64,000 bases of DNA, from positions 23,839 to 87,838 of the forward strand of contig JAJYXV010000015.1 in the NCBI GenBank assembly GCA_021801565.1, written 5' to 3'. Positions 1-64,000 of this stretch are shown in pieces (positions within the stretch are counted from its first letter, which is position 1; every line of letters begins with the position of its first letter). The translations under genes and the position numbers were made by a program. The notes below the pieces were generated by a model, which worked only from the letters and a program-made list of their open reading frames with translations, ran no database searches and had not been told where the DNA came from. The stretch comes from a bacterium (lineage in GTDB: Bacteria; Patescibacteriota; Minisyncoccia; UBA6257; GWB1-50-10).

Positions 1-1334
1 TACACTATCTCATGCCACTTATGCCCCTCTATCTGCTTTGGTGGAAGAAGACGCACACTCAAAAACGCGGAAGTAATAATTCCAAATGTAGTGAGGTTGA
101 TAATTGATCCGGTAATTTTCGGAAGATTATATGAGACAATCGTGCTTTGAAAAAGAAATCCACCGAGTATATTAGGAAGAAATCCGAAAAGAAAAATAAT
201 AAAAGAGCTCGTCGCCCACGAATAAAAACCGTCGATCGTGGTAAACGTCCAAAATATTTTCCTTCTGAAAGAAAGCGTTTTGTTCTTCCAAAAATCGGAA
301 AATACATATGACACATTTTCGATTCCCCATGCCCATCGGCGTTGCTGTTTATAAAGATTTATAAGCGCCTCTTTCGTTGTCTTTCCCTCTACTGAATCCA
401 TATAGACGGGATAGAGAAGCGGAACCGCGCGCCAATCACCGTTATAATGATTAACACATTGAAAAAATATGTGAGAATCTTCATTCACAATCCCCACATT
501 CCAAAAACCTACATCAACAAGTGCCTGAAGCGGGATGCTGTGGGAAGAAAATGAAACGAGTTGCTCTGGGCGCGCTTGTTGCATTAATTGCCAAAATGTT
601 GAACTAAATCCAATAAGCCGCGCGAATATAGGAACTTTATAAACATTGTTGGTAAAAATCGGAATCGGTTGATAGCTCGAATGATCGGGATGAGCTGCAG
701 TGAGGTATGCGTGTGTAAGTATTCCAAAATATTCTTTTCCGGGACGTGTATCAATATCAAATACCGATACAAGAACGTCTTTTATGGGAATGCCTGATGG
801 AACAATCATCTCGGGAATTGCACGACGCACCGCATATGTATCATTCGATCCCTTTCCGGGAAGTTCTCCGGAAATTCCGAATGGATGGGAAACCACCAGC
901 ATCCCCTTAAATATATGGCCAAGCTCTTCCGCCACTTGCTGCGCTGATTTTTCCATCCCCCCCCTTTCTTCCGGTGCGAGAAGAATAAAAATTTTATCTT
1001 TCGGAAAATTTGTTTTTGATAGACTTTCAACCGCATCATATATAACCTCATATGACTCTTTATAGAGGGGAAGTACCACGAGATGATGCATCCGCTCCCA
1101 CGCAAGATGTTCATTTTTTATGCGCTCCATCCAGTCGACTTCCATATTCTTTTTCATTTGCACAAATGAAAAACGCAAATGAAGGAATAGATAGACCGTT
1201 CTTAAAAACCAAAGAAGATCATAAACAACGATAAAAATCGCGACTACAAACGGCAATTTCCATGATAAGAAAAGAAGCCCGAGGAGTGTTCCCCAGGAAA
1301 GGAGACCGATTATCATTTCGTAAAATCGCTTCAT
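1..1334 (-). CDS. GT2-family glycosyltransferase (cellulose/chitin-synthase-like); partial, 3' end beyond window start
   Basis: Hand translation of minus frame from ATG at 1334 reads MKRFYEMIIGLLSWGTLLGLLFLSWKLPFVV...VVLPLYKESYEVIYDAVESLSKTNFPKDKIFILLAPEE...VFDIDTRP...LYKQQRRWAWG. It has N-terminal TM helices, a DxD-like motif, the canonical QxxRW motif and C-terminal TM helices. It is absent from the ORF track because no stop lies in the window, and the listed ORFs 59..316, 584..772 and 806..1114 are in a different frame. Confidence 0.6.
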   Translation of the reverse strand, partial: MKRFYEMIIGLLSWGTLLGLLFLSWKLPFVVAIFIVVYDLLWFLRTVYLFLHLRFSFVQMKKNMEVDWMERIKNEHLAWERMHHLVVLPLYKESYEVIYDAVESLSKTNFPKDKIFILLAPEERGGMEKSAQQVAEELGHIFKGMLVVSHPFGISGELPGKGSNDTYAVRRAIPEMIVPSGIPIKDVLVSVFDIDTRPGKEYFGILTHAYLTAAHPDHSSYQPIPIFTNNVYKVPIFARLIGFSSTFWQLMQQARPEQLVSFSSHSIPLQALVDVGFWNVGIVNEDSHIFFQCVNHYNGDWRAVPLLYPVYMDSVEGKTTKEALINLYKQQRRWAWGIENVSYVFSDFWKNKTLSFRRKIFWTFTTIDGFYSWATSSFIIFLFGFLPNILGGFLFQSTIVSYNLPKITGSIINLTTFGIITSAFLSVRLLPPKQIEGHKWHEIV

Positions 1335-1400
1335 GTCATGAAATACTATCCTGAATATGCCTCTTTTTCAATAATAAAGAGTCTCTTTTATATGAATGAC

Positions 1401-1802
1401 TTAATATAAAAACAGCCCAAACAACTGATCAACAGCAAACTTTCCGCCCCCTACTGTGAGGAGTACGAAAAATGAAATGAGAATAAGAAGATCAAATTCA
1501 AAACTCGAAAAATTTCTCAATTTTTTTACCTTAATGATAATAACAATAAATTCAATGATGAATGGAATCGCGACAAGTTGTGTGAGAAATCCAAAAATGA
1601 GAAAAATACCCCCAATGAATTCCACAATACCCACAAGAAGCGCCCAAAAAATTCCTGGTCTAAATCCCATTCCAGCAAAGCTATCTACTGTCGCTCTCAG
1701 ATTTTTCAATTTTGGAAACCCATGATAAATAAAAATGATACCTAAAACGACACGAAGAAGAAAAAATGCCCAATCACTGAATACAAATAATGGCTGAATC
1801 AT
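1401..1802 (-). CDS. DoxX family membrane protein
   Basis: 133 aa with 4 TM helices and a DoxX-like N-terminus (FLLRVVLGIIFIYHGFPKL). Confidence 0.7.
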   Translation of the reverse strand: MIQPLFVFSDWAFFLLRVVLGIIFIYHGFPKLKNLRATVDSFAGMGFRPGIFWALLVGIVEFIGGIFLIFGFLTQLVAIPFIIEFIVIIIKVKKLRNFSSFEFDLLILISFFVLLTVGGGKFAVDQLFGLFLY

Positions 1803-2040
1803 AACTTTGGTAATTAGAAACTAGTAATTTATAACGTGTGACCTTTGTACAAATATAAGTATAGCAAAAATCCGGAGAATTGCTCCCGATCCTAATTTAA
1901 TCGAACTTTCTAATTTCTTCGATATGACCGCCAAGCATGTCAGAATCGGTAAATATTATCGTTTCTTCTTCTGTTTTTCCCTCTCTTAGAAGAATCAATC
2001 CTATTTCCAATTCATTATAAAAAATTAACAAACAACACAA

Positions 2041-2082
2041 ATACTAAAGTATTATGTGCGGCCGCACATAATACTTTAGTAT
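2041..2082. repeat. 42-bp perfect palindrome centred on GCGGCCGC in the divergent DoxX/tsaD intergenic region
   Basis: atactaaagtattatgtgcggccgcacataatactttagtat is exactly self-complementary. Confidence 0.8.
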
Positions 2083-2150
2083 CGAGAATTTTCGGCTAAT
2101 AAAAATAACAAACACTTGATACTTAATACCAAATACCTAATACTTTCCCT

Positions 2151-3239
2151 ATGAAGATTCTTGCGATAGAAACATCGTGTGATGACACGGCAATTGCGCT
2201 CGTGGAGGCGTCAGGCACAATGTCCACACCAAAATTCAAGATTCTAAAGAGTGTAGTATCATCACAAATCAAAATCCATCGCCCGTGGGGTGGTGTGGTT
2301 CCCAACCTCGCAAAGCGTGAGCACATCAAAAATCTTCCAAAGATTTTTGATAAGTTAAAAGTTAAAGGCAAAAAGGCAAAAGTTGATGCAATCTGTGTCA
2401 CCGTCGGACCCGGACTTGAACCGGCACTCTGGGCAGGAATCACATTTGCTAAGGAAATTTATAGACAATTGAAGACTGAAAACCCGACCAAGACGGGCCA
2501 GCCTCAGGCTGGAAAACTAAGGCTTATCGGAGTGAATCACCTGGAGGGACACCTCTACAGTTTTTTGCTCTCACAAAAAACTGTAAATTCTAAACACAAA
2601 ATACTAAATCCTAAATCCTATTCCCCAACCCCCATCTTTCCCGCGATTGCTCTAATTGTTTCTGGGGGACACACCATTCTTCTCAAAATGGACTCGCCTA
2701 TAAAATGGAAAAAACTTGGGGAAACAAAGGATGACGCGGTGGGAGAATCATTCGACAAAGTGGCAAAAATGCTTGGATTTCCCTATCCAGGAGGGCCAGA
2801 GATACAACGCCTTGCCGAGAAAGGAAACCCAAACGCAGTACGATTTCCACGTCCAATGATCGGATCGAAAGATTATAATTTCAGCTATTCGGGACTCAAA
2901 ACCTCTGTACTTTATTACCTCCGCGACAATCCAAAAGCAGAAAAAGAAGATGTAGCAGCAAGTTTTCAAGAAGCGGCACTCGATGTACTCATAAAAAAAA
3001 CCGAGCGGGCAGCACGTGAATATGGTGCAAAATCAATCTTTCTTTCTGGGGGCGTTGCAGCAAATAGTGTGCTTCGTAATAAGTTATTAGTAATTAGTAA
3101 TAAGTTGGGCGCAAATTTCTTTGCGCCACCAATGGATTTTAACACCGATAATGCCGTGATGATTGCGGTTGCGGGATATATGAGTATCCTCCGTAAGAAA
3201 AATAAAAAACTTATTGCGGATGGGAATATGAGGATATAA
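2151..3239 (+). CDS. tsaD: tRNA N6-adenosine threonylcarbamoyltransferase TsaD (Kae1/YgjD)
   Basis: MKILAIETSCDDTAIALV N-terminus, GVNHLEGHL, SGGHT and GGVAAN motifs. It contains an extra insert encoded by TAAATCC repeats. Confidence 0.9.
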   Translation: MKILAIETSCDDTAIALVEASGTMSTPKFKILKSVVSSQIKIHRPWGGVVPNLAKREHIKNLPKIFDKLKVKGKKAKVDAICVTVGPGLEPALWAGITFAKEIYRQLKTENPTKTGQPQAGKLRLIGVNHLEGHLYSFLLSQKTVNSKHKILNPKSYSPTPIFPAIALIVSGGHTILLKMDSPIKWKKLGETKDDAVGESFDKVAKMLGFPYPGGPEIQRLAEKGNPNAVRFPRPMIGSKDYNFSYSGLKTSVLYYLRDNPKAEKEDVAASFQEAALDVLIKKTERAAREYGAKSIFLSGGVAANSVLRNKLLVISNKLGANFFAPPMDFNTDNAVMIAVAGYMSILRKKNKKLIADGNMRI

Positions 3240-3280
3240 CATAATATAGTCGATCGGATGGATAATGTTATATATCACTT

Positions 3281-3562
3281 TTGTATTTTTTATGTATACT
3301 ATACATTATGGGTAATGAAAAAATGGAACGGAGATTTATTGTAAATCCCAACGGAGAAGCAAAAGAACAAAAATTAAAAGAGGGTGAGCCAACGCGAAAA
3401 TTCGTGGGAAATGAAATGGGAGAAATAAAGGAGGAAGAATTTACAGAGGAAGATCGAGAGCTTTTTCGTATTGCCGAAAGTCTAGATTATCAGAAATTCT
3501 TTCAAGAGAACCCTGATTTAAGAGAAGAATTTATCGAGTGGTATAAGAAAAATAAAAAGTAA
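3281..3562 (+). CDS. hypothetical small acidic protein
   Basis: 93-aa ORF followed directly by a hairpin terminator. The true start may be the internal MGNEKMERR. Confidence 0.45.
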   Translation: MYFLCILYIMGNEKMERRFIVNPNGEAKEQKLKEGEPTRKFVGNEMGEIKEEEFTEEDRELFRIAESLDYQKFFQENPDLREEFIEWYKKNKK

Positions 3563-3563
3563 A

Positions 3564-3592
3564 ATTCTCCGTGTTTGACGGAGAATTTTTTT
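3564..3592. terminator. Rho-independent terminator, bidirectional
   Basis: attctccgtgtttgacggagaat hairpin followed by a T run and preceded by an A run. It sits between convergent genes. Confidence 0.7.
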
Positions 3593-3911
3593 ATCCCAAA
3601 AATAAGTATGTGTACCATCCCGCCACAATAAAGGAAATGACAATCGTTCCAATACTTATCCCCTTCCAAAAATCACTCCTCTTGTCATTTTTATACTCCC
3701 CAGTGAGAACATAGATATTGTAGAAAAATGCAAGAGTAAGCATCGAAACAGCAAAGATAGTAAACATCGGGAAATTCACGATATGCGCAACAATAAAAAG
3801 CACGCCATACAAAAAAACAGCAAGTAATAAACCAAAAAGTTTCATATAGACCCCTTTTAGATGTATAAATAATTCTGTATTTATAAAAGCACCAACAATA
3901 GCAATCGTCAA
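3591..3911 (-). CDS. hypothetical membrane protein
   Basis: 106-aa ORF with 3 predicted TM helices. The likely start is internal, at MKLFGLL. Confidence 0.45.
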   Translation of the reverse strand: MTIAIVGAFINTELFIHLKGVYMKLFGLLLAVFLYGVLFIVAHIVNFPMFTIFAVSMLTLAFFYNIYVLTGEYKNDKRSDFWKGISIGTIVISFIVAGWYTYLFLG

Positions 3912-3947
3912 ACTGTTTCAAAACTATCGGAGAAAATTAATATTTCC

Positions 3948-3982
3948 TTGCAAAACCCTTGCTATGGGAGTATAACGATTGA
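3948..3982 (+). promoter_or_regulatory. sigma70-like promoter (TTGCAA-N17-TATAAC) upstream of 4012 gene
   Basis: ttgcaaaacccttgctatgggagtataac. Confidence 0.45.
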
Positions 3983-4011
3983 TAGTTATTTAACTCAAAA
4001 CGGAGTTCTCT

Positions 4012-4356
4012 ATGAGCGATGCACATGGCGACTTAAAACGCGAAGAAAACAGATGCTTTGCATATGTCGGTTTCCTCGAAGCGTTCATTGATTATATCAA
4101 AAAACCTCTGGAAAAAAATTGGAAACAAATAGAAATAAAAATCCTTGACGCAACAGACTATATTTCGAAAGAAGAATATTTTGAATTCAAATTTCAAAAA
4201 AGTATTGAAATTTTTGACCGGCTGAAAGAAAAAGCAAAACTTCTAAAAAATCTTGATTTTCAGGAATCTAAAAAGTTTATTTCCGCCGTCAATCCTTACG
4301 GAAAATTCAGCAAAAAAATCAAAGACTTTATAGAAGAAATAACTCCAGAAGAATAA
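4012..4356 (+). CDS. hypothetical protein
   Basis: 114-aa ORF, charged and helical, followed by a convergent terminator. Confidence 0.5.
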   Translation: MSDAHGDLKREENRCFAYVGFLEAFIDYIKKPLEKNWKQIEIKILDATDYISKEEYFEFKFQKSIEIFDRLKEKAKLLKNLDFQESKKFISAVNPYGKFSKKIKDFIEEITPEE

Positions 4357-4425
4357 TGACGTACCCCCCGTAGCCAAGTTGTGGGGTTCCTGATAATTAA
4401 AAAACCCGGATTCATTTCGGGCTTT

Positions 4426-5106
4426 TTATTTATTTTCTTGTGAAAACTGCACTGATTTTATATACTCCATCGGAATCTCCCCTTGAACCATCACCTCTGG
4501 AAATAGGCGCATATAGGCGCGAAATTTATCATCATTTTTGTCTCTAACTCTTTCCAACATTGCCTCACCAAAAAGATTTTGTAATCTCTCCTTTTTTATA
4601 TTTTCCCTCCAAAACAAATCATCATTTTCGATATCAGTGAGATATTTTTTTAAGTAAGAGATAAATTCACTTCCTTTTATTATAGAATTTTTGAAATATT
4701 TCTCATCATCCTCTTTTCCAATAAAATGGATAAGGTCTCCTGCTGTAGCAACCATTACATCCTCGCGATTTAATATCTCTGGATCTATTTCTAAAACAAC
4801 ATCTCCCATATTACTTGGCTTATGACTCAGAAATATACTATTATCCCTGCCATGTTGTTTATCCATAATTCCGCTTGATGCGGCATCCGATAAAAGATCT
4901 TCTGGGTCATTTTCTGATAAAAACCTATTTTTTATAAGTTCCGCAATACTCATTATCTTTCCTTGTTTTTTTATCTTTTCCCATTTTTCCTTGCTTGTTG
5001 AATGGTATAAATGAAGTTTTTCCATTATTTCTTTTTCAGAAATTTCTGGCCTTTTCTTCACGTCGACAGTTAGTGAAACTAACTCTTTCTTTTCAAAACT
5101 TTCCAT
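4426..5106 (-). CDS. hypothetical protein
   Basis: 226-aa ORF with a coherent non-repetitive sequence and no recognisable motif. Confidence 0.5.
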   Translation of the reverse strand: MESFEKKELVSLTVDVKKRPEISEKEIMEKLHLYHSTSKEKWEKIKKQGKIMSIAELIKNRFLSENDPEDLLSDAASSGIMDKQHGRDNSIFLSHKPSNMGDVVLEIDPEILNREDVMVATAGDLIHFIGKEDDEKYFKNSIIKGSEFISYLKKYLTDIENDDLFWRENIKKERLQNLFGEAMLERVRDKNDDKFRAYMRLFPEVMVQGEIPMEYIKSVQFSQENK

Positions 5107-5121
5107 TTGATAAGTATAACA

Positions 5122-5151
5122 TAAAAAAAACCAGGAATATTCCGGGTTTTT
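5122..5151. terminator. hairpin terminator
   Basis: aaaaaaaaccaggaatattccgggtttttt. Confidence 0.6.
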
Positions 5152-5160
5152 TAATAATAT

Positions 5161-5520
5161 TTATTCCTTCACCGCGATATAGTGCGGCTCTCTACAGTGA
5201 TAGCATTGAGCTTTTTCAATTGCGACGCTAACTGCGCGCGAGTATTGTTTAAATCTCAGAGGGAGATTTTCTGGTCTTCCGGACCAGATTTTGAATTCAT
5301 CAAGAACAATTCCATACGGAACCAATCTTGTTGAAAATTTCCTTATATCCACATCACCATCACCACGGTGATGTGGAAAGGAAATTCTTATGACAGCCTC
5401 GGGAACAGAAAAATACGCACGCACACCACAGGCGAGATGTCCCGATCGAGGAATGTAATATGGGAAAAGATTTTTTCCTGACAGACCGCAAATGACTTCT
5501 GCATCTCCCGTGTTCGTCAT
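5161..5520 (-). CDS. hypothetical protein with split Cys cluster (C11, C31, CxxC at C-terminus)
   Basis: 119-aa ORF ending in a CYHC motif. It is a possible zinc-ribbon protein. Confidence 0.45.
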   Translation of the reverse strand: MTNTGDAEVICGLSGKNLFPYYIPRSGHLACGVRAYFSVPEAVIRISFPHHRGDGDVDIRKFSTRLVPYGIVLDEFKIWSGRPENLPLRFKQYSRAVSVAIEKAQCYHCREPHYIAVKE

Positions 5521-5627
5521 TCCACCACCACACTCTTCGCATTGTATTGAGAATGTATAAGAATATAATATGTCAATATAATCAAAAGTCTTTATTCTAT
5601 AATGAAAATCGAGGTATAATCAAAAAC

Positions 5628-7811
5628 ATGGAACTTATTACTGGCGCATACGAACCAAAAGAAGCGGAATCGAACATATACGAAAAATGGGAACAATCGG
5701 GATATTTTAATCCAGACAAACTTCCCGGCGAGCGGAATGAAAAATATATTGTCTATATGCCACTTCCCAACGTGACAGGAACACTCCATATGGGACACGC
5801 ACTTGATAATACGCTTCAGGATATTGTTATTCGCTATCATCGAATGAAAGGATATAAAACACTTTGGTTTCCTGGCACCGACCACGCGGGTATTGCAACG
5901 CAGTATGTTGTTGAAAAAGAATTAAAGAAAAGGGGAATAAACCGTTTTGAACTTGGGCGTGAAAAATTTATTGAGAAAATATGGGAGTGGAAAAACAAAT
6001 ACGGAAACACTATTATTGAGCAGTTAAAAAAACTTGGAGTGTCATGTGATTGGTCGCGCATCAGATTCACTATGGACGAGAAATATGCAAAAGATGTGCA
6101 AAATGCATTCGTGCATTACCACGAGAAAGGATTTCTCTATCGTGGAAAACGCGTTGTAAATTGGTGCCCACGCTGTGGTACAAGTCTTTCTGAACTTGAA
6201 CTCGAATATAAAGACGAGAAATCAAAATTGTGGTACATAAAATATAATTTCAAAGATCAAAATTCAAAGATCAAAAGTGTGACTGTTGCAACAACACGAC
6301 CTGAAACAATGTTGGGTGACACCGCGGTTGCGGTACATCCGAAAGATGATCGGTATAAAAATATGATTGGAAAAACTCTTATACTTCCGATTATGCATCG
6401 GGAAATTCCCATTGTTGCTGATGATGCAATAGACATGGAGTTTGGTACGGGTGCGGTCAAAGTTACCCCCGCACATGACATGGTTGATTTTGAAATGGGG
6501 GAGCGACACAAACTTGAAGTAATTCAAGTGATTGATGAACGCGGAAAAATGAATGAAAACGCAGGAATATACAATGAAATGAAAGCGGAAGAGGCACGGG
6601 AAAAGATTGTTGAAAGATTAAAAGGGGAAAAACTTCTTGAAAAAGAGGAGAGCTACGACCACCGGGTCGCGGTTTGCTACCGTTGCGGACACGTGATTGA
6701 GCCGGTTCCCTCACTTCAATGGTTTTTGAGAATGGAAGAACTCGCAAAAAATGCACTTGATGCCGTAAAATCCAAAAAAGTAAAAATCATCCCTAATAAT
6801 TTTGAAAAAAAATATTTCGATTGGCTTGAAAATATCCGCGACTGGACAATCTCGCGTCAGATTTGGTGGGGACACCAAATTCCAGTTTATTTTTGCAAAA
6901 ATAAACTGGAATCAATTTCCAATGAAAATAAAGAAGAGTATGTGGTCTCACTGGAAAGACCAGGAACATGCCCATTTTGTAAAAAATGTGAAATGGAACA
7001 ATCTCCTGATGTGCTCGACACGTGGTTTTCCTCGGCACTTTGGCCGTTTGCAGGACTTTCGGAATCAGATCTCAAAAATTATTATCCAGGAACAACACTT
7101 ATTACCGCGCGCGATATATTAAATCTTTGGGTGGCGCGTATGATTTATTCCGGCATTGAATTTAAAAAAGAACTTCCCTTTACTAACGTATTTATTCACG
7201 GAACGATACTCACCAAAGATGGGAAACGCATGTCGAAAAGTCTTGGCACCGGCATTGATCCGTTGAAATATATTGATCAGTATGGCGCCGACGCAACACG
7301 CTTTGGAATCGTCTGGCAGGCGAGCGGACAAGATATTCGATGGGATGAGACCGCAATTATTGCAGGAAAAAAATTTGCAAATAAATTATGGAACGCGAGT
7401 CGGTTTGTTCTCGCAAACGCTTCGCCAAATGGTATCAGTATAAATCAGCTCAATCCGCATATATCCGCGTCTACGGATGCAGATAAGAAAATTTTAAGGG
7501 CACTTGAGAAAACAAAAGAAAGTATTGAAAGGGATATAAAAAATTTTGAATTTTCGAGACCGCTTCACACCGCATACGATTTTTTCTGGCACGAATTTTG
7601 CGACATTTATCTTGAGATATCAAAGAAACAATTATCTGTCCCGAACGGAAAAGACGAAAACCTGTCGGAAAACACGAAAGCGATACTAATACATGTCCTC
7701 CTCTCTTCCCTTAAAATATTTCATCCCTTCATTCCCTTCATCACTGAAGAAATTTATTCACGTATTCCACTTGAAAACAAAAAAGAATGTCTCATGATTG
7801 AGGAATGGTAA
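5628..7811 (+). CDS. valS: valine--tRNA ligase (short form lacking C-terminal coiled-coil)
   Basis: PLPNVTGTLHMGHA (HIGH) and KMSKSLGTG (KMSKS) motifs, with the ValRS-type N-terminus YEPKEAESNIYEKWEQSGYF. The track start at 5547 is a TTG, so the ATG at 5628 is preferred. Confidence 0.9.
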   Translation: MELITGAYEPKEAESNIYEKWEQSGYFNPDKLPGERNEKYIVYMPLPNVTGTLHMGHALDNTLQDIVIRYHRMKGYKTLWFPGTDHAGIATQYVVEKELKKRGINRFELGREKFIEKIWEWKNKYGNTIIEQLKKLGVSCDWSRIRFTMDEKYAKDVQNAFVHYHEKGFLYRGKRVVNWCPRCGTSLSELELEYKDEKSKLWYIKYNFKDQNSKIKSVTVATTRPETMLGDTAVAVHPKDDRYKNMIGKTLILPIMHREIPIVADDAIDMEFGTGAVKVTPAHDMVDFEMGERHKLEVIQVIDERGKMNENAGIYNEMKAEEAREKIVERLKGEKLLEKEESYDHRVAVCYRCGHVIEPVPSLQWFLRMEELAKNALDAVKSKKVKIIPNNFEKKYFDWLENIRDWTISRQIWWGHQIPVYFCKNKLESISNENKEEYVVSLERPGTCPFCKKCEMEQSPDVLDTWFSSALWPFAGLSESDLKNYYPGTTLITARDILNLWVARMIYSGIEFKKELPFTNVFIHGTILTKDGKRMSKSLGTGIDPLKYIDQYGADATRFGIVWQASGQDIRWDETAIIAGKKFANKLWNASRFVLANASPNGISINQLNPHISASTDADKKILRALEKTKESIERDIKNFEFSRPLHTAYDFFWHEFCDIYLEISKKQLSVPNGKDENLSENTKAILIHVLLSSLKIFHPFIPFITEEIYSRIPLENKKECLMIEEW

Positions 7812-8538
7812 TTTTCTTATGTTCTTTTTAACACTTATTCTTACTCTCCTCTTTGCGTGTGCACCAAGCATTATATGGCTTCTTTTTTTCTTGCGCGAAG
7901 ATACGCGTCCGGAACCAAAGCGACTCATCCTCTATACGTTCGGTGCGGGAGCGTTTGTAAGCCTTTTCGTGCTTGTTGTTCAATATATCTTCCAACAATC
8001 AGTACTCGGACTTGGAGGAAATGTGCTTTTTCTTATCGTTGGACTCGCATTCGTAGAAGAATTATTTAAATTTATCGCGGCACATTGGGCGGTAGAACGG
8101 GATAGAGCATTTGACGAACCAGTTGATGCGATGATCTATATGATTATCGCAGCACTCGGATTTGCAACAATAGAAAACTTATTTGTGCTTGGAAACTCGT
8201 TTGATGTAATAAGTGCCGCCTCTTTTTCAATTGTGGGCACAACACTTCTCCTTCGATTTATTGGTGCAACACTTCTCCACAGTATTTCGTCTGCGCTTGT
8301 TGGATTTTATTGGGCGAAAGGGAAGTTGCTGCGAAAAAAGAAAAAACTTATTCCTATTGGTATCATTTTTGCGACACTCATTCATGGAGTGTTCAACTAT
8401 CTCATTGAATATTTCCAAGATAAAAATCTTCTCATCTACCCGAGTATTTTTCTTCTTATTGCCTCATTTTTTATCTTTGTTGACTTCGAAAAACTGAAAG
8501 AAATCTGGAAAAATAAGTATCCTCGAGAAACACAATAG
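7798..8538 (+). CDS. PrsW-family intramembrane metalloprotease
   Basis: Polytopic membrane protein with EELFKF (EExxK) and HGVFN motifs. An alternative ATG lies at 7819. Confidence 0.7.
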   Translation: MRNGNFLMFFLTLILTLLFACAPSIIWLLFFLREDTRPEPKRLILYTFGAGAFVSLFVLVVQYIFQQSVLGLGGNVLFLIVGLAFVEELFKFIAAHWAVERDRAFDEPVDAMIYMIIAALGFATIENLFVLGNSFDVISAASFSIVGTTLLLRFIGATLLHSISSALVGFYWAKGKLLRKKKKLIPIGIIFATLIHGVFNYLIEYFQDKNLLIYPSIFLLIASFFIFVDFEKLKEIWKNKYPRETQ

Positions 8539-8557
8539 TCTGTGTTATACTTGAAAC

Positions 8558-9007
8558 ATGGAAGATAAAAATAAAGACAATATTTTCATTGAACTTGCAA
8601 AAGTACGAAGTCAACCCGCACCCATTGCGATAGACACCGAAGAAGATTTTTCTACCGAAATTGCGGATGAGGAGGTGGAGGGACAGCTCACTGTTGACGT
8701 GTATCAAGATAAAGACAATGTGGTGGTGCAGTCAACCGTGGCGGGAGTAAATCCAGACGAATTAGAGGTGAATATTACAAACGAATCGATCACTGTTCGC
8801 GGAAAAAGAGAGAGGGTGGAAAAAATTGAAGAAAAAAATTACTTTTACCAGGAATGTTTTTGGGGAAAATTTTCCCGATCTATTATTCTTCCTGTTGAAG
8901 TGGATCCCGAAAGTTCTGTTGCAACATTGAAAAATGGAGTGCTTACGGTGGTAATGCCGAAAGCAACAAGAAAAAAAGCAAAGAAATTAAAGGTAAGGCT
9001 CGATTAA
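8558..9007 (+). CDS. Hsp20/alpha-crystallin small heat-shock protein
   Basis: ACD-like core: DVYQDKDNVVVQSTVAGVNPDELEVNITNESITVRGKRE...GKFSRSIILPVEVDPESSVATLKNGVLTVVMPK. Confidence 0.85.
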   Translation: MEDKNKDNIFIELAKVRSQPAPIAIDTEEDFSTEIADEEVEGQLTVDVYQDKDNVVVQSTVAGVNPDELEVNITNESITVRGKRERVEKIEEKNYFYQECFWGKFSRSIILPVEVDPESSVATLKNGVLTVVMPKATRKKAKKLKVRLD

Positions 9008-9031
9008 AAATCCGCCGAAAGGCGGATTTTT
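9006..9031 (+). terminator. Rho-independent terminator
   Basis: aaaaatccgccgaaaggcggattttt. Confidence 0.8.
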
Positions 9032-9388
9032 CTATCTGTAGAGAATTTTTATTTCTTCAAATGAAGAAGATAAGTATCTTTCCTCAAGATCTGCGACTTC
9101 ATCCATGTGAAATTCATGATCCGGATTCGTTCCGAGGATTTCGGGCAAAAAGTGTTCTGCGTGCCCGATTATTTTTTTTCTTTGTGTGCGATCAAGAAAA
9201 TTTGTTCGCAAAATGATTTCACAACATACACAAAATGCCTTTTCTTCTCCTATTTTTTGCACATTAAAATCCCGAATAACCATATCCGCTTTCCTCGAGT
9301 CAGAAATTGGGTAATGAGAAAAATCTGGAAATAAAACACCAAACACTTCATCAAGCGGATTCATCTTTTTCTTCGACATTATCTTCAC
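9032..9388 (-). CDS. hypothetical protein
   Basis: 118-aa ORF. The probable start is MSKKKMNPLDE. Confidence 0.45.
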   Translation of the reverse strand: MKIMSKKKMNPLDEVFGVLFPDFSHYPISDSRKADMVIRDFNVQKIGEEKAFCVCCEIILRTNFLDRTQRKKIIGHAEHFLPEILGTNPDHEFHMDEVADLEERYLSSSFEEIKILYR

Positions 9389-9485
9389 TCCTTTTTATGT
9401 AAATATCTGCTTCGAGTATAAACTGAATTTCTCTCCACAGTCAACCAGGGAGTGATCCGCCAACGGGCGGACTACTTCCTGGTCA

Positions 9486-9600
9486 ATCCCGTTAGAGGTC
9501 ACACCCACTCCTTTTATTCCAAAACAAATCAATTTTTTGTAATAGGAGTGGATTATAAAAAATATTTAACTATCTCGTGGTGGGTTATTTCTAACGGGAT
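9486..9600. repeat. inverted-repeat element (ATCCCGTTAGA ... TCTAACGGGAT) enclosing hairpins
   Basis: 11-bp arms at 9486-9496 and 9590-9600. The arm motif is shared with 37209-37327 and 29030-29177. Confidence 0.6.
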
Positions 9601-9609
9601 CAAATTCCT

Positions 9610-11055
9610 CTATTTGAATACTTGTTTGGAATATTCTGCAAATTTTTTTCCTCGATCGAACTCATTCTCAAATTTTTCAAAACTCGCAGCACCCGGAGAA
9701 AAAAGTACAATTACATCCGACATAAGAATCACCCTTTTGCGTACGTGTGTTAATAAATCTTTCAAATCTTCAAATGTATTCTTCTTTTGGTTCCTAAAAT
9801 AATGACGCGTCTCAAGTTCACGAATCAGTCTTCGTGTTGCACTTCCGTTTAAGAAAAAGAGATTTTCTGGTTCAATTGTACTTTTTATTTCATCCGCGAG
9901 TTTTTTGAATTCGAGTTGCTTATCAGTTCCCCCAGTAATATAGATAATCTTCCCCTCCCGAGAAAAACGCCTGAGTGCAGCGATTGCGGCATCAGGTGAG
10001 GTTCCCGCAGAATCGTTCACTACGGTATAGTTTTTCTTTTTTATGATTATCTCCTGGCGAAGAAAAATATCTGGAAGTGTTATAATTCTTTTTTCAATTT
10101 CTTTCCACGAAACTCCGCTTAAAAAACTTGCAAGTGCCGCAGCAAGGAAATTATACAAATTATGCTCCCCGCGTGCCCACAAGAGTTGCAATATCTGCTC
10201 TTTATATATCACAGATTCTTTTTTCTTATCCCGAAACATAATTGTATTCCCATGAACATACAATCCATATTTACTTTTTGGTAGCGCACGAAGCGAGAAA
10301 AAATATATTTCGCTCTTTGGTTTTTGGTTCACAAAAAATTGTGTCCACTCATTATCAAAATTTAACACGAGATATTGTCCCTCTTTTTGGTTTTTAAATA
10401 TATTTGCTTTCGCAAGCACATAATTTTTCATTGTGTCATGCCGATTCATGTGATCCTGATAGATGTTTGTGATGACCGAAACACCGGGCGCTTGATGCGC
10501 GCGGTCAGCAATTTCAAGCTGGAATGAGGATAATTCAAGCACCGCTGGAGTTTTTGCATCCTTCAAAAAACGTTCCGAAAGTGCAAGCAACGCTTCATCT
10601 GATGAATTCCCGCTTGCACACGCTTTTGGAAAACGAGATTTTAAAAAATGGGCAATCCAGTTTGTGGTTGTTGTTTTTCCACGCGTTCCTGTCACCGCAA
10701 TAATTGGGTTCTTTACCTCCTTAAGAAAAAGTGTAAGGTCACTTACAATTTGCTTTTTCATTTTTGCGGCGATCTCTAAAAATTTGTTTCCTAAAATCCT
10801 TACTGCGGGATTCACTACAATAAAATCTGCATTTTTAAAATCCTCCTCGTTGTGTTTTTCAAGAACAAATTTTATTTTTTTTGAATCATTTCCAAGTACG
10901 GCGATAGATTTCTTCAATTCTTCTCTTCGTCGTAGATCTGTCACCGTAATTTCTGCACCACGCTTCAAAAACCACTTTGTGGTTGCAATTCCCCCGCCCA
11001 AAATTCCGAGCCCCATAATCAATATCTTTTTGTTCTGAAATTGTTTTTTTAGCAT
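9610..11055 (-). CDS. murD: UDP-N-acetylmuramoylalanine--D-glutamate ligase
   Basis: KKILIMGLGILGGG Rossmann motif, AVTGTRGKTTTT P-loop and the Mur ligase middle and C-terminal domains. Confidence 0.85.
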   Translation of the reverse strand: MLKKQFQNKKILIMGLGILGGGIATTKWFLKRGAEITVTDLRRREELKKSIAVLGNDSKKIKFVLEKHNEEDFKNADFIVVNPAVRILGNKFLEIAAKMKKQIVSDLTLFLKEVKNPIIAVTGTRGKTTTTNWIAHFLKSRFPKACASGNSSDEALLALSERFLKDAKTPAVLELSSFQLEIADRAHQAPGVSVITNIYQDHMNRHDTMKNYVLAKANIFKNQKEGQYLVLNFDNEWTQFFVNQKPKSEIYFFSLRALPKSKYGLYVHGNTIMFRDKKKESVIYKEQILQLLWARGEHNLYNFLAAALASFLSGVSWKEIEKRIITLPDIFLRQEIIIKKKNYTVVNDSAGTSPDAAIAALRRFSREGKIIYITGGTDKQLEFKKLADEIKSTIEPENLFFLNGSATRRLIRELETRHYFRNQKKNTFEDLKDLLTHVRKRVILMSDVIVLFSPGAASFEKFENEFDRGKKFAEYSKQVFK

Positions 11056-11531
11056 ATATCAACAATGCGTATTCTCCTTTCTTTCGATCCAAACTGGGTA
11101 ATAATTTCATCTCCAATTTTTTTCCCAAGAAGATTCTTTCCAATGGGAGAATTTTCTCCAATTACTATGATTCTGTTCCCTAATTCATCTTCAATTTGTA
11201 TTCCAGACCCCCCTTTAAGGAAAAGATAATTTATCTCTTTTTCCCCGTCTCGAATTTTTATAAGACTCCCTTCGCATATTTCTTTTTTTGGTATTGTGGA
11301 TATTATTTCAAATTTCTCTAATATTTCTAATTCTCCATTTTTTACAGAAAGTTGTTTTTCAATATCATCCTTCAGTGCATTCATTTGAAACTTTGTGGTA
11401 TCGCTATGTGATTGCATTGCTCCGGGCGCTTCAACAGCCGCTTTCCGCATTGAAAGTATGTTTTTTTCAAGTTCATCCACTTCTTTTTGAAGTTTTTCCA
11501 CCACCTTTTCTACAAGTGCTTTTTTGTCCAT
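11049..11531 (-). CDS. greA: transcription elongation factor GreA
   Basis: N-terminal coiled-coil followed by a C-terminal FKBP-like domain (ISTIPKKEICEGSLIKIRDGEKEINYLFLKGGSG). Confidence 0.85.
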   Translation of the reverse strand: MDKKALVEKVVEKLQKEVDELEKNILSMRKAAVEAPGAMQSHSDTTKFQMNALKDDIEKQLSVKNGELEILEKFEIISTIPKKEICEGSLIKIRDGEKEINYLFLKGGSGIQIEDELGNRIIVIGENSPIGKNLLGKKIGDEIITQFGSKERRIRIVDIC

Positions 11532-11568
11532 ATATACAAAATACCAGAAAACTGACTTATTTGTTCTA

Positions 11569-11598
11569 TTGACAAATGGATATATAATATGGTATAAT
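11569..11598 (+). promoter_or_regulatory. sigma70 promoter TTGACA-N18-TATAAT
   Basis: ttgacaaatggatatataatatggtataat. Downstream is an AGGAG Shine-Dalgarno 8 nt before the ATG at 11671. Confidence 0.6.
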
Positions 11599-11670
11599 CA
11601 AAACAGAAAGTTAAGAAGTAAATAATCAGACTAGAATAGAATTTTTTCAGAAAGTTTTAAAGGAGAGATA

Positions 11671-11943
11671 ATGAAAAACTTATTTTTGAAAATATGGTTT
11701 TCCGGGAAGATTTATTTTTATGTATCTTTCCAGGCAACTGTATATCTTGGTGCCTTATACGGAATTTGTTTATATTTCGTCCCACCTGCATTCCTTAATA
11801 ATTTTGGTGGCACCTGGGGAAAAATTTTCGTAGGAGATTTTCTCCTTATAATGATCTTTTATCCCCTTGTTGTTTTTGAGGGGACAAAGAGATTCTACAG
11901 GGACCAGATGTTCCTGTATGAACTTTACAAGGATGAGTTATAA
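11671..11943 (+). CDS. small hydrophobic membrane protein
   Basis: 90-aa ORF with a consensus promoter, a strong SD and an immediate terminator. Confidence 0.6.
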   Translation: MKNLFLKIWFSGKIYFYVSFQATVYLGALYGICLYFVPPAFLNNFGGTWGKIFVGDFLLIMIFYPLVVFEGTKRFYRDQMFLYELYKDEL

Positions 11944-11968
11944 AGCGGCATTAAATAATGCCGCTTTT
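11943..11968 (+). terminator. Rho-independent terminator
   Basis: agcggcattaaataatgccgctttt. Confidence 0.75.
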
Positions 11969-12081
11969 CCTTATTTTCGAATATAACATATTCCAGCCGA
12001 TCGATATTTATATGTTACATTAAAAATAAAACCCCTTCGCGGGGTTCTATCTTTAATGTCTCCCATTATTCCCTCTACTAC

Positions 12082-14118
12082 TTACATAAAGAGCGTCACC
12101 AGCGCGAGTGTAAGTGTACTTAACAATTTGATAAGCACATGGAGTGATGGGCCCGCGGTGTCCTTAAACGGATCGCCGACCGTGTCTCCAGTTACCGCCG
12201 CTTTGTGAGCATCAGAACCTTTCCCGCCTAGATTTCCTTCTTCAATCCATTTCTTTGCATTATCCCACGCACCACCCGCATTGTTCATGAGTGTTGCAAG
12301 GAGAATTCCCGCAATCGTTCCCACCATCAAAAGTCCTGCCGCCGCTTCCGCTTTAAACACAACACCAACAACAACCGGCACTACCACCGCGAGAAACCCC
12401 GGAAGAATCATTTCTTTCAATGCTCCTTTTGTGGTGATATCAATTGCCTTCGAGTAGTCCGGCTTTTCCGTTCCTTCCATAATTCCCGGATGTTCTTTAA
12501 ATTGCCTGCGCACTTCATTAATAATGTAATATGCTGCGCGTCCTACTGCACGAATTGAAAGACTTGAAAATAAAAACACAAGCATCGCACCCAACATCGC
12601 ACCGATAAAGACCGGAATTTTTGCAAGATCAACAACGGTAATTTTTGCTTCTTCAAGATATGCGGAAAACAATAAAAACGCCGCAAGTGCCGCCGAACCA
12701 ATCGCATATCCTTTTGTAAGTGCCTTTGTTGTATTTCCCGCTGAATCAAGTTTATCGGTATTTTTTCTTATTGAATCAGGAGCGCCTGACATCTCAACAA
12801 TTCCTCCCGCATTATCGACGATGGGACCGAATGTATCCATTGCAAGAATATATGCCGCACTCGCGAGCATTCCCATGGTTGCGATTGCGGTTCCATATAA
12901 TCCCCCTCCCGAAATTCCCGAAAGCTCTCCAAATTTATATGAAGTAAAAAGTGCAACTACAATCGCCACAATAGTCACTCCAACCGATTCAAGTCCCACT
13001 GCAAACCCCTGAATAATATTTGTTGCGTGTCCTGTTTTTGATGCTTCCGCAACTTCCCGCACTGGACGATATTTTGACTCAGTATAATATTGCGTGAAAT
13101 ATACAAATACAATCGACATGAAAATTCCAACAAGTCCAGCCGCGAAAAACCACATGTTTCCGAGAAGATATTTTGTCGCAAAATAAAATGCAATTGCAGA
13201 AAGTACGCTCGTAACCCAATATCCGCGATCAAGTGATTTCATCGGATCTTCATTCTCTTTTGGTCTCACTGAAAAGATTCCAACAATAGAAGCAATGAGT
13301 CCTAATGCGCGAACCACGAGCGGAAATAAAATTCCGCTTAAACCAAACACAGGATAGAGTGCAACTCCTAAAATCATTGCACCAATATTTTCCGCAGCAG
13401 TCGATTCAAAGAGATCAGCTCCCCTTCCTGCACAATCACCAACATTATCTCCCACAAGATCTGCAATAACCGCAGGATTTCTCGGATCATCTTCTGGAAT
13501 TCCTGCTTCGATTTTTCCCACTAAATCAGCTCCTACGTCGGCAGCTTTTGTATAAATTCCACCTCCAAGCTGGGCAAAAAGAGCAACCAAACTTGCACCA
13601 AATCCATATCCAACAATAAGGTGTGGAATTTTTATCACTTCATACCCAAGAACTGTATAGATTTCAAATAGCCCCGAAATTCCCAAAAGCGAAAGCGATA
13701 CGATGGTGATCCCAGAAACCGCCCCTCCACGAAGCGCAATGAGCATTGCTCCTTTAATTCCGTTTTGTGCTTCCGCCGCAGAACGAATATTCGTTCGCAC
13801 ACTCATCCACATTCCCACAAGTCCTGCAATTGCCGAAGAAACCGCTCCAATTACAAATGCAATTGCGGTTTTTGTCCCCATACTAAAATCCCCTGATGCT
13901 CCGTATGCAGCCACAAGTCCTATGGCACCAAGTGCAATAATCACACTAATTGTCGTATATTGACGTTTTAAAAATGCATTTGCGCCGATACGAATTGCAT
14001 CAGCAACTGCTTTCATTTTTTCGGTCCCCGTCTGTTTTTTTAACACTGCGAGAGCCATGTGTGCCGCTACACAAAGCGAAAAAATAGCGACAACAATCGA
14101 TAGAATGTTGTAGTTCAT
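12082..14118 (-). CDS. hppA: membrane-bound proton/sodium-translocating pyrophosphatase
   Basis: 16 TM helices with the GADLVGK and DNVGDCAGRGADLFE signature motifs. Confidence 0.9.
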   Translation of the reverse strand: MNYNILSIVVAIFSLCVAAHMALAVLKKQTGTEKMKAVADAIRIGANAFLKRQYTTISVIIALGAIGLVAAYGASGDFSMGTKTAIAFVIGAVSSAIAGLVGMWMSVRTNIRSAAEAQNGIKGAMLIALRGGAVSGITIVSLSLLGISGLFEIYTVLGYEVIKIPHLIVGYGFGASLVALFAQLGGGIYTKAADVGADLVGKIEAGIPEDDPRNPAVIADLVGDNVGDCAGRGADLFESTAAENIGAMILGVALYPVFGLSGILFPLVVRALGLIASIVGIFSVRPKENEDPMKSLDRGYWVTSVLSAIAFYFATKYLLGNMWFFAAGLVGIFMSIVFVYFTQYYTESKYRPVREVAEASKTGHATNIIQGFAVGLESVGVTIVAIVVALFTSYKFGELSGISGGGLYGTAIATMGMLASAAYILAMDTFGPIVDNAGGIVEMSGAPDSIRKNTDKLDSAGNTTKALTKGYAIGSAALAAFLLFSAYLEEAKITVVDLAKIPVFIGAMLGAMLVFLFSSLSIRAVGRAAYYIINEVRRQFKEHPGIMEGTEKPDYSKAIDITTKGALKEMILPGFLAVVVPVVVGVVFKAEAAAGLLMVGTIAGILLATLMNNAGGAWDNAKKWIEEGNLGGKGSDAHKAAVTGDTVGDPFKDTAGPSLHVLIKLLSTLTLALVTLFM

Positions 14119-14131
14119 ATATGTTTATTTT

Positions 14132-15358
14132 TTACTCCTCTTTATTTTCTGTTTCTAAAGATGAAACGTCTTCAGAAGTACTTTCTGGTGCATCTGCAAT
14201 CCCTCCCTCTTGTACCTCATCGGGACGTGATTGAGATCTCACATCAATCTTCCACCCGGTAAGTTTCGCAGCAAGACGAACATTTTGTCCCCCCTTTCCA
14301 ATTGCAAGACTCAACTGATCTTCTGCCACAAGCACGCGCGCTTCACGTTTCGGCAATGCTTCAACAAGTTTTACCTTTGCTGGAGAAAGTGAGTTCCCGA
14401 TGAATTTTTCAGGATCATCGGACCACTCAATGATATCTATTTTCTCATTTCCCAACTCATTTGTTACTGCCATGACACGCATTCCGCGTTGTCCAACAGC
14501 CGAACCAACTGGGTCAACTCCTTCTTGATTCGATGCTACTGCAATTTTTGTTCTGCTTCCCGCTTCTCGTGCAATTTTTTTAATTGCAACGATATTATCC
14601 GTCATTTCCGGAATTTCCAATTCGAATAATTTCAATACGAAATTCGGATGTGCTCGAGAAAGCACAATTCCCGGTCTTCGTGGATCGTCCTGCACCGCAA
14701 GCACGTAAAACCGCATACGTTGACCAATTCGATAATGCTCGCCCGGAATATTTTCGTTATAAAACATGATTCCAACGGCGCGCCCAAGATCAACATATAC
14801 ATTTCCGCGATCAAATCGCTGAACAATTCCACTCACAATTTCCCCCTCCTTTCCGGCAAATTCCTGTTGAATAGAACTTCGTTCCGCTTCACGAATACTT
14901 TGGAGAATCACTTGTTTTGCGGTTTGTGCTGCAATTCTCCCGAAATCTGCATGTGTTTCAAGTGGAAATTCCATTTCTTCTCCCGCCTCAGCCTTTGGAT
15001 TTATTGCACGCGCCTCCTCAAGAAAAATATGCCTGTCAGGATTATACCGTGGAAGCGCCGTCTCTCCTTCCTCTTTTTCTGTTTCTTTTTGAATCTCTTT
15101 TTTTTCTTTTTCCTCTTCTTCCTCTTCTGTAACAATTCTTACTTCGCTCGGGTCAACAACTGTTTTCACCTGCCAAAAACGTATATCACCCTTCTTCACA
15201 TCAAACTTCGCATGAATTACTTCAGATCGTTTCCGATATTCTTTTTTATATGCGGCTGCAATTGCAGACTCAACTGCTTCAAGCACGCGATCTGCAGGAA
15301 TTCCCTTTTCTCCCGCGATCTGATCAATTGCTGTTGCAAGTGTTTTTATATCCATCAT
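14132..15358 (-). CDS. nusA: transcription termination/antitermination factor NusA (with acidic low-complexity insert)
   Basis: S1 and KH domains (GEIVSGIVQRFDRGNVYVDLG, KIAVASNQEGVDPVGSAVGQRGMRV). The start is the MM at 15358; the track start 15412 is upstream. Confidence 0.85.
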   Translation of the reverse strand: MMDIKTLATAIDQIAGEKGIPADRVLEAVESAIAAAYKKEYRKRSEVIHAKFDVKKGDIRFWQVKTVVDPSEVRIVTEEEEEEKEKKEIQKETEKEEGETALPRYNPDRHIFLEEARAINPKAEAGEEMEFPLETHADFGRIAAQTAKQVILQSIREAERSSIQQEFAGKEGEIVSGIVQRFDRGNVYVDLGRAVGIMFYNENIPGEHYRIGQRMRFYVLAVQDDPRRPGIVLSRAHPNFVLKLFELEIPEMTDNIVAIKKIAREAGSRTKIAVASNQEGVDPVGSAVGQRGMRVMAVTNELGNEKIDIIEWSDDPEKFIGNSLSPAKVKLVEALPKREARVLVAEDQLSLAIGKGGQNVRLAAKLTGWKIDVRSQSRPDEVQEGGIADAPESTSEDVSSLETENKEE

Positions 15359-15472
15359 ATATTTATTTTTTTCTGACCTTTCTAATAAATCACCGCTCCA
15401 AAGAGCGGTCAATCACTTCAAGTGCAAGTATACCATATCCAACAAAAAAATCAATCCCGTTAATAAAAACCA

Positions 15473-15500
15473 ATATCCCGCCGATTAATCGGCGGGATAT
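15473..15500. terminator. 28-bp perfect palindrome terminator 9 nt after TGA stop of 15509 gene
   Basis: atatcccgccgattaatcggcgggatat. Confidence 0.7.
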
Positions 15501-15508
15501 AATTAAAT

Positions 15509-16174
15509 TCAAATTTTGGAATCAGTTTTAAGAAGTTCCAGAAGTTCTCTCGTCTCGGTAATTTTTTTGTCGACATCTCCCTGAGAAAATGTACTTAGAG
15601 CCCATTTGGTATGAAATTTGAGATTTTTATGGAATGTGCTTTCCATTTCAAGAACCTCAATTGGTTTTTTATTCCATTCGGATGCAAGTCCAAATATCAC
15701 CTGCTGGATCCATGCTTCACTAAGCGCCTGGCTCATATCCGCATCACGAATGATTTGACCACACAATGTAAGATTCTCGGACGGGATTTTGTAGGGATAT
15801 TCAGTTACCTGAATTAACGAAATAATTTCTTCTACGTGTTCACGATCTTTCTGGATAACGTATTTTTTGAATTCTCTTATTGCTCTTTCAATATTCAGAT
15901 CATCGTTACCCATCATTCCAGAATGATCAAAGTCATGGAATAGGGCTGCAATAAGCAGATTGCGCATCTCGCGAGCGGTCAACGTCTCGACATAGAAAAT
16001 ACATGCCTGATGACATAACCACACCACATGAAACATATGACGAAAATTGTGGTATGGATGCTGGAGGTTCTGGGCATGATTAAAAATAATTTGAAAGTAT
16101 TCAATGAGATTGCCCTCATAAAGATTACTATCATTACGAATGATCTCTGGTAAGGTTCCGTGTGTTGTCTTCAT
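15509..16174 (-). CDS. HD-domain phosphohydrolase
   Basis: HNFRH ... HDFDH metal-binding motifs. The gene ends in a TGA stop. Confidence 0.7.
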   Translation of the reverse strand: MKTTHGTLPEIIRNDSNLYEGNLIEYFQIIFNHAQNLQHPYHNFRHMFHVVWLCHQACIFYVETLTAREMRNLLIAALFHDFDHSGMMGNDDLNIERAIREFKKYVIQKDREHVEEIISLIQVTEYPYKIPSENLTLCGQIIRDADMSQALSEAWIQQVIFGLASEWNKKPIEVLEMESTFHKNLKFHTKWALSTFSQGDVDKKITETRELLELLKTDSKI

Positions 16175-16247
16175 ATATATTTTCCTTATTTCAATTGAGC
16201 TATAAAAATAGTGCACTATTTAATTAGTGTTGTCAATATTTGTAGAA

Positions 16248-16622
16248 TCAGATATTTTCGTAGTGATGCACAAGAAAATCATTCCCCACTTTTACGAGCG
16301 CTACTACATCAAGTCGGAATCCGTGTTTATCATCCCATAAATTTTTGTGTGAATTTGCATATGAAAGTGCCATTTTTTTAAACCTCAATATTTTTGATCC
16401 AGTCATTTGATTCTCTGGTTGTATTCCTTCGGGAAAATAGCCCTTCATTGTTTTTACCTCAACAAATACGAGCACTCCCTCCGTATCTCGCGCAATAATA
16501 TCCAACTCACCAAATTTTTCACCAACATTCCTTGAAAGAATTTTCCAATATTTTTTCTTTAGATATGTGCACGCAAAATCTTCTCCTTCATCTCCAAGAT
16601 TTCTTTTTTCCGTCTTCGCCAT
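16248..16622 (-). CDS. yraN: YraN/UPF0102 family endonuclease
   Basis: GEDFACTYLKKKYWKILSRNV...GELDIIARD...VFVEVK. Confidence 0.8.
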   Translation of the reverse strand: MAKTEKRNLGDEGEDFACTYLKKKYWKILSRNVGEKFGELDIIARDTEGVLVFVEVKTMKGYFPEGIQPENQMTGSKILRFKKMALSYANSHKNLWDDKHGFRLDVVALVKVGNDFLVHHYENI

Positions 16623-16719
16623 ATATTTATTATAAACTCACAAAATATGAAATAATTGACAGTATAAAAAATATGTATTAGAGTATGAATAGAAAATTTA
16701 AAATCTGAGGAGAAGCATA

Positions 16720-17028
16720 ATGGAAAATATTTTTTTAATATATCTCGTTTCTCTTATTTTTGTTTCTTTCTCTGCAAGAGAGAAAAAATGGAGATTAAAA
16801 AGGGTAATTTTTCTAAATTTGTTACCTTTTCTCTTTTTTGGCTTTTTGTTCTATAAATCTGCCGTCGATAAACATTCCTTGATTCTTTTTTCCTTATTTT
16901 CTATTGGATCATGCGTTCTTGGATATTTTCTGAGACCAATTGGAAGATTTTTTAAAAAGGGCATGGAGGCGTCTCATTCATCCGCAGATGTTTCGGATGA
17001 AGAAGAAGAAAAAGATTATAAATGGTAA
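16720..17028 (+). CDS. small membrane protein
   Basis: 102-aa ORF with a GAGGAG SD, 3 TM helices and an acidic C-terminus. Confidence 0.5.
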   Translation: MENIFLIYLVSLIFVSFSAREKKWRLKRVIFLNLLPFLFFGFLFYKSAVDKHSLILFSLFSIGSCVLGYFLRPIGRFFKKGMEASHSSADVSDEEEEKDYKW

Positions 17029-17054
17029 ATCTCATTTGTTCTCTCTACAAGCCA

Positions 17055-17252
17055 AAAAATCAAATGTTTCTAATTGGAATAAAATGTTTAACGCTAAACA
17101 TTTTTGCACAAAAAAATATAGAAACGTAGATTTCATCGCATTATCAGGTTTTATAGAAAATGTTTAGCAACAAACATTTTGTGGTCTTAAAAATCAAAAA
17201 TGTAGGTTTCATCGCACTATCGGCTTCTCAAAAAGAGAAGCTGATTTTTTTG
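17055..17252 (+). repeat. two diverged ~85-nt tandem repeat units each with a 10-bp-stem hairpin, ending in a terminator
   Basis: aaaatgtttaacgctaaacatttt paired with aaaatgtttagcaacaaacatttt, and gtagatttcatcgcattatcagg paired with gtaggtttcatcgcactatcggc. They are followed by cttctcaaaaagagaag plus a T run. Confidence 0.6.
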
Positions 17253-17280
17253 ATTTAACAGGTTTATCAATTTTATAAGA

Positions 17281-17310
17281 AAAACCCCAATAACTATTAT
17301 TGGGGTTTTT
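17281..17310. terminator. bidirectional terminator
   Basis: aaaaccccaataactattattggggttttt. Confidence 0.7.
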
Positions 17311-17326
17311 AAATTAAAATCCTAAC

Positions 17327-17680
17327 TCATTTTTTTAAATCTCTTTCTAGACATAGGTACTTCCGATTTGCCCATATCTTCTTCCCGTGATATTCAAGTG
17401 TTATCCCGTCCTTAATGTATGTAACCATTTCACTTGGAACCCCTTCCAAATTCCAAGAAATGAACTTACATTTTTTCATAATTCTTGGATCTCCAAACGC
17501 TATATCAATAATTGATCCAACCAGAATTTTTCTCGGAATATCTTTTGAGAAAAATGCACATCTTCCCTCGTATTTCTTAGAAAAAGGTGGGAGTTCTCCC
17601 TCGGAAATAAGAACAACATGAAAAGAGGAGTATGAATTTACTTTGTGTCCACGATAGTTATAAAAAAAGAAACGCTTCAT
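17327..17680 (-). CDS. hypothetical protein
   Basis: 117-aa ORF with no recognised motif. Confidence 0.4.
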   Translation of the reverse strand: MKRFFFYNYRGHKVNSYSSFHVVLISEGELPPFSKKYEGRCAFFSKDIPRKILVGSIIDIAFGDPRIMKKCKFISWNLEGVPSEMVTYIKDGITLEYHGKKIWANRKYLCLERDLKK

Positions 17681-17778
17681 TATTTCGCCTCCTTATCTTG
17701 ATCAAAAAATATCAATTAGATACTAACAAGAATATGCCACCAGAAATTGCATATGTCAAATTTTTATATTGTAATTAT

Positions 17779-18459
17779 TTAACGGAATATCTCTAGCCCT
17801 ATTCCATTTTTTCCCAATGCAAGAAACGAAGAGGGGGAGTCAGTCCACGATCCAATATTTATATAGCGAACACCCCTTGCTGTTTTATCCATATATTGGT
17901 GTGTGTGGCCACAAATAACAACTTGAGCCTTTCGGTCAATCGCGTGTTTCACCGCACCTTTCATAACACGGGGAGAAAGCCGCAACCAAAATTTATACTG
18001 TTTTTTCATAAATCTGCTTGTGCGCCGCTTCCCCCGGTCAATCTTTTGCAACACGCGATATGATACATTCATTGTTTTACTAATCATCCTATTTCGTATA
18101 AGGAATCTATCATACTGGTGACCGTGTATTACTACACACTTTTTTCCGTCAAATATAAATTGAAACTCGCGGCATATTTTTACTCCAATCATTTGAAAAA
18201 AATTCCTCGCAAATCCATCATGATTTCCCTGTACCCATACTACTTCGACATTTTTGTTCACAAGTGTCTGGAGAAATGAAAGAAATTCCCAATCATCTTT
18301 TTTAAGACGTTTTGGATTTTCATTGTCAAATATGTCGCCGTCTAAAACAAGCCGTTTCAATGAAAGATGTTTTAACACCTTTGTAAGTTCCCTTACTCGA
18401 GAAACTTCCGATCCGATGTGTATGTCAGAAACAATCAATGTATCAATAATTTTTTCCAT
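17779..18459 (-). CDS. metallophosphoesterase (calcineurin-like)
   Basis: DIHIG, GDIFD, GNHD and GHTH motifs. The start is at MEKIIDT. Confidence 0.75.
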   Translation of the reverse strand: MEKIIDTLIVSDIHIGSEVSRVRELTKVLKHLSLKRLVLDGDIFDNENPKRLKKDDWEFLSFLQTLVNKNVEVVWVQGNHDGFARNFFQMIGVKICREFQFIFDGKKCVVIHGHQYDRFLIRNRMISKTMNVSYRVLQKIDRGKRRTSRFMKKQYKFWLRLSPRVMKGAVKHAIDRKAQVVICGHTHQYMDKTARGVRYINIGSWTDSPSSFLALGKNGIGLEIFR

Positions 18460-18510
18460 ATTTATGTATTGCACATGTAACATACATGCGCTCATGCTTA
18501 TTTCTTTCTC

Positions 18511-19290
18511 CTACGAAAGGAGAAATTGTATCACTTTTTTTGTTTCCTGAGGAGAACGCACCTTGATGCATTTCACCCCAGTTTTTACTACCGGATAATC
18601 ATTCCCACCGGGGAAAATCATATCGCCAACAAATAATATATCTTTTGTGTGTATATGAAAATACTTTCTCACCCTCCGCACTCCATATGCCTTATCAATC
18701 CCTTTGCGGATTACATCAATAGAAGTAAGGCCCGCAATTTTTGCATCAAATCCCGGTAATTTTTTCTCAAGTATGTTTTTTATCCGTACGCGCACATCAT
18801 GTTTTTTGTTCCATTCATTTTTTTTAGAGAGGGGCGCTTTTTGGCCAAGTGCAGAAAACACAACCTCAGTCCCGCGATATTCCAGTATCTTTCCATATTT
18901 GTGTTTTGGTTTTACAAACCCGATGCGTTTGAGTGCCGTGTAAAACTGCTTTAAGATTTCTTTTTCTTCTTTCTTTGATATTTTAATATTATAGAGTCTC
19001 ACCCATTTCCTTTTTTTATAAACGTAAAACATCGCTGCATTGGTGGGAAGAAGAACTAAATTTTTCAGTATTTGCGAAGCATTTGGAAGCTTTGAAATAA
19101 CTTGTTTTCTAAACAATGCATATTTTTCTCCGCTTACTAACACCACTATTTTTTCTGCTAATAACCCGGAAAGCAACCGTCCCATTGTTTTATCAATCGG
19201 CATTTTGCTTTTTGTGATTGTGCCATCAATATCAAAAATTATTACCCTTTTTTTCTTCAACAAATTCGACAAGGTGATCATACTATTCAT
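18511..19290 (-). CDS. HAD-superfamily hydrolase (IIB/Cof-like)
   Basis: FDIDGTIT motif I and a C-terminal GDMIFPGGND. Confidence 0.7.
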   Translation of the reverse strand: MNSMITLSNLLKKKRVIIFDIDGTITKSKMPIDKTMGRLLSGLLAEKIVVLVSGEKYALFRKQVISKLPNASQILKNLVLLPTNAAMFYVYKKRKWVRLYNIKISKKEEKEILKQFYTALKRIGFVKPKHKYGKILEYRGTEVVFSALGQKAPLSKKNEWNKKHDVRVRIKNILEKKLPGFDAKIAGLTSIDVIRKGIDKAYGVRRVRKYFHIHTKDILFVGDMIFPGGNDYPVVKTGVKCIKVRSPQETKKVIQFLLS

Positions 19291-19336
19291 TATATATAAT
19301 TGAATAATTATTTAATTTAAGTTTTAATGAATACAC

Positions 19337-21451
19337 ATGTCCAAGAAGAAAAAGAAGAAATCTTCGGCGAACGAAAGTAAAAAAACTTTCGAAAAAGAGG
19401 GAGCGCAAAAACAATCTCGATACCCCCTTCACCCAGAGATAAAAAAGAGTGTCTGGATGGTAGGTTTTTTAGCGCTCGCGGTGGTATTTCTTCTTGCTGG
19501 ACTCGGACAAGCAGGACCATGGGGAGAAGGAATATATAATGGGCTAAGAATGCTCTTTGGGTGGGGTTACTTTTTTCTTCCTTTTTTGTTTTTTATACTT
19601 GCCTTTTCTTTTATCTCCGAGGAGCGAAAGCAAATGCTTGGATTTCGCTTAATCAGCGGATTTTTCTTTATTGGCGCGGGACTTGGATTTATTGATATTA
19701 TTGCTCCAGAAAGCGGAGGGCTTTTAGGAAATTTTGTTGGATCATTAAAACATCCGTTTGGTATGATTGCCGCGCTCGTAATTACCCTTACCATTCTCAT
19801 CATCTCCTTTCTTGTTACAATCAACAAACCTATTTCTCTCCTAAGAAAAAAGTATGGAGACGAAAATGATGAAGATGAAGAAGTTATTGCACCACCTGAA
19901 ATGGTTGAAATACAAAATATACAACCACCAACACAGGAAGGGGGGAAATCAAAGAAAAAAGAAGAAGTTGAAATAAAAGAGCCCGAATATCTTGAACATG
20001 AAGAAGGAAAAAAGATGAGTGAAAAAATGAAACCAATACATAATTATGTCGCCCCACCACTTTCACTTCTTTCTTCAATCATTGAAAAACCAACCATTGG
20101 TGATCTCCGTGCAAATGCAAATATTATTAAACGAACACTTGAAAGTTTCGGCATTTCTGTGGAAATGGGGGAAATCAACGTCGGACCAACAGTAACAAGA
20201 TATACGCTGAAACCCGCGGAAGGGATGCGTCTCTCTCGAATCACCGCATTAAATCAGGATCTTGCACTTGCGCTTGCGGCTCACCCAATCCGCATTGAGG
20301 CACCAATTCCTGGAAAATCGCTTGTAGGAATCGAGGTGCCCAACAAGTCTGCTGCAATTGTGCGCCTTGGAAGTATTCTTCTCTATCCCGAGTTCCAAAA
20401 AGCACCCGCACTTACATTCGCTCTCGGACGCGATGTGAGTGGTGAACCAATTTTTCAAGATATTGGTAAAATGCCCCATCTTCTGGTGGCTGGAGCTACC
20501 GGAAGCGGAAAATCTATTACTATACACGCACTCCTCGTTTCTCTTCTATTCAAAAATTCGCCCGACATGCTTAAATTCATCATGGTTGACCCAAAACGTG
20601 TTGAGCTTTCTATTTACGGCGGAATTCCTCATCTTCTTGCGCCAGTAATTACTGAAAATAAAAAGGCAATGGGAGCGCTTCGATGGGCAATACAAGAAAT
20701 GGATCGACGCTATCAGCTACTTCTCGAATCTGGCGCGCGCGACATCAAAAGTTATCATAAACAGAAAAACGATTTGCCCTATATTGTTATCGTAATTGAT
20801 GAGTTGGCGGATTTAATGACTTCATACGGAAGGGAGGTAGAGGGTTCAATTATCCGTCTTGCACAAATGGCGCGCGCAACAGGTATTCATCTTATTGTTT
20901 CAACACAACGTCCATCAGTTGAAATTATTACCGGACTCATCAAAGCAAATATCACCACAAGGGTTGCGCTTCAAGTTGCGAGCCAAATTGATTCACGTAC
21001 CATTCTTGATACCGCGGGCGCAGAAAAACTTTTGGGAAGCGGGGATTTGTTGTTTTCTTCTGCCGAACTTTCAAAACCGAAACGTGTACAGGGTGCATTT
21101 ATTACTGAAGAGGAGATAAAAAGCGTGGTTGAGTTCATAAAGAAAAACAATAAAGGATTTGATGAAGAACAAATAAACGTAGAGAAATTAGAAATTGAGC
21201 CTGGTGAACAAAATGGAAACGGAAATGGAGGAGGTATTAATTTTGATGACTATGAAGCAAGTGGAGACGATGATGAATTGTATGAAGAAGCGGTGGAAGT
21301 AGTCCGTTCAGCGAAAAAAGCATCTGCATCCCTTTTACAAAGACGGCTGAAGGTTGGATATGCTCGCGCAGCACGTCTTATCGATATGATGGAAGAGCGG
21401 GGAGTAGTGGGTCCAGGTGAAGGAGCAAAACCAAGAGATGTGTTTTTATAA
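19337..21451 (+). CDS. ftsK: DNA translocase FtsK/SpoIIIE
   Basis: N-terminal TM helices, the motor domain (LLVAGATGSGKS Walker A, VIVIDELADLM Walker B) and a C-terminal winged-helix gamma domain. Confidence 0.9.
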   Translation: MSKKKKKKSSANESKKTFEKEGAQKQSRYPLHPEIKKSVWMVGFLALAVVFLLAGLGQAGPWGEGIYNGLRMLFGWGYFFLPFLFFILAFSFISEERKQMLGFRLISGFFFIGAGLGFIDIIAPESGGLLGNFVGSLKHPFGMIAALVITLTILIISFLVTINKPISLLRKKYGDENDEDEEVIAPPEMVEIQNIQPPTQEGGKSKKKEEVEIKEPEYLEHEEGKKMSEKMKPIHNYVAPPLSLLSSIIEKPTIGDLRANANIIKRTLESFGISVEMGEINVGPTVTRYTLKPAEGMRLSRITALNQDLALALAAHPIRIEAPIPGKSLVGIEVPNKSAAIVRLGSILLYPEFQKAPALTFALGRDVSGEPIFQDIGKMPHLLVAGATGSGKSITIHALLVSLLFKNSPDMLKFIMVDPKRVELSIYGGIPHLLAPVITENKKAMGALRWAIQEMDRRYQLLLESGARDIKSYHKQKNDLPYIVIVIDELADLMTSYGREVEGSIIRLAQMARATGIHLIVSTQRPSVEIITGLIKANITTRVALQVASQIDSRTILDTAGAEKLLGSGDLLFSSAELSKPKRVQGAFITEEEIKSVVEFIKKNNKGFDEEQINVEKLEIEPGEQNGNGNGGGINFDDYEASGDDDELYEEAVEVVRSAKKASASLLQRRLKVGYARAARLIDMMEERGVVGPGEGAKPRDVFL

Positions 21452-21562
21452 ACAAAACAACACATTAAACTATATTAACATCTTTCTCAGACTATGAGCC
21501 TTTCTATCTCTAATTGAATGCTTCTAAAAAATATGTAATAGTAAATTTATTAGAAAGACACT

Positions 21563-22279
21563 ATGGAATCCGAAGAGAAAAATTTTTCCGAACTCATCGA
21601 AAATGCGATGAGAGTAAAGGGATTTACAGTAGAAAAACTTGCCCAGGCTACGGGAATATCTGATCGCTTTATAGAATATATTGTCGAGGGTAATTTAAAA
21701 AAACTTCCCTCCTCTCCATATGTGCACGGATACGTGTTAAGAATTGCGGATGCACTTAGTCTCAACGGGGAAGAGTTGTGGCAAGAATATTTTCAAAAAA
21801 ATCAGGATATAAAACATTCGGATAGAGCAGATGAATTGCCCGGAAATCATTTTAGGGGAAGGTCAATAAACAAGAACATAATTATCGGCGGTGTTATTTT
21901 GATTATTATTGCGATATTCGTATTTTGGCGCGTTCAATCGCACGTCGGTGAACCATCACTTTCCCTCTCTGATTTTAAGGATGAGATGATTGTTGAACAA
22001 AAAACTTTTGATCTTAAGGGAAAAATTGATCCGCGTGATCAACTTACGTTAAACGAAGAAATTATTTATCCGGATGTTAACGGAAATTTTCAAAAAACAC
22101 TTTCACTTGAACCAGGATTCAATACACTTACATTCAAAGTAAAGAAGTTTTTGGGAGATGAGTATATAATAAAAAAGCAGATATTTTTAAAAGTCGCAAC
22201 AAGCAGCAAGGAGAAAGTAAATAATACTTCTCCGACTTCCCAACTAGAAACAACAACCACATATAATGGCACAGAATAA
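21563..22279 (+). CDS. RodZ-like HTH membrane protein
   Basis: N-terminal HTH ([23 protein letters not shown]), a single TM helix and an extracytoplasmic domain. It overlaps the recA start by 14 nt. Confidence 0.55.
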
Positions 22280-23300
22280 AAAAATAAAAGAAGAAAAAGA
22301 GAGCGGACAAAAAAATGATCTAAACTCTCTCATGGAATCTCTCCAAAGCCGATTTGGTGAAGGATCGGTTATGACTTTAGGTACACAACTTCACTCAAAG
22401 GTGGAAACAATCCCATCCGGATCCTTCTCGCTCGATATTGCACTCGGCGGAGGCCTTCCGAAAGGAAGGATTATTGAGATCTATGGACCGGAAAGTTCAG
22501 GAAAAACAACACTCGCACTTCACGCTGTTGCTGAAATTCAAAAAAGAGGTGGAAAGGCGGCATTTATCGATGCGGAACACGCACTTGATCCTGAATATGC
22601 GGCAAAAATAGGCGTAAGGGTAAAAGAATTAATCATTTCACAACCAGATAACGGGGAGGAAGCATTAAACATACTTGAAAGCATCGTACGATCCGGAATC
22701 ATCAACATTGTTGTTGTTGACTCTGTTGCGGCACTCACTCCACGCGCAGAAATAGAAGGAGAAATGGGTGCGTCACATATCGGACTTCAGGCGCGATTGC
22801 TTTCACAGGCACTTCGTAAACTTACTGCGATTGCGGCAAAAACAGGAACAATAATTATTTTTATCAATCAGCTCCGCATGAAAATCGGTATTATGTTTGG
22901 AAATCCAGAAACAACTCCCGGTGGTATGGCATTAAAATTTTATGCGTCAGTTCGCATTGATGTGCGGAGAATTGCCCAAATAAAAAAAGGTGATGAGGTA
23001 ACGGGGAATAGAACGAAAGCAAAGGTAGTAAAAAATAAAGTTGCTCCGCCATTTCGTATCGCCGAATTTGACATTATGTACGGCGAGGGAATTTCATATG
23101 AAGCGGATGTGTTAAACACCGCAACAAAATACGAGGTAGTAAAAAAATCAGGGGCAAGTTACAGCTTTGGAGACGAAAAACTCGGCGTTGGATTCGATAA
23201 TGTGCGCGAAAAATTAAAAACGGATAAGAAAACGTTGGAGGCGATAAAGAAAAAGACGAAAGAAATTTCTGAACAAAAGGGTGCTGTCTCAGAAGAATAG
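22266..23300 (+). CDS. recA: recombinase RecA
   Basis: [19 protein letters not shown] Walker A, plus the L1 and L2 loops. Confidence 0.95.
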
Positions 23301-23405
23301 AAAAATCGTCCACTTTATGTGTGAGATGTGTGCAATATAATACCCCCTGTGTATAAGTGAGGGAAAAGCTAAAGAACTCGCTTATAGAAACAAAAAAACA
23401 GGACT

Positions 23406-24245
23406 TTATCTTTCCTGCTTTTCGACTAAAATAAAAAAATTTTCAAAAAGTTTCGCCACAAGTATGGGACCCGTGCCACCGGGTGTTGGAGTGAAGTCAA
23501 TTTTCAATTCACAATTTTCAATTTTCAATTTTTCTGAATTAAAATCTCCAACCAATTGCCATTCGTCATTTGCCATTTGCTTTTTTCCATATCCAAAATC
23601 AATCACTAAAACCTTTTCTTTTAACATACCTTGAGAAACAAGATGTGGCTGACCGGTTCCAAGTATCACTATATCGGCATTTTTAATGAGTGAATAATCA
23701 CCTCCTTTATCCAAAAGATATAAATCTGAGACTTTTCCCTTGAGCCATGTCGCAATCGGTTTTCCAACAAGATTTCCAAGTCCCACAACGCCAACTTTTT
23801 TTTCGCTTAATATAAGATTTTGATTTTTTAATATTTCTTCAACCACACCAACTGCGGGAGGTAATATAAAATTTCTTCCGGCATAAAACGCACCGAGTGC
23901 GCGTTCACCCAACACATCAACATCTTTTTCCCGAGGAATCACGTTCATCACATATTGTGCGTTCACGTGAGAGGGGAGAGGAAGTTGTACAATCACACCG
24001 CCACATGTTTTGTGATTTGTAATTTTTAAAATTTCTTTTCGTAACCTATCCTGCGTTATATCCTCCTCAAGTTTGTATACTCTAAAGTCAATATTGAGCG
24101 CCTTCGCTATTTTTTCCTTCTGTTTCAAAAAACTTACTGACGCAGGATTCTCTCCAATTAAAAATGCCGCAAAAAACTTTTTTGTTTTTTTCTCTTTTAT
24201 TTTAGTTAAAATTCCCTCAGCGATTTTTTTTCCATCAATAACCAT
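23406..24245 (-). CDS. folD: bifunctional methylenetetrahydrofolate dehydrogenase/cyclohydrolase
   Basis: FolD family with a GxGxxVG NAD(P) motif. It carries an extra insert, NSEKLKIENCELKID, encoded by GAAAATT repeats. Confidence 0.8.
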   Translation of the reverse strand: MVIDGKKIAEGILTKIKEKKTKKFFAAFLIGENPASVSFLKQKEKIAKALNIDFRVYKLEEDITQDRLRKEILKITNHKTCGGVIVQLPLPSHVNAQYVMNVIPREKDVDVLGERALGAFYAGRNFILPPAVGVVEEILKNQNLILSEKKVGVVGLGNLVGKPIATWLKGKVSDLYLLDKGGDYSLIKNADIVILGTGQPHLVSQGMLKEKVLVIDFGYGKKQMANDEWQLVGDFNSEKLKIENCELKIDFTPTPGGTGPILVAKLFENFFILVEKQER

Positions 24246-24266
24246 AAATAAAATTTTTTTATTTTC

Positions 24267-24557
24267 TTATTCGCGCGAATTAGAAACTGCTGAAATAATA
24301 TATTTCACCAAATCAGAAAGATTATCTGCAATTCGATAATATACAACCAGACTCTTTTGTTTATGATCAAGGATATCTAATTTATATAACATGTTCAAAT
24401 GTTTTGATGTCGCAGTAAAAGAAAGTCCTATGCGCTCTGCAATATCACCCACAGATAATTCCTTTTCTTTTGTAAGTGCCCGCACAATCCTCAACCTACG
24501 ATTATTTCCAAATCCTTTCATAATTCTCTCAAGTTGTTTTATGTTTTCCACACTCAT
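24267..24557 (-). CDS. ArsR/SmtB family transcriptional regulator
   Basis: Winged HTH: LRIVRALTKEKELSVGDIAERIGLSFTATSKHLNMLYKLDIL. Confidence 0.8.
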   Translation of the reverse strand: MSVENIKQLERIMKGFGNNRRLRIVRALTKEKELSVGDIAERIGLSFTATSKHLNMLYKLDILDHKQKSLVVYYRIADNLSDLVKYIISAVSNSRE

Positions 24558-24585
24558 ATATTATCTGTTTTATTTTATCACGCTT

Positions 24586-24623
24586 CTGCTATTTTCCTAT
24601 TCGCGCGAATAGGAAAATAGCAG
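24586..24623. promoter_or_regulatory. 38-bp perfect palindrome, candidate ArsR operator
   Basis: ctgctattttcctattcgcgcgaataggaaaatagcag lies about 30 nt upstream of the arsR start. A half-site, attcgcgcgaat, is at 24269-24280, just upstream of folD. Confidence 0.55.
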
Positions 24624-24663
24624 ACTAAATATCAAAAAAAAACAAACAAAAATATGTGAGGAT

Positions 24664-25959
24664 TTAAGGCAAAATCGGAAACTTTTTACAAAGTTTTTTT
24701 ATATCCACTTGTATCGTCAATTTTTTTTGAGTTTGTAGCAACGAATCAGAAATAAGATGTGCGATTAATCTCATTTCTTTTTCTTTCATTCCGCGTGTCG
24801 TAAGTGCGGGGGTACCAACACGAATTCCTGATGGGTTGGTAGGTTTTTGTGTGTCGTAGGGAATTGTGTTTTTATTCACGATAATTCCAACACCTTCCAA
24901 CAAATCACTCGCTTCGCCTCCACTTATTCCTTTTTCCATTGTATTAACTAAAAACAAGTGCGAGTCAGTTCCTCCCGAAATAATTTTCCATCCAATTTTT
25001 TTAAGCTCCTCCGCAAGTGCCTTCGAATTTTTTACCACCTGTTTTGAATATATCCTAAATTGATTTGTGTCGGCCTCGCTTAATGCAACTCCGATTGCCG
25101 CGATTGTATTCATGTGTGGTCCACCCTGAATTCCTGGGAAAACAATTTTATTAATGGCCTCTGCAATTGATAGTTTCGAATTTTGAATTTTGAATTTTGA
25201 ATTTGTTTGAGATTTGAGATTTGAGATTTGAGATTTTCTTGCAAATATAAGTGCCGCTCGCGGACCGCGGAGTGTTTTGTGTGTGGTAGTGGTCACTACA
25301 TGCGCGTAGGTGAAGGGGGATGGATATGCGCCTCCTGCAACAAGTCCCGCAAAATGAGACATATCTACCATAAATATCGCTCCTACTGCATCTGCAATTT
25401 TTCTCATCTTCTTGAAATCAATAATTCGCGCGTATGCACTTCCTCCCGCAATAAGAAGTGTTGGTTTTTCTTTTTTTGCGATTTTCAAAACCTCATCATA
25501 GTTTATTTTTTCTGTTTTTTTATCCACTCCGTAGGGGACCTGTTTCCATAGTTTTCCTGTCACGCTTACACGATATCCGTGCGTAAGGTGACCCCCCATA
25601 TCGAGCGCCATTGCCATGATTTTTGAACCAACAGGAATAAGTGCATGATAGACTGCGAGATTTGCGGGAGATCCAGAATATGGCTGCACATTCACATCCC
25701 ACATTTTTCGATCCGCCGGCTGGCGGATAAATAACTTTAACGCACGTGATTGTACCAACTCTTCAAGTTCGTCCACGTGCTTATTGCCCGCATAATAACG
25801 CGCTCGCGTGTATCCTTCGGCGTATTTATTGGTAAATACACTTGCCAGTGCCTCGCGTACGCCTGGTGAAACATAATTTTCCGAAGCGATAAGATTCAGC
25901 GTCTCATTCTGCCGAATTTTCTCTTTTCTAACAAGTTGTCGCATCTCTCTATCTCTCAT
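24664..25959 (-). CDS. glyA: serine hydroxymethyltransferase
   Basis: SHMT family with the PLP-Lys region HVVTTTTHKTLRGPR. It contains a repeat-encoded insert, RKSQISNLKSQTNSKFKIQNSKLS. Confidence 0.9.
   Translation of the reverse strand: MRDREMRQLVRKEKIRQNETLNLIASENYVSPGVREALASVFTNKYAEGYTRARYYAGNKHVDELEELVQSRALKLFIRQPADRKMWDVNVQPYSGSPANLAVYHALIPVGSKIMAMALDMGGHLTHGYRVSVTGKLWKQVPYGVDKKTEKINYDEVLKIAKKEKPTLLIAGGSAYARIIDFKKMRKIADAVGAIFMVDMSHFAGLVAGGAYPSPFTYAHVVTTTTHKTLRGPRAALIFARKSQISNLKSQTNSKFKIQNSKLSIAEAINKIVFPGIQGGPHMNTIAAIGVALSEADTNQFRIYSKQVVKNSKALAEELKKIGWKIISGGTDSHLFLVNTMEKGISGGEASDLLEGVGIIVNKNTIPYDTQKPTNPSGIRVGTPALTTRGMKEKEMRLIAHLISDSLLQTQKKLTIQVDIKKLCKKFPILP
25177..25237. repeat. heptanucleotide tandem repeats (GAATTTT)x4 + (GAGATTT)x4 inside glyA coding sequence
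   Basis: cgaattttgaattttgaattttgaatttgtttgagatttgagatttgagatttgagatttt. Confidence 0.85.
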
Positions 25960-26008
25960 GTATGTGACTTTATATCAAAACAAAAATAAATACAAAAGTT
26001 ATTATATT

Positions 26009-26048
26009 TTTACTACAGATATAACACAACATCGCCGATCGGCGATGT
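26009..26048. terminator. 40-bp perfect palindrome
   Basis: atataacacaacatcgccgatcggcgatgttgtgttatat. Confidence 0.6.
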
Positions 26049-26078
26049 TGTGTTATATAGAAATTTACTTCTCAAATT

Positions 26079-26171
26079 AGTAAAACAAAAGTGGAACGTA
26101 GGCCATAATAAGACCCAACACAAGAATTCCCACTACAACGATAACTAAAATTCTATGTTTTTTCCCCATGT
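26079..26171 (-). CDS. possible 30-aa hydrophobic peptide
   Basis: MGKKHRILVIVVVGILVLGLIMAYVPLLFY. It is below the ORF-track length cutoff. Confidence 0.3.
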
Positions 26172-26239
26172 TCTTATTGTATCAAATATGAATTTTTTGT
26201 TCCTCTCTAGGTTTGAGATTTGATTTTTGAGATTCTAAT

Positions 26240-26815
26240 TTAAAAAAGACTTTCTTGAGGTGCTTCGTGATCCTCCTCTTTATATACAATCTCCGCTTTC
26301 CCCATCTGAGGAATGTTCCGTTGAGGAATCCAGAGATATCCTTGTTTTCGTATGAGATCAAAAATTTCTTTCGTGAGCCTCACATCCTGCTTGCAGTATT
26401 CTTTCAATTTTTCCATTTCACCGTTTCGGTACCATTCAATTGCGTCGAGTCCGTGTCCGCTTTTTTTCATTCCTAAATTCGCTTCTCCCAGCAAATCAAG
26501 ACTGATGCGTCGCCCCCAACTGTTTTCGATCTGCTCCAAAATATCGTAGTGGGGTACCGCGTGGAGATTAAATTTAAAATACTTGTTTAAGACCGGCACA
26601 TCAAAACGCTTGCTCGCGAATCCAATAATAAGACCCGCGTTCTGCATCATTTCCGCAAGCACGTTAAATTCATGTTCTTCAAAACAATAATATTCGTTTT
26701 TGAGATATGAATAGGCACCCACCACCGACACTTCCAGTTTTTCAATATTTTCTTCACCTCCCACATCCGCAAACGTGTTCTTTGTCTCAATATCAAAAAC
26801 AATTTTGTCTTTCAT
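26240..26815 (-). CDS. DEDD-family 3'-5' exonuclease (RNase H-like fold)
   Basis: VFDIETKNT ... YCKQDV motifs. The start is at MKDKIVFDIE; the track start 26920 is upstream. Confidence 0.6.
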   Translation of the reverse strand: MKDKIVFDIETKNTFADVGGEENIEKLEVSVVGAYSYLKNEYYCFEEHEFNVLAEMMQNAGLIIGFASKRFDVPVLNKYFKFNLHAVPHYDILEQIENSWGRRISLDLLGEANLGMKKSGHGLDAIEWYRNGEMEKLKEYCKQDVRLTKEIFDLIRKQGYLWIPQRNIPQMGKAEIVYKEEDHEAPQESLF

Positions 26816-26882
26816 TGCTGTATTAATTATCGTTCTATTCTTACAAGAATTTACCACGAAGTCAAAAACACCCAACTCTATT

Positions 26883-27236
26883 TTATTTTTTAAAAATTGC
26901 CTTAATGTTTGAATAAGCAATTTTTATTCCAATACCAAGAAAGACAAGGCCAAAGAAAAACGGGAGGAGTGCGGGGATATTAGTCATATTAAAATCCAAG
27001 AGTGCAACATTAAAAACAAAAAATACCAAAAAACCACCGGCAACTATAACAATAAAGGAAAAACATACACTAACTATCTTTATCCATAGTGATTGAGACG
27101 AGGGAACATCTCCCATATTTTGGTACATTTGTCTTACCGCTTCATTCACCCACATTGGGCCGCCTATATTCGAGGGTGTATCTACTTCTTTGGAATTAAT
27201 TTGCTCTAATTTTTTGTTTTTTTCTTTCTGATTCAT
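26883..27236 (-). CDS. hypothetical membrane protein
   Basis: 117-aa ORF with 2-3 TM helices. Confidence 0.45.
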   Translation of the reverse strand: MNQKEKNKKLEQINSKEVDTPSNIGGPMWVNEAVRQMYQNMGDVPSSQSLWIKIVSVCFSFIVIVAGGFLVFFVFNVALLDFNMTNIPALLPFFFGLVFLGIGIKIAYSNIKAIFKK

Positions 27237-27277
27237 GCTTCATGGCTTTTCACTCAAAAGTGAAAATATATAAAAAT

Positions 27278-27766
27278 CTACCTCACGTGGCGATCTGCAA
27301 CCTTTGAGGCCGCATAACTTTCTGGCTTTGTTTTCACTTCAAAGTTGTTTGCGCGAATCATTCCCACCACTTCTTGTATAAGTGTTTTTGTCTCTCCGTT
27401 TTCACCTATATCTGCGTGTATCTCAAAATCCCAATGGGGAAGAAGATCGGAATTCTTTTTTAGTTCTTCGAGCACTTCTTTTGCGGTATCAATTGAGAAC
27501 AACACCTCTTGAATAATCCTATCTCGAAGTGTGTGGAATTTTCCCTTTTCAAACCCTCTCCAAAAATAACGCCCACCATTCCCCACGCGATAGACGACCA
27601 CCACAGTCACAAAATCTGCGTTTTTACTTGGAAGATGGAGTGAATCAGTACCAATAATAATTTTATACGAACTTGCCGTATCGTTTTTTAAAAATTGAAC
27701 AACTTCACCCACCACCTCATGAAGCGGTAACTGAGCACCAAACGAATTTTTGAATAACACCTGCAT
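27278..27766 (-). CDS. YkuK/DUF458 family RNase H-like protein
   Basis: IIGTDS motif and a C-terminal KPESYAASKVADRHVR resembling the YkuK family. Confidence 0.5.
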   Translation of the reverse strand: MQVLFKNSFGAQLPLHEVVGEVVQFLKNDTASSYKIIIGTDSLHLPSKNADFVTVVVVYRVGNGGRYFWRGFEKGKFHTLRDRIIQEVLFSIDTAKEVLEELKKNSDLLPHWDFEIHADIGENGETKTLIQEVVGMIRANNFEVKTKPESYAASKVADRHVR

Positions 27767-27810
27767 TCCTCCACCTTATTCCGAAGAATCTGGTTCGTCA
27801 ATGTTATTTA

Positions 27811-28428
27811 TTACTTCGATAAAATCTTCAACAACGCATCGGTGATGGGTTTTAATTCCAGAAGCTCTTCTTCTTTGGTGTGTTGTATTGATGGTTTATT
27901 TGTTGTTATAGAAACATAAAGTGCCCGCATCGGAAATTGAATGTGTGACTCTCCAAACACTTGATTGGTTAAAATAACTTCCCGTTTTGATTCTTCTTTG
28001 CGCATTATGCCATCGGGATTGAGGAGCGTAAAAACTTCAATCCATGCGGCACTTACCCTTCCCCCGTGTTTTGTTGCAATGCCCTTCCAAAAATCTAAAA
28101 GCGTTTTTGAAATTTCTTCCTTTGTTAAATTTTCTTTTTCCATTTCTCCCAACGCTATTCTTTTTGGCGCATCAATCAAGCCCCCTCCCTCAACCCAAAA
28201 ACCAGTATCGTTTGCAAGAATGGGAATATTCACTTTTCCAAAATATGCCCGCGCTTTAATTTCCGAATTTTCAGCCAATGTTTTTCCATTCTCTTCGACT
28301 TCAATATCTTCGAGTCCAAAGTCTTTCGGAGTATAAATCTTAATATCGAGCCCCGTCTCTCCCAAGAGGTTCTTAAATCTCTGAATTTTTGCCTCGTTGT
28401 GTGTAGCGAGAAATATTTCTTTTTTCAT
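27811..28428 (-). CDS. non-canonical purine NTP pyrophosphatase (Ham1/RdgB family)
   Basis: LATHNEAK, ENSEIKA and NDTGFWVEGGG motifs arranged as in the ITPase fold. Confidence 0.6.
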   Translation of the reverse strand: MKKEIFLATHNEAKIQRFKNLLGETGLDIKIYTPKDFGLEDIEVEENGKTLAENSEIKARAYFGKVNIPILANDTGFWVEGGGLIDAPKRIALGEMEKENLTKEEISKTLLDFWKGIATKHGGRVSAAWIEVFTLLNPDGIMRKEESKREVILTNQVFGESHIQFPMRALYVSITTNKPSIQHTKEEELLELKPITDALLKILSK

Positions 28429-28433
28429 AAAGA

Positions 28434-28979
28434 TTAATCAAGTATATATTCCCATCCAGGTTTCCATTCTTTTGTCTTTCGCCAATCGGTCGCAAATGCT
28501 TCTTCCCACGTTAGTTTTTTAAGAAGAACATCCAGTGCAAGTTGTGGGGCCTTATGAGCAACAATTGCTATGGACTTTCCATTATAATTTTTCTTTATAT
28601 CTTCCAAAAAACTTTTTACGCGTTCTTTTACCATTTCATAACTTTCTCCATTCGGCATTGGTGTAATAACTGATTGTTCTTGTAGTGGCTCAACTATTTC
28701 TGATGGTTTGTTATTATAATCTCCGTAATTACACTCCCTAAGGCGTGCGTCGGGAATAATTTTATATTTATCTCCCCACGTTAATTGGGCGGATTGGATA
28801 GCGCGCTTTAAATCTGATGTAAAAACAACATCAAAGTTTTTGTCTTCCGTGAGTGGTCCTAATTCTTTTGATTGTTGTATTCCAAGTTCCGAAAGTTCAA
28901 CATCTGACCAACCTGAAGAAAACCCCCCTTCATTATCGGTCGTAGTTCCGTGAACAAAATAAGTTATTTTTACGGCCAT
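28434..28979 (-). CDS. histidine phosphatase superfamily protein
   Basis: YFVHGTTTDNE N-terminal motif, GES, and the H in IAIVAHK. Confidence 0.55.
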   Translation of the reverse strand: MAVKITYFVHGTTTDNEGGFSSGWSDVELSELGIQQSKELGPLTEDKNFDVVFTSDLKRAIQSAQLTWGDKYKIIPDARLRECNYGDYNNKPSEIVEPLQEQSVITPMPNGESYEMVKERVKSFLEDIKKNYNGKSIAIVAHKAPQLALDVLLKKLTWEEAFATDWRKTKEWKPGWEYILD

Positions 28980-28987
28980 AAAAATTT

Positions 28988-29029
28988 TGGTGCCCTCGAG
29001 AGGATTTGAACCCCAGACCTTCTCGGTTT
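28988..29029 (-). other. tRNA 3'-half-like fragment (T-loop TTCAAAT, ends GGGCACCA)
   Basis: The reverse complement reads AAACCGAGAAGGTCTGGGGTTCAAATCCTCTCGAGGGCACCA. It shares ACCGAGAAGGTC with tRNA-Val and lacks a 5' half. Confidence 0.4.
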
Positions 29030-29177
29030 ATCCCGTACAAATTTTTTGTTTCGCTATATTTATAATATGAATCTAAATATTAATTTGTGGGCACACAAGG
29101 GATTGAACCTTGGACCTTCTCGGTGTAAACGAGACGCTCTACCACTGAGCTATGTGCCCAAAAAATTTGTACGGGAT
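29030..29177. repeat. perfect 18-bp inverted repeat (ATCCCGTACAAATTTTTT / AAAAAATTTGTACGGGAT) bracketing tRNA-Val plus a 40-nt AT-rich spacer
   Basis: Arms at 29030-29047 and 29160-29177. Confidence 0.8.
29088..29159 (-). tRNA. tRNA-Val (anticodon TAC)
   Basis: GGGCACATAGCTCAGTGGTAGAGCGTCTCGTTTACACCGAGAAGGTCCAAGGTTCAATCCCTTGTGTGCCCA forms a canonical cloverleaf. The acceptor pairs GGGCACA with TGTGCCC. Confidence 0.9.
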
Positions 29178-29319
29178 GTAAACGGATTAGTCCTCTCCCA
29201 CTGAGCCCCGCCTGCCGGCGGGCAGGTAAGCGCGCAAAAACTATCATAATCAATTTAACCGAAGTTTATTGAGTATGCAAATATATGATATAATGAACCT
29301 GTAAAAATGTATTAAGTAA

Positions 29320-30000
29320 GTGCAAATCAGAAGTATTATGACCCGTCTAAAAGATAGAGAAAAAGCAATTAAATTACGAAAACAAGGAAAAAGTTACAGC
29401 CAGATAAAAACAATTATTGGCGTGAATAAGGGGACATTAAGTTATTGGCTAAAAGATTTTCCACTTGAAGAAAAACGACTTCGAGAATTGCGAGACTGGA
29501 ATCAAGTGCGTATTGAACACTATCGAAAAACAAGAACTCTAAAAAGAGAAAATATATAAAAAGAAATATATAAAAAACAAAAGAGCGCTATATTTCCACT
29601 CTCTAAAAGAGATCTTTTTATTGCCGGTCTTTTCTTATACTGGGGCGAGGGCTCAAAAACAAGATTTTCAGAACTCGCTGTTGCCAACACGGATCCTTCA
29701 GTGCCAAAATTTTTTATTTATTGGGTCACCGTTTTTTTGGGTATAGAAAAGTCAAAAATAAAAATACACCTTCATCTCTATAGTGATATGAATATAGAAA
29801 ATGAAACGACATTCTGGTCTGAAACATTGAAAATCCAAAAAAAACAATTTATGAAGCCTTATATAAAAGATTCTTTGTTTAAAAAGATTAATCGCGGATC
29901 ATTCGGTCATGGTACTTGCACGATAAGAGTTGGAAATGCTAAAGTTGCTAAAGAAACCTTAATGGGATTAAGGGTGATTCAAGATCATTTCGGCCCGTAG
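29320..30000 (+). pseudogene. HTH + LAGLIDADG-like putative homing-endonuclease/transposase-related gene interrupted by one in-frame TAA (29557)
   Basis: ORFs 29320..29559 and 29701..30000 are in the same frame, and the intervening codons encode KEIYKKQKSAIFPLSKRDLFIAGLFLYWGEGSK... The N-terminal HTH is KAIKLRKQGKSYSQIKTIIGVNKGTLSYWL. The ORF stop overlaps tRNA positions 8-10. Confidence 0.5.
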
Positions 30001-30062
30001 CTCAGTGGTAGAGCAACGCCCTTATAAGACGTGGGTCGCAGGTCCGATCCCTGCCGGGCCGA
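29991..30062 (+). tRNA. tRNA-Ile-like (anticodon TAT), atypical
   Basis: CGGCCCG TA GCTC AGTGGTA GAGC A ACGCC CTTATAA GACGT GGGTC GCAGG TCCGATC CCTGC CGGGCCG A. There is one C-A mismatch in the anticodon stem and an unusual T-loop (TCCGATC). Confidence 0.5.
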
Positions 30063-30063
30063 C

Positions 30064-30094
30064 AAAAAAAATCAGCACAATGTGCTGATTTTTT
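30064..30094. terminator. bidirectional terminator
   Basis: aaaaaaaatcagcacaatgtgctgatttttt. Confidence 0.8.
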
Positions 30095-30107
30095 AGTTTT
30101 ATAGATA

Positions 30108-31523
30108 TCATTTCATTACTATCTGTTTTATTCCCGATGCTTTAATAATTTCGTTAAATTCTTCCTGTTCAATCGTTTCGTTTTCCATAAGTTTCCGTGC
30201 GATAATATCAAGTGTGTCTTTATTTGTAGTGATAATTTTCTTTGCTGTTTCAAGTGACTTTTTCATAATCACATTCATTTCGGAATCAATCATCTCTCCC
30301 GTTTTTTCCGAATAATCTTTTTCCGAAGAAATCTCGCGTCCCAAAAACATAAGTTCATGATTTTTTCCGAGTGTCCGTGGACCAATCACATCGCTCATTC
30401 CATATCGCGTAATTGCTTTATGTGCAAGATCGGTTGCATATTGAATATCGCTCGATGACCCAGTGCTTACATCCTTAAATATAATTGACTCTGCGGCATA
30501 TCCACCAAATGATACCGCGAGATCGGCAAGAAATTGCGCCTTTGTTTTCAATCGTCGTTCTTCGATCGGAAGTTTTAATGTATATCCTCCCGCCATCCCA
30601 CGGCTAATAATCGTCACTTTGTGTACCGGATCACTATCTTTCAGTGTTGCCGCAACAAGTGCGTGTCCCGCTTCGTGATACGCAGTGATTTCTCTTTCTT
30701 TTTGAATCGTCACGCGCGAACGTCGTGCGGGACCAAGTAATACTTTTTCAATTGAATTTAATATGTCGTCCTGCGTCACCTTCTTTCTTCCTGCGCGCGC
30801 AGTTACAATTGCCGCTTCATTTAAAAGGTTTGCAAGATCTGCGCCAGAAAAACCCGGCGTACGAGTTGCCACTACCTTCAAATTCACTGATTCATCAAAT
30901 GGTTTTCCCTTTGCATGAATCTTCAAAATATCCTCACGATCGTGAAGATCGGGCATATCAAGGAGAACGCGCCGATCAAAGCGTCCCGGACGAAGGAGTG
31001 CCTGGTCCAAAATATCGGGACGATTGGTTGCTGCCATCACAATTACATTGGTATCTCGTTCAAATCCATCCATTTCTACAAGTATCTGGTTCAGCGTCTG
31101 TTCGCGCTCGTCGTGTCCGCCCCCAAGTCCCGCTCCGCGTTCACGTCCCACCGCGTCTATTTCGTCGATAAAAATGATTGAAGGAGCTGCCTTTTTTGCG
31201 GTTTGAAATAAATCGCGGACACGTGATGCGCCAACCCCCACAAACATTTCAACAAATTCCGATGCCGAAAGATGAAAGAAGGGGACATTGCTTTCTCCTG
31301 CAACTGCACGAGCGAGAAGTGTTTTTCCGGTTCCCGGAGGACCCATTAAGAGGACTCCGCGAGGAATTTTTGCACCAATATCCAAAAACTTTTTCGGATT
31401 TTTCAAAAAATCCACCACCTCCTCCAACTCTTCTTTTGATTCTTTCAAACCCGCGACATCTTTAAATGTAATTTTGTCTTTATCTTGAGAAAAAAGACAA
31501 ATATTTATTTTTCCAAATGACAT
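30108..31523 (-). CDS. ftsH: ATP-dependent zinc metalloprotease FtsH, AAA+ and protease domains
   Basis: AMSFGK...[14 protein letters not shown] Walker A, DEIDAVG Walker B and the HEAGHA zinc motif. Confidence 0.85.
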
Positions 31524-31550
31524 TGCTTGAATTGCTCAACCCTTCGCCTG

Positions 31551-31973
31551 TCAAAAAATAAACCAAAATAAAAAAATCATAAAAAATATTGGGAGAAGCG
31601 TAGGAATTAAAATACCCATCCAATATTTAAATCCGCTCGGATCCTCGACGGTAATATTTACCTTTCTTAGTTTCTCCTTATCAACACCATAATTTGAAAG
31701 TGTTTCTACAATACCGCTCTCGCTTTCTTTTTTTGAGAGCGCGAGAGAATCATCGGTGAGCGTAATCTTTAAATCGTTTCCGCTAATTACGATGTTTTTT
31801 ACTCCATCGGTGTTTACCTTATCTGCAAGTTCGCTCATATTCATAGTCTTCGGTGGTGTTCCTTCCATTTCAAAAAGAAATGAAAAAATAACCGTGACAA
31901 ATAAGAGAAGTGTAATCGCAAAAATAAGATTTTTACTTAAATTTTTCATATGTTTTCCACTATCATAACGCAT
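31551..31973 (-). CDS. ftsH: FtsH N-terminal membrane/periplasmic domain (same frame as 30108..31523, separated by two TGA codons)
   Basis: TM1, a periplasmic domain and TM2 (WMGILIPTLLPIFFMIFLFWFIF). The frame continues [13 protein letters not shown]. Confidence 0.6.
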   Translation of the reverse strand: MRYDSGKHMKNLSKNLIFAITLLLFVTVIFSFLFEMEGTPPKTMNMSELADKVNTDGVKNIVISGNDLKITLTDDSLALSKKESESGIVETLSNYGVDKEKLRKVNITVEDPSGFKYWMGILIPTLLPIFFMIFLFWFIF

Positions 31974-32039
31974 TGGCGTTTTTCTGTAAAATGGAAATAA
32001 AAAAAGCCATACGTGGTATGGCCTTCAAGTTTAATATAA

Positions 32040-32315
32040 CTATTTTTCTGTTTTAATCTTAATAAAATATTTTATCCTCTCTGATACCGAATCAAAATCA
32101 AACTCCGATTCCGGCTTAAAATCAATTGAGGCCTCTTTTCCGTTCGGCAATGTTATTCTTGCTGTAATCACTTTTGGTCCATTTTTTCTCATGGACGTAC
32201 ATTGCGCCGAAAATAAACTTATTTCCTCCCGCTTTTTAAATTTTTGGAGTACACTATTTACCGTCCCCTGGAGGGAATCGATTTTTTTCTGGAAATTTTT
32301 TCCGTAAATTACCAA
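32040..32315 (-). CDS. possible ribosome hibernation factor (RaiA/HPF-like), short
   Basis: 91 aa. MVIYGKNF...LQKFKK...KVITARITLPNGKEASIDF...FDSVSERI fits the HPF-like pattern only weakly. Confidence 0.4.
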   Translation of the reverse strand: MVIYGKNFQKKIDSLQGTVNSVLQKFKKREEISLFSAQCTSMRKNGPKVITARITLPNGKEASIDFKPESEFDFDSVSERIKYFIKIKTEK

Positions 32316-32457
32316 GATATTTCTCCTTATAAAAATGAATATTCAGTTAAATTGCCAATACGTACAATAAAACAAAATAAAAATATTGCAAGTACTCCTA
32401 AATTATCGATGATAAAGAGTATAAAAACCCCCGACAGCTGTCAGGGGCTCTACCGCC

Positions 32458-33549
32458 TTATGACTTCAATTTCAAAAGAATCTTTCTTTCATTTGGAACC
32501 AAACTTTCTATAGTAAACGAATATTCCTTTCCAATATTCAACTGTTTTTTCATCTCCTCAACGCCCCCAAACGAAGCAACGTGTATCTGACCCTGTATTT
32601 CTCCATCAAGATTCACAATTGCTCCAAACGGATGAAAACTATGTACAATTCCGGAAATTTCTTGCCCTTCTTTGTATTTTTCTCCCACGTTTATCCACGG
32701 ATCAACACGAAGTGCGCGAAGTGATAATGAAATTTTTCCATCCCTAATATCAGTAATTTTTGCTTTTACCGCATCATCAATTTTTACAACTTCTTTTGGA
32801 TTTTCAACAATACGATACCCGAGCTCGGATACATGAATAAGTCCCTCAAGCGCCGGATTGTCAGTAAATCGGACAAACACACCAAAATCAGCAACGCCGG
32901 ATACTACACCCTCAATAATCTGGCCCACTTGATAATTTTGTACCAATTCTTTTGTGCTTACCTCGGTCGCTGCTTTTTCAGAGACAATGAGTTTATTTGT
33001 GCGAGGGTTCACATCAATAATACGCACCTCAACTTCTTTTCCTACCAACTCTTGAAGCACTTTTTCTATTTCTTCTTTATTATTTATCGTTCTTCCTTCA
33101 AGACCATTTCCCAATTGCGAAACAGGTAAAAACGCCGGAAGCCCACGAAGTTCGCCAAGTAATCCTCCTTTATTAAAGGTGGTGAGCTTCACTTTTACTA
33201 TCTCTTCTTGATCTCTTAAATCTTGCACTTCTTCCCATGCTTTTTGTTTATCGGCTTGAGTAAGAGAAAGCTCAATATATCCATCCTCATTATCAATCTG
33301 CACCACTTTTGCACCAATCACATCTCCTGGTTTCAAACTTTTTACCACATCGCGTGCATTCTGAAGTTCCCCGCGATACACCGCCCCCACACCGTTAGCA
33401 CCTAAGTCAATAGTCATCATGCGCACTCCTTTTTCAATAATGGTGCCTTGCACCAAATCTCCGACACGAAGCAAATTTAATGCTCCGAATTCTGATTTTA
33501 CAAAATCGTTTGGCATACGATCTTCTTGTTTTATTGCATTCATAAACAA
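32458..33549 (-). CDS. rpsA: 30S ribosomal protein S1 (4 S1 domains)
   Basis: Repeated S1 OB-fold motifs (GDLVQGTIIE, GQIIEGVVSGVADFGVFVRF, GQEISGIVHSFHPFGAIVNL). Confidence 0.8.
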   Translation of the reverse strand: MFMNAIKQEDRMPNDFVKSEFGALNLLRVGDLVQGTIIEKGVRMMTIDLGANGVGAVYRGELQNARDVVKSLKPGDVIGAKVVQIDNEDGYIELSLTQADKQKAWEEVQDLRDQEEIVKVKLTTFNKGGLLGELRGLPAFLPVSQLGNGLEGRTINNKEEIEKVLQELVGKEVEVRIIDVNPRTNKLIVSEKAATEVSTKELVQNYQVGQIIEGVVSGVADFGVFVRFTDNPALEGLIHVSELGYRIVENPKEVVKIDDAVKAKITDIRDGKISLSLRALRVDPWINVGEKYKEGQEISGIVHSFHPFGAIVNLDGEIQGQIHVASFGGVEEMKKQLNIGKEYSFTIESLVPNERKILLKLKS

Positions 33550-33699
33550 ATTACGTATTTACTAAGATATGAGAAAAAGTAGGCAGTGTCAACCCCGCAG
33601 TAAAAATTCAACTGAAATTCGATGGGATAACTGTATTAATTGAAAAGAGATTGTTTTTGGCATAAAATATACTGGTAACAATGCGTGCGCTTATTTTTT

Positions 33700-34275
33700 A
33701 TGATTATTACATATCAAGGAGATAATTATTTTAGAATCCAATCGGGGGAACTTACGGTATTGGTCGACCCGACAAATGGACGTTCATTTCGCGGCGCGAC
33801 CGTCGCAATAAATACAGTTCTTCCGTCATCAACCGATGCCCCAAAGGAAAATGAGTGTTTTTGGATTGAACATCAGGGAGAATATGAAGTACGGGGAATT
33901 CGTGTTGACGGGTGGAGTGCGGGAAATGAAGATGAAACAGAAAAAACAATCTATAAAATCTTATTTGAGGATATCTCAATTGTAGTCCTTGGACACCTTT
34001 CAAAAGAACCGCCACAAAATATTTTGGAATATCTCGAACACCCCGACGTACTTATTGTCCCTGCGGGAGGAAAACCATGGATCTCCCAGGCAACGGCCGC
34101 AAAATTTATCCGCCAAACAGAACCAAGTATTGTCATCCCGTCGCTCACCTCAGATCCGAAGTTATTTCTTAAGGAACTGAACCAAACACCATCTCCAAAA
34201 GAAGAAAAGTTTGTATTCAAAAAAAAGGACCTTACTCCCGGCGCAATGACAATAAAATGCCTCGAGGTAAAATAA
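33700..34275 (+). CDS. MBL-fold metal-dependent hydrolase-like protein
   Basis: MIITYQGDNYFRIQSGELTVLVDP resembles the N-terminus of the UPF0173/MBL fold family. The track start is 33685. Confidence 0.5.
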   Translation: MIITYQGDNYFRIQSGELTVLVDPTNGRSFRGATVAINTVLPSSTDAPKENECFWIEHQGEYEVRGIRVDGWSAGNEDETEKTIYKILFEDISIVVLGHLSKEPPQNILEYLEHPDVLIVPAGGKPWISQATAAKFIRQTEPSIVIPSLTSDPKLFLKELNQTPSPKEEKFVFKKKDLTPGAMTIKCLEVK

Positions 34276-34284
34276 ATAAAATTC

Positions 34285-34722
34285 ATGCCAGTTACGTTCT
34301 ATCATAATGTGAAAAAATTCATAAGAGACGTGCAACGATCCGATGTGGCGAGGAGAAAAAAATGGTTTATCGGCGGATCTTTTATCTCCGTACTTTTTAT
34401 CCTCATTCTTTGGGTGATATATGTGAATATTGGATTTCCAGCAGTTGAGCCATCAATACCAGCGATAGAAAAAAATATTCAAACACAAACAGAGCAAAAC
34501 AGTGCGGACGAATCAATGTTTCAAATATTTGAGAGGGGAATAAAAAACATTTCAAATGATTTTAAAAAACAATATGATGTATTTAAAGAACATATAGAAA
34601 AGGGGATTGGTTCATTGAGGAGCGGATTGGAAAGAAAAAACACGATGTATATCCAAGGAGCTCGACTCAATTTTGTTCTCGACGGACTTGATCCTATTCC
34701 TTCCACTCATCTCCCACAATAA
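34285..34722 (+). CDS. hypothetical membrane-anchored protein
   Basis: 145-aa ORF with one TM helix. Confidence 0.45.
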
Positions 34723-34724
34723 CT

Positions 34725-37184
34725 ATGGAAAAAGAAAAACCAAAACAAATACAACGAACAGAAGATCGTGAAATCACTGATGAATTAAAAGATTCATATA
34801 TTAGTTATGCAATGTCGGTGATTGTTTCGCGCGCACTTCCCGATATTCGCGACGGATTGAAACCGGTGCAACGGAGAATTTTGTGGTCTATGTGGGAATC
34901 GGGTCTTACTGCATCAGCAAAATTCAGAAAATCAGCGAACGTGGTCGGAGGAGTAATGGCGCACTATCATCCTCACGGTGATATGTCTATTTATGATGCG
35001 CTTGCCCGTATGGCACAAGACTTTTCGCTCCGTTATCCGCTCATCAATGGACAAGGAAACTGGGGATCTGTGGACGGAGATGCGCCCGCAGCAATGCGTT
35101 ACACCGAGGCAAAACTATCAAAAATTGCAGAAGAACTTTTAAACGATATTGAAAAGGAAACTGTTGATTGGGGGGGGAATTATGACAACTCAAAACTCGA
35201 ACCGAATTATCTTCCCGCAAAACTTCCACATCTTCTCTTAAATGGAACAATGGGAATCGCAGTCGGAATGGCAACGAGTATCCCCCCACATAATCTCGGT
35301 GAACTTGCCGATGGCATTATGTATCTTGCCGAAAATCCAGATACGGACGTAAAAGAACTTATGAAGTTTATTCCGGGACCGGATTTTCCCACCGGAGGAA
35401 TTATTTATGACCACAGAGCAATTGAAGAAGCATATGCAACAGGAAAGGGGGCTGTAACCATGCGCGGGGTTGCACAGGTTGAAGAACGAAAAGGCGGGAG
35501 TTTTCAAATTGTCATCACTGAAATTCCCTACCAGACGAATAAAGCAACGCTGGTGACAAAAATTGCTGAACTCGTCCAAGAAAAACGCATTGAGGGCATC
35601 CGTGATCTTCGCGACGAATCAGATAGAGACGGTCTTCGTGTAGTGATCGATTTAAAACAAGACAGCTCACCACAAAAAATATTAAACCAGCTCTATCAGT
35701 ACACGGAACTCCAAAAGAATTTTTATTTCAATGTGCTTGCACTCACTAATGATCTTCGTCCAGAAATTCTCTCATTGAAAGACATTCTTTCCGCATATCT
35801 TGACCATCGAAAGATTGTGGTTCGACGGAGAACTGAATTTGATCTAAAAAAAGCAGAAGAACGCGCACATATTCTTGAAGGACTCGTAAAAGCACTTGAT
35901 GTTATTGATAAAATTATTTCAATAATTAAAAGGTCAAAAGATAAAGAAGATGCGGCGGCAAATCTGATAAAAAACTTCAAACTCACCCCTACGCAGGTGC
36001 AGGCAATTCTTGAGATGAGGTTACAAACACTTGCGGCGCTTGAACGACACAAACTTGAAATAGAGCTTGCTGAAAAAAAGAAACTTATTGCAGAGTTGCA
36101 AACGATCTTAAAAAATCCGAAAAAAATCATTGACGTAATTCACAAGGAACTTGAGGAGATAAAGAAAAATTTTTCTGACGACCGGAGGACGAAAATAGTG
36201 GTGTCAAGCCTTAAGGAATTCCGAGAAGAAGATCTTATTCCAAACGAAGACGCGATTATTACTTTAAGCCGCGATGGGTACATCAAGCGTATGCCACCCA
36301 CAAATTTCAAATCACAGAAACGTGGGGGAAAGGGACTTATTGGATTTGAATTAAAAGAGGAAGATCTTATTGAAACATTCATTTCAACAAACACACACGA
36401 CAACATCCTTTTCTTCACAAACCGCGGAAAAATGTTTCAAACAAAAGTATATGAGATTCCTGTTGCGCAACGTACGGGGAAAGGGAAATCGATTTATAAC
36501 TACCTTGAAATTCCTGCGACTGAAAAGGTAAGTGCTATTGTCTCATACCCCGATTCTGATGCAAAAGACAAAGATAAGTGTCTGGTTATGATTACAAAAG
36601 AGGGAAATATAAAAAAGACACAACTTAAAGAATTTGAAAATGTAAGGCGAAGCGGAATCATCGCAATTAAACTCAAAGAAGGGGATGACTTAAAGTGGGT
36701 GAATGTTTCTTCTGGAAGTGACGAAATTATTCTCTCGACCGCGCTTGGGCAAGCAATACGCTTCAAAGAAAAAGATGTAAGACAAATGGGAAGAACTGCT
36801 GCGGGTGTGCGTGCAATTCACTTAAAGAAAAGTGATGAGATTGCGGGACTTGATATAATAAGGGGAGGAAAAGATATAAAAAACCTGAAATTGCTTTCTG
36901 TATTGGGTAATGGATTTGCAAAACAAACTCCGATCAAAGAATATAAACTACAAAAACGTGGGGGGTCGGGAATAAAAACAGCAAAGGTTACCGAAAAAAC
37001 AGGAAAAGTAATTGCAACACGTGCAATTAATGATGAAATCGAAGAGGTAATTGCATTTTCAAAAAAGGGGCAAGCGCTTAAAACAAAACTAAAAGACATT
37101 CGCATCGCAAGCAGAGCAACACAGGGAGTGCGTATTATGGATCTCGAAAAAGGGGATGAACTCATCGGGGTGGTATGTCTTTAA
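34725..37184 (+). CDS. gyrA: DNA gyrase subunit A
   Basis: [26 protein letters not shown], the active-site Tyr region [10 protein letters not shown], and C-terminal beta-pinwheel repeats. Confidence 0.95.
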
Positions 37185-37208
37185 GGATAAAAAGACATTA
37201 AAAAATGA

Positions 37209-37327
37209 ATCCTGTTAGAAATCGCGATCACAAAAATATATCTAACTTAATGTATATAAATATTAGTCGAACAATAATTATCAATCGTAGACCGTGTCGT
37301 TTATTCGCGGTCTATTTCTAACGGGAT
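37209..37327. repeat. inverted-repeat element (ATCCTGTTAGAAAT ... ATTTCTAACGGGAT) ending at the ATG of the 37326 gene
   Basis: 14-bp arms with one mismatch, enclosing the internal hairpin tagaccgtgtcgtttattcgcggtcta. Confidence 0.6.
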
Positions 37328-38639
37328 GAATATTTCAAAACCACAATTTATTATTTTCGCAGTGATTGCTGTGGTTATTCTTGTAATTACCCTTATGGTT
37401 TCCTGTGTTATTCCTGGAATGCAACGATGTGCAAACCCAGGACTCCAAATTGAGGGTACGCTTGATTTTTGGGGAATAGGAGATGACCAAAGTGCATATG
37501 AACCAATTATTACCAACTTCAAAAAACTTTATCCAAAAGTGGAAATAAAATATCGCGGATTCAATACACAAACCGAATATGACCATGCGCTTCTTGAATC
37601 AATGGCACAAGGAAAGGGTCCCGATATATTTATGGTGTTAAATAGTGCTGTTCCAAACAATACGGGAAAAATGTTGCCAATGCCCCAAACACTTATTCCA
37701 TTTGCTCAACTCCAATCCCTTTTTCCAAAGGTAGTGGAACAGGATTTCTTTCCACAACAAACCATATACGGACTTCCACTTTCTATTGATACGCTTGCGC
37801 TTATTTACAATAGAAATTTTATTGATCAAGCCGCGATACAAATACCAAAAACATGGGAGGAATTTCAGGATGTGGTAAAAAAACTTACGATTGTTGACCG
37901 ATCAAAAAAAATTATTCGGGCGGGAGCAGCAATTGGGGGGTCAGCAAAAAATATTTCTACCGCGCCAGATATATTAAGCCTCCTTATGCTTCAAACTGGA
38001 ACAAAAATGATTTCGGATGATTTTCAATCGGCAACATTTGCATCTCCCGAAGGGAAGGACGCGCTCCGTTTTTATACCCAATTCTCAAATGGGACAAGTG
38101 ATACATATACATGGAACGAAACAATGCCGAATGATCTCGACGCATTTGGACAAGAAAATGTTGCAATGATTTTTAATTATGCAAGCGCTCTCCCAGAAAT
38201 ACAAAAACGTAATGCGTTCATCGATTATAAAATTGCACCAATACCACAACCCGCATCGGCAGAAAATCATTCAATTTCGTATCCAAAATACTGGGGGTAT
38301 GCTGTATCGCGACAAAGCAAGACTCCCGATGTTGCTTGGCAATTTGTTCTCTTTATGACCACCGATGAACCCTCGGTAAGGTCTTATCTTACAAAAACAA
38401 AAAAATCTCCAGCACTCGACAATCTTATCCGAAGCGAATATATAAACAATCCGGAACTCGGAGTATTTGCGAGACAAGCGCTTATTGCCCGTTCATGGCC
38501 ACAAATTAATAACATTGCAGTCAATACTATTTTTTCCGACATGATTGAATCTGTTGTTACCAATCAAAGCACTGTTGAATCGGCAATTAATAGGGCACAG
38601 GAAGAGGTGTCACAACTCATGGGCCAGCGGGCATTTTAG
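37326..38639 (+). CDS. ABC transporter extracellular solute-binding protein (sugar family)
   Basis: Signal/TM anchor followed by an SBP_bac_1-like fold (KVEIKYRGFNTQTEYDHALLESMAQGKGPDIFMV). Confidence 0.75.
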   Translation: MNISKPQFIIFAVIAVVILVITLMVSCVIPGMQRCANPGLQIEGTLDFWGIGDDQSAYEPIITNFKKLYPKVEIKYRGFNTQTEYDHALLESMAQGKGPDIFMVLNSAVPNNTGKMLPMPQTLIPFAQLQSLFPKVVEQDFFPQQTIYGLPLSIDTLALIYNRNFIDQAAIQIPKTWEEFQDVVKKLTIVDRSKKIIRAGAAIGGSAKNISTAPDILSLLMLQTGTKMISDDFQSATFASPEGKDALRFYTQFSNGTSDTYTWNETMPNDLDAFGQENVAMIFNYASALPEIQKRNAFIDYKIAPIPQPASAENHSISYPKYWGYAVSRQSKTPDVAWQFVLFMTTDEPSVRSYLTKTKKSPALDNLIRSEYINNPELGVFARQALIARSWPQINNIAVNTIFSDMIESVVTNQSTVESAINRAQEEVSQLMGQRAF

Positions 38640-38716
38640 AAAAAAATTATAAAATAATTAGTTTTTAAGATTAAAAATTTATCTAAGAGGACACACTCAT
38701 GTCTTTTCTAGATGAA

Positions 38717-38752
38717 TTTAATATTGTGGAGATAAATAAAAAGTAGTATATA
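38717..38752 (+). promoter_or_regulatory. sigma70-like promoter TTGTGG-N17-TATATAAT immediately upstream of pilin-like gene
   Basis: ttgtggagataaataaaaagtagtatataat. The ATG lies about 9 nt downstream, so the leader is very short. Confidence 0.45.
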
Positions 38753-38760
38753 ATAAAAAA

Positions 38761-39567
38761 ATGAGGAAGATAGCCTTTCTTGGTATTTTAATCATCATAA
38801 TAAGTATCTCTCTCCCATATATCGCTTCTGCGAGAACGTTATTTTACATTTGGGAAGGGACAACGTGCACACCGGGAACAGAGGGCCCGACAGAACCTTG
38901 TGGACTTTGTGATGCGCTTGTTGTCGGACGGAACATCATTGAAGACATGTTTAAGGTTGCATTTATACTTGCAACTGTTTTTATTGCCTATGGCGGATTC
39001 AGACTTATGACCGCGGGGGGGAATGAAAAAAGCGTGAGCAGCGCAAAGGAAATTATCGAAAGCGCTCTCATCGGCCTCTTTATCGCGCTCGTAGCTTGGC
39101 TTTTAATCAATACCATTCTCACGACACTTGCCAATGGGAGTGCAAGTGCTCCGTGGAACAACATTGAATGTGGAAGCGGATCTACTTCTGGTCCGCGGGA
39201 AACAATAGGAGGGGGTGGATTTGGAACAAGTACATATACTGGTGGGGGTGGACAGTTCGGTGGGGCTGGTGCAAACGGAAGTTGGACAAATAACAATGCA
39301 AACAATGGATCAACGCAAACACAAATAGATCAAGTTATTAACTCTTCATGCGCACAACAAGCAAGTACGTGCATCGATGAAAATAAAAAAGGATCAAGCG
39401 AAAATCCACAATTGAATATCACGCTTGAGGCCGCATACACGATTTCCTGTACAAAAATTGGCACTGGGTACAATGCGAGCGTGCAATTTAAATGTCTCAC
39501 CCCTGTTATTTCTCCATGGAGAAAATGTGCCGATGGACTCCCAGACCTCACAAAAATCTGTAAATAA
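38761..39567 (+). CDS. TrbC/VirB2-like pilin domain protein with Gly-rich and Cys-rich C-terminal extension
   Basis: Signal peptide, then the pilin core AFILATVFIAYGGFRLMTAGGNEKSVSSAKEIIESALIGLFIALVAWLLINTIL, then GGGGFGTSTYTGGGGQFGG and a 10-Cys tail. Confidence 0.65.
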   Translation: MRKIAFLGILIIIISISLPYIASARTLFYIWEGTTCTPGTEGPTEPCGLCDALVVGRNIIEDMFKVAFILATVFIAYGGFRLMTAGGNEKSVSSAKEIIESALIGLFIALVAWLLINTILTTLANGSASAPWNNIECGSGSTSGPRETIGGGGFGTSTYTGGGGQFGGAGANGSWTNNNANNGSTQTQIDQVINSSCAQQASTCIDENKKGSSENPQLNITLEAAYTISCTKIGTGYNASVQFKCLTPVISPWRKCADGLPDLTKICK

Positions 39568-39610
39568 ATGTTTATTCTTACAAAATATGTTTTCGTGTTA
39601 AAATAATATT

Positions 39611-39949
39611 ATGGAAAAAATAAAAAATGTTTCGGTCCTGTTTTTCTCTTCTTTGTTATTTTTCGGTGCAAAAATCTCCCACGCAGCAACGATTGGCCTT
39701 CAAAATCCATTGAAGGTAAGTTCAATTCCTGATCTTATTTACGCAGTCATTGATTGGTTTGTAATTGCCGTCGGTCCCGCAATTGCCGTTGTTATGATTA
39801 TTTACGGCGGGTTTCAAATACTTACCGCCGGAGGAGATCCGAAAAAATTTGAGACAGGAAAACAAATAATCCTTTATGCGGTGGTTGGGTATGGTATAAT
39901 TCTTCTTGCAGAAGGAGTGGTGTTAATTATTCAAAAACTTCTTCAGTAA
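39611..39949 (+). CDS. TrbC/VirB2-like pilin paralogue
   Basis: Signal peptide plus VIAVGPAIAVVMIIYGGFQILTAGGDPKKFETGKQIILYAVVGYGIILLAEGVVLII. Confidence 0.7.
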   Translation: MEKIKNVSVLFFSSLLFFGAKISHAATIGLQNPLKVSSIPDLIYAVIDWFVIAVGPAIAVVMIIYGGFQILTAGGDPKKFETGKQIILYAVVGYGIILLAEGVVLIIQKLLQ

Positions 39950-40005
39950 GAGATAAGAAAGGTCGATTTTTTATCTAAAACAGTCGTAAAAATTATTTAT
40001 TTATT

Positions 40006-40359
40006 ATGAAATCAATCTTAAAAAAGTGGGGGTTAGTCTCAGCTCTTTCATTGGTTCTTTTGGCTCCAGTTGCGTCAGCCCAATTCGATGTCCCCGGCGA
40101 ACAATTGCCGGCGCCTCGGTTCCAAACATATGGCGGTGCGATACAATTGGTGGAAAAGGCGTCAAGTTGGCTTCTTTATATTGTTATTGCGCTTGCGGTT
40201 ATCTTTATTGTATACGCCGGATTTTTATATCTTACCTCGGGTGGAGATGAGGATAAAACAAAAGCGGCAAAGAACTATATTGTGTATGCAGTGATTGGTA
40301 TCGCAATTGCACTTCTTGCGCGCGGCATTGTACTTCTCGTAAAGAATTTCGTCGGATAA
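40006..40359 (+). CDS. TrbC/VirB2-like pilin paralogue
   Basis: WLLYIVIALAVIFIVYAGFLYLTSGGDEDKTKAAKNYIVYAVIGIAIALLARGIVLLV. Confidence 0.7.
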   Translation: MKSILKKWGLVSALSLVLLAPVASAQFDVPGEQLPAPRFQTYGGAIQLVEKASSWLLYIVIALAVIFIVYAGFLYLTSGGDEDKTKAAKNYIVYAVIGIAIALLARGIVLLVKNFVG

Positions 40360-40365
40360 TACGGT

Positions 40366-40731
40366 TTGTATTCCATGAAAAAAACTACTTGGACAATTCT
40401 TTCATTATTTCTTGCCTCAATTCCAGTGCTTATACACGGACAAACCCCGTCATTATTGGATGCTCCACCCGGATCTATAGTAACAAACAACGGTGCTGAG
40501 GGCGCAATGACACTTCTCCGAAAGGCTGGTGGGTGGTTATACAGCGGCGTAATAGCAATATCGGTAATACTTATGATTTATGGGGGTTTTCTTTATGTAA
40601 CCTCTGGGGGAGATGAAGATAAGGTAAAGAATGGAAAAAATTACATCATTTACGGGGTTGTTGGTATTGCTGTCGCAACACTTGCCACTGGAGTTGTATT
40701 CGTTGTAGGAGAATTCTTGGGGGCAAAATAA
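40366..40731 (+). CDS. TrbC/VirB2-like pilin paralogue
   Basis: WLYSGVIAISVILMIYGGFLYVTSGGDEDKVKNGKNYIIYGVVGIAVATLATGVVFVV. Confidence 0.7.
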   Translation: MYSMKKTTWTILSLFLASIPVLIHGQTPSLLDAPPGSIVTNNGAEGAMTLLRKAGGWLYSGVIAISVILMIYGGFLYVTSGGDEDKVKNGKNYIIYGVVGIAVATLATGVVFVVGEFLGAK

Positions 40732-40740
40732 GAAATTCCT

Positions 40741-41070
40741 ATGAAAAAATATTTTTACGCCATTATCGCTCTTGTATTTCCCTTTTTTGTTCATGCACAA
40801 ACACGACAACCAAAAACAAGTATTACAACGCCGGAAAAGGTAATTGAACTTATCAATAAGTTTGGTGGATGGTTTTATAGTGCACTCTTAGCACTTGCGG
40901 TCATCTTCATTATTTATGCCGCATTTAGATTTTTGACTGCTAGTGGAGATGAAAAAAAAGTAGAAGAGGCAAAACAACAATTAATCTACGCCATTATCGC
41001 TCTTGCGGTTGCAATGCTTGCGACGGGGATTGTTACAGTGATGAAACAATTTCTTGGTGTAACCAATTAA
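40741..41070 (+). CDS. TrbC/VirB2-like pilin paralogue
   Basis: WFYSALLALAVIFIIYAAFRFLTASGDEKKVEEAKQQLIYAIIALAVAMLATGIVTVM. Confidence 0.7.
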   Translation: MKKYFYAIIALVFPFFVHAQTRQPKTSITTPEKVIELINKFGGWFYSALLALAVIFIIYAAFRFLTASGDEKKVEEAKQQLIYAIIALAVAMLATGIVTVMKQFLGVTN

Positions 41071-41090
41071 CACTTGAGATATATAAAAAC

Positions 41091-41126
41091 AAAAATCTCC
41101 GCAGAAAACGGAGATTTTTGTTTTTA
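41091..41126 (+). terminator. Rho-independent terminator after pilin array
   Basis: aaaaatctccgcagaaaacggagatttttgtttttat. Confidence 0.8.
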
Positions 41127-41160
41127 TAAAATACCCATGTTATTATCACAAAATAAGATT

Positions 41161-41277
41161 GCCGAGGTGGTCTCGCCGCCGTTCGGGCGGGATAAACTCT
41201 GTTGGCTAATCATGCCCTCGTGGCGGAACTGATATACCCCGCTCGAAACACTTCGTGTTCATACAGGACAAGCGCGC
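41161..41277. other. GC-rich structured segment beginning GCCGAGGTGG (tRNA-Leu 5'-end-like); possible ncRNA or tRNA remnant
   Basis: Contains hairpins CCGCC-gttcg-GGCGG and GAAACAC-ttc-GTGTTC. No complete cloverleaf was found by eye. Confidence 0.25.
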
Positions 41278-41296
41278 AAAATTTAAAACTAAAAAA

Positions 41297-41383
41297 GCTG
41301 AGGTGGCGAAATTGGCAGACGCGCAAGGCTTAGGACCTTGTGAGGGCAACCTCTTGGGAGTTCAAGTCTCCCCCTCAGCACCA
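41297..41383 (+). tRNA. tRNA-Leu (anticodon TAG), CCA-encoded
   Basis: GCTGAGG...CAAGG CTTAGGA CCTTG with a long variable arm (GAGGGCAACCTCTT), the T-arm GGGAGTTCAAGTCTCCC and an encoded CCTCAGCACCA end. Confidence 0.9.
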
Positions 41384-41539
41384 AACAACAAAGTTCATGG
41401 TTCAAAATTTACTCCACATACGAAGGTTGTGCGGGGCCTCTCGAGCCTGCCCGCCGGTGGGTGGGGGCACTATGAAATTCCATCTTTGGTGAAATTCTTT
41501 CTCTAATCCCCACACCCTAACCCCTAATTATCTAACCAT

Positions 41540-42448
41540 CTATTTCTTCTTCCTTCTTATCCCGTGAAATGCTTCATGTACCTCTCGAAGCTCTTTATTT
41601 GTGAGGTGTGTGTAGATTTGTGTTGTTGAAACATTCGCGTGACCTAAAAGTGACTGCACCGAACGAAGATCTGCACCATTAATAAGAAGGTCTGTTGCAA
41701 AACTATGACGTAATTGATGCGGGTGTACTTTCTTCGGAATCCCTGCCGCACGCGCATATCGATCAATAAGGCGCTCCACCGAGCGTGGGGTTATTCTTCC
41801 CAGCGTCTTTCCGGATTTACTTAAACCTACAAATAAAAATTCTTCTGGATCTGTTCTCTTTTTTAAATATTCTTTAATCGCTTTTTTTGCTCCATCAGAA
41901 AGAAATACGATGCGTAACTTGTCCCCCTTTCCTCGCACAGAAATTTCTCCTCGTTCAAGATCAATATACCGCGGGAGGGTGCACAATTCGGAAAGACGAA
42001 GTCCGGTTGAAAAAAACGTTTCAAGTATTGCGCGATCACGAACCGAACGGAGATCGTCTCCTTTTGGAGATTTCAGTAGTCGCTCGAGCTCTCCATAATC
42101 AAGCACTTCAATATCGCGTCGTGAAACTCTTGGAAGTTCGATTGCATCGGGAGAGAGAATATTATATCCGCGTTTTATCAGATATTTCAAAAAATTCCTG
42201 ATTGCAATCACATAATAACTCTGTGTATTCCTTTTTATGTTCTTGCGCGCAAGCATTACACGAAACGATCTCACACGCTCTTCTGTAATATCTTTAATTG
42301 AGTTGGTTTTTGTGTAATCAAAAAATAATTTGAGATATCGTTCATAGTTTTCCCTCGTTTTTGACGAACGATTTTTTTCTATTTCCAAATAATCTAAATA
42401 TTCCCGAAAGTGGCGCTCTATATCATTCATACCCCTTTTTACCAACAT
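41540..42448 (-). CDS. xerC: XerC/XerD-type tyrosine site-specific recombinase
   Basis: N-terminal SAM-like domain (IERHFREYLDYLEIEKNRSSKTRENYERYL). The catalytic R...HxxR...Y motifs are HQLRHSFATDLL and GHANVSTTQIYTH. Confidence 0.8.
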   Translation of the reverse strand: MLVKRGMNDIERHFREYLDYLEIEKNRSSKTRENYERYLKLFFDYTKTNSIKDITEERVRSFRVMLARKNIKRNTQSYYVIAIRNFLKYLIKRGYNILSPDAIELPRVSRRDIEVLDYGELERLLKSPKGDDLRSVRDRAILETFFSTGLRLSELCTLPRYIDLERGEISVRGKGDKLRIVFLSDGAKKAIKEYLKKRTDPEEFLFVGLSKSGKTLGRITPRSVERLIDRYARAAGIPKKVHPHQLRHSFATDLLINGADLRSVQSLLGHANVSTTQIYTHLTNKELREVHEAFHGIRRKKK

Positions 42449-42540
42449 ATTGTATCACTCCTGTCGCAAAATATTAACTTCATATATAAATATTTACATG
42501 GAATTGACCACTCTCCTTTTTTGCGGTACAATCCGTTTGT

Positions 42541-42807
42541 ATGCTTTCAAAACAAAAAAAACAGGCAGCGACACGGGATTATAGGCGCCATGAAAAAGAT
42601 ACTGGATCTGCAGAATACCAAGTCGCTCTCTTAACCCGCCAAATAAAGGCGCTCACTGACCACTTGAAAAAGCATTCGAAAGATCACCACTCTCGGAGAG
42701 GATTGCTTATGATGGTGGGAAAGCGAAGGAGATTTCTCCAATTTCTCCAGAAGAGCGACGAGAAAAAGTATAATAGTCTCGTCAAAAAATTAAAACTTGA
42801 GGCTTAA
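42541..42807 (+). CDS. rpsO: 30S ribosomal protein S15
   Basis: TGSAEYQVALLTRQIKALTDHLKKHSKDHHSRRGLLMMVGKRRRFLQFL. Confidence 0.9.
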   Translation: MLSKQKKQAATRDYRRHEKDTGSAEYQVALLTRQIKALTDHLKKHSKDHHSRRGLLMMVGKRRRFLQFLQKSDEKKYNSLVKKLKLEA

Positions 42808-42881
42808 TTTTTCTTTTTGGAGATATTTCCTCTGCGCAATCTTTAAACATGCGCTTCCTGTAAAAGTACAACGCGAACGAT

Positions 42882-43427
42882 ATGCATCAAAACCAACGAA
42901 TCGGAATTTTTGTTGATGTACAGAACATCTACCACTCGGCGAAGAATCTTTATCACGCTCGGGTAAATTTTGAACAACTCATAAAAACCATTGCTGACGA
43001 TCGTATAATTATCCGATCGGTTGCATATGTAGTAAAAAGCGAAGGAGTCCAAGGATATGAGGGAGAATCTCGTGAAGAGCCGTTTTTTGAAGCACTGAAA
43101 AAATCAGGGCTTGAACTTCGTATGAAGGATTTACAAATTTACCATGGGGGGGCAAAAAAAGCCGATTGGGATGTTGGAATGGCGGTTGATGCAATACGAA
43201 TGGCAAACTCGCTTGATGTTGTAATATTGGTAACCGGAGACGGTGATTTTATCCCTCTTGTTGAATATCTAAAATGGGGAACCGGAAAACAAGTTGAGAT
43301 TGCAGCGTTTTCGCGAACCACATCAGGAAAATTAAAAGAAGTGGCCGATCGTTTTATCGAACTTGAATCAATACCAAAAATACTTTTGAAAATAAGGAAG
43401 TCGCAAACAAAAAAATATAATAAATAA
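42882..43427 (+). CDS. NYN/LabA-like (PIN-fold) domain protein
   Basis: IGIFVDVQNIYHSA ... VVILVTGDGDFIPLV. Confidence 0.7.
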   Translation: MHQNQRIGIFVDVQNIYHSAKNLYHARVNFEQLIKTIADDRIIIRSVAYVVKSEGVQGYEGESREEPFFEALKKSGLELRMKDLQIYHGGAKKADWDVGMAVDAIRMANSLDVVILVTGDGDFIPLVEYLKWGTGKQVEIAAFSRTTSGKLKEVADRFIELESIPKILLKIRKSQTKKYNK

Positions 43428-43432
43428 AACAT

Positions 43433-45487
43433 ATGGAATTACATAAAAAAACGTTTACCACTGAACTAAATAAGGAGCCTATTACTATTGAGGTATCAGA
43501 TCTTGCTGGACAAGCAAATGCAGCGGTGATTGGGCGGCATGGAAATACAGCGGTGCTCGCAACTGTTGTAATGAGCAAGGAAGATCGAATGGGGGATTTT
43601 TTTCCTCTTACTGTCGACTATGAGGAGCGTTTTTATGCGGCGGGAAAAATTATAGGAAGTAGATTTGTCCGAAGAGAGGGAAGGGCGTCCGATGAAGCAA
43701 TCCTTTCTAGTCGTCTTATCGACAGAACTGTGCGCCCGCTTTTTGATGCGCGATTAAGGCGAGAGGTACAAATTGTAGTTACAGTCCTTTCATACGATGA
43801 AAAAAATGATCCAGATGTGATTGGACTTCTCTCGGCGTCAACCGCGCTTGCAATTTCCGATATCCCATGGAACGGACCAATTGCGGGGGTTCAAATAGTA
43901 AAGAAGAATGACAAAGGAGAAGAATACCGATCATTTTTTGCGGGACCAGAAGCATATGTAAATATGATTGAGTTTGAAGGAAAAGAAATACAAGAAAGCG
44001 CTGCTCTTGAAGCGTTTTCCACCGCACATGAAAAAATAAAACAACTTATTACATTTCAAAAAAAGATAGTGAGTGAAATTGGAAAGAAAAAAGCCGATGT
44101 TATGCTTAAAAAACCAGATGAGGAAATTGAGGGATTGGTTAAAAAATTTATTGAAGGAAAAATTGGTCCAGCACTTTGTAACAAAACATTTAGCGAGCTT
44201 AAAAATGACTTATTCAAACATCTCGCTTCACTTGAAAAAACCGGCGATACATTAAAAGATGTAGAACAAATACTTGAAACGGAAACCGACAAATTTGTAC
44301 ATGAAGAAATATTAAAACACGATCGCCGCGTTGACGGGAGAAAACTTAACGAAATCCGTCCACTTTATGGAGAAGTGGGACTTTTGGAACTTACCCATGG
44401 GTCTGGGCTTTTTGTTCGCGGACAAACACAAGTACTTGCGGTAACCACACTTGCTTCTTCGTCTGCCGAGCAATTGGTTGAAACAATGGAATCAACAACT
44501 AAAAAGAGTTTTATGCTCCACTATAATTTTCCGAGTTTTTCAACAGGAGAAGTTGGAAGATCATCGCGCGGGCCAGGGAGGAGAGAAATTGGACATGGAG
44601 CACTTGCAGCAAAAGCACTTCGCGCGCTTATTCCCACAAAAGAAGAATTTCCGTATACAATTCGCATTGTTGCTGAAACACTTTCGTCAAACGGATCATC
44701 ATCTATGGCATCAACATGTGCCGGATGTCTTTCTCTTATGGATGCGGGTGTGCCTATTAAAAAACATATCGGGGGTGTTGCGATGGGGCTTATGACAAGT
44801 GAAGATGGAAAAGAATATAAAATTTTAACCGACATACAAGGACCAGAAGATCATTATGGGGATATGGATTTCAAGGTTGCGGGAACAAAAGATGGAATTA
44901 CCGCAATTCAAATGGATGTAAAAATTAATGGAATTACCGCAGAAATATTCGAGCGTGCACTCACCCAAGCAAAAGAGGGACGGCTTTCTATTATTGGGGT
45001 AATGGAAAAAGTGATCCCCGCGGCAAGACAAAATGTTTCAAAATATGCACCAAAGATTATGTCGCTTATGATTCCGCAAGATCGCATCGGAGAACTTATT
45101 GGGCCTGGGGGGAAAAATATAAATGGAATTGTTGCCGCAAGTGAAAATAAAATCACTGTTGATATCGAAGAAACCGGGAAGGTATATGTCGCGGGGGTAG
45201 ATATTACACTTGTAGAACGCGCCTATAACACTATTAAGGCGTCAATGAGGGAGTTCTCGATTGGGGAAATCGTTACTGGTCCCATTGTTCGAATTCTTGA
45301 ATTCGGAGCGATTGTTGATCTTGGGGGTGGACAAGATGGAATGATACATGTTTCGGAACTAAAAGAGGGATTTGTGAAAAAAGTGGAAGATGTGGTCCAT
45401 ATAGGAGACGTGGTAAAAGCAAAAATAATAAAAATAAACGAAGGAAAAATCGGACTTTCATTGAAGGGATTGGGAGATAAAAAATAA
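43433..45487 (+). CDS. pnp: polyribonucleotide nucleotidyltransferase (PNPase)
   Basis: Two RNase PH domains followed by KH and S1 domains (FSTGEVGRSSRGPGRREIGHGALAAKAL...GGKNINGIV...GEIVTGPIVRILEFGAIVDL). Confidence 0.9.
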   Translation: MELHKKTFTTELNKEPITIEVSDLAGQANAAVIGRHGNTAVLATVVMSKEDRMGDFFPLTVDYEERFYAAGKIIGSRFVRREGRASDEAILSSRLIDRTVRPLFDARLRREVQIVVTVLSYDEKNDPDVIGLLSASTALAISDIPWNGPIAGVQIVKKNDKGEEYRSFFAGPEAYVNMIEFEGKEIQESAALEAFSTAHEKIKQLITFQKKIVSEIGKKKADVMLKKPDEEIEGLVKKFIEGKIGPALCNKTFSELKNDLFKHLASLEKTGDTLKDVEQILETETDKFVHEEILKHDRRVDGRKLNEIRPLYGEVGLLELTHGSGLFVRGQTQVLAVTTLASSSAEQLVETMESTTKKSFMLHYNFPSFSTGEVGRSSRGPGRREIGHGALAAKALRALIPTKEEFPYTIRIVAETLSSNGSSSMASTCAGCLSLMDAGVPIKKHIGGVAMGLMTSEDGKEYKILTDIQGPEDHYGDMDFKVAGTKDGITAIQMDVKINGITAEIFERALTQAKEGRLSIIGVMEKVIPAARQNVSKYAPKIMSLMIPQDRIGELIGPGGKNINGIVAASENKITVDIEETGKVYVAGVDITLVERAYNTIKASMREFSIGEIVTGPIVRILEFGAIVDLGGGQDGMIHVSELKEGFVKKVEDVVHIGDVVKAKIIKINEGKIGLSLKGLGDKK

Positions 45488-45536
45488 GAGTTTCTTCAAG
45501 GTAAAAAACTTAAAAAGTAATAAAAGATTAATAACA

Positions 45537-45568
45537 AAAACCATCCGCCAGCTGGCGGATGGTTTTTG
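45537..45568 (+). terminator. Rho-independent terminator
   Basis: aaaaaccatccgccagctggcggatggttttt. Confidence 0.8.
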
Positions 45569-45624
45569 TGTTTTTATTGCCAAACCGGGTTTTCTATATC
45601 CCGCGCTATGATATAATAGATGCA

Positions 45625-46782
45625 ATGGACGAAAAAAATAATTTTGGCCAACAACAATGGCAGGTGTCCCAAAATCAAAACACGGACACCACAAGGTCGC
45701 AGTTTTTGGGAACCGGAGAAGGGGAAGTTCCTCTTGCGAAGATGCCATCAGATAAAATTGATGTTCGAACGATGGCTTCCGATGTTACGTCGATGCAAGA
45801 AACGGGAGGAGGAATGCCCAGGCCCTACACTCCGCAAACCCAAACTACAGCACCAAAAGAAACCACCGCGCGCCCCACACCAATATCGCCGTCTCAATCT
45901 CCAATTAATTTTGTTGATCAGATGGTGGGAGGAATAGGACAAGCCGGACAACAAACATCAACCACTCCACAACCAAAAAAAACAGGGGGTGGCCGAAGTC
46001 TCTTTGGAACGCTTCTTATCGTTATTATCGTCGTTGGACTTATTGTAATTGGATATTTCTTTGTGTATCCACAATTTATAAATACCGGAACGGAAAAAGA
46101 CCAGGGGGTCGCGACCACAACACCGCCAACGCTACCAGAAGAAACAGCAAATGTTCCGCCGATACCAGCACCTGAAACAGCAACAACATCACCAGTGGTT
46201 CCACCAACGGCGCCAGTTTCTACTGTTGAGGTACATGCTTCATTTTTCAAAACAAAAGCAGATCTCGTAGTTGATGCAAAACTTTCAGCATTTACACTTG
46301 AAGACCTAAAAAAGCCGATTGCTTTTGAAACGACGTCGGTGCCACTTTTCAAAGAAATAGTGTGGAAAACACAAGAAAACAAACCGCTTTCATTTTCGCA
46401 AATTGCTTCTCTTATTTTTCCCAATTTCTTCACCACGGAGAAAGTTGCAAATTTTGAAGATGATTTTACGTTATTCGCATATTCAAACACAAAAGGAACG
46501 TGGCTTGGATTTGTTGTAAAGTTAAAAGACGGGGTTGATATCGGAGCTATACAAAATAGTATGAGTACACTCCAAAAAGATATCGGCCTCAAAAATCTTT
46601 TTCTTTCCGACCCGGGAACAATGAATCCATGGAAAGACGGGAAAGTAAGAAATAAACCAACATCTCTCGCGCCATTTTCTCTGCAAGGAGCAACAATTAG
46701 CTACACATGGTTTGATCGATACCTTCTGGTAAGTTCAAATCTCGAAGCAGCAGAAGAAGCGGGAAAAAGACTCGGATATTAA
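45625..46782 (+). CDS. hypothetical membrane-anchored protein with Pro/Thr-rich linker
   Basis: Starts MDEKNNFGQ after the pnp terminator, has a single TM helix (LLIVIIVVGLIVIGYFFVY) and a TTTPPTLPEET... linker. The track start 45559 lies inside the terminator. Confidence 0.55.
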   Translation: MDEKNNFGQQQWQVSQNQNTDTTRSQFLGTGEGEVPLAKMPSDKIDVRTMASDVTSMQETGGGMPRPYTPQTQTTAPKETTARPTPISPSQSPINFVDQMVGGIGQAGQQTSTTPQPKKTGGGRSLFGTLLIVIIVVGLIVIGYFFVYPQFINTGTEKDQGVATTTPPTLPEETANVPPIPAPETATTSPVVPPTAPVSTVEVHASFFKTKADLVVDAKLSAFTLEDLKKPIAFETTSVPLFKEIVWKTQENKPLSFSQIASLIFPNFFTTEKVANFEDDFTLFAYSNTKGTWLGFVVKLKDGVDIGAIQNSMSTLQKDIGLKNLFLSDPGTMNPWKDGKVRNKPTSLAPFSLQGATISYTWFDRYLLVSSNLEAAEEAGKRLGY

Positions 46783-46791
46783 TTTCTTTAT

Positions 46792-47139
46792 ATGAATTTC
46801 TCTGAAACACAACTAGAACATTTTGCCACCCTCCTTCACGAAGAAAAAGACAAGGTGGATGAAGAATTATCTCAAGTGAAGGCGAGTTCGTCTGATTTTG
46901 GAAATGATATCGACGGATTTGATGAGGAGGCTGATGAATTTGAAGAAATTGGAAACACGCTCTCGGTAAAAGAAGCGCTTCAAGAAAGAAGAAATAGAAT
47001 AGAAAAAGCGCTTCAAAAAATAAAAGAGAGAAAATATGGAGTGTGTGAATCATGCGGAAAACAAATTGAGGAAAAATTACTTCTTATTGATCCAGAATCT
47101 GAGCTTTGCAAAGAATGTAAAATAAGCGGAAAGATATAA
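46792..47139 (+). CDS. DksA/TraR-family C4 zinc-finger protein
   Basis: Coiled-coil followed by CESCGKQIEEKLLLIDPESELCKECK. Confidence 0.8.
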   Translation: MNFSETQLEHFATLLHEEKDKVDEELSQVKASSSDFGNDIDGFDEEADEFEEIGNTLSVKEALQERRNRIEKALQKIKERKYGVCESCGKQIEEKLLLIDPESELCKECKISGKI

Positions 47140-47147
47140 CAAACTCC

Positions 47148-48683
47148 ATGCGTGCAGTTCCTAAAATTCTCTCAGCAGAGCTTGATGGAATCACCGCTGA
47201 ATGTATTGAGGTGGAGGCTGATATTAATAGTGGCCTCCACTCTTTTTCTATTGTTGGACTTGCTGACAAAGCTGTGAGCGAAGCAAAGGAACGAGTAAAC
47301 TCCGCATTAAAAAATTCCGGTATACGCCCACCAACAAAAGAAAACAGAAGAATTACTATTAATTTAGCCCCAGCAGACATAAAAAAAGCTGGTTCACGTT
47401 TTGATCTTCCTATCGCACTCGCATACCTTCTCGCAAGTGAACAAATAAAAACTTTTGACACAAAAGACAAAATTTTTGTCGGAGAACTTTCTCTTGATGG
47501 ATCTTTAAGACCAATCAGCGGATGTTTAAATATTGCCAAGCTCGCAAAAAAAATGGGGGTGCAATATCTTTTTGTGCCTCATGAAAACAGGAATGAAGCA
47601 ACAATGATTGATGGGATTACTGTGTTCGGAATAAGAAGTTTACACGATCTTATTTGCCACCTTGAAAAAACAAATTTGCTTATTCCTGAAGAAAAAAATG
47701 ATATTGTCCCGATACGCCCACCAACTTCGGTTTCTCTTTCGGAAGTAAAAGGACAGGAATCGGCAAAACGTGCACTCACCATTGCGGCGGCTGGAGGACA
47801 TAACATTCTCATGTCGGGGCCGCCGGGAACAGGAAAGACAATGCTTGCTCAAGCACTTGCATCAATACTCCCGTACCCCTCACTTGATGAAATGATTGAA
47901 ATCACTGAAATATACAGTGCGGCGGGTCTCACTGCGCATGATCAGGTTATACAATGGAGACCGTTTCGCTCACCACATCATACCGCATCGCTCGTTTCAA
48001 TAATTGGTGGGGGAACAATCCCAAAGCCAGGAGAAGTGAGTCTTGCCCACCGCGGCGTTCTTTTTTTAGATGAAATGCCAGAATTTCACCAAGACACACT
48101 TGAGGGATTGAGACAACCACTTGAAAATGGATATATACATATTGCGCGCGCAAAAAAAGCCCTTGTGTTTCCTGCACGATTTATGTTGGTTGCCGCAATG
48201 AACCCGTGCCCATGTGGATATTTCGGAGATACCGCAAAAGAGTGTAAATGCACCGCGCATGAAATACTTCGGTATCAAAGAAAAATATCAGGACCGCTTC
48301 TTGATCGAATAGATTTACAACTTGAGGTTCCACGAATACCAATTGAAGAACTGAGGAAAAAGGAAGGAAATAAACAAGAAGAGGAGCGGATAAGAAAAAG
48401 TGTTTCTGACGCGCGGGAAACACAAAAAAAACGCGCAACCCAAGCCCATCTTTCTCTTCATACAAATTCAGAATTCTCATCAAAACAAGTGGATGAGCTT
48501 TTCTTGCTTGATCCTTCTGCTGAAACTTTTTTGAAAAATATTGTCGAACATTCATTTATTTCCCCTCGTGGATATTATCGAATTTTAAAGGTTGCACGAA
48601 CCATTGCCGATATTGAGGCCTCTTCTCAAATAAAAAAAGAGCACCTCGCTGAGGCATTCCAGTACAGAATAAAAGAAGGATGA
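47148..48683 (+). CDS. comM: YifB/ComM family Mg-chelatase-like AAA+ ATPase
   Basis: [12 protein letters not shown] Walker A, VLFLDEMPEF Walker B, and the Lon-like N-terminal and ChlI-like C-terminal domains. Confidence 0.9.
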   Translation: MRAVPKILSAELDGITAECIEVEADINSGLHSFSIVGLADKAVSEAKERVNSALKNSGIRPPTKENRRITINLAPADIKKAGSRFDLPIALAYLLASEQIKTFDTKDKIFVGELSLDGSLRPISGCLNIAKLAKKMGVQYLFVPHENRNEATMIDGITVFGIRSLHDLICHLEKTNLLIPEEKNDIVPIRPPTSVSLSEVKGQESAKRALTIAAAGGHNILMSGPPGTGKTMLAQALASILPYPSLDEMIEITEIYSAAGLTAHDQVIQWRPFRSPHHTASLVSIIGGGTIPKPGEVSLAHRGVLFLDEMPEFHQDTLEGLRQPLENGYIHIARAKKALVFPARFMLVAAMNPCPCGYFGDTAKECKCTAHEILRYQRKISGPLLDRIDLQLEVPRIPIEELRKKEGNKQEEERIRKSVSDARETQKKRATQAHLSLHTNSEFSSKQVDELFLLDPSAETFLKNIVEHSFISPRGYYRILKVARTIADIEASSQIKKEHLAEAFQYRIKEG

Positions 48684-48747
48684 AAATAGGCGGCTAGACG
48701 GTTAGTAAATTAGATAACCAGAAAAACAAAACAAGAGAGAAAATAAC

Positions 48748-48891
48748 ATGAATTCATATAAAGAACTGGTAGTTTGGAAAAAATCCATAGAACTCGCAAA
48801 AGAAAAATATAAAAAATCGGAAGAATTGCTTTCCGAAATTATGAAGATGTTAAACAAACTCATCTCTGTTGTAAAAAATCAAACACCCTAA
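48748..48891 (+). pseudogene. truncated four-helix-bundle (23S rRNA intervening-sequence protein-like) gene fragment
   Basis: MNSYKELVVWKKSIELAKEKYKKSEELLSEIMKML matches the N-terminus of this family but has only ~47 codons. Confidence 0.45.
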
Positions 48892-48912
48892 CAATCTAAC
48901 CGCCTAATATCG

Positions 48913-50082
48913 CTACTTGAGTGCAAAAGGATTTTTTGCTCCCAACACTTCAAAATGAAGATGACATCCGGTTGTTCCTTGTGTATTTCCAGAACTTCCT
49001 ATAAACGCTATGTTTTCTCCCTGAGAAACAACATCTCCAACTTTTACAACGTTTTTTAATGTGTGGGCATAGCGTGTTTGTGTTTTATTTGGATGTTCTA
49101 TAAGAACGTAATTTCCATATCCACCATTCCACGATCCATCAGAAGATTCCTCAATTACCACTCCGTCCGCCGCGGCATAAATATTACTCCCGCATGTGTT
49201 TGCAATATCGACGGCATTATAATCATGTAATATTCCCCAATTCCACCCCTTCGCAGGAAGAACAAAATAACCGGCGAGGTCCGCCAAATTTTCTTTTTTC
49301 ATTTCTTTTTGCACTATTGACGTGGGAGTTTCTTTTGCGTTCGGAAGAATAAGTGTTACCCCCGATGTCTCAAGAAGTTTTGTATATTCAGGGTTGTATT
49401 TTTTTATTATTTCAGGACTTATTCCAAAACGATCAGCAATACCCTGTAATGTATCCCCTGGTTGCGTAGTATAAAGCGCGCCTGATGTAGGAAGAATAGT
49501 AAGTATTTGTCCTGTTTTTATCTTTTTTATACCCGCATTCGACGCATAAAGTGTTTCGAGTGTAATTCCAAACTGAGCCGCAATACTTGAAAATGTATCT
49601 CCTTTCTTTATTTTATATTTTTTGATTCCATCCCTCACTGGAAGGTCATTAATAAGAGACGGAGACGCGCCAAAAAGAGAGCTTTCGTCACCAGAAGTAA
49701 AAACCCTCCTACTATCATGCCCATCTTCAATGTAATAAGATGCTTGCGCGACAGAAATCGTGCCTAATTCACTCTCAAGTGATTCTGACGGACCTCCAAT
49801 TCCCCATGTGTCATATTTTTTATAAGCAGAAAAAAGAGTGCCATCACCCAAAAATATGGCACCAGAACATCCAATAATAATAAGGAAAAACAACGACCAC
49901 GCAGTAGTCGTACTTGAAAAACCCCTTAATAAAGGCTTTATGTGTGTAATAAACGTACTTATACATATACTATACCAAAAATACACATAAAAGGGAATGG
50001 CGCGGCTAGAAAAATAGACGGGCGGACTTATCAACAGGGAGCATAACATCATGCTACCGATCGACTTATAAATGTTATACAC
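48913..50082 (-). CDS. M23-family peptidase with two LysM domains
   Basis: LysM repeats (KIKKGDTFSSIAAQFGITLETLYASN, TTQPGDTLQGIADRFGISPEIIKKYN) and a C-terminal M23 domain (HTLKN...GSSGNTQGTTGCHLHFEV). Confidence 0.85.
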   Translation of the reverse strand: MYNIYKSIGSMMLCSLLISPPVYFSSRAIPFYVYFWYSICISTFITHIKPLLRGFSSTTTAWSLFFLIIIGCSGAIFLGDGTLFSAYKKYDTWGIGGPSESLESELGTISVAQASYYIEDGHDSRRVFTSGDESSLFGASPSLINDLPVRDGIKKYKIKKGDTFSSIAAQFGITLETLYASNAGIKKIKTGQILTILPTSGALYTTQPGDTLQGIADRFGISPEIIKKYNPEYTKLLETSGVTLILPNAKETPTSIVQKEMKKENLADLAGYFVLPAKGWNWGILHDYNAVDIANTCGSNIYAAADGVVIEESSDGSWNGGYGNYVLIEHPNKTQTRYAHTLKNVVKVGDVVSQGENIAFIGSSGNTQGTTGCHLHFEVLGAKNPFALK

Positions 50083-50090
50083 TATATATT

Positions 50091-50660
50091 ATGAAAGAGA
50101 AGATTCGAGTTGGGTCATTTTCTCTCGCGGTATTACGAACCCTTTCTGAAACTACAAACGGGATTTTATTTGGACAACTTACTAGAGATAAAAGGGGTAG
50201 GAGCGACAACACGCGTGGATCAATGCGTTCTTCAAAAGATGGTGGGAAACATCACAATGCTCTCAAAGACGCTTCTGAAAAAAACCTGCGAGTAACGCTC
50301 TGGCGGCTTGAACAAAAGGGGTTGGTTGAAAAAAAAGAAAATAAATATTTTCTTTCTCTGCTTGGGAAAAAGTTTTTTACAAACCAAGAACAACCGAAAC
50401 AATGGGATGGAAGGTGGCGACTTATTACATTTGATATTCCCGAAACAAAACGAGGGTCGCGTATCTGGCTCCGTACAAATCTCATTCATGAAGGATATGA
50501 CACAGTACAAAAGAGTGTGTTTCTTGGAAAAAATCCGATTCCACACCGCATGATTGAAGAGATGAAAGAACGAGACATATTATCGTGTGTGCGACTCATG
50601 GTAATCGGGGAAATAGATGACGATTCATTGCTCTCCGAATATGAAAAACGACACAAATAA
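50091..50660 (+). CDS. PaaX-family-like transcriptional regulator (wHTH + PaaX_C-like domain)
   Basis: N-terminal winged helix, then WDGRWRLITFDIPETKRGSRIWLRTNLIHEGYDTVQKSVFLG. Confidence 0.5.
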   Translation: MKEKIRVGSFSLAVLRTLSETTNGILFGQLTRDKRGRSDNTRGSMRSSKDGGKHHNALKDASEKNLRVTLWRLEQKGLVEKKENKYFLSLLGKKFFTNQEQPKQWDGRWRLITFDIPETKRGSRIWLRTNLIHEGYDTVQKSVFLGKNPIPHRMIEEMKERDILSCVRLMVIGEIDDDSLLSEYEKRHK

Positions 50661-50725
50661 CAGTCTTATATCGATCGGCCAGTAAATGTAATACCAGTTA
50701 AAATAAATAGAAAAGAAAAAAGATT

Positions 50726-51568
50726 ATGGGACAAAAATTAGGACAACATTTTTTAAAGAATAAAAAAATACTTCAGATAATTGCCGGGGCAGCTGAATTG
50801 CGTGATGGTGAAACCGTGATTGAAGTCGGTCCAGGACACGGGGAGCTCACAGAGCACCTCAAATCTCAAACCTCAAATCTCAAAAATTGCAAAATAATTT
50901 TGATCGAGAAAGATAAGGCACTTGCTGAACAACTGGAGAAAAAATTTGAAAAAGATAAAAATATAAAAATTATTTATGGAGATGCTTTAAAAATACTTTC
51001 CAGGGTTGTCTCTTCTCTCTCACATAAATCTTCTTCTCTGGGCCCCAGTTATATACTTGTTGGAAATATTCCTTACTACATCACCGGATATTTGCTTCGA
51101 ACAATTCAAGAACTAAAAAATAGACCAACTCGTACAATCGTTATGATACAAAAAGAGGTCGCTGAGCGTATTGTAAAAAAACCACCGGAAATGAATTTAC
51201 TTGCCGCAAGCGTGGCATATTGGGCTGATGCCGCAATTATTATGAGCGTATCAAAAAAAGAATTTGTCCCACAACCAAAAATTGATTCTGCGGTAATCGC
51301 GCTTCATACAAAAAGAACACACTTAAAAAATAGTGGGGGAGAAGAAAAAAAATATTATAAAACACTTGGTATATTATTCAAACAACCAAGAAAAACAATA
51401 AAAAATAATATAACGTTATCGTATCGATCGGCTAGTAAATGTAACACCGGAGAAAAAGAGGAGATATTTAAGAGGTTAAAAAAAACAGGAATAGATATTG
51501 AGCAACGATCACAGAACTTAAGCGTAGAGGAAATAAGAAGGGTCGCAAATGTTATATGTACAAAATAA
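50726..51568 (+). CDS. rsmA: 16S rRNA (adenine1518/1519-N6)-dimethyltransferase
   Basis: MGQKLGQHFLKN...VIEVGPGHGELTE...VGNIPYYIT. It has an insert, LKSQTSNLKNCK, encoded by AAATCTC repeats. Confidence 0.9.
   Translation: MGQKLGQHFLKNKKILQIIAGAAELRDGETVIEVGPGHGELTEHLKSQTSNLKNCKIILIEKDKALAEQLEKKFEKDKNIKIIYGDALKILSRVVSSLSHKSSSLGPSYILVGNIPYYITGYLLRTIQELKNRPTRTIVMIQKEVAERIVKKPPEMNLLAASVAYWADAAIIMSVSKKEFVPQPKIDSAVIALHTKRTHLKNSGGEEKKYYKTLGILFKQPRKTIKNNITLSYRSASKCNTGEKEEIFKRLKKTGIDIEQRSQNLSVEEIRRVANVICTK
50857..50895. repeat. heptanucleotide repeat (CTCAAAT/CTCAAAC) inside rsmA
   Basis: cctcaaatctcaaacctcaaatctcaaaaattgcaaaat. Confidence 0.8.
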
Positions 51569-51615
51569 AAAACAAATCCCGTTGATAATAACCTTTTACA
51601 ACACCAATAAACGAG

Positions 51616-52233
51616 ATGAAAATAAAATATATGTTTTCTAAACAAATAAAAAAAGGGCGAAACATACCAAAAAGACGCATGTGCCGACACCGGCAGGCGG
51701 AAGCATATATATTCTCTACTATTAATGGGGGGAGAAAATATATTGCTATATTCGTTCTTTTCCTCGTTATGTTTGCCTCTTTGGGCGATAAAACGTTTGC
51801 CGCCATATCTCCAATAAGCCCGTTTGGAGGAAAGGTGATTTCGTGGCTTCCTTCGGCGCCAGGATGTCTTGCTTTTACCACAGCCGTATCTCTCGCAACA
51901 CTCGGTACAATCAATCCGAGTGTTGAAGAATTGGTGGTGGGACCTCCCAATGGCGGAACGTTCGGTATTCTTCGTGTTAATCTTATTCCTGTTCCTCCAA
52001 CAACGATTCATATATATCAACAATATCAACTCCCAGAAACGTACGTACTTGGCTCTTCGGTAAATATTTGTGATGCGTGTAAGGCCGTCGACAAACTTCC
52101 GTTTCTCAAAAATGTGTGCAACACGGGCATCTTAAAAGATATACTTGGAACAGTATGTAGTTTTATTGGCGGCGCATGTCCGATAACAAACCTTGTTTTG
52201 AAGATGGGAACAGCAATAAAACCATCACCGTAG
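51616..52233 (+). CDS. hypothetical secreted/membrane-anchored Cys-containing protein
   Basis: 205-aa ORF with a hydrophobic anchor and 8 Cys in its C-terminal half. It is the first gene of the T4SS-like block. Confidence 0.45.
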   Translation: MKIKYMFSKQIKKGRNIPKRRMCRHRQAEAYIFSTINGGRKYIAIFVLFLVMFASLGDKTFAAISPISPFGGKVISWLPSAPGCLAFTTAVSLATLGTINPSVEELVVGPPNGGTFGILRVNLIPVPPTTIHIYQQYQLPETYVLGSSVNICDACKAVDKLPFLKNVCNTGILKDILGTVCSFIGGACPITNLVLKMGTAIKPSP

Positions 52234-52290
52234 TCTTCTTGTTTTGTCTCACAAGACTTGGAAAAGCTGATATAATAATAATGAAACAAT

Positions 52291-53043
52291 ATGTCCTTTA
52301 TTAGAAAACATAAAAAAATCTTCTCTCTCCTTATTGTGGTGTGTGCGATAATTACATCGTTCTTTATTGTGCGCGGAGGACAAGAAAAAAAACCAGATTA
52401 TCTTTTCCAAGTAGTAAAAAATACAGCTGAAACGCCATCAACACATATTAAGAATCCGCTTCCTAATCTCACCACCGAATTTACCACTGAATCTCTCAAA
52501 ACACTTATGTCTGAAAAAAATAATGTTGCCGCACAGGAGAAAAACGATGCATCGCAAGCGAAAACACTTCCCGACAAGAACGCCGTGGAAAAAATCGTTG
52601 GTGATATTATCGACAAAGAACTTGAATCGGAAACCATTGATCCAAAAACAATCAGTGTGGCAAAAGACGATTCAAAACAAATGCAAGTGGTATATCTCTT
52701 AGTAATACAAGAAATTATAAAAAATGTATCTGAAAAAAATAGCACGGAAGATGTAACAAAGATGCCTATTGCCGCATATTTTGGAAATATTGGAAATAAT
52801 TTTAAAAACACTGTTGATATTTTAAAAATAATGAACGTTCCACCGTCGTGGGTCGATATACATGCAAGTCTCCTTGGGTTTTTTACTTCACAAAAAAATG
52901 TGTATCTTTCGCTTTCACAAGCCGACCAAGATCCGCTCCGATTTATGATCGCGATTCAGCGCATCGCCGATGAAAGTGAGAAAAAATTTGATGATATTCG
53001 AATAAAAATAGACAAGCGGGTAAAAGAACAAAAAATTATCTAA
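52291..53043 (+). CDS. hypothetical N-terminally anchored protein
   Basis: 250-aa ORF with one TM helix and a charged extracytoplasmic domain. Confidence 0.5.
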   Translation: MSFIRKHKKIFSLLIVVCAIITSFFIVRGGQEKKPDYLFQVVKNTAETPSTHIKNPLPNLTTEFTTESLKTLMSEKNNVAAQEKNDASQAKTLPDKNAVEKIVGDIIDKELESETIDPKTISVAKDDSKQMQVVYLLVIQEIIKNVSEKNSTEDVTKMPIAAYFGNIGNNFKNTVDILKIMNVPPSWVDIHASLLGFFTSQKNVYLSLSQADQDPLRFMIAIQRIADESEKKFDDIRIKIDKRVKEQKII

Positions 53044-53052
53044 TTTATAGCT

Positions 53053-54546
53053 ATGGTGCATTATATAAAAAATATTGTTGTCCTCTTCTTTATTGTGGTG
53101 TTTTTATATGCTCCATTTTCTGCGTACGGGCAATCTACTTCAACAACCGCCACTTCAACACAAACACTTTCAAGTAAGGGAGAGGTGCAAGGAATGGAAA
53201 TGTGTATCAAGGCGGCGCGTCTTTCTGCAAAATATGGTGGATTTACGGCGCTTGATCGTGTACAAACAAATATCACAAACAGCGTGAAAAATTATCTAAG
53301 TATGCAATTTAATAGCGCAACGGGTCTTAATATTGATTTTTCGAATCTCGGATCAAGCATTATTAATCAAGGGCTAGGGATGTTAAATGACGTATTTGGA
53401 AACGTCCTGAAAGATGAAGTAGGAAAACAAGTGGATACACTAAAGAAAAAAGCACAAGATGAATTGGAAAGAATAGCAAAAGAAGCGCTTGGAAACGTAG
53501 TCAAAGATGCGACAAACGCGTTAAATCCGCTTTCTCCAGTACCCACCGCAGAACAAGGGGACTTGCTTGATGAAGCAAGAAAACAAAACGAAAAAACAAA
53601 TCAAATGATCGCCGAACAGAAACGCGCTCAACTTATTGCGGATACGCGGGATAAATGCCAAGAACTTTTAAAAACCACCACAGAGACAATAAAGCGATCT
53701 CTTTTGTATCAACTCTCAAACCAAATTACACAATGGATTGTAAACGATGAAAAACCGCAATTTGTAAAAGACCCCGGGCAATTTTTAGCGGATACTGCGC
53801 AACTTGCAGTTGATCGAACGATCTCCAGAATTGCTCCTCGCCTTTGCACTCCATTCCAGCTTTCCATCACTGCACAAATTCCAACCGCAAACCGACAGGC
53901 AAATCCGTTCTACGAAGAGCTAACCTGCACGCTCGACCAAGTAACAGGAAATATTGAGGCGTTCTATAACGACTTCAGAAACGGCGGGTGGATCGCATAT
54001 CAAGAAATGTGGAAACCGCAAAATAATTATTATGGCGCATCAATGATGGTTCAAGAAGAACTTGCACAACAACAAGCGGCTGCCACACAACTCGCGCAAG
54101 AAGACTTACAAAGAGGAAGTGGTTTTCCCAGTCAAACACAATGTGTTGAGTGGCAACTTTATGTACCAACGGATTGTAATTTAAACGATTTGCAAAAACG
54201 GATGTCTGATGTTCTTCAAGTTGGGGGGCAATGTTTTGTTGCGGTGGATGGAGAAATACACGGACCCACGGATGACGGGAAAGAGCCACCACTTAGCACC
54301 GCAACCACACAGGCACCCGAAGGATCATATTGGCAGTGTCAGAGAAGTGAAATCACGAATCCAGGAACCATCACCGCACGTCTGGGAGAAAAAGCACAAC
54401 AAATGGAAGTAAATCAACTTGAAACAACAGGCGATATAGAAAATTTCCTTGATACGATTGGCGATGCAATTGTAAACAAACTCGTAAAGTCTGGTATTGG
54501 GGGCCTCCGCGGATTATTACAGGGGCTTCCTCCGCTAAATCCCTAA
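53053..54546 (+). CDS. hypothetical secreted protein (Gln-rich)
   Basis: 497-aa ORF with a signal peptide and a coiled-coil/Q-rich sequence. Confidence 0.5.
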   Translation: MVHYIKNIVVLFFIVVFLYAPFSAYGQSTSTTATSTQTLSSKGEVQGMEMCIKAARLSAKYGGFTALDRVQTNITNSVKNYLSMQFNSATGLNIDFSNLGSSIINQGLGMLNDVFGNVLKDEVGKQVDTLKKKAQDELERIAKEALGNVVKDATNALNPLSPVPTAEQGDLLDEARKQNEKTNQMIAEQKRAQLIADTRDKCQELLKTTTETIKRSLLYQLSNQITQWIVNDEKPQFVKDPGQFLADTAQLAVDRTISRIAPRLCTPFQLSITAQIPTANRQANPFYEELTCTLDQVTGNIEAFYNDFRNGGWIAYQEMWKPQNNYYGASMMVQEELAQQQAAATQLAQEDLQRGSGFPSQTQCVEWQLYVPTDCNLNDLQKRMSDVLQVGGQCFVAVDGEIHGPTDDGKEPPLSTATTQAPEGSYWQCQRSEITNPGTITARLGEKAQQMEVNQLETTGDIENFLDTIGDAIVNKLVKSGIGGLRGLLQGLPPLNP

Positions 54547-54549
54547 TCA

Positions 54550-56931
54550 ATGTTTAAAAAATATAAAAAAATACTTATTTTTGTGTTGTTGTTTATAACC
54601 ATTTTTATTTCTGGATCTGTTTTTCTTACACAAAAAGCAAATGCAATAGCAGGATATCCAGATTTTATGATGAACCCCTATAATCCAGTTACACAAAAAA
54701 TAGGAGAGGTGGCAACAGATATAATAACATGGCCACTAAGAGAGGCGTTTAAGGGACTTATGTATGTTTTAGCACTTATTGCGGGGCTTTTATTTTGGAT
54801 AGGGGCGCAGCTCATTGGATTTTTTATGTCGCTCAATATGGCAATTTTCGACATGCCTCTCGTTGAGGTGGGGTGGAAAATTGTCCGCGATGTTGCAAAC
54901 TTGGGATTTGTTCTTGCAATTATCATTATTGCAGTTGCTACCATTGTGCGATACGAAGAGTATGGAACAAAAAAACTTCTCCCAAAGCTTATCGCGGCCG
55001 CAATTTTAGTAAATTTCAGTTTAACCATTGGCGCTGTGTTTATTGATTTTTCAAACACACTTACAAATTTCTTTATCTCTAAGTCTTCAAAAAATGGTGA
55101 TGTTATTGGTATGACCACAGAACTTGCGAGAGGTTTTGATACACAGCAATTTTTAAGAACACACACAAGCGGCAACCAATTTATACAAGGGGGGGCAGCA
55201 CCAATATATGAAACATTTGCATCAATTTTAAGTTTATCTATGGCCGCATTATTTACATTTATTTCCGCGGTGAGTTTGTTGGGAATCGCAATTATGCTTC
55301 TCGTGCGTTTTATGTATCTCTCCGTGCTTCTTCTTGTTTCTCCGATTATTTATCTCTTTTGGGTCATACCCGATACAGCATCGGTGTGGAAAAGTTGGTG
55401 GAGAAAGTTTTTGGAATGGGTATTTAATGCTCCAATTCTTACTTCGTTTCTTTATCTTACCGTCATATCAACTACCGCGCTTGGAAAATTTGCTGATAAA
55501 TATGCGGTCAGTGCTGGTTCAAAAATTAATGACAGTTTATCGCTCACCCCTCAAATTCTTATTGTTATAGGAAACTCACTTATTATGACTGGGCTTCTCG
55601 TTGGAGCGCTTTTGGTGGCAAACAGTTTGGGTATTACCGGCGCAACCACCGCATATAGTCTCGCGTCAAAAGCCGGAAAAACAACAAAGAAGTGGGCACT
55701 TGATAAGAGCAAGGGCGCGGCGAAAAAGGCTGGGAGAAGCGCGCTCACGGCAGGAACAAAGACAGATGATCAAGGAAACACAACGACCGCGCTCGAACGA
55801 TTTGGCGGAAAGTATGGAAAGATTCCTCTTATCGGCAGGGCAATTACGGGGATTTCTGGTGCCTCATCCTCTGCAAGGGCAACAAGTGGCAAGGGAGTAG
55901 AGGAAAGAATGAAGGGACTTGAAAACAGGACGGGCGACGACTTGGTGGCGCTCGCGAGCAGAAAGGGTCTTTCATCGGAGGAGCTTGCAGCCACTGGTAT
56001 TGCCGCCGCGAAGAAAGGAAAATGGAATGATCTAAGTGAAGAAACACGAAAGAGCGTGGTGGATGCGGCACGAAAAACAAAGACGGGAGATAAACTTGCT
56101 GAACAAGCCCCGTGGCTCGCAAAAGAACTGGGAGAAGACGAAGTAAAGATAGCCGCAAAAATGAACGAAGTTCCAAAGAGTGCAATTTATGAAAAGAAAG
56201 ATGGTGATGGAAACGTCATTAAAGACGCAAGCGGCAAACCAATAAAGGAGGTGAATCCAAATTACGAGAAGTTTGTACAGGATAACGCAATGAATTTCCC
56301 GGCTCAATTTAAAGAAGAAATTGGAAAACTTCCAAAGGACACCGGAGAGGCGGTGCGCGAGGCATTTACAGCTGGTCTTAAAGATAAGGTGAGAGAAAAA
56401 ATAGAGGTTGAGGTTTATAATGCGGCGACAAAAACATTCGAAAAAGAAAAAGGATATGAAGCGGTTGAAAAGGCAAATAAGATTATAGACGACACAAAGG
56501 GTCCGTTGAAAATAATAGAAACGGCTATAGAAGATTTGAGAGATAAGGTTGATAAACCACAACTTGTTGCACTCCAAAAACAAAAAACAAAACTTGGTGA
56601 CGAGGAAACAAAACTTAATAACGAGTTGAATGGTCTACGAAGCGATCCATTACTAAACGCTGGTAAGATCAAGGAAACAGAGAAAAAAATAGCAACAATC
56701 AAGAAAGAAATTGTGTCTGTCGAAAAAGAGTTTACAAATCTTAATGATATACAGACAGAATTTGATAACAAAAAGGCCGAGCGAAAAGCAATAATTGATG
56801 TGGTATCTACTCAAGAAGAGAAATTAAAAAAGATGAAAGATAGTATTGGAAGGGAAAACGCTCGTATAGTGAGCAAACTTGACGATATTACAAAAGATGT
56901 TTCGTTCAAAAAAAACCAAAAAACACCCTAA
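54550..56931 (+). CDS. VirB6/TrbL-like polytopic membrane protein with long C-terminal coiled-coil/charged extension
   Basis: About 7 TM helices in the first ~380 aa, then a Lys/Glu-rich coiled coil. Its position lies upstream of the VirB3/VirB4 homologues. Confidence 0.5.
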   Translation: MFKKYKKILIFVLLFITIFISGSVFLTQKANAIAGYPDFMMNPYNPVTQKIGEVATDIITWPLREAFKGLMYVLALIAGLLFWIGAQLIGFFMSLNMAIFDMPLVEVGWKIVRDVANLGFVLAIIIIAVATIVRYEEYGTKKLLPKLIAAAILVNFSLTIGAVFIDFSNTLTNFFISKSSKNGDVIGMTTELARGFDTQQFLRTHTSGNQFIQGGAAPIYETFASILSLSMAALFTFISAVSLLGIAIMLLVRFMYLSVLLLVSPIIYLFWVIPDTASVWKSWWRKFLEWVFNAPILTSFLYLTVISTTALGKFADKYAVSAGSKINDSLSLTPQILIVIGNSLIMTGLLVGALLVANSLGITGATTAYSLASKAGKTTKKWALDKSKGAAKKAGRSALTAGTKTDDQGNTTTALERFGGKYGKIPLIGRAITGISGASSSARATSGKGVEERMKGLENRTGDDLVALASRKGLSSEELAATGIAAAKKGKWNDLSEETRKSVVDAARKTKTGDKLAEQAPWLAKELGEDEVKIAAKMNEVPKSAIYEKKDGDGNVIKDASGKPIKEVNPNYEKFVQDNAMNFPAQFKEEIGKLPKDTGEAVREAFTAGLKDKVREKIEVEVYNAATKTFEKEKGYEAVEKANKIIDDTKGPLKIIETAIEDLRDKVDKPQLVALQKQKTKLGDEETKLNNELNGLRSDPLLNAGKIKETEKKIATIKKEIVSVEKEFTNLNDIQTEFDNKKAERKAIIDVVSTQEEKLKKMKDSIGRENARIVSKLDDITKDVSFKKNQKTP

Positions 56932-56934
56932 CAC

Positions 56935-58200
56935 ATGGAAGAGATGAATGACATTCCACAAACCATACGTGATCAAATAGGATCAGGAAAAATTATCGCA
57001 ACCATTGATTCAATCAATGAGCGTGCCGACATTGCGCGTCTTGATATTATTCCACAACTTGTATATGACGTGCTTTCAAGGGGTGTTCCCGCAAAAGATT
57101 TTATTTCACACTGTTCGGGTGTTTTAAACTTCAATCAAAAAAAGTTGAAAGCGGTGGTGCGAGAAATAAAAGAAAAAATATTGAAACAATTTGATTATGC
57201 GCTTTTGAACTATGGGGTAGATATAAAAGAGATAGATGTGTCAGATGCGATGACGCTTGATGAATACACAAAACAACATAATGAGATGCTTGCTTCTGTT
57301 GGTATTGAGGTTGAAAAACCAGTTTCTACAATTTCTCTCGAAAATTTCTCGGACACCGAACCAGAAAATCTTGGTCCGGTGAAAATAAGCGTAAGCGGAC
57401 CCACTGACGAAACCACAAAAAAAATTGAAGTAACCGAAGAACCCGCACCACTTGTAATACATAGAGAAAAACCACAAACGGCCGCACAAGAGAATCTACC
57501 AACTAAGGGATACTCACAACAAACAAGGGGGTTTTCCCTCCCATTTGGGTTTTTTAAACAAAAAATTGTGCAAACACAAGCGCCATCAACACCAGTGAAA
57601 GCAACGATTGAATTTTGGAAGAAAGATGAACCAAAAAAACGCGCTGTTGATTATAGTGAGTTGAGAACACCACTTACGCCTTTTGCCGGACTAACCAACA
57701 ACAAGCAACCAACAACCGACAACACTAAAATAACTGACATCGGGATAAAAGAAACTGACCGCGCTCAAACACAGCCAATAACTCAGAAAATAAATCCACT
57801 TATGATGTTTGGAAACAAACAAACGACAAACAACCCTCAACCAACAACACAAAAAGAGGGGGGTGGCATCCTTGATATTAGGACGGGGGAGAGAAACGAC
57901 AAACAACCGAAAATCGAAAACTTAAGAGAAAATACAAAAACATCCGCCCAAGGCGGACCGGCCTCGGGTCGGCAGACCGCTCCAGTAATAAATACCGTTC
58001 CAAAACAAAACACACCCACCGAGCAAAAACCAACTCCAAACCCACAACAGCAAAAAACCGAAGGTCAAAAAGGAAAGGGGTTTGTCTGGTTTAAAAAACC
58101 AACGCAGAAAAGTACAACGATAACTAACAACAACACAGACAAAGATCCGAGAATCGAAGGAAACACGGTTGATCTACGATCAACAAACAATGAAAAATAA
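56935..58200 (+). CDS. hypothetical protein with Thr/Gln/Pro-rich C-terminal region
   Basis: 421-aa ORF that abuts the preceding gene with a 3-nt gap. Confidence 0.5.
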   Translation: MEEMNDIPQTIRDQIGSGKIIATIDSINERADIARLDIIPQLVYDVLSRGVPAKDFISHCSGVLNFNQKKLKAVVREIKEKILKQFDYALLNYGVDIKEIDVSDAMTLDEYTKQHNEMLASVGIEVEKPVSTISLENFSDTEPENLGPVKISVSGPTDETTKKIEVTEEPAPLVIHREKPQTAAQENLPTKGYSQQTRGFSLPFGFFKQKIVQTQAPSTPVKATIEFWKKDEPKKRAVDYSELRTPLTPFAGLTNNKQPTTDNTKITDIGIKETDRAQTQPITQKINPLMMFGNKQTTNNPQPTTQKEGGGILDIRTGERNDKQPKIENLRENTKTSAQGGPASGRQTAPVINTVPKQNTPTEQKPTPNPQQQKTEGQKGKGFVWFKKPTQKSTTITNNNTDKDPRIEGNTVDLRSTNNEK

Positions 58201-58202
58201 CA

Positions 58203-58577
58203 ATGACAGGGGATAAAAACCACGGATTTCGTTTCAAAGAATGGGACATTTATAAAGACTCGCGGAAACTAAGAACACAAATAAACGCTCTATTGAAAAC
58301 ATATCCCAAAGAAGAAAAGTTCGCGCTTGTTGACCAAACAAAAAGGGCATTAAATTCAATAGTGCTAAATATAGCCGAGGGGTCAAATAGAAGCACAGAT
58401 AAAGATTCAAAACTTTTTATAAATCGCGCACACGCGTCTCTTGATGAGGTTGTTGCATGCATTGATTGTGCGCTTGATGATAATTATATAGACAAAGAGG
58501 TGCACGAAAACATCATGATTAAATCTGAAAACTTAGCAAAACAATTAAGGGGATTTTATAAATATCTTTCCAAGTGA
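58203..58577 (+). CDS. four-helix-bundle protein (23S rRNA intervening-sequence protein family)
   Basis: WDIYKDSRKLRTQINALLKTYPKEEKFALVDQTKRALNSIVLNIAEGSNR. Confidence 0.65.
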   Translation: MTGDKNHGFRFKEWDIYKDSRKLRTQINALLKTYPKEEKFALVDQTKRALNSIVLNIAEGSNRSTDKDSKLFINRAHASLDEVVACIDCALDDNYIDKEVHENIMIKSENLAKQLRGFYKYLSK

Positions 58578-58622
58578 TTTTTTGTAATTGTTATCGGTTA
58601 TAGTTATAGTTAATGTATACTC

Positions 58623-59111
58623 ATGGCTACTTTTCAGGTTCCGCAATTTATTGATCAAAAACCAAAAATAGTAGGGCCGCTCACGCTCACACAGTTTTTT
58701 TATATTGCAATTGCGGCGGGTATTGTATTCGCTTCTTTTTATATATTTAATCTTTTTGTTTGGATACTTGTAAGTATTGTTTTTGTTACAATCGGTGTTG
58801 GGCTCGCATTCATAAAAATAAATGGACGGGAGATGCCAAAAGTAATACGCGACGGGCTTTATTTCTTTTTAAAACCGCGAATTTATACGTGGCAAAGGAT
58901 TACAGAAGAACCGCTTTACGAAGAGGAGAAAATAGAAAATACAAGAAAAACAATGGGTGCGAGAGAAAAATTAAATTCAATCGTACTAAACGTCACCACA
59001 GGAAAATTGTTTTCACCAAAACAAATGAGAAGCGAACAAAAAAAAGAAGAGTATCAAGTGGCCACATTCGAGACCGGAGAAAGAAGAAAAATAAAAAGAG
59101 TGGACTATTAA
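58623..59111 (+). CDS. PrgI/VirB3-like T4SS membrane protein
   Basis: MATFQVPQFIDQKPKIVGPLTLTQFFYIA followed by 2 TM helices, as in the PrgI family. Confidence 0.55.
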   Translation: MATFQVPQFIDQKPKIVGPLTLTQFFYIAIAAGIVFASFYIFNLFVWILVSIVFVTIGVGLAFIKINGREMPKVIRDGLYFFLKPRIYTWQRITEEPLYEEEKIENTRKTMGAREKLNSIVLNVTTGKLFSPKQMRSEQKKEEYQVATFETGERRKIKRVDY

Positions 59112-59198
59112 CAATACTAAAACTCTAATTTCCAATATCAAACGAAGACAAAAAATCAAAATGACAAACGAGGACATAAATTAACCGCCGATAAAATC

Positions 59199-59310
59199 TC
59201 AAATTACCAATGTCGAATAAATAACAAAATCAAAACACTAAATTTTTAAGTTTTAATCATTTGAATTTTGTTGGAAATTAAGATTTTGAAACTTGGATTT
59301 TAAATACAAG
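59199..59310 (+). repeat. ~110-bp direct repeat copy 1 (upstream of VirB4 N-domain gene)
   Basis: caaattaccaatgtcgaataaataacaaaat...tgttggaaattaagattttgaaacttggatttt is about 85% identical to 59981-60088. Confidence 0.75.
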
Positions 59311-59329
59311 ATAGTAGATAATAAAAAGT

Positions 59330-59980
59330 ATGTCGAACACACCAAAAAACACAACCGCACCATCCCAACAATTTGTTGAAATTACAAAGGTAGAAGATGG
59401 AGTAGTATATCTTAAAAAAGGAGGGATTCGCAAGATAATCATTGTGAGCGGAATTAATTTTGATTTAAAATCAGAAACCGAACAGAATCTTATATTAAGC
59501 AGCTTTCAAGACTTTTTAAATACGGTTGATTTTTCGGTACAATTTTTTGTTCATTCAAGGAAGGTAAATATTGATACTTACATGGAGCGAATGCGAGCGC
59601 GTCGCGAAGAAGAATCAAATGAACTTTTAAAAATACAAATAGATGAGTATATAAATTTTATAAAAACATTTATCGAACAGAATAAAATAATTTCAAAAAC
59701 ATTTTTTGTCATTGTTCCCTATGAAGCGGGGGATGCTATTGAACAAGCAAAGAAGGGGTTTCTGAGTTTTTTTGGAAAAAAACAATCACAAACCGAAGAT
59801 GTTCCAAATGCACAGGCGGCAATTGAACAGCTAAATCATCGTGTTGACCAGGTAATTTCTGGTCTTCAACAAATTGGACTTCGAGCGGTTCCTCTTGAAG
59901 ATGAAGAGCTCACCGAGCTTTTTTATAATCTCTATAATCCGCAACTTGTCGAGAAAAAAGGAATAGAGGTGCAGAAATGA
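59330..59980 (+). CDS. VirB4/TrbE N-terminal domain protein (separate ORF)
   Basis: VVYLKKGGIRKIIIVSGINFDLKSETEQNLILSSFQDFLNTVDFSVQFFVHSRK fits the VirB4 N-terminal pattern. Confidence 0.5.
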   Translation: MSNTPKNTTAPSQQFVEITKVEDGVVYLKKGGIRKIIIVSGINFDLKSETEQNLILSSFQDFLNTVDFSVQFFVHSRKVNIDTYMERMRARREEESNELLKIQIDEYINFIKTFIEQNKIISKTFFVIVPYEAGDAIEQAKKGFLSFFGKKQSQTEDVPNAQAAIEQLNHRVDQVISGLQQIGLRAVPLEDEELTELFYNLYNPQLVEKKGIEVQK

Positions 59981-60088
59981 CAAATTACTAATTTTCAATG
60001 TCGAACAAATAACAAAATTAAAAAATCAAATTTAAGATCTTTGTCATTTAGATTCTGTTGGAAATTAAGATTTTGAAATTTGGATTTA
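59981..60088 (+). repeat. ~110-bp direct repeat copy 2 (between VirB4 halves)
   Basis: caaattactaattttcaatgtcgaacaaataacaaaat...tgttggaaattaagattttgaaatttggattt. Confidence 0.75.
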
Positions 60089-60095
60089 ACAACAT

Positions 60096-61844
60096 ATGCC
60101 TCAAACAAACGAAAAATCAAACGCGCAGGATAATCTTTCAAACATCATTGCTCCCGCAGGCGTTGAAACGGGTTCAAATTATTTGAAAATAGGTGACTAC
60201 TATGCAAAAACATTTTTTGTATTCAATTATCCGCGTTTTATTTCGAGTGGATGGTTTTCTCCAATTATCAATTTGTCAGAGATGATGGATATTTCAATAT
60301 TTGCCCACCCAATGGATACCGGGCTGGCACTCAGGAATCTGAGAAAAAAAGTTGCACAGGTCGAGGCAGAAATAAATGAAAAACAAGACAAGGGAATTGT
60401 ACGCGATCCAATGCTCGAAACAGCATATGAAGACATTGAAAATTTGAGAGACTCGCTTCAACAAGCGAGAGAAAAACTTTTTCAGGTCGCGATCTACATT
60501 ACGATTTACGGAGAGGATTTAAAAAATCTTTCGAGGCTTGAAAATACACTCGAATCGCTTTTAGACAGTAAGTTGGTATATATAAAACCGGCGCTTTTCA
60601 GACAAATTGAAGGATTTAATTCCGTGCTTCCGATTGGAAAAGATGAACTCGCAGTAAATACCCCCCTTAACTCAGGTCCTTCATCCTCGCTTTTTCCATT
60701 TGTCTCTCCGGATCTTACTTCAGACAAAGGAATTCTCTTTGGGCTCAATATGCACAACAATGGTCTCATTATTTTCGACCGCTTTTCGCTTGAAAACGCA
60801 AATACGGTGGTGTTTGCAAAATCAGGATCAGGAAAGTCTTATGCATCAAAACTCGAAATACTCCGCTCTCTCATGGTGGGAACAAATGTAATTGTCATTG
60901 ATCCAGAAAACGAATACCAAAATCTCGCAAATTCAATTGGAGGAAGTTATTTTAAAATTTCACTCACCTCACAAAATCACGTAAACCCGTTTGATATTCC
61001 CGTAATTCCCGAGGGCGAGGAACCGGCCGACGTATTTAAATCTCATGTATTAAATCTGAGTGGACTCTTAAAATTGATGTTAAAAGAAATAAGCGCGGAA
61101 GAAGATGCAATTCTTGATCGCGTGATTATTGAAACGTACGCATCACGCGACATTACTGCTGAAAATTTTGGAACGATAAAAGAATTGAACCCGCCGCTTT
61201 TGGAAGATCTTCAAACTGTTTTAGAAAATACTGAGGGAGGACAAAATATGGCAAAACGACTGGAGAAATTCACTCGCGGATCATATGCCGGATTTACTAA
61301 TGCGCCGACGAATGTCGATATTAAAAATCGTCTTATTGTATTCTCTATCCGCGATCTTGAAGAAGAACTCCGTCCAATCGCAATGTATATTGTTCTAAAT
61401 TTTGTATGGAATCTTGTCCGATCTGAATTAAAACGCAGACTTCTTGTTGTTGATGAAGCGTGGTGGATGATGAAGTATAAAGACAGCGCATCGTTTTTAT
61501 TCGGTCTCGTAAAGCGTGCAAGAAAATATTACCTGGGAGTTACCACCATCACGCAAGACGTCGAAGATTTTTTGAAATCGGAATATGGAAAGCCAATTGT
61601 CACTAACTCATCAATACAATTACTCTTAAAACAGTCGCCGTCGAGTATTGGGGTGGTAACACAAGCATTTGATTTAACCGGCGGCGAACAATCATTGCTT
61701 CTTGAGGCGGGCGTGGGAGAGGGACTTTTCTTCGCTGGGCTAAAACACGTGGCGATAAAAATAATTGCCTCCTATACCGAAGATCAGATCATCACCACAA
61801 ATCCAGAACAAGTACTCCAGACCAAAGGGTTGTCATCCTTATAA
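60096..61844 (+). CDS. virB4: VirB4/TrbE/CagE-family T4SS ATPase (CagE_TrbE_VirB domain + ATPase)
   Basis: FFVFNYPRFISSGWFSPIINLSEMMDISIF, Walker A FAKSGSGKSYASK and Walker B LLVVDEAWWMM. Confidence 0.85.
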   Translation: MPQTNEKSNAQDNLSNIIAPAGVETGSNYLKIGDYYAKTFFVFNYPRFISSGWFSPIINLSEMMDISIFAHPMDTGLALRNLRKKVAQVEAEINEKQDKGIVRDPMLETAYEDIENLRDSLQQAREKLFQVAIYITIYGEDLKNLSRLENTLESLLDSKLVYIKPALFRQIEGFNSVLPIGKDELAVNTPLNSGPSSSLFPFVSPDLTSDKGILFGLNMHNNGLIIFDRFSLENANTVVFAKSGSGKSYASKLEILRSLMVGTNVIVIDPENEYQNLANSIGGSYFKISLTSQNHVNPFDIPVIPEGEEPADVFKSHVLNLSGLLKLMLKEISAEEDAILDRVIIETYASRDITAENFGTIKELNPPLLEDLQTVLENTEGGQNMAKRLEKFTRGSYAGFTNAPTNVDIKNRLIVFSIRDLEEELRPIAMYIVLNFVWNLVRSELKRRLLVVDEAWWMMKYKDSASFLFGLVKRARKYYLGVTTITQDVEDFLKSEYGKPIVTNSSIQLLLKQSPSSIGVVTQAFDLTGGEQSLLLEAGVGEGLFFAGLKHVAIKIIASYTEDQIITTNPEQVLQTKGLSSL

Positions 61845-61950
61845 TATATGCCCAGTGGTGATCCGCCAATTAGCGGACTACTAATCAGATCAGAAGATTC
61901 TTAGATAAAACAATGCCTTTTCAAATGTGTCTGCAATAGCATAAATATAT

Positions 61951-62382
61951 ATGGCCGAAGAAACAAAAAAAACTGGAGGGGAAAAAATAAAAACAGACGG
62001 AACAGAGCATAAAAAAAGATTTGGGACCGGAGAATTTATATTAGTTACCCTTATTTTGTTCTTTGCCGAGTTATTTGACTTTCTCATGAATATAGCATTT
62101 CCGATTCCTGTCGTGGGTCAAGTACTCTCAATTTTTGGAAGTTTATTTAGTTTTGTTGTTGGAGCATTTTTCCAGTTATATTTATTTTTAAAAGGGGCCC
62201 GCGGGATAGCTACGTGGTCAACAAGTATCGCCGGGTGGGTGGCAAATAGTATTCCGCTTCTTCAGATTTTTCCACTTCAAATTCTCGCATGGTTCGTAGT
62301 TGTAATAATTGAAAACAACCCAAAAGCACAAAAAATTGCTTCTGTCGCGAGTGGAAAGGCTGGTTCCGCAATAAAGAAATAG
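61951..62382 (+). CDS. hypothetical polytopic membrane protein
   Basis: 143-aa ORF with 3-4 TM helices. Confidence 0.45.
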   Translation: MAEETKKTGGEKIKTDGTEHKKRFGTGEFILVTLILFFAELFDFLMNIAFPIPVVGQVLSIFGSLFSFVVGAFFQLYLFLKGARGIATWSTSIAGWVANSIPLLQIFPLQILAWFVVVIIENNPKAQKIASVASGKAGSAIKK

Positions 62383-62405
62383 TTTTTATTGTATAATTAG
62401 AGAAT

Positions 62406-63077
62406 ATGAAAGTGAGGTTTATATTTCTTCTGTTTTTCTTTTGTCTTCTTGTTTTTTCTTTTGTCTCGGCACAAACCGGAGGTAATCTCATCATTACATG
62501 GCATGCCAACAATTATGTCCCCGAAGATTTTCAAGAAAAAGCATTTCCGACAAACGGAAACACCGTTCAAGTTTCTGTGGAATTTTTATTAGGCCAAAAA
62601 ATACAGAACATCTCACAAGTAGATATATCATGGTTTGTTGATGGGGTATTTTTTACCAAGGGCACCGGATTGAAAGAGATGTCATTTCCCATCACAAAAG
62701 TTGGGAGAAGCTCACATTCTGTGCGGGTTGTTATCCAAACAAAAACCGATAAATATGAGGGAATTATTTCCATTCCTGTGTTTAATCCGATAATAACGAT
62801 TGAAAACAAATACCCGCGCGGACTTGTTCGTTCTGGCGAACAAGTAAGCTTCTTTGTCATTCCATATTTTTTCAACATTTCATCACCATCTGAAATCACT
62901 TCTTTATGGACAATAAATGGCAACGCACAGGAGGGAACTCGCGATACGCTTCTTACATTAAATATTGGCGCTCCAAAAACTTCAGAACAAAAAAACATGA
63001 CAATTGAATCGTTCGTACAAAATATAAAAAACGGGCTTGAGTTTGCAAAAGAAAAAATAAACCTTTATATACAATAA
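62406..63077 (+). CDS. hypothetical secreted protein
   Basis: 223-aa ORF with a signal peptide (MKVRFIFLLFFFCLLVFSFVSAQ) and a beta-rich sequence. Confidence 0.5.
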   Translation: MKVRFIFLLFFFCLLVFSFVSAQTGGNLIITWHANNYVPEDFQEKAFPTNGNTVQVSVEFLLGQKIQNISQVDISWFVDGVFFTKGTGLKEMSFPITKVGRSSHSVRVVIQTKTDKYEGIISIPVFNPIITIENKYPRGLVRSGEQVSFFVIPYFFNISSPSEITSLWTINGNAQEGTRDTLLTLNIGAPKTSEQKNMTIESFVQNIKNGLEFAKEKINLYIQ

Positions 63078-63080
63078 TTT

Positions 63081-64000
63081 ATGGTAAAACCAATTTTTAA
63101 AATAATATTTCTCGTTGTTTTATTTACATCACTTGCTGTTGTTGCGCGCGCAGCCGTCATAGATTACAAATTTCCTTGTTCAAATTTTGGAACAGAACTC
63201 CTTGGATACACCGATTGTGCATCTGCTGATACCTCCGCTAGTATCCCCAACTATATACGGCGTCTATATCAATTTGCGATCGGTATTTCCGGAATACTTG
63301 CTGTGGGAATGATGGTGGCGGGAGGAATACTTTATACCGTCTCCGGTGGAAGTCCCGACAAACAAAACGAAGGAAAAGATATGATTTTTTCGGCGCTCTG
63401 GGGACTTGGGCTTTTATTTGGCGCGTATATTATTTTAAACACAATAAATCCGCAACTTACTGAACTGAAAGAGCCAGACGCACCACAATTTACTGGCACC
63501 AATTACACCAATCCAGCGGAAACCGCCCTGGGGCAGCCATGGGGGTGGTGCGAGGCGTCAAAAGCAGAGTGTGCTGCTGCAATACAAAAAAGCAGTAATT
63601 CAACCTCAACGGGAATTAGTTGTTGTCTTGCGGTAAAACAAAATACTGGATTGGCCGATTGCAAAGCCGATGGATGGGGATGGGATAATAGACCAAACAT
63701 ACAAAAAAGTTGTTGCATTATTGGATCTGTTATTGGTAATTGTGCCTACGGGACAGGTGCAATGACCAATACCCAATTACAACAAAGAGAAGAACAGATA
63801 AGAGAAACGCTCAGGTTGGGTGGAATAACGGTAAATAAGACATGTTATATTCCAACCCAAGACGGTTGTACCAATGTTGGATTACTTCCTGAATCAACAA
63901 TTGATGCCCTTCTTACAATAAAAAAGAAGTGTAATTGTGACGTGATGGTAACTGGCGGTGCAGAAACCGCGGGCCATAAAACACACGGACCAGGAAAACC
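63081..64000 (+). CDS. TrbC/VirB2-like pilin domain fused to Cys-rich extracellular domain (partial, runs off window)
   Basis: ATG at 63081, a signal peptide, then FAIGISGILAVGMMVAGGILYTVSGGSPDKQNEGKDMIFSALWGLGLLFGAYIILNTI and a >15-Cys C-terminal region. No stop lies in the window. Confidence 0.6.
   Translation, partial: MVKPIFKIIFLVVLFTSLAVVARAAVIDYKFPCSNFGTELLGYTDCASADTSASIPNYIRRLYQFAIGISGILAVGMMVAGGILYTVSGGSPDKQNEGKDMIFSALWGLGLLFGAYIILNTINPQLTELKEPDAPQFTGTNYTNPAETALGQPWGWCEASKAECAAAIQKSSNSTSTGISCCLAVKQNTGLADCKADGWGWDNRPNIQKSCCIIGSVIGNCAYGTGAMTNTQLQQREEQIRETLRLGGITVNKTCYIPTQDGCTNVGLLPESTIDALLTIKKKCNCDVMVTGGAETAGHKTHGPGK

Follow-up and report, generated by a model that had tools for sequence, protein, structure and literature searches.

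[quoted passage not shown] They are non-coding, depend on something else to move, are limited to a genus or family, and derive from DDE-type insertion sequences. Rickettsia palindromic elements (RPEs) are likewise palindromic selfish DNA in the reduced genomes of host-dependent bacteria, where they survive by inserting where they do not destroy the host gene. They insert in frame inside coding regions, are translated as part of the host protein, and no coding partner is known for them. In REP/REPIN sequences with RAYT transposases, and in IS200/IS605-derived palindromic elements, hairpin-forming short repeats are mobilised in trans at a short specific target by one small nuclease-type enzyme that recognises DNA structure; this enzyme is a HUH Y1 transposase and no target duplication is left. 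Among GIY-YIG nucleases, free-standing homing endonuclease genes (the phage T4 seg genes and I-TevI) are small selfish genes wedged between host genes, which carry a separate DNA-binding domain and spread only into the cognate empty allele. The UPF0213/YhbQ proteins and the structure-specific nuclease Slx1, which cuts branched and stem-loop DNA, are in contrast single-copy host genes without flanking repeats or mobility. Finally, GIY-YIG-encoding non-intron insertions have been described in CPR rRNA genes (PMC11270868).

We analysed a 64,000-nucleotide stretch of DNA (the window), whose genes are those of a Patescibacteria (CPR) genome: ValRS, MurD, GyrA, a GreA-like protein and T4SS-type pilins. 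Identical proteins lie on contigs of GCA_027423605.1. The inverted repeat at 9486-9600 is a 115-bp non-coding copy of a very small mobile DNA element that is widespread in Patescibacteria, and whose full-length relatives of 279-282 bp carry one 94-95-codon GIY-YIG nuclease gene and usually sit exactly on the start codon of a host gene. By the operational criteria this is a MITE family, although mobilisation in trans by the enzyme of the longer element was not assayed. It differs from the Correia and ERIC families in spanning a whole superphylum, in its exact register with start codons and in having a GIY-YIG nuclease mini-gene as its coding partner, which is unlike that of any insertion-sequence family we know. 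It differs from RPEs in sitting on the start codon and rebuilding it, and from REP/RAYT systems in that the only associated ORF is GIY-YIG (PF01541) and the target bases are duplicated. It shares the catalytic domain of the GIY-YIG homing endonucleases, and the 2-nt stagger with which I-TevI cuts matches the 2-bp GR repeat flanking the element. However, the protein is the catalytic domain alone, its gene is bounded by inverted repeats, copies lie in front of at least 113 different genes, and there are non-coding derivatives; it is therefore not a homing endonuclease in the usual sense. The GIY-YIG insertions in CPR rRNA genes occur in the same organisms, carry the same protein family and are probably the same element family landing in rRNA genes, although identity was not tested. 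That paper does not describe the inverted repeats, the duplicated target, the start-codon placement or the short derivatives, and full-text literature searches, which did not cover subscription journals and so do not exclude a prior description, found no account of the element either. The family appears undescribed.

The features described in a sequence-only reading of the window are all present. The arms ATCCCGTTAGA (9486-9496) and TCTAACGGGAT (9590-9600) are exact inverted copies with 93 nt between them, the interior is AT-rich with a CCACTCC/GGAGTGG hairpin, and a nested hairpin lies just upstream at about 9445-9482. The 14-mer ATTTCTAACGGGAT recurs exactly at 37314-37327 (locus 2). The partner arm of this second copy had been overlooked: ATCCTGTTAGAAAT at 37209-37222 faces it, so that locus 2 is also an inverted-repeat pair, 119 bp long. 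The tRNA-Val gene is flanked by a perfect 19-bp inverted repeat, ATCCCGTACAAATTTTTTG, which starts ATCCCGTAC, at 29030-29048 and 29159-29177. The window holds three inverted-repeat pairs with ATCCCGT... termini. The recurrence of the 14-mer, for which a chance expectation below 1e-3 had been given, is weak evidence by itself, since 4 matches with up to 2 mismatches were found against 1.0 expected, and 4 of 100 shuffles reached 4. The paired geometry, on the other hand, is not due to chance. Folding of the interval, which had been suggested as a check, gave z = -4.8 to -4.9 on both strands for locus 1.

That reading would have failed had the motif been confined to these sites and the arms not been conserved in related genomes. 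Instead, a scan of one genome per species for ATCCCGTTAGA-N75-105-TCTAACGGGAT found the exact 11+11-nt pair in at least 120 genome stretches, nearly all from Patescibacteria, including Saccharibacteria, Parcubacteria, Kaiserbacteria, Nomurabacteria and many other CPR groups. A few came from bins labelled Omnitrophota, Sedimentisphaerales, WOR-3 or Gammaproteobacteria. The head-to-tail junction of the arms occurs in at least 120 metagenome contigs. We estimate about 2 chance hits for the paired pattern in the genome collection. Viral contigs gave 0 hits and the nuclease described below has no PHROG match, arguing against a phage origin. The interiors of the two canonical copies of the window do not align with each other, and this is therefore not a strain-level repeat. 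The arms vary, with ATCCCGTTAGA, ATCCCGTAC, ATCCCCACAC and ACCCCG... among the repeat variants, and generic scans for any inverted repeat of this size, although mostly noise, revealed sister families with other arms. The proposal of a small MITE-like or REP-like family, or of paired binding sites for one protein, is thus only partly supported: MITE-like is right in kind, but the family is neither small nor REP/RAYT-like, paired regulator sites are not needed, and the defining start-codon context had been missed.

To define this context, we analysed the 131 copies in these loci. In 113 of them, one end is placed so that its last two bases (AT) plus the next base (G) form an ATG that opens an ORF of at least 50 codons, with the two strands used about equally. 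Several of the remaining copies are the upstream member of a tandem pair, are cut by a contig end, or precede long ORFs that begin with ATT. The ORFs are real genes, as the 113 proteins hit 145 Pfam families, including DNA topoisomerase, tRNA-synthetase, RRF, SSB, adenylate kinase and ribosomal protein L9 domains, and one starts MKLVIVESPAKAKTI, a typical topoisomerase I N-terminus. When every copy is oriented by its gene, the left flank ends in ATG-R and the two bases on either side of the element match in 89 of 113 copies (GA/GA 67, GG/GG 20, plus single GC/GC and GT/GT cases). The base after the R on the right is A in 93%. Read in register from the two ATGs, the direct repeat is 5 nt (ATGRA) in 59 copies and 6 nt in 25, about what chance extension gives, while it is 3-4 or 7-9 nt in a few. 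About 40% of copies have a TAnnnT box ending 7 nt before the left ATG, which is the geometry of a promoter for a leaderless mRNA. These samples are biased towards intact, young copies by the exact-match searches, and across them the repeat extends to 14 bp, of which positions 12-14 vary among copies, yet 93-96% remain Watson-Crick paired with three or four pair types each, against 41-46% after shuffling. Pairing of the two ends, as a DNA hairpin or cruciform or as RNA, is therefore maintained.

Locus 2 (37209-37327, + strand) fits this description exactly, reading aaaaATGA|ATCCTG...CGGGAT|GAATATT. It is a canonical 119-bp member on the start codon of an ABC substrate-binding-protein (SBP) gene, in which the left arm has one mismatch (ATCCCG in the same-species contig L007; retrieved loci are denoted here by L and a number). 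The left copy of the direct repeat ATGAA (37205-37209, +) is the presumed original start codon and opens a 38-codon upstream ORF (37205-37321, MNPVRNRDHK...AVYF*), which ends at the TAA inside the right arm, 4 nt before the host ATG. The right copy of ATGAA (37326-37330, +) shares its AT with the last two bases of the element, and its ATG is the start codon of the 437-aa SBP gene.

Occupancy, the comparison that had been called for among strains, was then examined in relatives. The gyrA-SBP gene order is conserved, and the element is present in the window and in L128/L129 (SBP 84% identical), there as a 176-nt version with a decayed left flank, an unalignable 5' half and a conserved 3' half. 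It is absent in L130/L131 (79%) and L132 (73%), where only 4-6 nt separate the gyrA stop from the SBP start. This empty site is not clean, as L130 reads ATGTCA where ATGAATATTTCA would be expected. At locus 1, in the spacer between murD and a gene for a 118-aa protein, the element is present in the same-species contigs L001/L002 and in L135 (MurD 86% identical), and absent from the orthologous spacer in L134 (87%) and L136 (59%). The empty site of L134 (...GGGATTGACCG...) holds one TTGA and reads ...AATAATGGGA-TTGA-CCGAAGAGAGATATTCAGT-TATACT, that is, the -35 (TTGACC) and -10 (TATACT) of the downstream gene's promoter, and the same TTGACC-17-TATACT arrangement is seen in L136. The window reads ...AATTTGA|TCCCG...CGGGA|TTGACC. 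TTGA is therefore duplicated and the -35 box is rebuilt on the gene side.

The upstream copy of TTGA lies at 9600-9603 (- strand; TCAA on the + strand), where its first base, read on the + strand, overlaps the last base of the repeat as originally drawn, and the second lies at 9483-9486 (-), between the 115-bp element and the nested hairpin. The element was assigned to the - strand by inference, since on that strand the flanks read TTGA, as in the family's ATGA, and the element is co-directional with the downstream gene. The nested hairpin (9445-9482) is a second, unrelated 38-bp palindrome (CCAGG-GAGTGA-TCCGCC-aacg-GGCGGA-CTACTT-CCTGG). It is also an insertion relative to L134 and L136, is again flanked by (G)TCAA = TTGA(C), and in its entirety occurs only in this species among the DNA examined. 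As a result, TTGA occurs three times on the minus strand (9603-9600, 9486-9483, 9444-9441). The last copy is part of the promoter-like site of the 118-aa gene (9415-9444, -), which consists of the -35 TTGACT (9444-9439), an 18-nt spacer and the -10 TATACT (9420-9415). Further signs of recent movement were found elsewhere in the family: L077 has two near-identical copies in front of unrelated genes, and head-to-tail arrays (TCTAACGGGAT-N0-8-ATCCCGTTAGA) are common, with GA or its complement TC as the usual spacer.

Many neighbours of these junctions were not short elements. Directly after a left arm came an ORF beginning MFYVYV..WYTG, and directly before a right arm came an ORF ending ...LKSGMGKRYLKNRLKRFLSLTG*, whose last codons are the arm itself (TTC CTA TCT CTA ACG GGA TGA). 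Extraction of all arm pairs 200-800 bp apart gave a tight class of 279-282 bp that holds one ORF, whereas no autonomous element of 1-3 kb was found in 1 Mb of loci. In most intact copies the frame is open from the flanking ATG (ATG AAT CCC GTT AGA = MNPVR) to the TGA formed by the element's last T plus the duplicated GA, and in some copies the internal Met is missing, so that the flanking ATG must be the start. The first and last codons of the gene are the 14-bp terminal inverted repeats: ATG A|ATCCCGTTAGAnnn ... nnnTCTAACGGGAT|GA. The protein has the GIY-YIG catalytic domain (Pfam PF01541, E = 1e-17). Its nearest solved relatives are the UPF0213 proteins BH0048 and EF2693 (1zg2, 1ywl), followed by SLX1 and the I-TevI catalytic domain; the match to I-TevI is weak, as is that to the group I intron endonuclease model, which is below its cut-off. 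At least 3310 protein clusters match at E <= 1e-10, and the best hits are almost all 94-95 aa and 69-82% identical, with invariant MxPVRD...FLSLTG ends. L257, which was reached through the protein and not through the repeat, shows the same layout inside an operon, ...TATT ATGA|ATCCCGTTAGAGAT...ATCTCTAACGGGAT|GAATAC, with the next gene called 4 nt before the nuclease's stop (ATGA). Frameshifted copies and exact tandem duplicates also occur, as expected for selfish DNA.

The short copies share with the long ones the 14-bp termini and the orientation relative to the host gene. Strand-specific words in their interiors include GGGAT (20 sense to 0 antisense), ACGGAAA (12:0) and TTTCCTA (13:0). Read against L257, ACGGAAA and TTTCCTA fall in the codons for LRKR and FLS of the nuclease, while GGGAT is consistent with the codons of the conserved YTG motif in some copies, although it is not in L257 itself. 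In the gene, the LRKR codons (ACGGAAACGCC) are complementary to the C-terminal codons (GGCGTTTCCT), and deleting what lies between them yields the hairpin that many short copies carry just before the right arm. Overall interior similarity is weak, however, as 8 of 115 give blastn hits and the shift in similarity is modest. A derivation from the long form therefore rests mainly on the shared termini; it is likely but not proven for every copy, and short copies could partly be decay products formed in place rather than copies moved in trans.

We conclude with fair confidence that 9486-9600 is a non-autonomous, internally reduced copy of a selfish DNA family that pervades Patescibacteria. The analysis itself establishes a mobile family with duplicated target bases at (A/T)TGR(A) sites, its position on start codons, the empty sites in relatives, the termini shared with the nuclease gene, and the ORF with its stop/start overlap, whereas how the element moves and how its genes are expressed is our inference. 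In this view, insertion at a gene start would let the host's own promoter, ribosome entry and ATG drive the nuclease ORF, the element's terminal AT plus the duplicated G recreates the host's ATG, and terminating ribosomes would restart there by stop-start coupling, which would make the insertion nearly harmless and explain the preference for ATGA (72%). Short copies of 100-127 bp keep the repeats and fragments of the ORF and carry no gene. The nuclease would move both long and short copies, probably by staggered 2-nt cuts at the base of the hairpin or cruciform formed by the repeats and at AT^GR, followed by joining; the 2-nt 3' overhangs of I-TevI are of this pattern, and the activity of Slx1 on branched and stem-loop DNA would suit an element whose ends form a hairpin. 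Alternatively, cleavage of ATGRA sites could be followed by repair that copies an existing element through the 5-nt microhomology, which would explain the variable repeat length and the imperfect empty site at locus 2. Several facts weigh against the nuclease as the mover: no GIY-YIG protein is known to act as a transposase in prokaryotes, this one has no DNA-binding domain, a repeat of 3 to 9 nt does not fit a fixed staggered cut, and no nuclease gene lies in the 64-kb window, it being unknown whether this genome has one. In short copies the transcript carries a long leader hairpin that pairs the AU of the start codon, and we did not establish how such genes are translated. The 38-codon upstream ORF of locus 2 could open the hairpin and deliver ribosomes, but such ORFs are intact in only 29 of 100 copies, the open frame is only modestly commoner in sense than in antisense (28 against 18 of 88), and the peptides are unrelated beyond MNPVR.

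Within this family, locus 1 is atypical in its position. It has the same arms, but it landed in the TTGA of the -35 box of a promoter rather than at ATGA on a start codon, and its repeat mismatches at positions 12-13. A second small palindrome later entered the same TTGA. The copy has no obvious coding or regulatory role and is otherwise an ordinary, probably inert member; what it has visibly done is to displace and then rebuild the -35 box. The third pair (29030-29177, -) is a 148-bp relative with GTAC-type arms that encloses a complete tRNA-Val(UAC) gene (29087-29159) and lies between tRNA-like half fragments. It shows no clean target duplication, and we have no explanation for its origin. 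An intron in a split tRNA was considered, but ARAGORN with introns allowed finds only tRNA-Val, and joining the outer tRNA-like halves gives inconsistent low-stringency calls. GTAC-armed copies elsewhere (L237, L206) are ordinary start-codon elements.

A host cis-regulatory RNA, in which the repeat forms a 5'-leader hairpin that hides the AU of the start codon and acts as a thermometer, a protein-controlled switch or through melting by an upstream ORF, and is inherited because it is useful and not because it moves, is the least unlikely of the alternatives but still improbable. The hairpins are stable (dG -32 to -38 kcal/mol, z -3.5 to -4.9), the stem covaries, the orientation relative to the gene is fixed in about 90% of copies, the -10 box before the left ATG implies that the element is transcribed as a leader in about 40% of copies, an internal CGGGAT motif complementary to the left arm is enriched (10 observed against 1.2 expected), and 29 of 100 upstream ORFs run through to the right arm. 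However, only three tRNAs in the window reach their Rfam thresholds and nothing appears at any of the three loci even at E up to 10, the downstream genes are functionally unrelated and form no regulon, and the element is present or absent between close relatives at the same gene. The duplicated target bases, the tandem arrays and a protein-coding version with frameshifted copies are hallmarks of a mobile element, the upstream peptides are not conserved, and locus 1 itself is not at a start codon. Relics of nuclease codons also explain the internal motifs better than CsrA-like GGA sites or a decoy for the left arm. Regulation can still be true as a secondary effect of the insertions.

We consider it unlikely, too, that a conserved host tyrosine or serine recombinase integrates and excises the element with the GIY-YIG gene as a mere passenger. 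Joined head to tail, the arms do form a dif-like site of 10-11-bp inverted arms around a 6-bp centre (TTCTAACGGG-ATGAAT-CCCGTTAGAA), the 5-nt direct repeat resembles a shared crossover region, an asymmetric centre would explain the fixed orientation, and a tyrosine recombinase gene lies in the window's neighbourhood and is syntenic in relatives. Yet 68 junctions have a recognisable partner arm on both sides, as expected for two abutting elements, those without one on a side are explained at least in part by a full-length GIY-YIG unit or its ORF end lying there, and no clear solitary dif-like site was identified. The targets share only ATGRA, far less than such recombinases normally need, and the only gene ever carried, that of the nuclease, is under strong purifying selection, at 69-82% identity across clusters, which is unexpected for a passenger. 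Paired operators or an invertible switch, in which a DNA-binding protein would bind the two arms and loop or invert the roughly 100-bp segment to switch the downstream gene on and off, are very unlikely. Inverted repeats flank an AT-rich segment upstream of genes and a minority of copies have the interior reversed (for example L029, L046, L074, L080), but the seven same-species contigs from different samples (L001-L007) all carry the window's orientation, read-level data being unavailable, and promoter-like sites are not clearly in excess in sense over antisense (38 against 24 of 113). Neither the duplicated bases, the start-codon register nor the coding version would be accounted for. An integron attC site was also excluded, as the order read from the sequence is GTTAGA ... 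TCTAAC on either strand, the reverse of the 5'-RYYYAAC ... GTTRRRY-3' core geometry, and no integrase context was seen.

Patescibacteria have some of the smallest and most gene-dense bacterial genomes. Even so, housekeeping genes, those matching DNA topoisomerase, tRNA-synthetase, RRF, SSB and adenylate kinase families, tolerate a 100-280-bp palindromic insert exactly at their start codon. The elements create false or shifted gene starts and mis-annotated 'excinuclease ABC subunit C' calls, put long hairpins in the leaders of essential mRNAs, and may account for the unexplained GIY-YIG insertions in CPR rRNA genes. Some Saccharibacteria can now be grown and genetically manipulated (PMC10187176), which makes the idea directly accessible to experiment. 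It is possible, although we hold this only tentatively, that the 279-282-bp units are autonomous transposable elements whose only protein is a 95-aa GIY-YIG nuclease. Their strategy would be a start-codon parasitism, in which the element borrows the host gene's promoter, ribosome entry and ATG for its own ORF and then hands ribosomes back through the ATGA overlap. If the nuclease really moves the element, a new enzyme class would join the prokaryotic transposases, defining a new chemical class of prokaryotic transposon and by far the smallest autonomous one, with the lower size limit for an autonomous mobile element dropping to about 280 bp, and the family would show a way for selfish DNA to colonise streamlined genomes without killing genes.

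Besides the inverted-repeat element at locus 1, a 38-bp nested palindrome (CCAGG..TCCGCC-aacg-GGCGGA..CCTGG) was found at window positions 9445-9482, with flanks at 9441-9444 and 9483-9486. This palindrome is a separate insertion into the same TTGA of the promoter -35 box, and it is absent from L134 and L136, the two related loci that lack the element. Simpler TCCGCC-N3-6-GGCGGA hairpins recur 35 times in about 2 Mb of CPR loci and may form another repeat family. The window also contains several perfect palindromes of 17-21 bp per arm with a loop of 0-7 nt, located at 2041-2082, 6879-6912, 26019-26058, 41082-41128 and 45534-45569. Some of them end in A/T runs, and they are probably bidirectional terminators. 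Finally, two copies of a 24-bp palindrome-like box (AAAATGTTTAACGCTAAACATTTT and AAAATGTTTAGCAACAAACATTTT) at 17081-17104 and 17157-17180 lie 76 bp apart and look like paired operator sites.

In L128, a related locus, the ortholog of the element at window locus 2 occupies positions 2827-3002 and is 176 nt long, with an extra hairpin (CCTGCCCGAAAGAATGAATTCTTTCATTCAGGCGGG) nested just before its right arm. The 3' half of its interior (AGTCGAAyAATAATTAT plus a hairpin) is conserved with the window, while the 5' half is unalignable.

Among the collected loci, we also identified sister families of similar size but with different arms (ATCCCCACAC..., ACCCCGCCC..., ACCCCGTTAGA...), at L024 1759-1901, L028 3623-3728, L065 2620-2790, L126 3379-3492, L127 1000-1110 and L080 at about 3884. 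Where the arm begins with AC and ends with GT, the right end followed by G reads GTG in place of ATG. In that case, the terminal pair of the stem changes together with the first base of that codon. A different situation was observed in three copies, those of loci L022, L025 and L118, where the end of the element is followed by T rather than G, giving ATT in front of long ORFs of 449, 226 and 244 codons, respectively. ATT may serve as a start codon there. Locus 1 likewise reads ATT, followed by a 32-codon frame.

The region around the tRNA genes of the window showed additional features. The tRNA-Ile at 29991-30063 has the anticodon UAU, which is unusual, as most bacteria read AUA with a modified CAU tRNA. 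An ORF with a LAGLIDADG-like motif (LFIAGLFLYWGEGSK) spans positions 29338-29991, where it is interrupted by one in-frame TAA at 29557-29559 and runs right up to the first base of the tRNA-Ile (29991). This may relate to the intron and homing-endonuclease biology reported for tRNA genes of Patescibacteria (PMC13011429).

The element enclosing tRNA-Val is itself flanked on the outside by tRNA-like fragments, at 28985-29029 and 29178-29215 on the minus strand. One of these is a convincing 3' half with T-arm, acceptor and encoded CCA (...GGTTCAAATCCTCTCGAGGGCACCA), which shares ACCGAGAAGGTC with tRNA-Val, while the other is a D-arm-like 5' piece (GCTCAGTGGGAGAGG). The two pieces joined together gave no consistent tRNA call. 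The element may have disrupted an older tRNA-Val copy and may now carry the working one.

Follow-up and report, generated by a model that had tools for sequence, protein, structure and literature searches.

A heptanucleotide array within glyA of a patescibacterium as a candidate copy of a dispersed element carried in frame by many genes

How does an array of 7-nt repeats come to lie in frame within the gene of a conserved enzyme, and is it a local peculiarity of that gene or one copy of something more widespread? The case arises in glyA on a 64,000-nt stretch of patescibacterial DNA, referred to here as the window (Table 1). The glyA product aligns with solved serine hydroxymethyltransferase (SHMT) structures at E = 1.5e-120, and Pfam PF00464 is recorded on a protein identical to it. 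The two arrays reported on its minus strand by the first-pass annotation, (AAATCTC)x4 followed by (AAAATTC)x3, are present exactly as described and form part of nine 7-nt units arranged in register, head to tail; Tandem Repeats Finder resolves the site into two period-7 arrays with 100% and 95% matches and 4.4 copies. The resulting peptide, SQISNLKSQTNSKFKIQNSKL, corresponds to a net 63 nt. Because nine heptamers equal 21 codons (9 x 7 = 21 x 3 nt), the frame is kept by total length alone, as had been proposed.

The insert lies just after the PLP-lysine motif. The extra in-frame peptide noted at first pass is borne out by two comparisons: GlyA is about 20 residues longer after HKTLRGPR than Thermus SHMT, and relative to the closest insert-free orthologue (L143) the additional segment measures exactly 21 codons or 63 nt, where L143 serves as the sizing reference and may not represent the pre-insertion state. 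The glyA copy is the only one sized against an orthologue without insert, the length modulo 3 given by repeat boundaries being too crude. In the AlphaFold2 model, the insert is a low-confidence coil without secondary structure (pLDDT <50 at residues 248-261), in agreement with the suggested tolerance in a surface loop. A coiled-coil heptad reading of the peptide was rejected, since its F and I residues follow an i, i+2 spacing, typical of a strand and not of an a/d heptad, and the model contains no helix. At the RNA level, no position of the array is paired in the minimum-energy fold, whose stability is equalled or exceeded by 176 of 200 shuffles (z = +1.09), and the element matches no Rfam family. 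The same fold showed the glyA copy to be flanked by TTGCA at either end, a feature that does not generalise to other copies.

Table 1. Positions of the glyA element, the further heptamer arrays and the hairpin modules in the window.
Feature	Position	Strand	Units or sequence	Remarks
glyA (serine hydroxymethyltransferase), host gene	24664..25959	minus		431-aa ORF
glyA composite heptamer element	25171..25236	minus	(AAATCTC)x4-AAACAAATTC-(AAAATTC)x3-GAAACTA
glyA element, left arm	25209-25236	minus	(AAATCTC)x4	followed by junction AAACAAATTC
glyA element, right arm	25178-25198	minus	(AAAATTC)x3
glyA element, degenerate unit	25171-25177	minus	GAAACTA
glyA hairpin	25712..25727	minus	TCCGCC-GGCT-GGCGGA	in frame as IRQPADR; hairpin scan
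tsaD hairpin	2498..2512	plus	CCAGCC-TCA-GGCTGG	in frame, within 12-aa insertion TKTGQPQAGKLR
folD array	23497..23534	minus	~(GAAAATT)x5	encodes EKLKIENCELKID; Tandem Repeats Finder / period-7 scan
Second folD array	23552..23580	minus	GCAAATG type	encodes KQMANDEWQLV
tsaD array	2584..2620	plus	TAAATTC TAAACAC AAAATAC TAAATCC TAAATCC	encodes VNSKHKILNPKSY
Array upstream of tsaD	2104..2145	plus	ACTTGAT ACTTAAT ACCAAAT ACCTAAT ACTTTCC	ends 5 nt upstream of the tsaD start codon
rsmA/ksgA array	50855..50887	plus	CTCAAAT units (= AAATCTC of the glyA left arm)	encodes HLKSQTSNLKN
valS array	6249..6276	plus	TTCAAAGATCAAAA x2	encodes FKDQNSKIKS; just before VTVATTRPET
Intergenic array	26208..26236	minus	AATCTCA AAAATCA AATCTCA AAC	begins 4 nt past the stop codon of the upstream RNase-H-fold exonuclease gene

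The exact 25-mer over the junction between the two arms occurs at 89 metagenome loci, about 70 of them distinct. These loci were chosen for having the junction and right arm, whose conservation is therefore built into the search; the left edge of the composite, which was not set by the search pattern, is nevertheless sharp and lies 27 nt upstream of the junction. The canonical element is a 63-66-nt composite, (AAATYCC)x4-AAAC-(AAATTCA)x4, with flanks that are unrelated from site to site. Its left-arm unit varies among copies (AAATCTC, AATTTCC, AATAACC, AAATCCG), and unit number differs between copies at different sites as far as the crude boundary calling shows. The window glyA array matches a profile built from 70 metagenome copies (E = 2.6e-11) and is 87% identical, over 63 ungapped nucleotides, to the element in argS of a Nealsonbacteria genome. 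Host genes belong to at least 20 housekeeping Pfam families and include class I aminoacyl-tRNA synthetases, TsaD, TsaE, MiaA, TrmD, GatA/B, TopA, PolA, UvrA/C, RNase HII, and a Mur ligase. Moreover, a genome of 57% GC whose best named relatives are Acidobacteria carries the element between genes. Prevalence was estimated from DNA because short low-complexity peptide queries are penalised: a 48-aa concatenation of the insert gave two weak matches among 40 candidates, and phmmer with a 30-aa insert query gave a single match among 1.84 billion representatives. The junction 25-mer was absent from 2.9 million viral contigs, which therefore point to no vector, and our literature searches returned no account of this element in CPR bacteria. 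The recurrence of a near-identical block in dozens of unrelated essential genes argues for a dispersed mini-element rather than a one-off repeat, and, judged from sequence comparison, the glyA repeat is one copy of such an element found within many genes.

Of the approximately 75 distinct copies, 51 lie deep in ORFs, with at least 40 codons on each side, and all 51 are oriented with the forward, stop-free strand as the coding strand. No frame of the forward strand contains a stop, while each of the three reverse frames does. Frame use among these copies is 26/18/7, and each frame yields the same cyclic peptide: as 7 is not a multiple of 3, three successive units visit all frames, so that the same cyclic heptapeptide results in any phase. 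The element is thus probably translated as part of the host protein. An intein, intron, or bypass element was rejected in view of the strict strand and frame compatibility and the lack of RNA structure and of an Rfam match; at 21 aa, the insert is also too short for an intein.

Within the window, period 7 stands out. Five to seven period-7 regions were found compared with none in Markov shuffles, and among periods 3 to 15 only 7 is enriched, other periods giving 0-2 regions. AAATCTC dimers (≤2 mismatches) occur 10 times against 1.7 expected, a number reached in 0 of 100 shuffles, whereas AAAATTC dimers alone are not significant in the window (13 matches vs 8.8 expected). In 1.49 Mb of collected DNA, a set biased towards the element, 305 period-7 arrays contrast with at most 57 for any other period, and 177 of the 305 lie inside long ORFs; about 19 of 51 loci retrieved via GlyA also contain period-7 arrays. 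The related units listed at first pass in rsmA, folD, tsaD, and an intergenic site are all real period-7 arrays, but the AAATCTC unit of glyA is shared only with rsmA and the intergenic array, while tsaD, folD, and valS use other A-rich units. A search of the window with the canonical profile did not recover the tsaD, folD, rsmA, or valS arrays, and they are therefore not called copies of the canonical element; those in tsaD, folD, and valS may in part be local in origin. However, other lineages hold the canonical element in the corresponding loops, namely L101 in the loop of the window tsaD array and L123, with 63 nt, at the valS site.

The window arrays in glyA, folD, tsaD, and rsmA all coincide with alignment gaps relative to solved homologues. 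At its GAAAATT-type array, FolD carries about 4-5 residues that solved FolD proteins lack, and the second folD array accounts for a 5-aa indel (QMAND, CAAATGGCAAATGAC) relative to L143. TsaD exceeds Thermotoga TsaD by about 15 residues at the heptamer array, and in RsmA/KsgA the loop that follows the GxGxG motif is 5 residues longer than its counterpart in solved KsgA proteins.

GC-rich hairpin modules occur within or beside the heptamer arrays, and the hairpin scan showed that TCCGCC-N4-GGCGGA hairpins also serve as terminator-like hairpins between genes. At the IRQPADR hairpin, GlyA is about 6 residues longer than Thermus SHMT, and the module varies among orthologues (IRQPADRK vs KISSK or LSPK). 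This hairpin is a second kind of micro-insertion in glyA.

Comparison with relatives revealed the age of the glyA copy. The insert peptide is identical in GlyA relatives at 96-98% identity, and the protein itself is identical on five contigs from independent assemblies; consequently, an assembly artefact, which the first-pass annotation had named as a possible refutation, was rejected. Nearer relatives (77-84% identity) do not have the insert, and yet Jorgensenbacteria-type orthologues at 71% identity carry the same 63-nt array at the same site, while those at 61-68% retain it in decayed form. This distribution overturns the earlier view of a lineage-specific insertion. At this single site, relatives that are 80% identical differ by the exact presence or absence of 63 nt. 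Since the insert is common to orthologues at 61-71% identity, it is old, and recent transposition is not needed to explain the glyA copy.

The units of one copy evolve in concert. Between the window and L145, one and the same base change is found in all four left units, and the insert is 89% identical with flanks at about 73%; some of these changes are synonymous, others alter the residue (S to P, L to P). Across copies, unit identity within a copy is 0.718, whereas random exchange of units among copies lowers it to 0.615 ± 0.006. The length is 63 nt in the three sequenced orthologues (window, L144, and L145), and no length variation was seen among these or the 96-98% relatives. The description of the repeats as selfish or slippage-prone therefore needs amending, as concerted unit change is found instead of length instability, and no transposition signature is seen.

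Arrays turn over at fixed protein loops, one and the same loop having gained, lost, or exchanged its array among close relatives. The folD site holds a GAAAATT-type array with a nested 21-nt hairpin in L143 and a different, ACAACCA-type heptamer array in L144, and two TsaD loops are variably occupied by arrays across lineages. Among indels of at least 4 aa between the proteins of the window and L143, four of six are heptamer arrays or hairpin modules.

Given its anatomy, distribution, strand and frame pattern, loop location, presence or absence in relatives, and concerted evolution, we consider it rather probable that the array is a translated, frame-neutral dispersed element, kin to known heptanucleotide repeats and an analogue of the Rickettsia palindromic element (RPE). 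According to this model, a nine-unit 63-nt element would be copied to many genome sites in Patescibacteria (CPR) and at least one other phylum. Selection would retain harmless copies, i.e. those presenting the stop-free strand, with a length divisible by three, in tolerant surface loops or between genes. Retained genic copies would be transcribed and translated with the host into a flexible peptide rich in K/N/S/Q/I/F. After insertion, the units of a copy would be homogenised by intra-array slippage or gene conversion, and a whole array can disappear, give way to another, or take up a GC-rich hairpin module. The element would be neutral or selfish rather than useful and would spread by copy-and-paste, a ‘selfish’ mobility that we infer from its distribution. 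No terminal inverted repeats were detected, the two arms being direct and without self-complementarity. Target-site duplication is not above chance (longest shared flank substring 4.03 vs 3.85 ± 0.12 in mismatched pairs), and a non-systematic search identified no associated transposase or reverse transcriptase. A bolder reading is possible but doubtful: the nine-heptamer block and the hairpin modules might constitute an undescribed, actively mobile class of mini-elements specialised for protein-coding genes, in which the 7-nt unit is adaptive (stop-free, with the same peptide in each frame) and trans-acting machinery or the uptake and integration of short DNA moves copies between loci and between phyla that share groundwater and sediment habitats.

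It appears unlikely that the element is instead a cis-acting nucleic-acid signal under selection, a DNA or mRNA platform for a single-strand-binding cold-shock or S1-type protein, a nucleoid protein, or a DNA-uptake receptor, with coding copies persisting because they are useful, beyond mere tolerance. To our knowledge, no protein binds the heptamer element. The higher conservation of the insert than of its flanks, with changes that ignore codon position, would fit such a signal, as would the same sequence in distant phyla and the predicted fully unstructured, and thus accessible, array RNA. Further, CspB was reported to bind heptamer repeats with one protein per heptamer (PMC4679880). However, the left-arm unit varies freely among copies, in a close relative the folD array has given way to one of unrelated units while nothing else changed, and close relatives lack the glyA copy.

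Purely local microsatellites, generated by slippage on A-rich seeds with 7-nt slips favoured by DNA polymerase, are a quite unlikely source of the canonical element. On this view, sites would resemble one another through a common mutational bias and the avoidance of stop codons. Two papers, both citing Mrazek et al. 2007, report that in many prokaryotes no long simple repeats are more over-represented than heptanucleotides, and give a polymerase footprint as the explanation (PMC4692102, PMC4679880). The array units in the window differ from one another, units are homogeneous inside a copy, and period 7 prevails in unrelated genomes with quite different units, all as expected from slippage. In contrast, an identical 25-nt junction of two unit types with a fixed four-unit left arm recurs at about 70 distinct sites in at least 20 families, which makes an independent origin of the composite impossible. 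An AT-rich copy within a 57%-GC genome and the constant insert length across glyA orthologues also speak against local slippage. The 89-locus result already refutes this explanation for the canonical element; slippage probably accounts for homogenisation and some non-canonical arrays, not for the dispersal of the composite.

Very unlikely is a functional peptide module, in which KSQIxNx/KFKIQNS heptapeptide repeats are selected as a flexible flap or interaction tag of translation-related enzymes. The glyA insert peptide is about 70-80% identical in orthologues that are 66-71% identical overall, every frame gives the identical cyclic peptide, and eukaryotic SHMTs have an extra segment in the region of the GlyA insert. 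Yet synonymous and non-synonymous substitutions are equally represented among the concerted changes, a sign of a process acting on DNA. Moreover, the insert is missing in the nearest relatives (77-84% identity) and modelled as low-confidence coil, host families and loop positions are heterogeneous, and copies occur between genes too. Finally, the idea that the element is absent from the mature protein (by mRNA removal, ribosome bypass, or as an artefact), considered because a repeat period indivisible by three is unexpected in an essential gene, has no direct support and is extremely improbable, as removal would leave strand, stops, and length free, yet 51 of 51 intragenic copies lie on the stop-free strand of an unbroken ORF, the glyA insertion is exactly 21 codons, RNA structure and Rfam matches are lacking, and independent assemblies agree.

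How does the dispersed element relate to known systems? Cyanobacterial STRR are tandem heptanucleotide repeats. The TAACTGA repeats of Beggiatoaceae, Cyanobacteria, and Bacteroidetes and GGGAATC of Xanthomonas are heptanucleotide repeats in sets of 2-9 units, with mixed related heptamers and over-representation relative to other periods; they are scattered over phyla, suggesting horizontal transfer by no known mechanism, and arrays abut start and stop codons (PMC4679880, PMC4692102). Within ORFs they adopt the stop-free orientation only, one of them placed in a loop at the surface of an RNA polymerase beta-prime-like protein, while in Beggiatoa all but 25 of 169 heptamer sets are intergenic and the intragenic ones mostly concern hypothetical proteins (PMC4679880, PMC4692102). 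The glyA element resembles the STRR/TAACTGA type in its head-to-tail 7-nt units in at least three copies and in the over-representation of period 7. Unlike that type, the canonical element is mostly intragenic, in conserved essential enzymes; what is conserved across genes and phyla is, beyond the unit, the whole composite of two arms and nine units in fixed arrangement, and copy number does not vary in 7-nt steps at glyA in the window, L144, L145, or the 96-98% relatives. A phase-variable contingency locus, in which length changes of the repeat switch a surface or virulence gene, was rejected, the hosts being essential housekeeping enzymes and no length variants having been seen.

RPEs are short dispersed in-frame repeats in essential genes, translated and tolerated at the surface, palindromic and about 100-150 bp long. 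The likeness to RPEs drawn at first pass, in frame and tolerated but non-palindromic, is apt as an analogy because the family is dispersed inside many essential genes. Like RPEs, the element is a dispersed repeat in frame inside conserved genes; by features rather than by RPE sequence, it differs in being shorter, purely tandem, and without predicted hairpin, and the copies found come from Patescibacteria and other phyla rather than Rickettsia. The missing inverted repeats and target-site duplication set it apart from MITEs and IS-derived elements.

REP/BIME/REPIN elements and the small dispersed repeats of Nostoc are, like the element, very short dispersed mosaic repeats. REP-type elements are extragenic, palindromic, and RAYT-dependent, whereas the heptamer arrays lack both the palindrome and the extragenic location. 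The TCCGCC-N4-GGCGGA hairpins that accompany the arrays or nest in them resemble REP units, and Elhai et al. in 2008 reportedly observed small repeats nested within one another among the small dispersed repeats of Nostoc. Borg intragenic tandem repeats are A-rich, encode low-complexity, probably disordered segments, and have flanking partial repeats, with a slippage origin discussed; all unit lengths are divisible by three and each is unique to its locus (PMC9879509). Like these, the element is an A-rich tandem repeat in ORFs that adds a low-complexity segment; unlike them, it has a 7-nt unit, keeps frame by total length, and shows the same sequence at many loci.

CPR/Patescibacteria genomes are tiny and presumed streamlined, with little mobile DNA, and yet their conserved enzymes, among them aminoacyl-tRNA synthetases, TsaD, SHMT, FolD, topoisomerase I, and DNA polymerase I, repeatedly hold the block in their loops. 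If it is a real dispersed element, it could account for many of the CPR protein insertions that hamper alignment and annotation, and would provide a natural map of insertion-tolerant loops in essential enzymes. It would also offer a sequence-defined, widespread case for why bacteria favour heptanucleotide repeats and how such repeats move, and would illustrate how a repeat with a period indivisible by three can live in genes, as the frame is regained after nine units and the peptide does not depend on the frame. Should the reading as an actively mobile class hold, the element would be a main source of loop insertions in the reduced CPR proteomes.

The heptanucleotide repeat that the first-pass annotation had reported in glyA is confirmed. 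The array reads as noted, and Tandem Repeats Finder resolves two neighbouring period-7 arrays (100% and 95% matches). Alignment to solved serine hydroxymethyltransferases (SHMTs) places ~20 additional residues directly after the HKTLRGPR motif, the site of the PLP-binding lysine. An assembly artefact is ruled out, since five contigs, drawn from independent assemblies that include NCBI GCA_027423585.1 and one from ENA, encode an identical GlyA protein. The closest named relatives are Jorgensenbacteria and other Patescibacteria. In an AlphaFold2 model based on a 24-sequence alignment (mean pLDDT 81.5), residues 248–261 lack secondary structure (pLDDT < 50), and a helix starts directly behind the insert.

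We aligned 24 GlyA orthologues and fetched three syntenic loci (L143, L144, and L145) for DNA-level comparison. In L143 (80% identity), the insert is absent and the gene is shorter here by exactly 21 codons. Thus, the insertion comprises 63 nt (9 × 7 = 21 × 3), bearing out the earlier proposal that the frame is preserved solely through total length. In the window, (AAATCTC)4 AAACAAATTC (AAAATTC)3 GAAACTA lies between GCA AGA and TCA ATT GCA. The corresponding site reads AAATCTC AAAACTC AAAACTC AAATTTC AAATAAATTC AAAATTA AAAATTA AAAATTC GAAACTA in L144 (85% protein identity) and (AAATCCC)4 AAATAAATTC (AAAATTC)3 AAAATTA in L145 (Jorgensenbacteria, 71% identity). No length polymorphism was seen at this site; the insert measures 63 nt in the window, L144, and L145 alike.

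The glyA array is one copy of a dispersed composite element, in which a left arm (AAATYCC)×4 is joined via AAAC to a right arm (AAATTCA)×4. The argS gene of one Nealsonbacteria contig carries, in frame, AAATCCC AAATAAC AAATTCC AAATTAC AAACAAATTC (AAAATTC)4 AAAATTG, which matches the glyA insert at 87% identity over 63 ungapped nt, with unrelated flanks. A metagenome scan with the 25-mer CAAACAAATTCAAAATTCAAAATTC, common to both copies, retrieves 89 loci (~70 distinct). In an alignment anchored on the 25-mer, conservation sets in sharply 27 nt upstream, at (AAATYCC)×4, and decays ~37 nt downstream; flanks outside the element are again unrelated. As the left arm lies outside the search pattern, its constant four units are independent evidence of a defined 63–66 nt element.

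Of ~75 distinct copies, 51 are flanked on each side by an open frame of 40 codons or more, and all 51 use the A-rich strand. In the consensus, the three forward frames are all open, and each of the three reverse frames contains stop codons. All three frames are used (26:18:7) and yield an identical cyclic heptapeptide (...QTNSKFKIQNSK..., ...KQIQNSKFKIQN..., ...NKFKIQNSKFKI...), because 7 and 3 share no common factor. Among the 40 host proteins scanned, Val/Ile/Leu-tRNA synthetases form the largest group; others include ArgRS, TsaD, TsaE, HypF/Kae1-like proteins, MiaA, TrmD, an RsmI-like methylase, GatA, GatB, Mur ligase, topoisomerase I, DNA polymerase I, UvrA, UvrC, RNase HII, TatD, FemAB, GT1 glycosyltransferases, YfhO, and Wzy. 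Occupancy of the same loops recurs across lineages: metagenome loci L060, L116, and L131 have a copy in the TsaD loop YPGGP...LPRPM, with two frames used; another TsaD loop holds the canonical element in L101 and a degenerate array in the window; and the ValRS site preceding VTVATTRPET is filled in both L123 and the window.

Within the window, 5–7 period-7 regions are found at one threshold versus 0 in Markov shuffles, and among the remaining periods of 3–15, none is enriched to a comparable degree. AAATCTC dimers occur 10 times versus 1.7 expected; AAAATTC dimers alone are not significant. The further sites proposed in tsaD, folD, and rsmA turn out to be genuine intra-ORF arrays, and valS contributes one that had not been named. 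The array preceding tsaD occupies its expected ribosome-binding-site position and, like Beggiatoaceae TAACTGA repeats, lies near a start codon. AAAATTCAAGATTC may be the remnant of a further array. The ACAACCA-type units of ORF 56935–58200 are of the family that, in the close relative L144, takes the place of the folD array.

Repeat arrays, hairpins, and other features of the window
Feature	Position	Strand	Remarks
Five-unit heptamer array	2104–2145	+	ends 5 nt upstream of tsaD start codon
AAAATTCAAGATTC	2231–2244	+	encodes KFKIL, within small N-terminal insertion MSTPKFKILK vs Thermotoga TsaD
tsaD hairpin	2498–2512		in frame, within 12-aa insertion TKTGQPQAGKLR
tsaD period-7 array	2584–2620		within ORF; ~+15 residues, gap vs solved homologues
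valS period-7 array	6249–6276		within ORF
Terminator-like hairpin	9011–9026		intergenic; T-run follows
folD period-7 arrays	23497–23534, 23552–23580		within ORF; +4–5 residues, gap vs solved homologues
glyA (SHMT) ORF	24664–25959	−	E = 1.5e-120 vs solved SHMTs
glyA heptamer array	25171–25236	−	coding strand; (AAATCTC)×4, AAACAAATTC, (AAAATTC)×3, GAAACTA
glyA hairpin	25712–25727		in frame, IRQPADR; ~6 residues more than Thermus
Period-7 array	26208–26236		4 nt downstream of a stop codon
tRNA-Ile	29991–30063	+	anticodon TAT
FtsH-like gene	30108–31973	−	two ORFs (471 and 140 aa), split at T run near 31523–31553
Terminator-like hairpin	45544–45559		intergenic
rsmA period-7 array	50855–50887		within ORF; +5 residues vs solved homologues, loop behind GxGxG motif
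Low-complexity ORF	56935–58200	+	T/Q/P/N-rich; ACAACCA-type arrays at 57693–57723, 57813–57849
Hairpin in this ORF	57943–57972		in frame

Two other features of the window deserve mention. The FtsH-like gene is a single ORF (640–681 aa) in the syntenic L143 and L144; its split is either a frameshift or pseudogene or else a homopolymer error of assembly. The TAT anticodon of the tRNA-Ile is unusual for bacteria, where AUA is normally read by a lysidine-modified CAT anticodon.

At the DNA level, the units of a copy undergo concerted evolution. Between the window and L145, one identical base change (CTC vs CCC) runs through all four left units of glyA. Two of these parallel changes are silent, and the other two alter the protein (S to P, L to P). 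Identity is 89% across the insert and ~73% in the neighbouring coding flanks. In L144, adjacent unit pairs have a new change in common (AAAACTC ×2, AAAATTA ×2). Across 70 copies, unit likeness within a copy is 0.718 versus 0.615 ± 0.006 for units exchanged between copies, and private variants make up whole left arms (e.g., AATTTCC ×4, AATAACC, AAATCCG). Moreover, arrays turn over at a fixed loop. One folD loop holds (GAAAATT)×5 in the window, the same array with a nested 21-nt GC-rich hairpin CCTGCCTGCCGGTAGGCACGG in L143, an unrelated ACAACCA/ACAACTG array in L144, and GGAAATT/GAAAATT in L145. Among ~20 orthologous proteins of the window and L143, heptamer arrays or hairpin modules account for four of six internal indels of at least 4 aa.

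GC-rich hairpins accompany the arrays. TCCGCC-N4-GGCGGA types lie between or next to the arms in some metagenome copies, and those of the window have this form or CCAGCC-TCA-GGCTGG; the in-frame ones explain small insertions seen against homologues. Hairpins of related sequence occur in or next to heptamer arrays in L074, L087, L095, L118, L137, L143, and L144. Hence, the arrays are apparently one building block in a mosaic whose modules are very short and have coding-compatible lengths (15, 21, and 63 nt). A hairpin module of 21 nt (7 codons), CCTGCCTGCC[GA]G[TC]AGGCACGG, adjoins or sits inside a heptamer array on two unrelated contigs, in L143 folD (within 11215–12084) and near the 5′ end of L090, and may be a separate dispersed mini-module.

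GC content among the contigs bearing the 25-mer spans 26–62%; a viral contig scan gave no match. In a group at 49–57% GC (L071, L085, L108, L125, L127, L141), the AT-rich element is intergenic, directly behind a stop codon and a GC-rich hairpin. The best named relatives of a neighbouring protein in L125 are Acidobacteria, with relatives on contigs up to 3.6 Mb. Given this Acidobacteria-like group, the element is not restricted to CPR bacteria (Patescibacteria). In L125 (2340–2450) and the other five, it is flanked by the hairpin CAGCCGGAAGACCGGCTG and ACCTGGA-type heptamer arrays. In Tidjanibacter sp. (Bacteroidota; L042, 1385–1447), an array of nine GAATTTT/GCATTTT units upstream of glyA matches the element profile (E = 2e-5); therefore, AAAATTC-type arrays are present outside CPR bacteria. 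In L117 (~2890–2960) and L076 (~650–730), each intergenic copy precedes its own reverse complement, and the pair makes up a long AT-rich inverted repeat.

The element carries no terminal inverted repeats, target-site duplication around its copies is not above chance, the array has no RNA structure (z = +1.09), and Rfam contains no match. Because these tests and that for length polymorphism at glyA are all negative, membership in the Rickettsia palindromic element, MITE, REP, contingency-locus, and intervening-sequence families is excluded. Cyanobacterial STRR repeats are heptamers. According to PMC4692102 and PMC4679880, both citing Mrazek et al. 2007, no long simple repeats are more over-represented in many prokaryotes than heptanucleotide repeats, for which polymerase slippage is the explanation offered. 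For TAACTGA direct repeats, PMC4679880 describes a scattered distribution over Beggiatoaceae, Cyanobacteria, and Bacteroidetes with “no mechanism evident”; most are intergenic, those within ORFs occur only in the stop-free orientation, and in one case the site is a surface loop of an RNA polymerase beta-prime-like protein. Borg tandem repeats give proteins disordered segments with unit lengths always divisible by three (PMC9879509), whereas the unit here is 7 nt. In the literature searched, we found no account of the composite or of heptamer arrays inside housekeeping genes of CPR bacteria, which does not prove novelty.

The element fits best as a variant of the heptanucleotide-repeat phenomenon already known in prokaryotes. 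The first-pass view of an element tolerated in surface loops was largely right in spirit: in-frame position, loop location, and dispersal among essential genes all stand. That the copies are translated and neutral, and how they spread, is inferred. Well supported is a conserved nine-unit composite, mainly intragenic, in frame within loops of essential enzymes, evolving in concert, and dispersed over genes and phyla.

Follow-up and report, generated by a model that had tools for sequence, protein, structure and literature searches.

The 64-kb stretch of DNA analysed here (the window), whose host is bacterial by the neighbouring genes ftsH and S1, holds a tRNA-Val gene nested in a dead tRNA-Val gene. 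On the minus strand, positions 29235-28988 correspond to a resident tRNA-Val(UAC) gene, now a pseudogene, which is split between nucleotides 36 and 37. Comparison with the uninterrupted allele placed a 150-bp insert exactly at this point, which lies in the anticodon loop. Inside the insert, a perfect 18/19-bp inverted repeat encloses a complete tRNA-Val(UAC) of another sequence type; neither an ORF nor a recognisable ORF remnant was found there. The outer gene is interrupted a second time by a 20-nt GC palindrome between nucleotides 9 and 10. The working tRNA-Val gene lies on the insert that split and killed the original one. The first-pass annotation had described an inverted-repeat-bracketed tRNA-Val flanked by tRNA-half-like fragments, and each of these elements was found where it had been placed. 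The structure is no assembly artefact, as the 351 nt upstream of the next gene were identical across six independent assemblies and a diverged copy is found in further relatives.

The upstream flank of the resident gene, its promoter/leader region (29236..29302, minus strand), is a stretch of 67 nt that is 100% identical to the flank of the uninterrupted alleles of the relatives L326 and L328; a simple sigma-70 scan of this region found no consensus promoter. Nucleotides 1-9 of the outer tRNA (GCGCGCTTA, 29227..29235, minus strand) are identical to those of the intact old tRNA-Val of L011-14, L323/324 and L326/328, and the identical patch made up of the 67 nt and nucleotides 1-9 stops exactly where the palindrome is inserted. 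The palindrome, named P1 (variant CCTGCCCGCCGGCAGGCGGG, 29207..29226, minus strand), does not occur in the uninterrupted alleles. It is followed by nucleotides 10-36 (GCTCAGTGGGAGAGGACTAATCCGTTTAC, 29178..29206, minus strand), which by comparison with the L326 allele are decayed and have lost the complementarity of the D stem and the anticodon stem. The 3′ part (28988..29029, minus strand) consists of AA, nucleotides 37-76 and CCA. Here CCGAGAAGGTCTGGGGTTC and the following AATCC match the L326 allele and the T arm is nearly intact, and the acceptor 3′ strand is replaced by CGAGGGC, which pairs with the 5′ strand GCGCGCT at only 4 of 7 positions. Compared to the uninterrupted allele, nucleotides 1-9 are exact and nucleotides 38-60 show one difference. 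As had been proposed, the outer segments thus resemble tRNA-Val halves and end in CCA, running from GCGCGCTTA at 29235 to CCA at 28988. The accompanying claim that they do not assemble into a clean cloverleaf was also borne out: the outer halves gave no Rfam tRNA match even at E ≤ 10, and after in-silico removal of both inserts ARAGORN made no call at its default setting, and lowering the threshold (-ps80) yielded no more than a tRNA-Val(TAC) with mismatches. The outer copy is a pseudogene both by homology to an intact orthologue at the locus and by the loss of tRNA folding and scoring. An assignment of the outer 3′ halves in the window and in the relative L015 to one of two old sequence types was rejected as too weak (33 versus 32 and 30 versus 32 matches, respectively).

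The inner tRNA-Val(UAC) (29087/8-29159, minus strand), of the GGGCACA type, is the working replacement copy. Both ARAGORN and Rfam called a single tRNA-Val(TAC), with 74.6 bits against RF00005 (gathering score 29), in agreement with its earlier description as intact. Set against the old type, represented by L013, it has the same loops throughout but seven different base pairs, all compensated and located in the acceptor, anticodon and T stems; overall identity is 82%. It is therefore not a local duplicate but a foreign-type orthologue, and the pattern of changes means that it has long evolved independently under selection. The inner tRNA of L015 is identical to that of the window at 72 of 72 positions while the outer parts differ.

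Between the left arm of the inverted repeat (ATCCCGTACAAATTTTTT, 29160..29177, minus strand) and G1 of the inner tRNA there is no gap, whereas the right arm (AAAAAATTTGTACGGGAT, 29030..29047, minus strand) lies beyond a spacer (29048..29086, minus strand) that contains no ORF. The spacer, described beforehand as AT-rich and about 40 nt long, is AT-rich and measures 39-40 nt. A repeat search returned 29030-29048 and 29159-29177 as 19 nt with 100% complementarity, so the perfect 18-bp repeat of the first-pass annotation stands and is extended by a 19th pair formed by G1 of the tRNA. Even with three mismatches allowed, the 18-mer occurs at only these two sites in 64 kb. The left and right arms are conserved at 17/18 and 15/18 positions in L015, respectively. 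One right-arm change leaves a G-U pair in the RNA, and an uncompensated A·C mismatch arises at one position of the left arm. The spacer is 67% identical between the window and L015, close to the neutral level of 64-68% seen at third codon positions, which makes the insertion old; the inverted repeat and adjacent junctions are better conserved (94% and 83%).

The minimum-free-energy fold of the locus has a predicted energy of -85 kcal/mol (z = -3.9 versus shuffles), and the suggested pairing between the outer GGGAGAGGA and TCCTCTC segments is present in it. The first-pass annotation had also offered a degenerate tRNA intron as an explanation, and this was not supported. No match to the group I intron model Intron_gpI was obtained in the window at the gathering threshold or in 28900-29350 at E ≤ 10. 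By inspection, a bulge-helix-bulge (BHB) was absent: next to the helix of the inverted repeat comes a bulge of 2 nt, confined to one strand, and after it a 4-bp GTTT/AAAC helix, and the insert junctions do not present two 3-nt bulges 4 bp apart. The outer tRNA has decayed in both carrier lineages, and when spliced in silico the L015 outer tRNA gave no ARAGORN call at any threshold tried. A functional nested intron is ruled out by the missing group I match, the missing BHB geometry and the degenerate state of the spliced outer tRNA.

Related genomes were compared at the locus. With the downstream histidine phosphatase as an anchor, 80 loci from species-representative genomes were collected, none of which had a related tRNA region. 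The histidine phosphatase is a poor synteny anchor because it is 60-80% identical across many CPR and DPANN bins, and the useful comparators came from its four closest clusters and then from the members of the ftsH cluster. A plain tRNA-Ile followed by tRNA-Val lies downstream of ftsH in L011-L014 and L323/324. L326 and L328 likewise have an uninterrupted tRNA-Val (GCGCGCTTAGCTCAG...AAGCGCGCA), and the last 67 nt of its upstream flank match the window exactly. The nested form was found in the window, in L325 and in L015, and the contig of L327 ends before the Val gene. A diverged copy of the nested locus is present in L015/L016/L017. In L015/L016, ftsH is 86% identical (about 14% diverged), and the nested structure, palindrome site and inverted repeat are the same; the L015 palindrome has two substitutions. 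The outer parts of the window and L015 differ by large indels: L015 has an additional 11-bp hairpin and an insertion in the T loop. In contrast, ftsH of L326 is 98.0% identical to that of the window, yet its tRNA-Val is uninterrupted. On these alignments the target gene is conserved, and close relatives are polymorphic for the presence or absence of the insert in it. The first-pass proposal that a small element bounded by inverted repeats disrupted a tRNA gene and delivered an intact tRNA-Val is supported by this synteny, and the comparison that it had called for found the uninterrupted tRNA in all of L011-L014, L323/324 and L326/L328.

Sliding identity placed a recombination breakpoint zone at the 3′ end of ftsH (30300..30400), where two ftsH backgrounds meet two downstream haplotypes. 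Compared with the window, L326 shows about 100% identity between 32937 and about 30340, dropping to 44-80% beyond, whereas L004/L325 are about 84% identical down to about 30400 and 100% identical from there to 26024. All four combinations of the two ftsH types and the two downstream haplotypes were found, with breakpoints within about 100 bp, in short-read metagenome assemblies in which a residual chance of chimeric joins exists. The locus is a recombination mosaic, which is the footprint to be expected of break-induced co-conversion.

An ORF and a second tRNA gene lie 180 bp from the Val insert. The ORF (29338..30000, plus strand) encodes a putative homing endonuclease with a Pfam HTH_23 domain and a LAGLIDADG-like motif, LFIAGLFLYWGEGSK. 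A single in-frame TAA (29557-29559) makes it a pseudogene in the window, and an intact 220-aa version (2973-3635 in L326) is present in L326/L328, the haplotype with the intact old tRNA-Val. HTH_23 was the sole Pfam match to the 220-aa ORF. Within LFIAGLFLYWGEGSK, the residues G97, L98, L100, G103, E104 and G105 were invariant in 32 sequences, including an invariant G-E-G. The family, which has 2433 members, appears to share a LAGLIDADG-type helix with a conserved acidic residue and is best described as a putative endonuclease. The stop codon of the ORF, TAG at 29998-30000, forms nucleotides 8-10 of a replacement tRNA-Ile(UAU) of the GGCCCG type (29991..30063, plus strand), which is fused to the ORF and inverted compared to the ancestral arrangement. 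The ancestral tRNA-Ile, found in L011-14 and L323, is of the GCGCGCG type, and a remnant of the old tRNA-Ile 3′ end adjoins the new tRNA-Ile in L326/L328. Remote relatives of the ORF lie within phage tRNA arrays, beside tRNA genes, in 21 of 22 large viral contigs, twice again with the stop codon at tRNA nucleotide 8.

The consensus of the palindrome elsewhere is CCTGCCTGCCGGCAGGCAGG. A loose palindrome pattern gave 63 matches, 8 of them in an AT-rich context, and mostly matched GC-rich DNA by chance; a tRNA-anchored pattern was therefore used in a single metagenome scan. The anchored pattern forces the nucleotide 9/10 context, so the scan is silent on any specificity of the palindrome for that site. 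At least 65 AT-rich matches with the palindrome after tRNA nucleotide 9 were obtained at no fewer than 61 distinct metagenome loci. For 44 of the 65 matches listed, the same nine bases start an intact tRNA nearby on the same strand, with nine isotypes represented. Over all the loci compared, the palindrome insertion sites included, apart from nucleotides 9/10, the D loop, the variable loop and the T loop. At 13 or more loci, a mini-ORF with a GIY-YIG domain lies between the palindrome and the intact tRNA (Pfam E about 1e-14; PF01541, E 3e-12 to 5e-14 for four representatives). These mini-ORFs, for example those of L222 and L278, are catalytic domains of about 80 aa with no DNA-binding domain, and in 6 of the 13 loci listed the ORF stop codon is a TAG at tRNA nucleotides 8-10. 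No GIY-YIG mini-ORF is encoded in the window. The palindrome-in-tRNA pattern gave 0 matches in a viral scan, and the exact 20-mer palindrome is common to AT-rich CPR contigs and viral contigs of 60-68% GC. The nested architecture recurs at a second locus, L268, where an outer 3′ part and a flanking 12-bp inverted repeat are present; the sequence of this repeat is unrelated to that of the Val locus. The foreign type of the inner tRNA, the palindrome at many dead tRNA copies and the endonuclease-like ORF fused to tRNA-Ile go beyond what the first-pass annotation had noticed.

We consider the Val locus to be, somewhat more probably than not, the relic of a tRNA-gene replacement cassette of the homing-endonuclease type that spreads by double-strand-break repair or gene conversion. 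Homing as the mechanism, any activity of a nuclease and what the inverted repeat and the palindrome do are inferred. A nuclease would cut the resident tRNA gene, and a cassette-bearing allele would serve as the template for repair. With the tRNA that the cassette brings along the cell would survive, and the insert would be hard to lose; the pieces of the displaced gene would decay afterwards. For the Val cassette, the nuclease gene may have been lost, or the cassette may have moved with the help of, or been co-converted with, the neighbouring ORF-tRNA-Ile cassette. At present, the old promoter would transcribe the whole nested unit, and the 18/19-bp helix of the inverted repeat would stack on the acceptor stem of the inner tRNA. 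The helix would probably prevent the inner pre-tRNA from mispairing with the flanking pseudo-halves, which match it over 12 nt in both the D arm and the anticodon arm, and may offer an RNase III-type double-strand cut ahead of RNase P and 3′ trimming. Against the cassette origin stand the missing ORF in the Val insert and the missing second copy of the inverted-repeat-bounded insert, both in the 64-kb window and in two viral scans for its parts (0 matches to the 3′ part of the inner tRNA and 4 chance matches to the left junction). The near-neutral divergence of the spacer, and with it the age of the insertion, gives no sign of recent mobility, and the one uncompensated mismatch in L015 weakens the case for selection on the helix.

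Other origins were weighed against the same observations. A MITE-like non-autonomous DNA transposon, in which a transposase from elsewhere inserted a tRNA-Val-carrying element with the 18-bp arms as terminal inverted repeats, would account for perfect repeats at the exact ends of the insert and for the precise insertion point at nucleotides 36/37 relative to the uninterrupted allele. A similar string, AAAAATTTAGTACAGGGTGAAA, occurs in L326 where the new tRNA-Ile meets what is left of the old one; the likeness is weak because part of that junction string aligns to the decayed old T arm. We regard this origin as unlikely, given that the insert lacks a target-site duplication (it lies between ...GTTTAC and AAACCGAG, where the uninterrupted allele reads GTTTACACCGAG), that the element is single-copy in 64 kb even with the mismatches allowed above, that no transposase gene was noticed in passing among the ORF lists examined and that the repeat of the nested case L268 is unrelated. 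Equally improbable in our judgement is an origin without any mobile element, by local duplication or rearrangement (slippage, template switching) that produced a nested copy, followed by quasi-palindrome correction that perfected the inverted repeat and by decay of the outer copy. The seven compensated base-pair differences without a loop change between the inner and resident tRNA are at odds with it, as is an inner tRNA that is 100% identical in the window and L015 while the outer parts differ, and both the presence/absence at 98% ftsH identity and the mosaic haplotypes point to recombination as the means of transfer. It draws support from L189, L226, L254 and L186, where the leader and the tRNA 5′ part are simply duplicated in tandem, and many metagenome loci would also fit such a plain duplication. 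In addition, D-arm remnants in Asn, Trp and Thr fragments are repeatedly perfect hairpins (GCTCAGnnCTGAGC), a signature of template-switch correction.

It is also conceivable, albeit quite improbable, that the locus encodes a functional composite RNA in which the outer halves and the helix of the inverted repeat form a scaffold for maturation of the inner tRNA, for control of the histidine-phosphatase mRNA or as a nuclease decoy. Nucleotides 1-9, the palindrome and the small hairpin that follows are far more conserved than the unalignable surroundings at tRNA-Asn and tRNA-Trp loci, and such conservation could equally come from a spreading selfish element or from gene conversion. In related Val loci, nucleotides 1-9 of the fragment track the acceptor sequence of the live tRNA (GGGCGAT versus GGGGGAT), and in the comparison with L015 the inverted repeat and junctions are conserved above the spacer; the fold that is more stable than shuffles would also suit such an RNA. 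In contrast, close strains such as L326 do well on a plain gene, and the two carriers differ by the large outer indels and by the uncompensated mismatch in the L015 repeat. An integrase-mediated element that left attL/attR-type duplicates as tRNA fragments is very improbable, and judged on the anatomy this reading is close to refuted: the outer pieces are complementary halves of one gene rather than direct repeats, the insert is just 150 bp long and sits in the anticodon loop instead of the 3′ end, and no integrase gene is adjacent to the Val locus. What speaks for it is that tRNA genes are classic integration sites with partial tRNA copies as a known by-product, and that a tyrosine recombinase gene lies beside a similar-looking tRNA-Leu locus.

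If the Val locus is a replacement cassette, it is one example of a widespread and apparently undescribed pattern of tRNA-gene replacement in CPR bacteria that is often linked to small putative nuclease genes. The palindrome sequence was not found in the literature searched, and a search for 'disrupted tRNA' with Patescibacteria gave no match. More tentatively, and with rather less than even confidence, these loci may belong to a family of selfish tRNA replacement cassettes in CPR bacteria and large phages, in which the stop codon of the nuclease ORF would be U8-A9-G10 of the fused tRNA, the cassette would break and substitute the resident gene, and the palindrome CCTGCCTGCCGGCAGGCAGG would be a working part and not a passenger. 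The palindrome would then serve as an immunity mark against re-cutting, as the cis site of a structure-specific nuclease or as a 5′ stabiliser of the nuclease-tRNA transcript.

SegB was reportedly described in the tRNA gene cluster of T-even phages by Brok-Volchanskaya et al. in 2008. This phage GIY-YIG homing endonuclease cuts inside tRNA genes and is enriched beside them, generates tandem repeats of tRNA and segB and causes the tRNA region to be inherited preferentially or duplicated as a segment; the repeats show microhomology between the tRNA 5′ end and the 3′ end of the nuclease gene (PMC13096335). The CPR loci similarly have nuclease ORFs that abut or overlap a tRNA 5′ end, with partial tRNA copies around. 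Unlike SegB, they lie on a cellular chromosome, the resident tRNA is destroyed and replaced instead of amplified, the dead copy encloses the live one and is marked by a conserved 20-nt palindrome, and the ORFs encode GIY-YIG domains of about 80 aa or an HTH and LAGLIDADG-like protein, with the Val insert lacking an ORF.

Mobile endonuclease ORFs of fungal mitochondria bring a replacement segment of the host gene, and the displaced segment remains as a downstream pseudogene, for example in Allomyces atp6. There, too, the invader carries a working copy of what it disrupts and the old piece persists as a fragment. Mobile GC-rich hairpins are known as GC clusters in yeast and as double-hairpin elements in Allomyces, and P1 is likewise a GC-rich palindromic mini-element that lies in or beside genes of an AT-rich genome. 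The differences to the fungal mitochondrial ORFs are the bacterial host, the tRNA target, the complete gene that is supplied and the palindrome at the fixed site 9/10. A short GC-rich palindrome in many copies and many genomes also recalls REP/REPIN repeats, which RAYT transposases mobilise, and the single-strand transposition of IS200/IS605 elements. If the strand of the tRNA gene folded, the palindrome sites would fall in unpaired loops or at junctions. A GTAG motif is typical of REPs, and the palindrome site GTA|G overlaps such a motif. Unlike REPs, the palindrome is a perfect 20-mer whose sequence does not change between AT-rich CPR contigs and viral contigs of 60-68% GC, and REPs are not known to be associated with tRNA fragments and mini-nuclease ORFs.

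Group I introns, some with homing endonuclease genes, have been reported at positions 33-37 in tRNA anticodon loops of Patescibacteria, with lengths of 184-894 bp in the survey (PMC13011429). The phylum and the anticodon-loop target are the same. In contrast, the Val insert has no group I core, is with its 150 bp shorter than any intron surveyed and holds a whole tRNA, and the flanking 'exons' have decayed; pseudogenes, nested genes, hairpins and inverted repeats are not mentioned in that study (PMC13011429). Archaeal disrupted tRNAs, such as those with BHB introns and the split tRNAs of Nanoarchaeum, resemble the Val locus in having several insertion positions in one gene (here nucleotides 9/10, the anticodon loop and the T loop of L015) and a long helix that joins the two halves. 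They differ in that the host here is a bacterium, BHB geometry is absent by inspection, the halves no longer form a tRNA and the locus encloses a complete tRNA of the same identity.

The genomes of CPR bacteria are tiny, and most of their tRNA genes are probably single-copy. If the proposed cassettes exist, the destruction and replacement of an essential tRNA gene would amount to a gene-drive-like, addiction-type strategy against the translation apparatus and would provide a route for horizontal replacement of tRNAs. The palindrome and the ORF stop inside the tRNA suggest how the cassettes may be expressed and restrained; for example, an RNase P cut at the tRNA 5′ end would strip the stop codon from the nuclease mRNA. 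The occurrence of the 220-aa ORF family in tRNA arrays of large phages ties these loci to recent studies in which tRNA amplification driven by SegB serves as an anti-defence strategy. The tRNA fragments, GC hairpins and mini-ORFs of such loci are split or wrongly labelled by standard tRNA finders and gene callers.

A tRNA-Leu locus of similar look was observed elsewhere in the window. A sequence search found a second palindrome variant at 41446-41465, and the 3′ end of the outer tRNA-Val, CCTCTCGAG..GGCAC, is the same string that flanks this palindrome at 41437-41470. The adjoining tyrosine recombinase gene (41540-42448) encodes SAM-like N-terminal domains and a Phage_integrase domain according to Pfam, and the recombinase-carrying contigs available as comparators were all identical or differed by 1 nt across the intergenic region.

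The intact tRNA-Val(UAC) lay within a second, split tRNA-Val(UAC), and every element of the locus was placed on the minus strand. Nucleotides 1-9 of the split gene (GCGCGCTTA, 29235-29227) were followed by a 20-nt GC palindrome (CCTGCCCGCCGGCAGGCGGG, 29226-29207) and by the stretch GCTCAGTGGGAGAGGACTAATCCGTTTAC (29206-29178), which led to the first arm of an inverted repeat (ATCCCGTACAAATTTTTT, 29177-29160). The intact tRNA (29159-29087), an AT-rich spacer (29086-29048), the second repeat arm (AAAAAATTTGTACGGGAT, 29047-29030) and the 3′ piece of the split gene (AAACCGAGAAGGTCTGGGGTTCAAATCCTCTCGAGGGCACCA, 29029-28988) came next, and 8 nt past this piece a histidine phosphatase coding sequence began. 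The inverted repeat was perfect over 18 nt, or 19 nt with G1 of the tRNA included, and no further copy was present in the 64-kb window with up to three mismatches allowed. The inner tRNA scored 74.6 bits with Rfam. The outer halves gave no tRNA match even at E <= 10, and ARAGORN made no call at its default threshold when both inserts were cut out in silico. Thus, the first-pass annotation was right to describe a perfect inverted repeat around an intact tRNA-Val and outer halves without a clean cloverleaf. The nested region was the same in six independent assemblies and is therefore not an assembly artefact.

The window belongs to a Patescibacteria (CPR) genome, and its FtsH had its nearest named relatives in Jorgensenbacteria, at ~81% identity. 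Comparison loci (L-numbers) were found via the downstream phosphatase and via sequences that share the window's ftsH cluster at 90%. The ancestral state (L011-14, L323/324) read ftsH, terminator, promoter, tRNA-Ile(UAU) beginning GCGCGCG, tRNA-Val(UAC) beginning GCGCGCT, and the next gene. Haplotype B (L326, L328) carried, all on the opposite strand, a 3′-end remnant of the old tRNA-Ile, a new tRNA-Ile of the GGCTCG type and an intact 220-aa ORF, after which came the intact old tRNA-Val, GCGCGCTTAGCTCAGTTGGTTAGAGCGTCTCGTTTACACCGAGAAGGTCTGGGGTTCGAATCCCTAAGCGCGCA. Haplotype C was the nested arrangement (window, L325, L327). Haplotype D (L015/L016, with ftsH 86% identical) was nested too, with the palindrome site and the inverted repeat shared and the inner tRNA identical, but its dead copy had two extra hairpin inserts, one of 11 bp within the anticodon stem and one in the T loop, and was not called as a tRNA by ARAGORN at any threshold tried. 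Between the ftsH stop codon and the terminator, L015/L016 also held a ~110-nt GC-rich inverted-repeat structure (L015 2327-2440; ccccgttagaagc...tgcggcaagccgcgg...gcttctaacgggg) that the other alleles were without.

The uninterrupted alleles supported the earlier proposal that a resident tRNA gene was disrupted by a repeat-bounded insert carrying an intact tRNA-Val. Directly upstream of the old tRNA-Val, 67 nt were free of differences between L326 and the window, and the identity extended across nt 1-9 to end exactly at the palindrome start. From nt 38 to the T loop, the window's 3′ piece differed from the old gene at one position. The outer halves are therefore the resident tRNA-Val gene, which, aligned with the intact allele, reads as split by the palindrome between nt 9 and 10 and by a 150-bp insert between nt 36 and 37. 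This gene is dead: its D stem and anticodon stem were scrambled, and only 4/7 acceptor positions could pair because the last 14 nt had been replaced.

The inner tRNA was 82% identical to the resident gene overall. Compared to the old type in L013, its D, anticodon, variable and T loops were all identical, and seven base pairs had changed, each compensated on the opposite strand, in the acceptor stem (2:71, 5:68, 7:66), the anticodon stem (27:43) and the T stem (49:65, 50:64, 51:63). Seven compensated pairs with unchanged loops ruled out a fresh local duplicate. The substitutions point to an orthologous tRNA that had long evolved under selection in another lineage, and the insert therefore delivered a foreign-type replacement.

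In the window, 29338-30000 (+) aligned collinearly with the 220-aa ORF found in L326 (61% amino-acid identity), and one in-frame TAA interrupted it at codon 74. The stop codon TAG of the ORF coincided with nt 8-10 of the replacement tRNA-Ile in the window (29998-30000) and L326 alike. The protein had an HTH_23 domain at its N-terminus and a conserved LFIAGLFLYWGEGSK motif with invariant G-E-G, like a LAGLIDADG helix. By this motif the protein resembles an endonuclease, though it is not a proven LAGLIDADG enzyme. Its family comprised 2433 members, mostly unnamed. Remote relatives (26-36% identity) on large viral contigs were beside tRNA genes in 21/22 loci, mostly inside tRNA arrays, and two of the relatives (L348, L349) again had their stop codon at nt 8, here of tRNA-Val(UAC). 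The association of this family with tRNA genes is strong and consistent.

The ftsH genes were of two types, about 84-85% identical: type X in the window, L326 and L327, and type Y in L004 (= L325) and L328. Haplotype B, with an intact old tRNA-Val and an intact 220-aa ORF, and haplotype C, with a nested tRNA-Val and a nonsense codon in the ORF, were each found downstream of both types, as judged from short-read metagenome assemblies with each combination in more than one assembly. L326 and the window were essentially identical between 32937 and ~30340 and 44-80% identical past that; L004 was ~84% identical to the window down to ~30400 and then 100% to at least 26024. Both breakpoints fell within ~100 bp at the ftsH 3′ end, adjoining the tRNA cassettes, as would be expected for the remains of break-induced gene conversion with flank co-conversion. 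The spacer of the Val insert was 67% identical between the window and L015, about the neutral rate (third codon positions, 64-68%), and the Val insertion itself is therefore old. The moving unit at present is the haplotype, not the Val insertion.

The window's ftsH (minus strand) contained in-frame TGA codons at 31551-31553 and 31536-31538 (codons 141 and 146), where five relatives had Arg (CGA/CGG) and Gly (GGA/GGG) codons. A 621-aa product was nonetheless reported by the source gene callers, and the other ORFs inspected had no in-frame TGA. The gene could encode a split FtsH restarting at Met-151, be read through, or be a dying essential gene.

A tRNA-anchored metagenome scan for TR, the palindrome and then GCTCA returned at least 120 loci. 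The 9 nt ahead of the palindrome resembled tRNA nt 1-9 in at least 65 AT-rich matches from at least 61 distinct loci. Among the 65 AT-rich matches listed, 44 had the identical 9-mer at the start of an intact same-strand tRNA nearby (Asn, Thr, Met, Val, Ala, Arg, Trp, Gly or Asp), and five more were off by one or two bases; the chance expectation is ~0.002 per locus. The intact tRNA lay 30-420 nt downstream of the fragment in 43 of these 44, and upstream in L195. Dead fragments among the matches listed often reached the anticodon loop, and extra hairpins were of the TCCCGAT..ATCGGGA and GCTCAGnnCTGAGC types. Outer 3′ parts were kept in two nested cases (L268, L278), and L268 had a 12-bp inverted repeat around an inner tRNA-Met and a palindrome in the outer variable region. 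Some loci (L189, L226, L254, L186) looked like plain tandem duplications with doubled leaders.

At least 13 loci had a 77-85-aa GIY-YIG ORF (Pfam E ~1e-14) between the fragment and the live tRNA, and in 6 of these 13 listed loci it stopped with TAG at tRNA nt 8-10. Two rounds were visible in L194, where a second palindrome had destroyed the TAG stop and another intact tRNA followed. ORFs ending at U8-A9-G10 of the downstream tRNA (L215, L216, L220, L222, L257, L278, the window, L326, L348 and L349) comprised GIY-YIG mini-proteins and the HTH/LAGLIDADG-like family. RNase P cutting at the tRNA 5′ end would strip such an mRNA of its stop codon, a possible built-in limit on nuclease expression.

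The TCCCGAT(n)ATCGGGA hairpin occupied the D loop or replaced the anticodon arm of dead pieces, and a ~30-nt element, GAGAAGTTTATCCTGAGCGAAGTCGAAGGGA, replaced the T loop of 3′ fragments; in L198 the trailer and the 3′ fragment with this element stood twice in tandem. These two families were seen downstream of intact tRNAs (L198, L226, L244, L262) and in 5′ fragments (L189, L203, L210, L253, L186). In L232 (CXWK01092927.1), the tRNA-Asn copy after the GIY-YIG ORF received no ARAGORN call. Its sequence, ...GCGCCCTGT|AAGAAACTTGCAGC..., would fit a group I intron inserted at position 35/36, like those of Patescibacteria tRNA-Asn (PMC13011429).

The palindrome was not confined to tRNA nt 9/10: when viral contigs were scanned without constraints, many of its occurrences lay in GC-rich DNA outside tRNAs. 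It may be a mobile hairpin of the REP type that persists only where the tRNA copy is dispensable, it may be a mark that interrupts the target site of a nuclease, or it may stabilise transcript 5′ ends. Across Asn and Trp loci whose flanks could not be aligned, nt 1-9, the palindrome and the small hairpin formed a nearly invariant module, and selection or ongoing spread is needed to explain this. The exact 20-mer CCTGCCTGCCGGCAGGCAGG occurred in 35 viral loci (within L287-L321, e.g. L288/L311, L318, L295, L289) on contigs of 38% to 68% GC, and its short flanks were often direct or inverted repeats of each other. Two loci (L288, L311) had it within a phage tRNA-Met variable loop, and in L318 it sat in a tRNA-fragment D loop 18 nt ahead of a GIY-YIG ORF.

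At the tRNA-Val locus, the essential resident gene was disrupted, a complete tRNA that came in took over its function, and the old pieces decay in place. Presence and absence differ among close strains and the locus recombines, and endonuclease-type ORFs are fused to tRNAs at equivalent positions, to tRNA-Ile here and at many loci elsewhere. The cassettes would spread when nuclease-induced breaks are repaired from cassette-bearing alleles, and the Val insert would be either a relic without an ORF or a passenger carried along by the neighbouring Ile cassette. In the predicted fold, the inner tRNA has the 18/19-bp helix stacked on its acceptor stem, where the helix could shield this pre-tRNA from the pseudo-halves that resemble it and provide a double-strand cut; a role in insulation or processing is likely. 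The two alleles compared (window, L015), with one A.C mismatch and one G.U change, did not demonstrate selection on the helix.

Some endonuclease ORFs of fungal mitochondria come with a substitute for part of a gene, and the part they displace stays behind as a pseudogene, the same replacement logic as here. A further parallel is offered by the mobile GC hairpins known from AT-rich mitochondrial genomes. The closest known system to the nested-tRNA/nuclease-ORF loci is phage SegB (PMC13096335). This GIY-YIG homing endonuclease cleaves within tRNA genes, is enriched in their immediate vicinity and gives rise to tandem repeats of tRNA+segB. Group I introns in Patescibacteria tRNAs (PMC13011429) share their target with the Val insert but not its anatomy. 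A literature search found no account of live-in-dead nested tRNA genes, the nt 9/10 palindrome or the stop-codon-inside-tRNA rule. We classified the tRNA-Val locus as an endonuclease-associated gene replacement leaving displaced pseudogene pieces, and the broader pattern behind it appears to be undescribed.

Elsewhere in the window, tRNA-Leu(UAG) at 41297-41383 (+) also seems to lie inside remnants of an older tRNA-Leu (within 41161-41470), which were too decayed for clean alignment. Upstream were GCCGAGGTG, like tRNA-Leu nt 1-9, a ~50-nt insert with the GC hairpin CGCCGCCGTTCGGGCGGG, and the D-arm-like GCGGAACTGATATACCCCGC. Downstream, CCTC and GGCAC were separated by TCGAG plus a palindrome variant, CCTGCCCGCCGGTGGGTGGG, and removal of this insert would give back the acceptor 3′ strand that matches, CCTCGGCA. 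This locus and the end of the dead tRNA-Val have the string CCTCTCGAG..GGCAC in common. Contigs with the neighbouring recombinase included no comparator allele. The flanks contained a tandem array of three small genes encoding T4SS-pilin/TrbC-like membrane proteins (40006-41070, +) and a tyrosine recombinase gene with a Phage_integrase domain (41540-42448, -). The histidine phosphatase (28434-28979, -) had thousands of homologues at 59-80% identity; those in L020-L099 came from many CPR phyla and from bins labelled DPANN archaea, Gammaproteobacteria and Bdellovibrionales, with synteny not conserved, which suggests frequent transfer or mis-binning.
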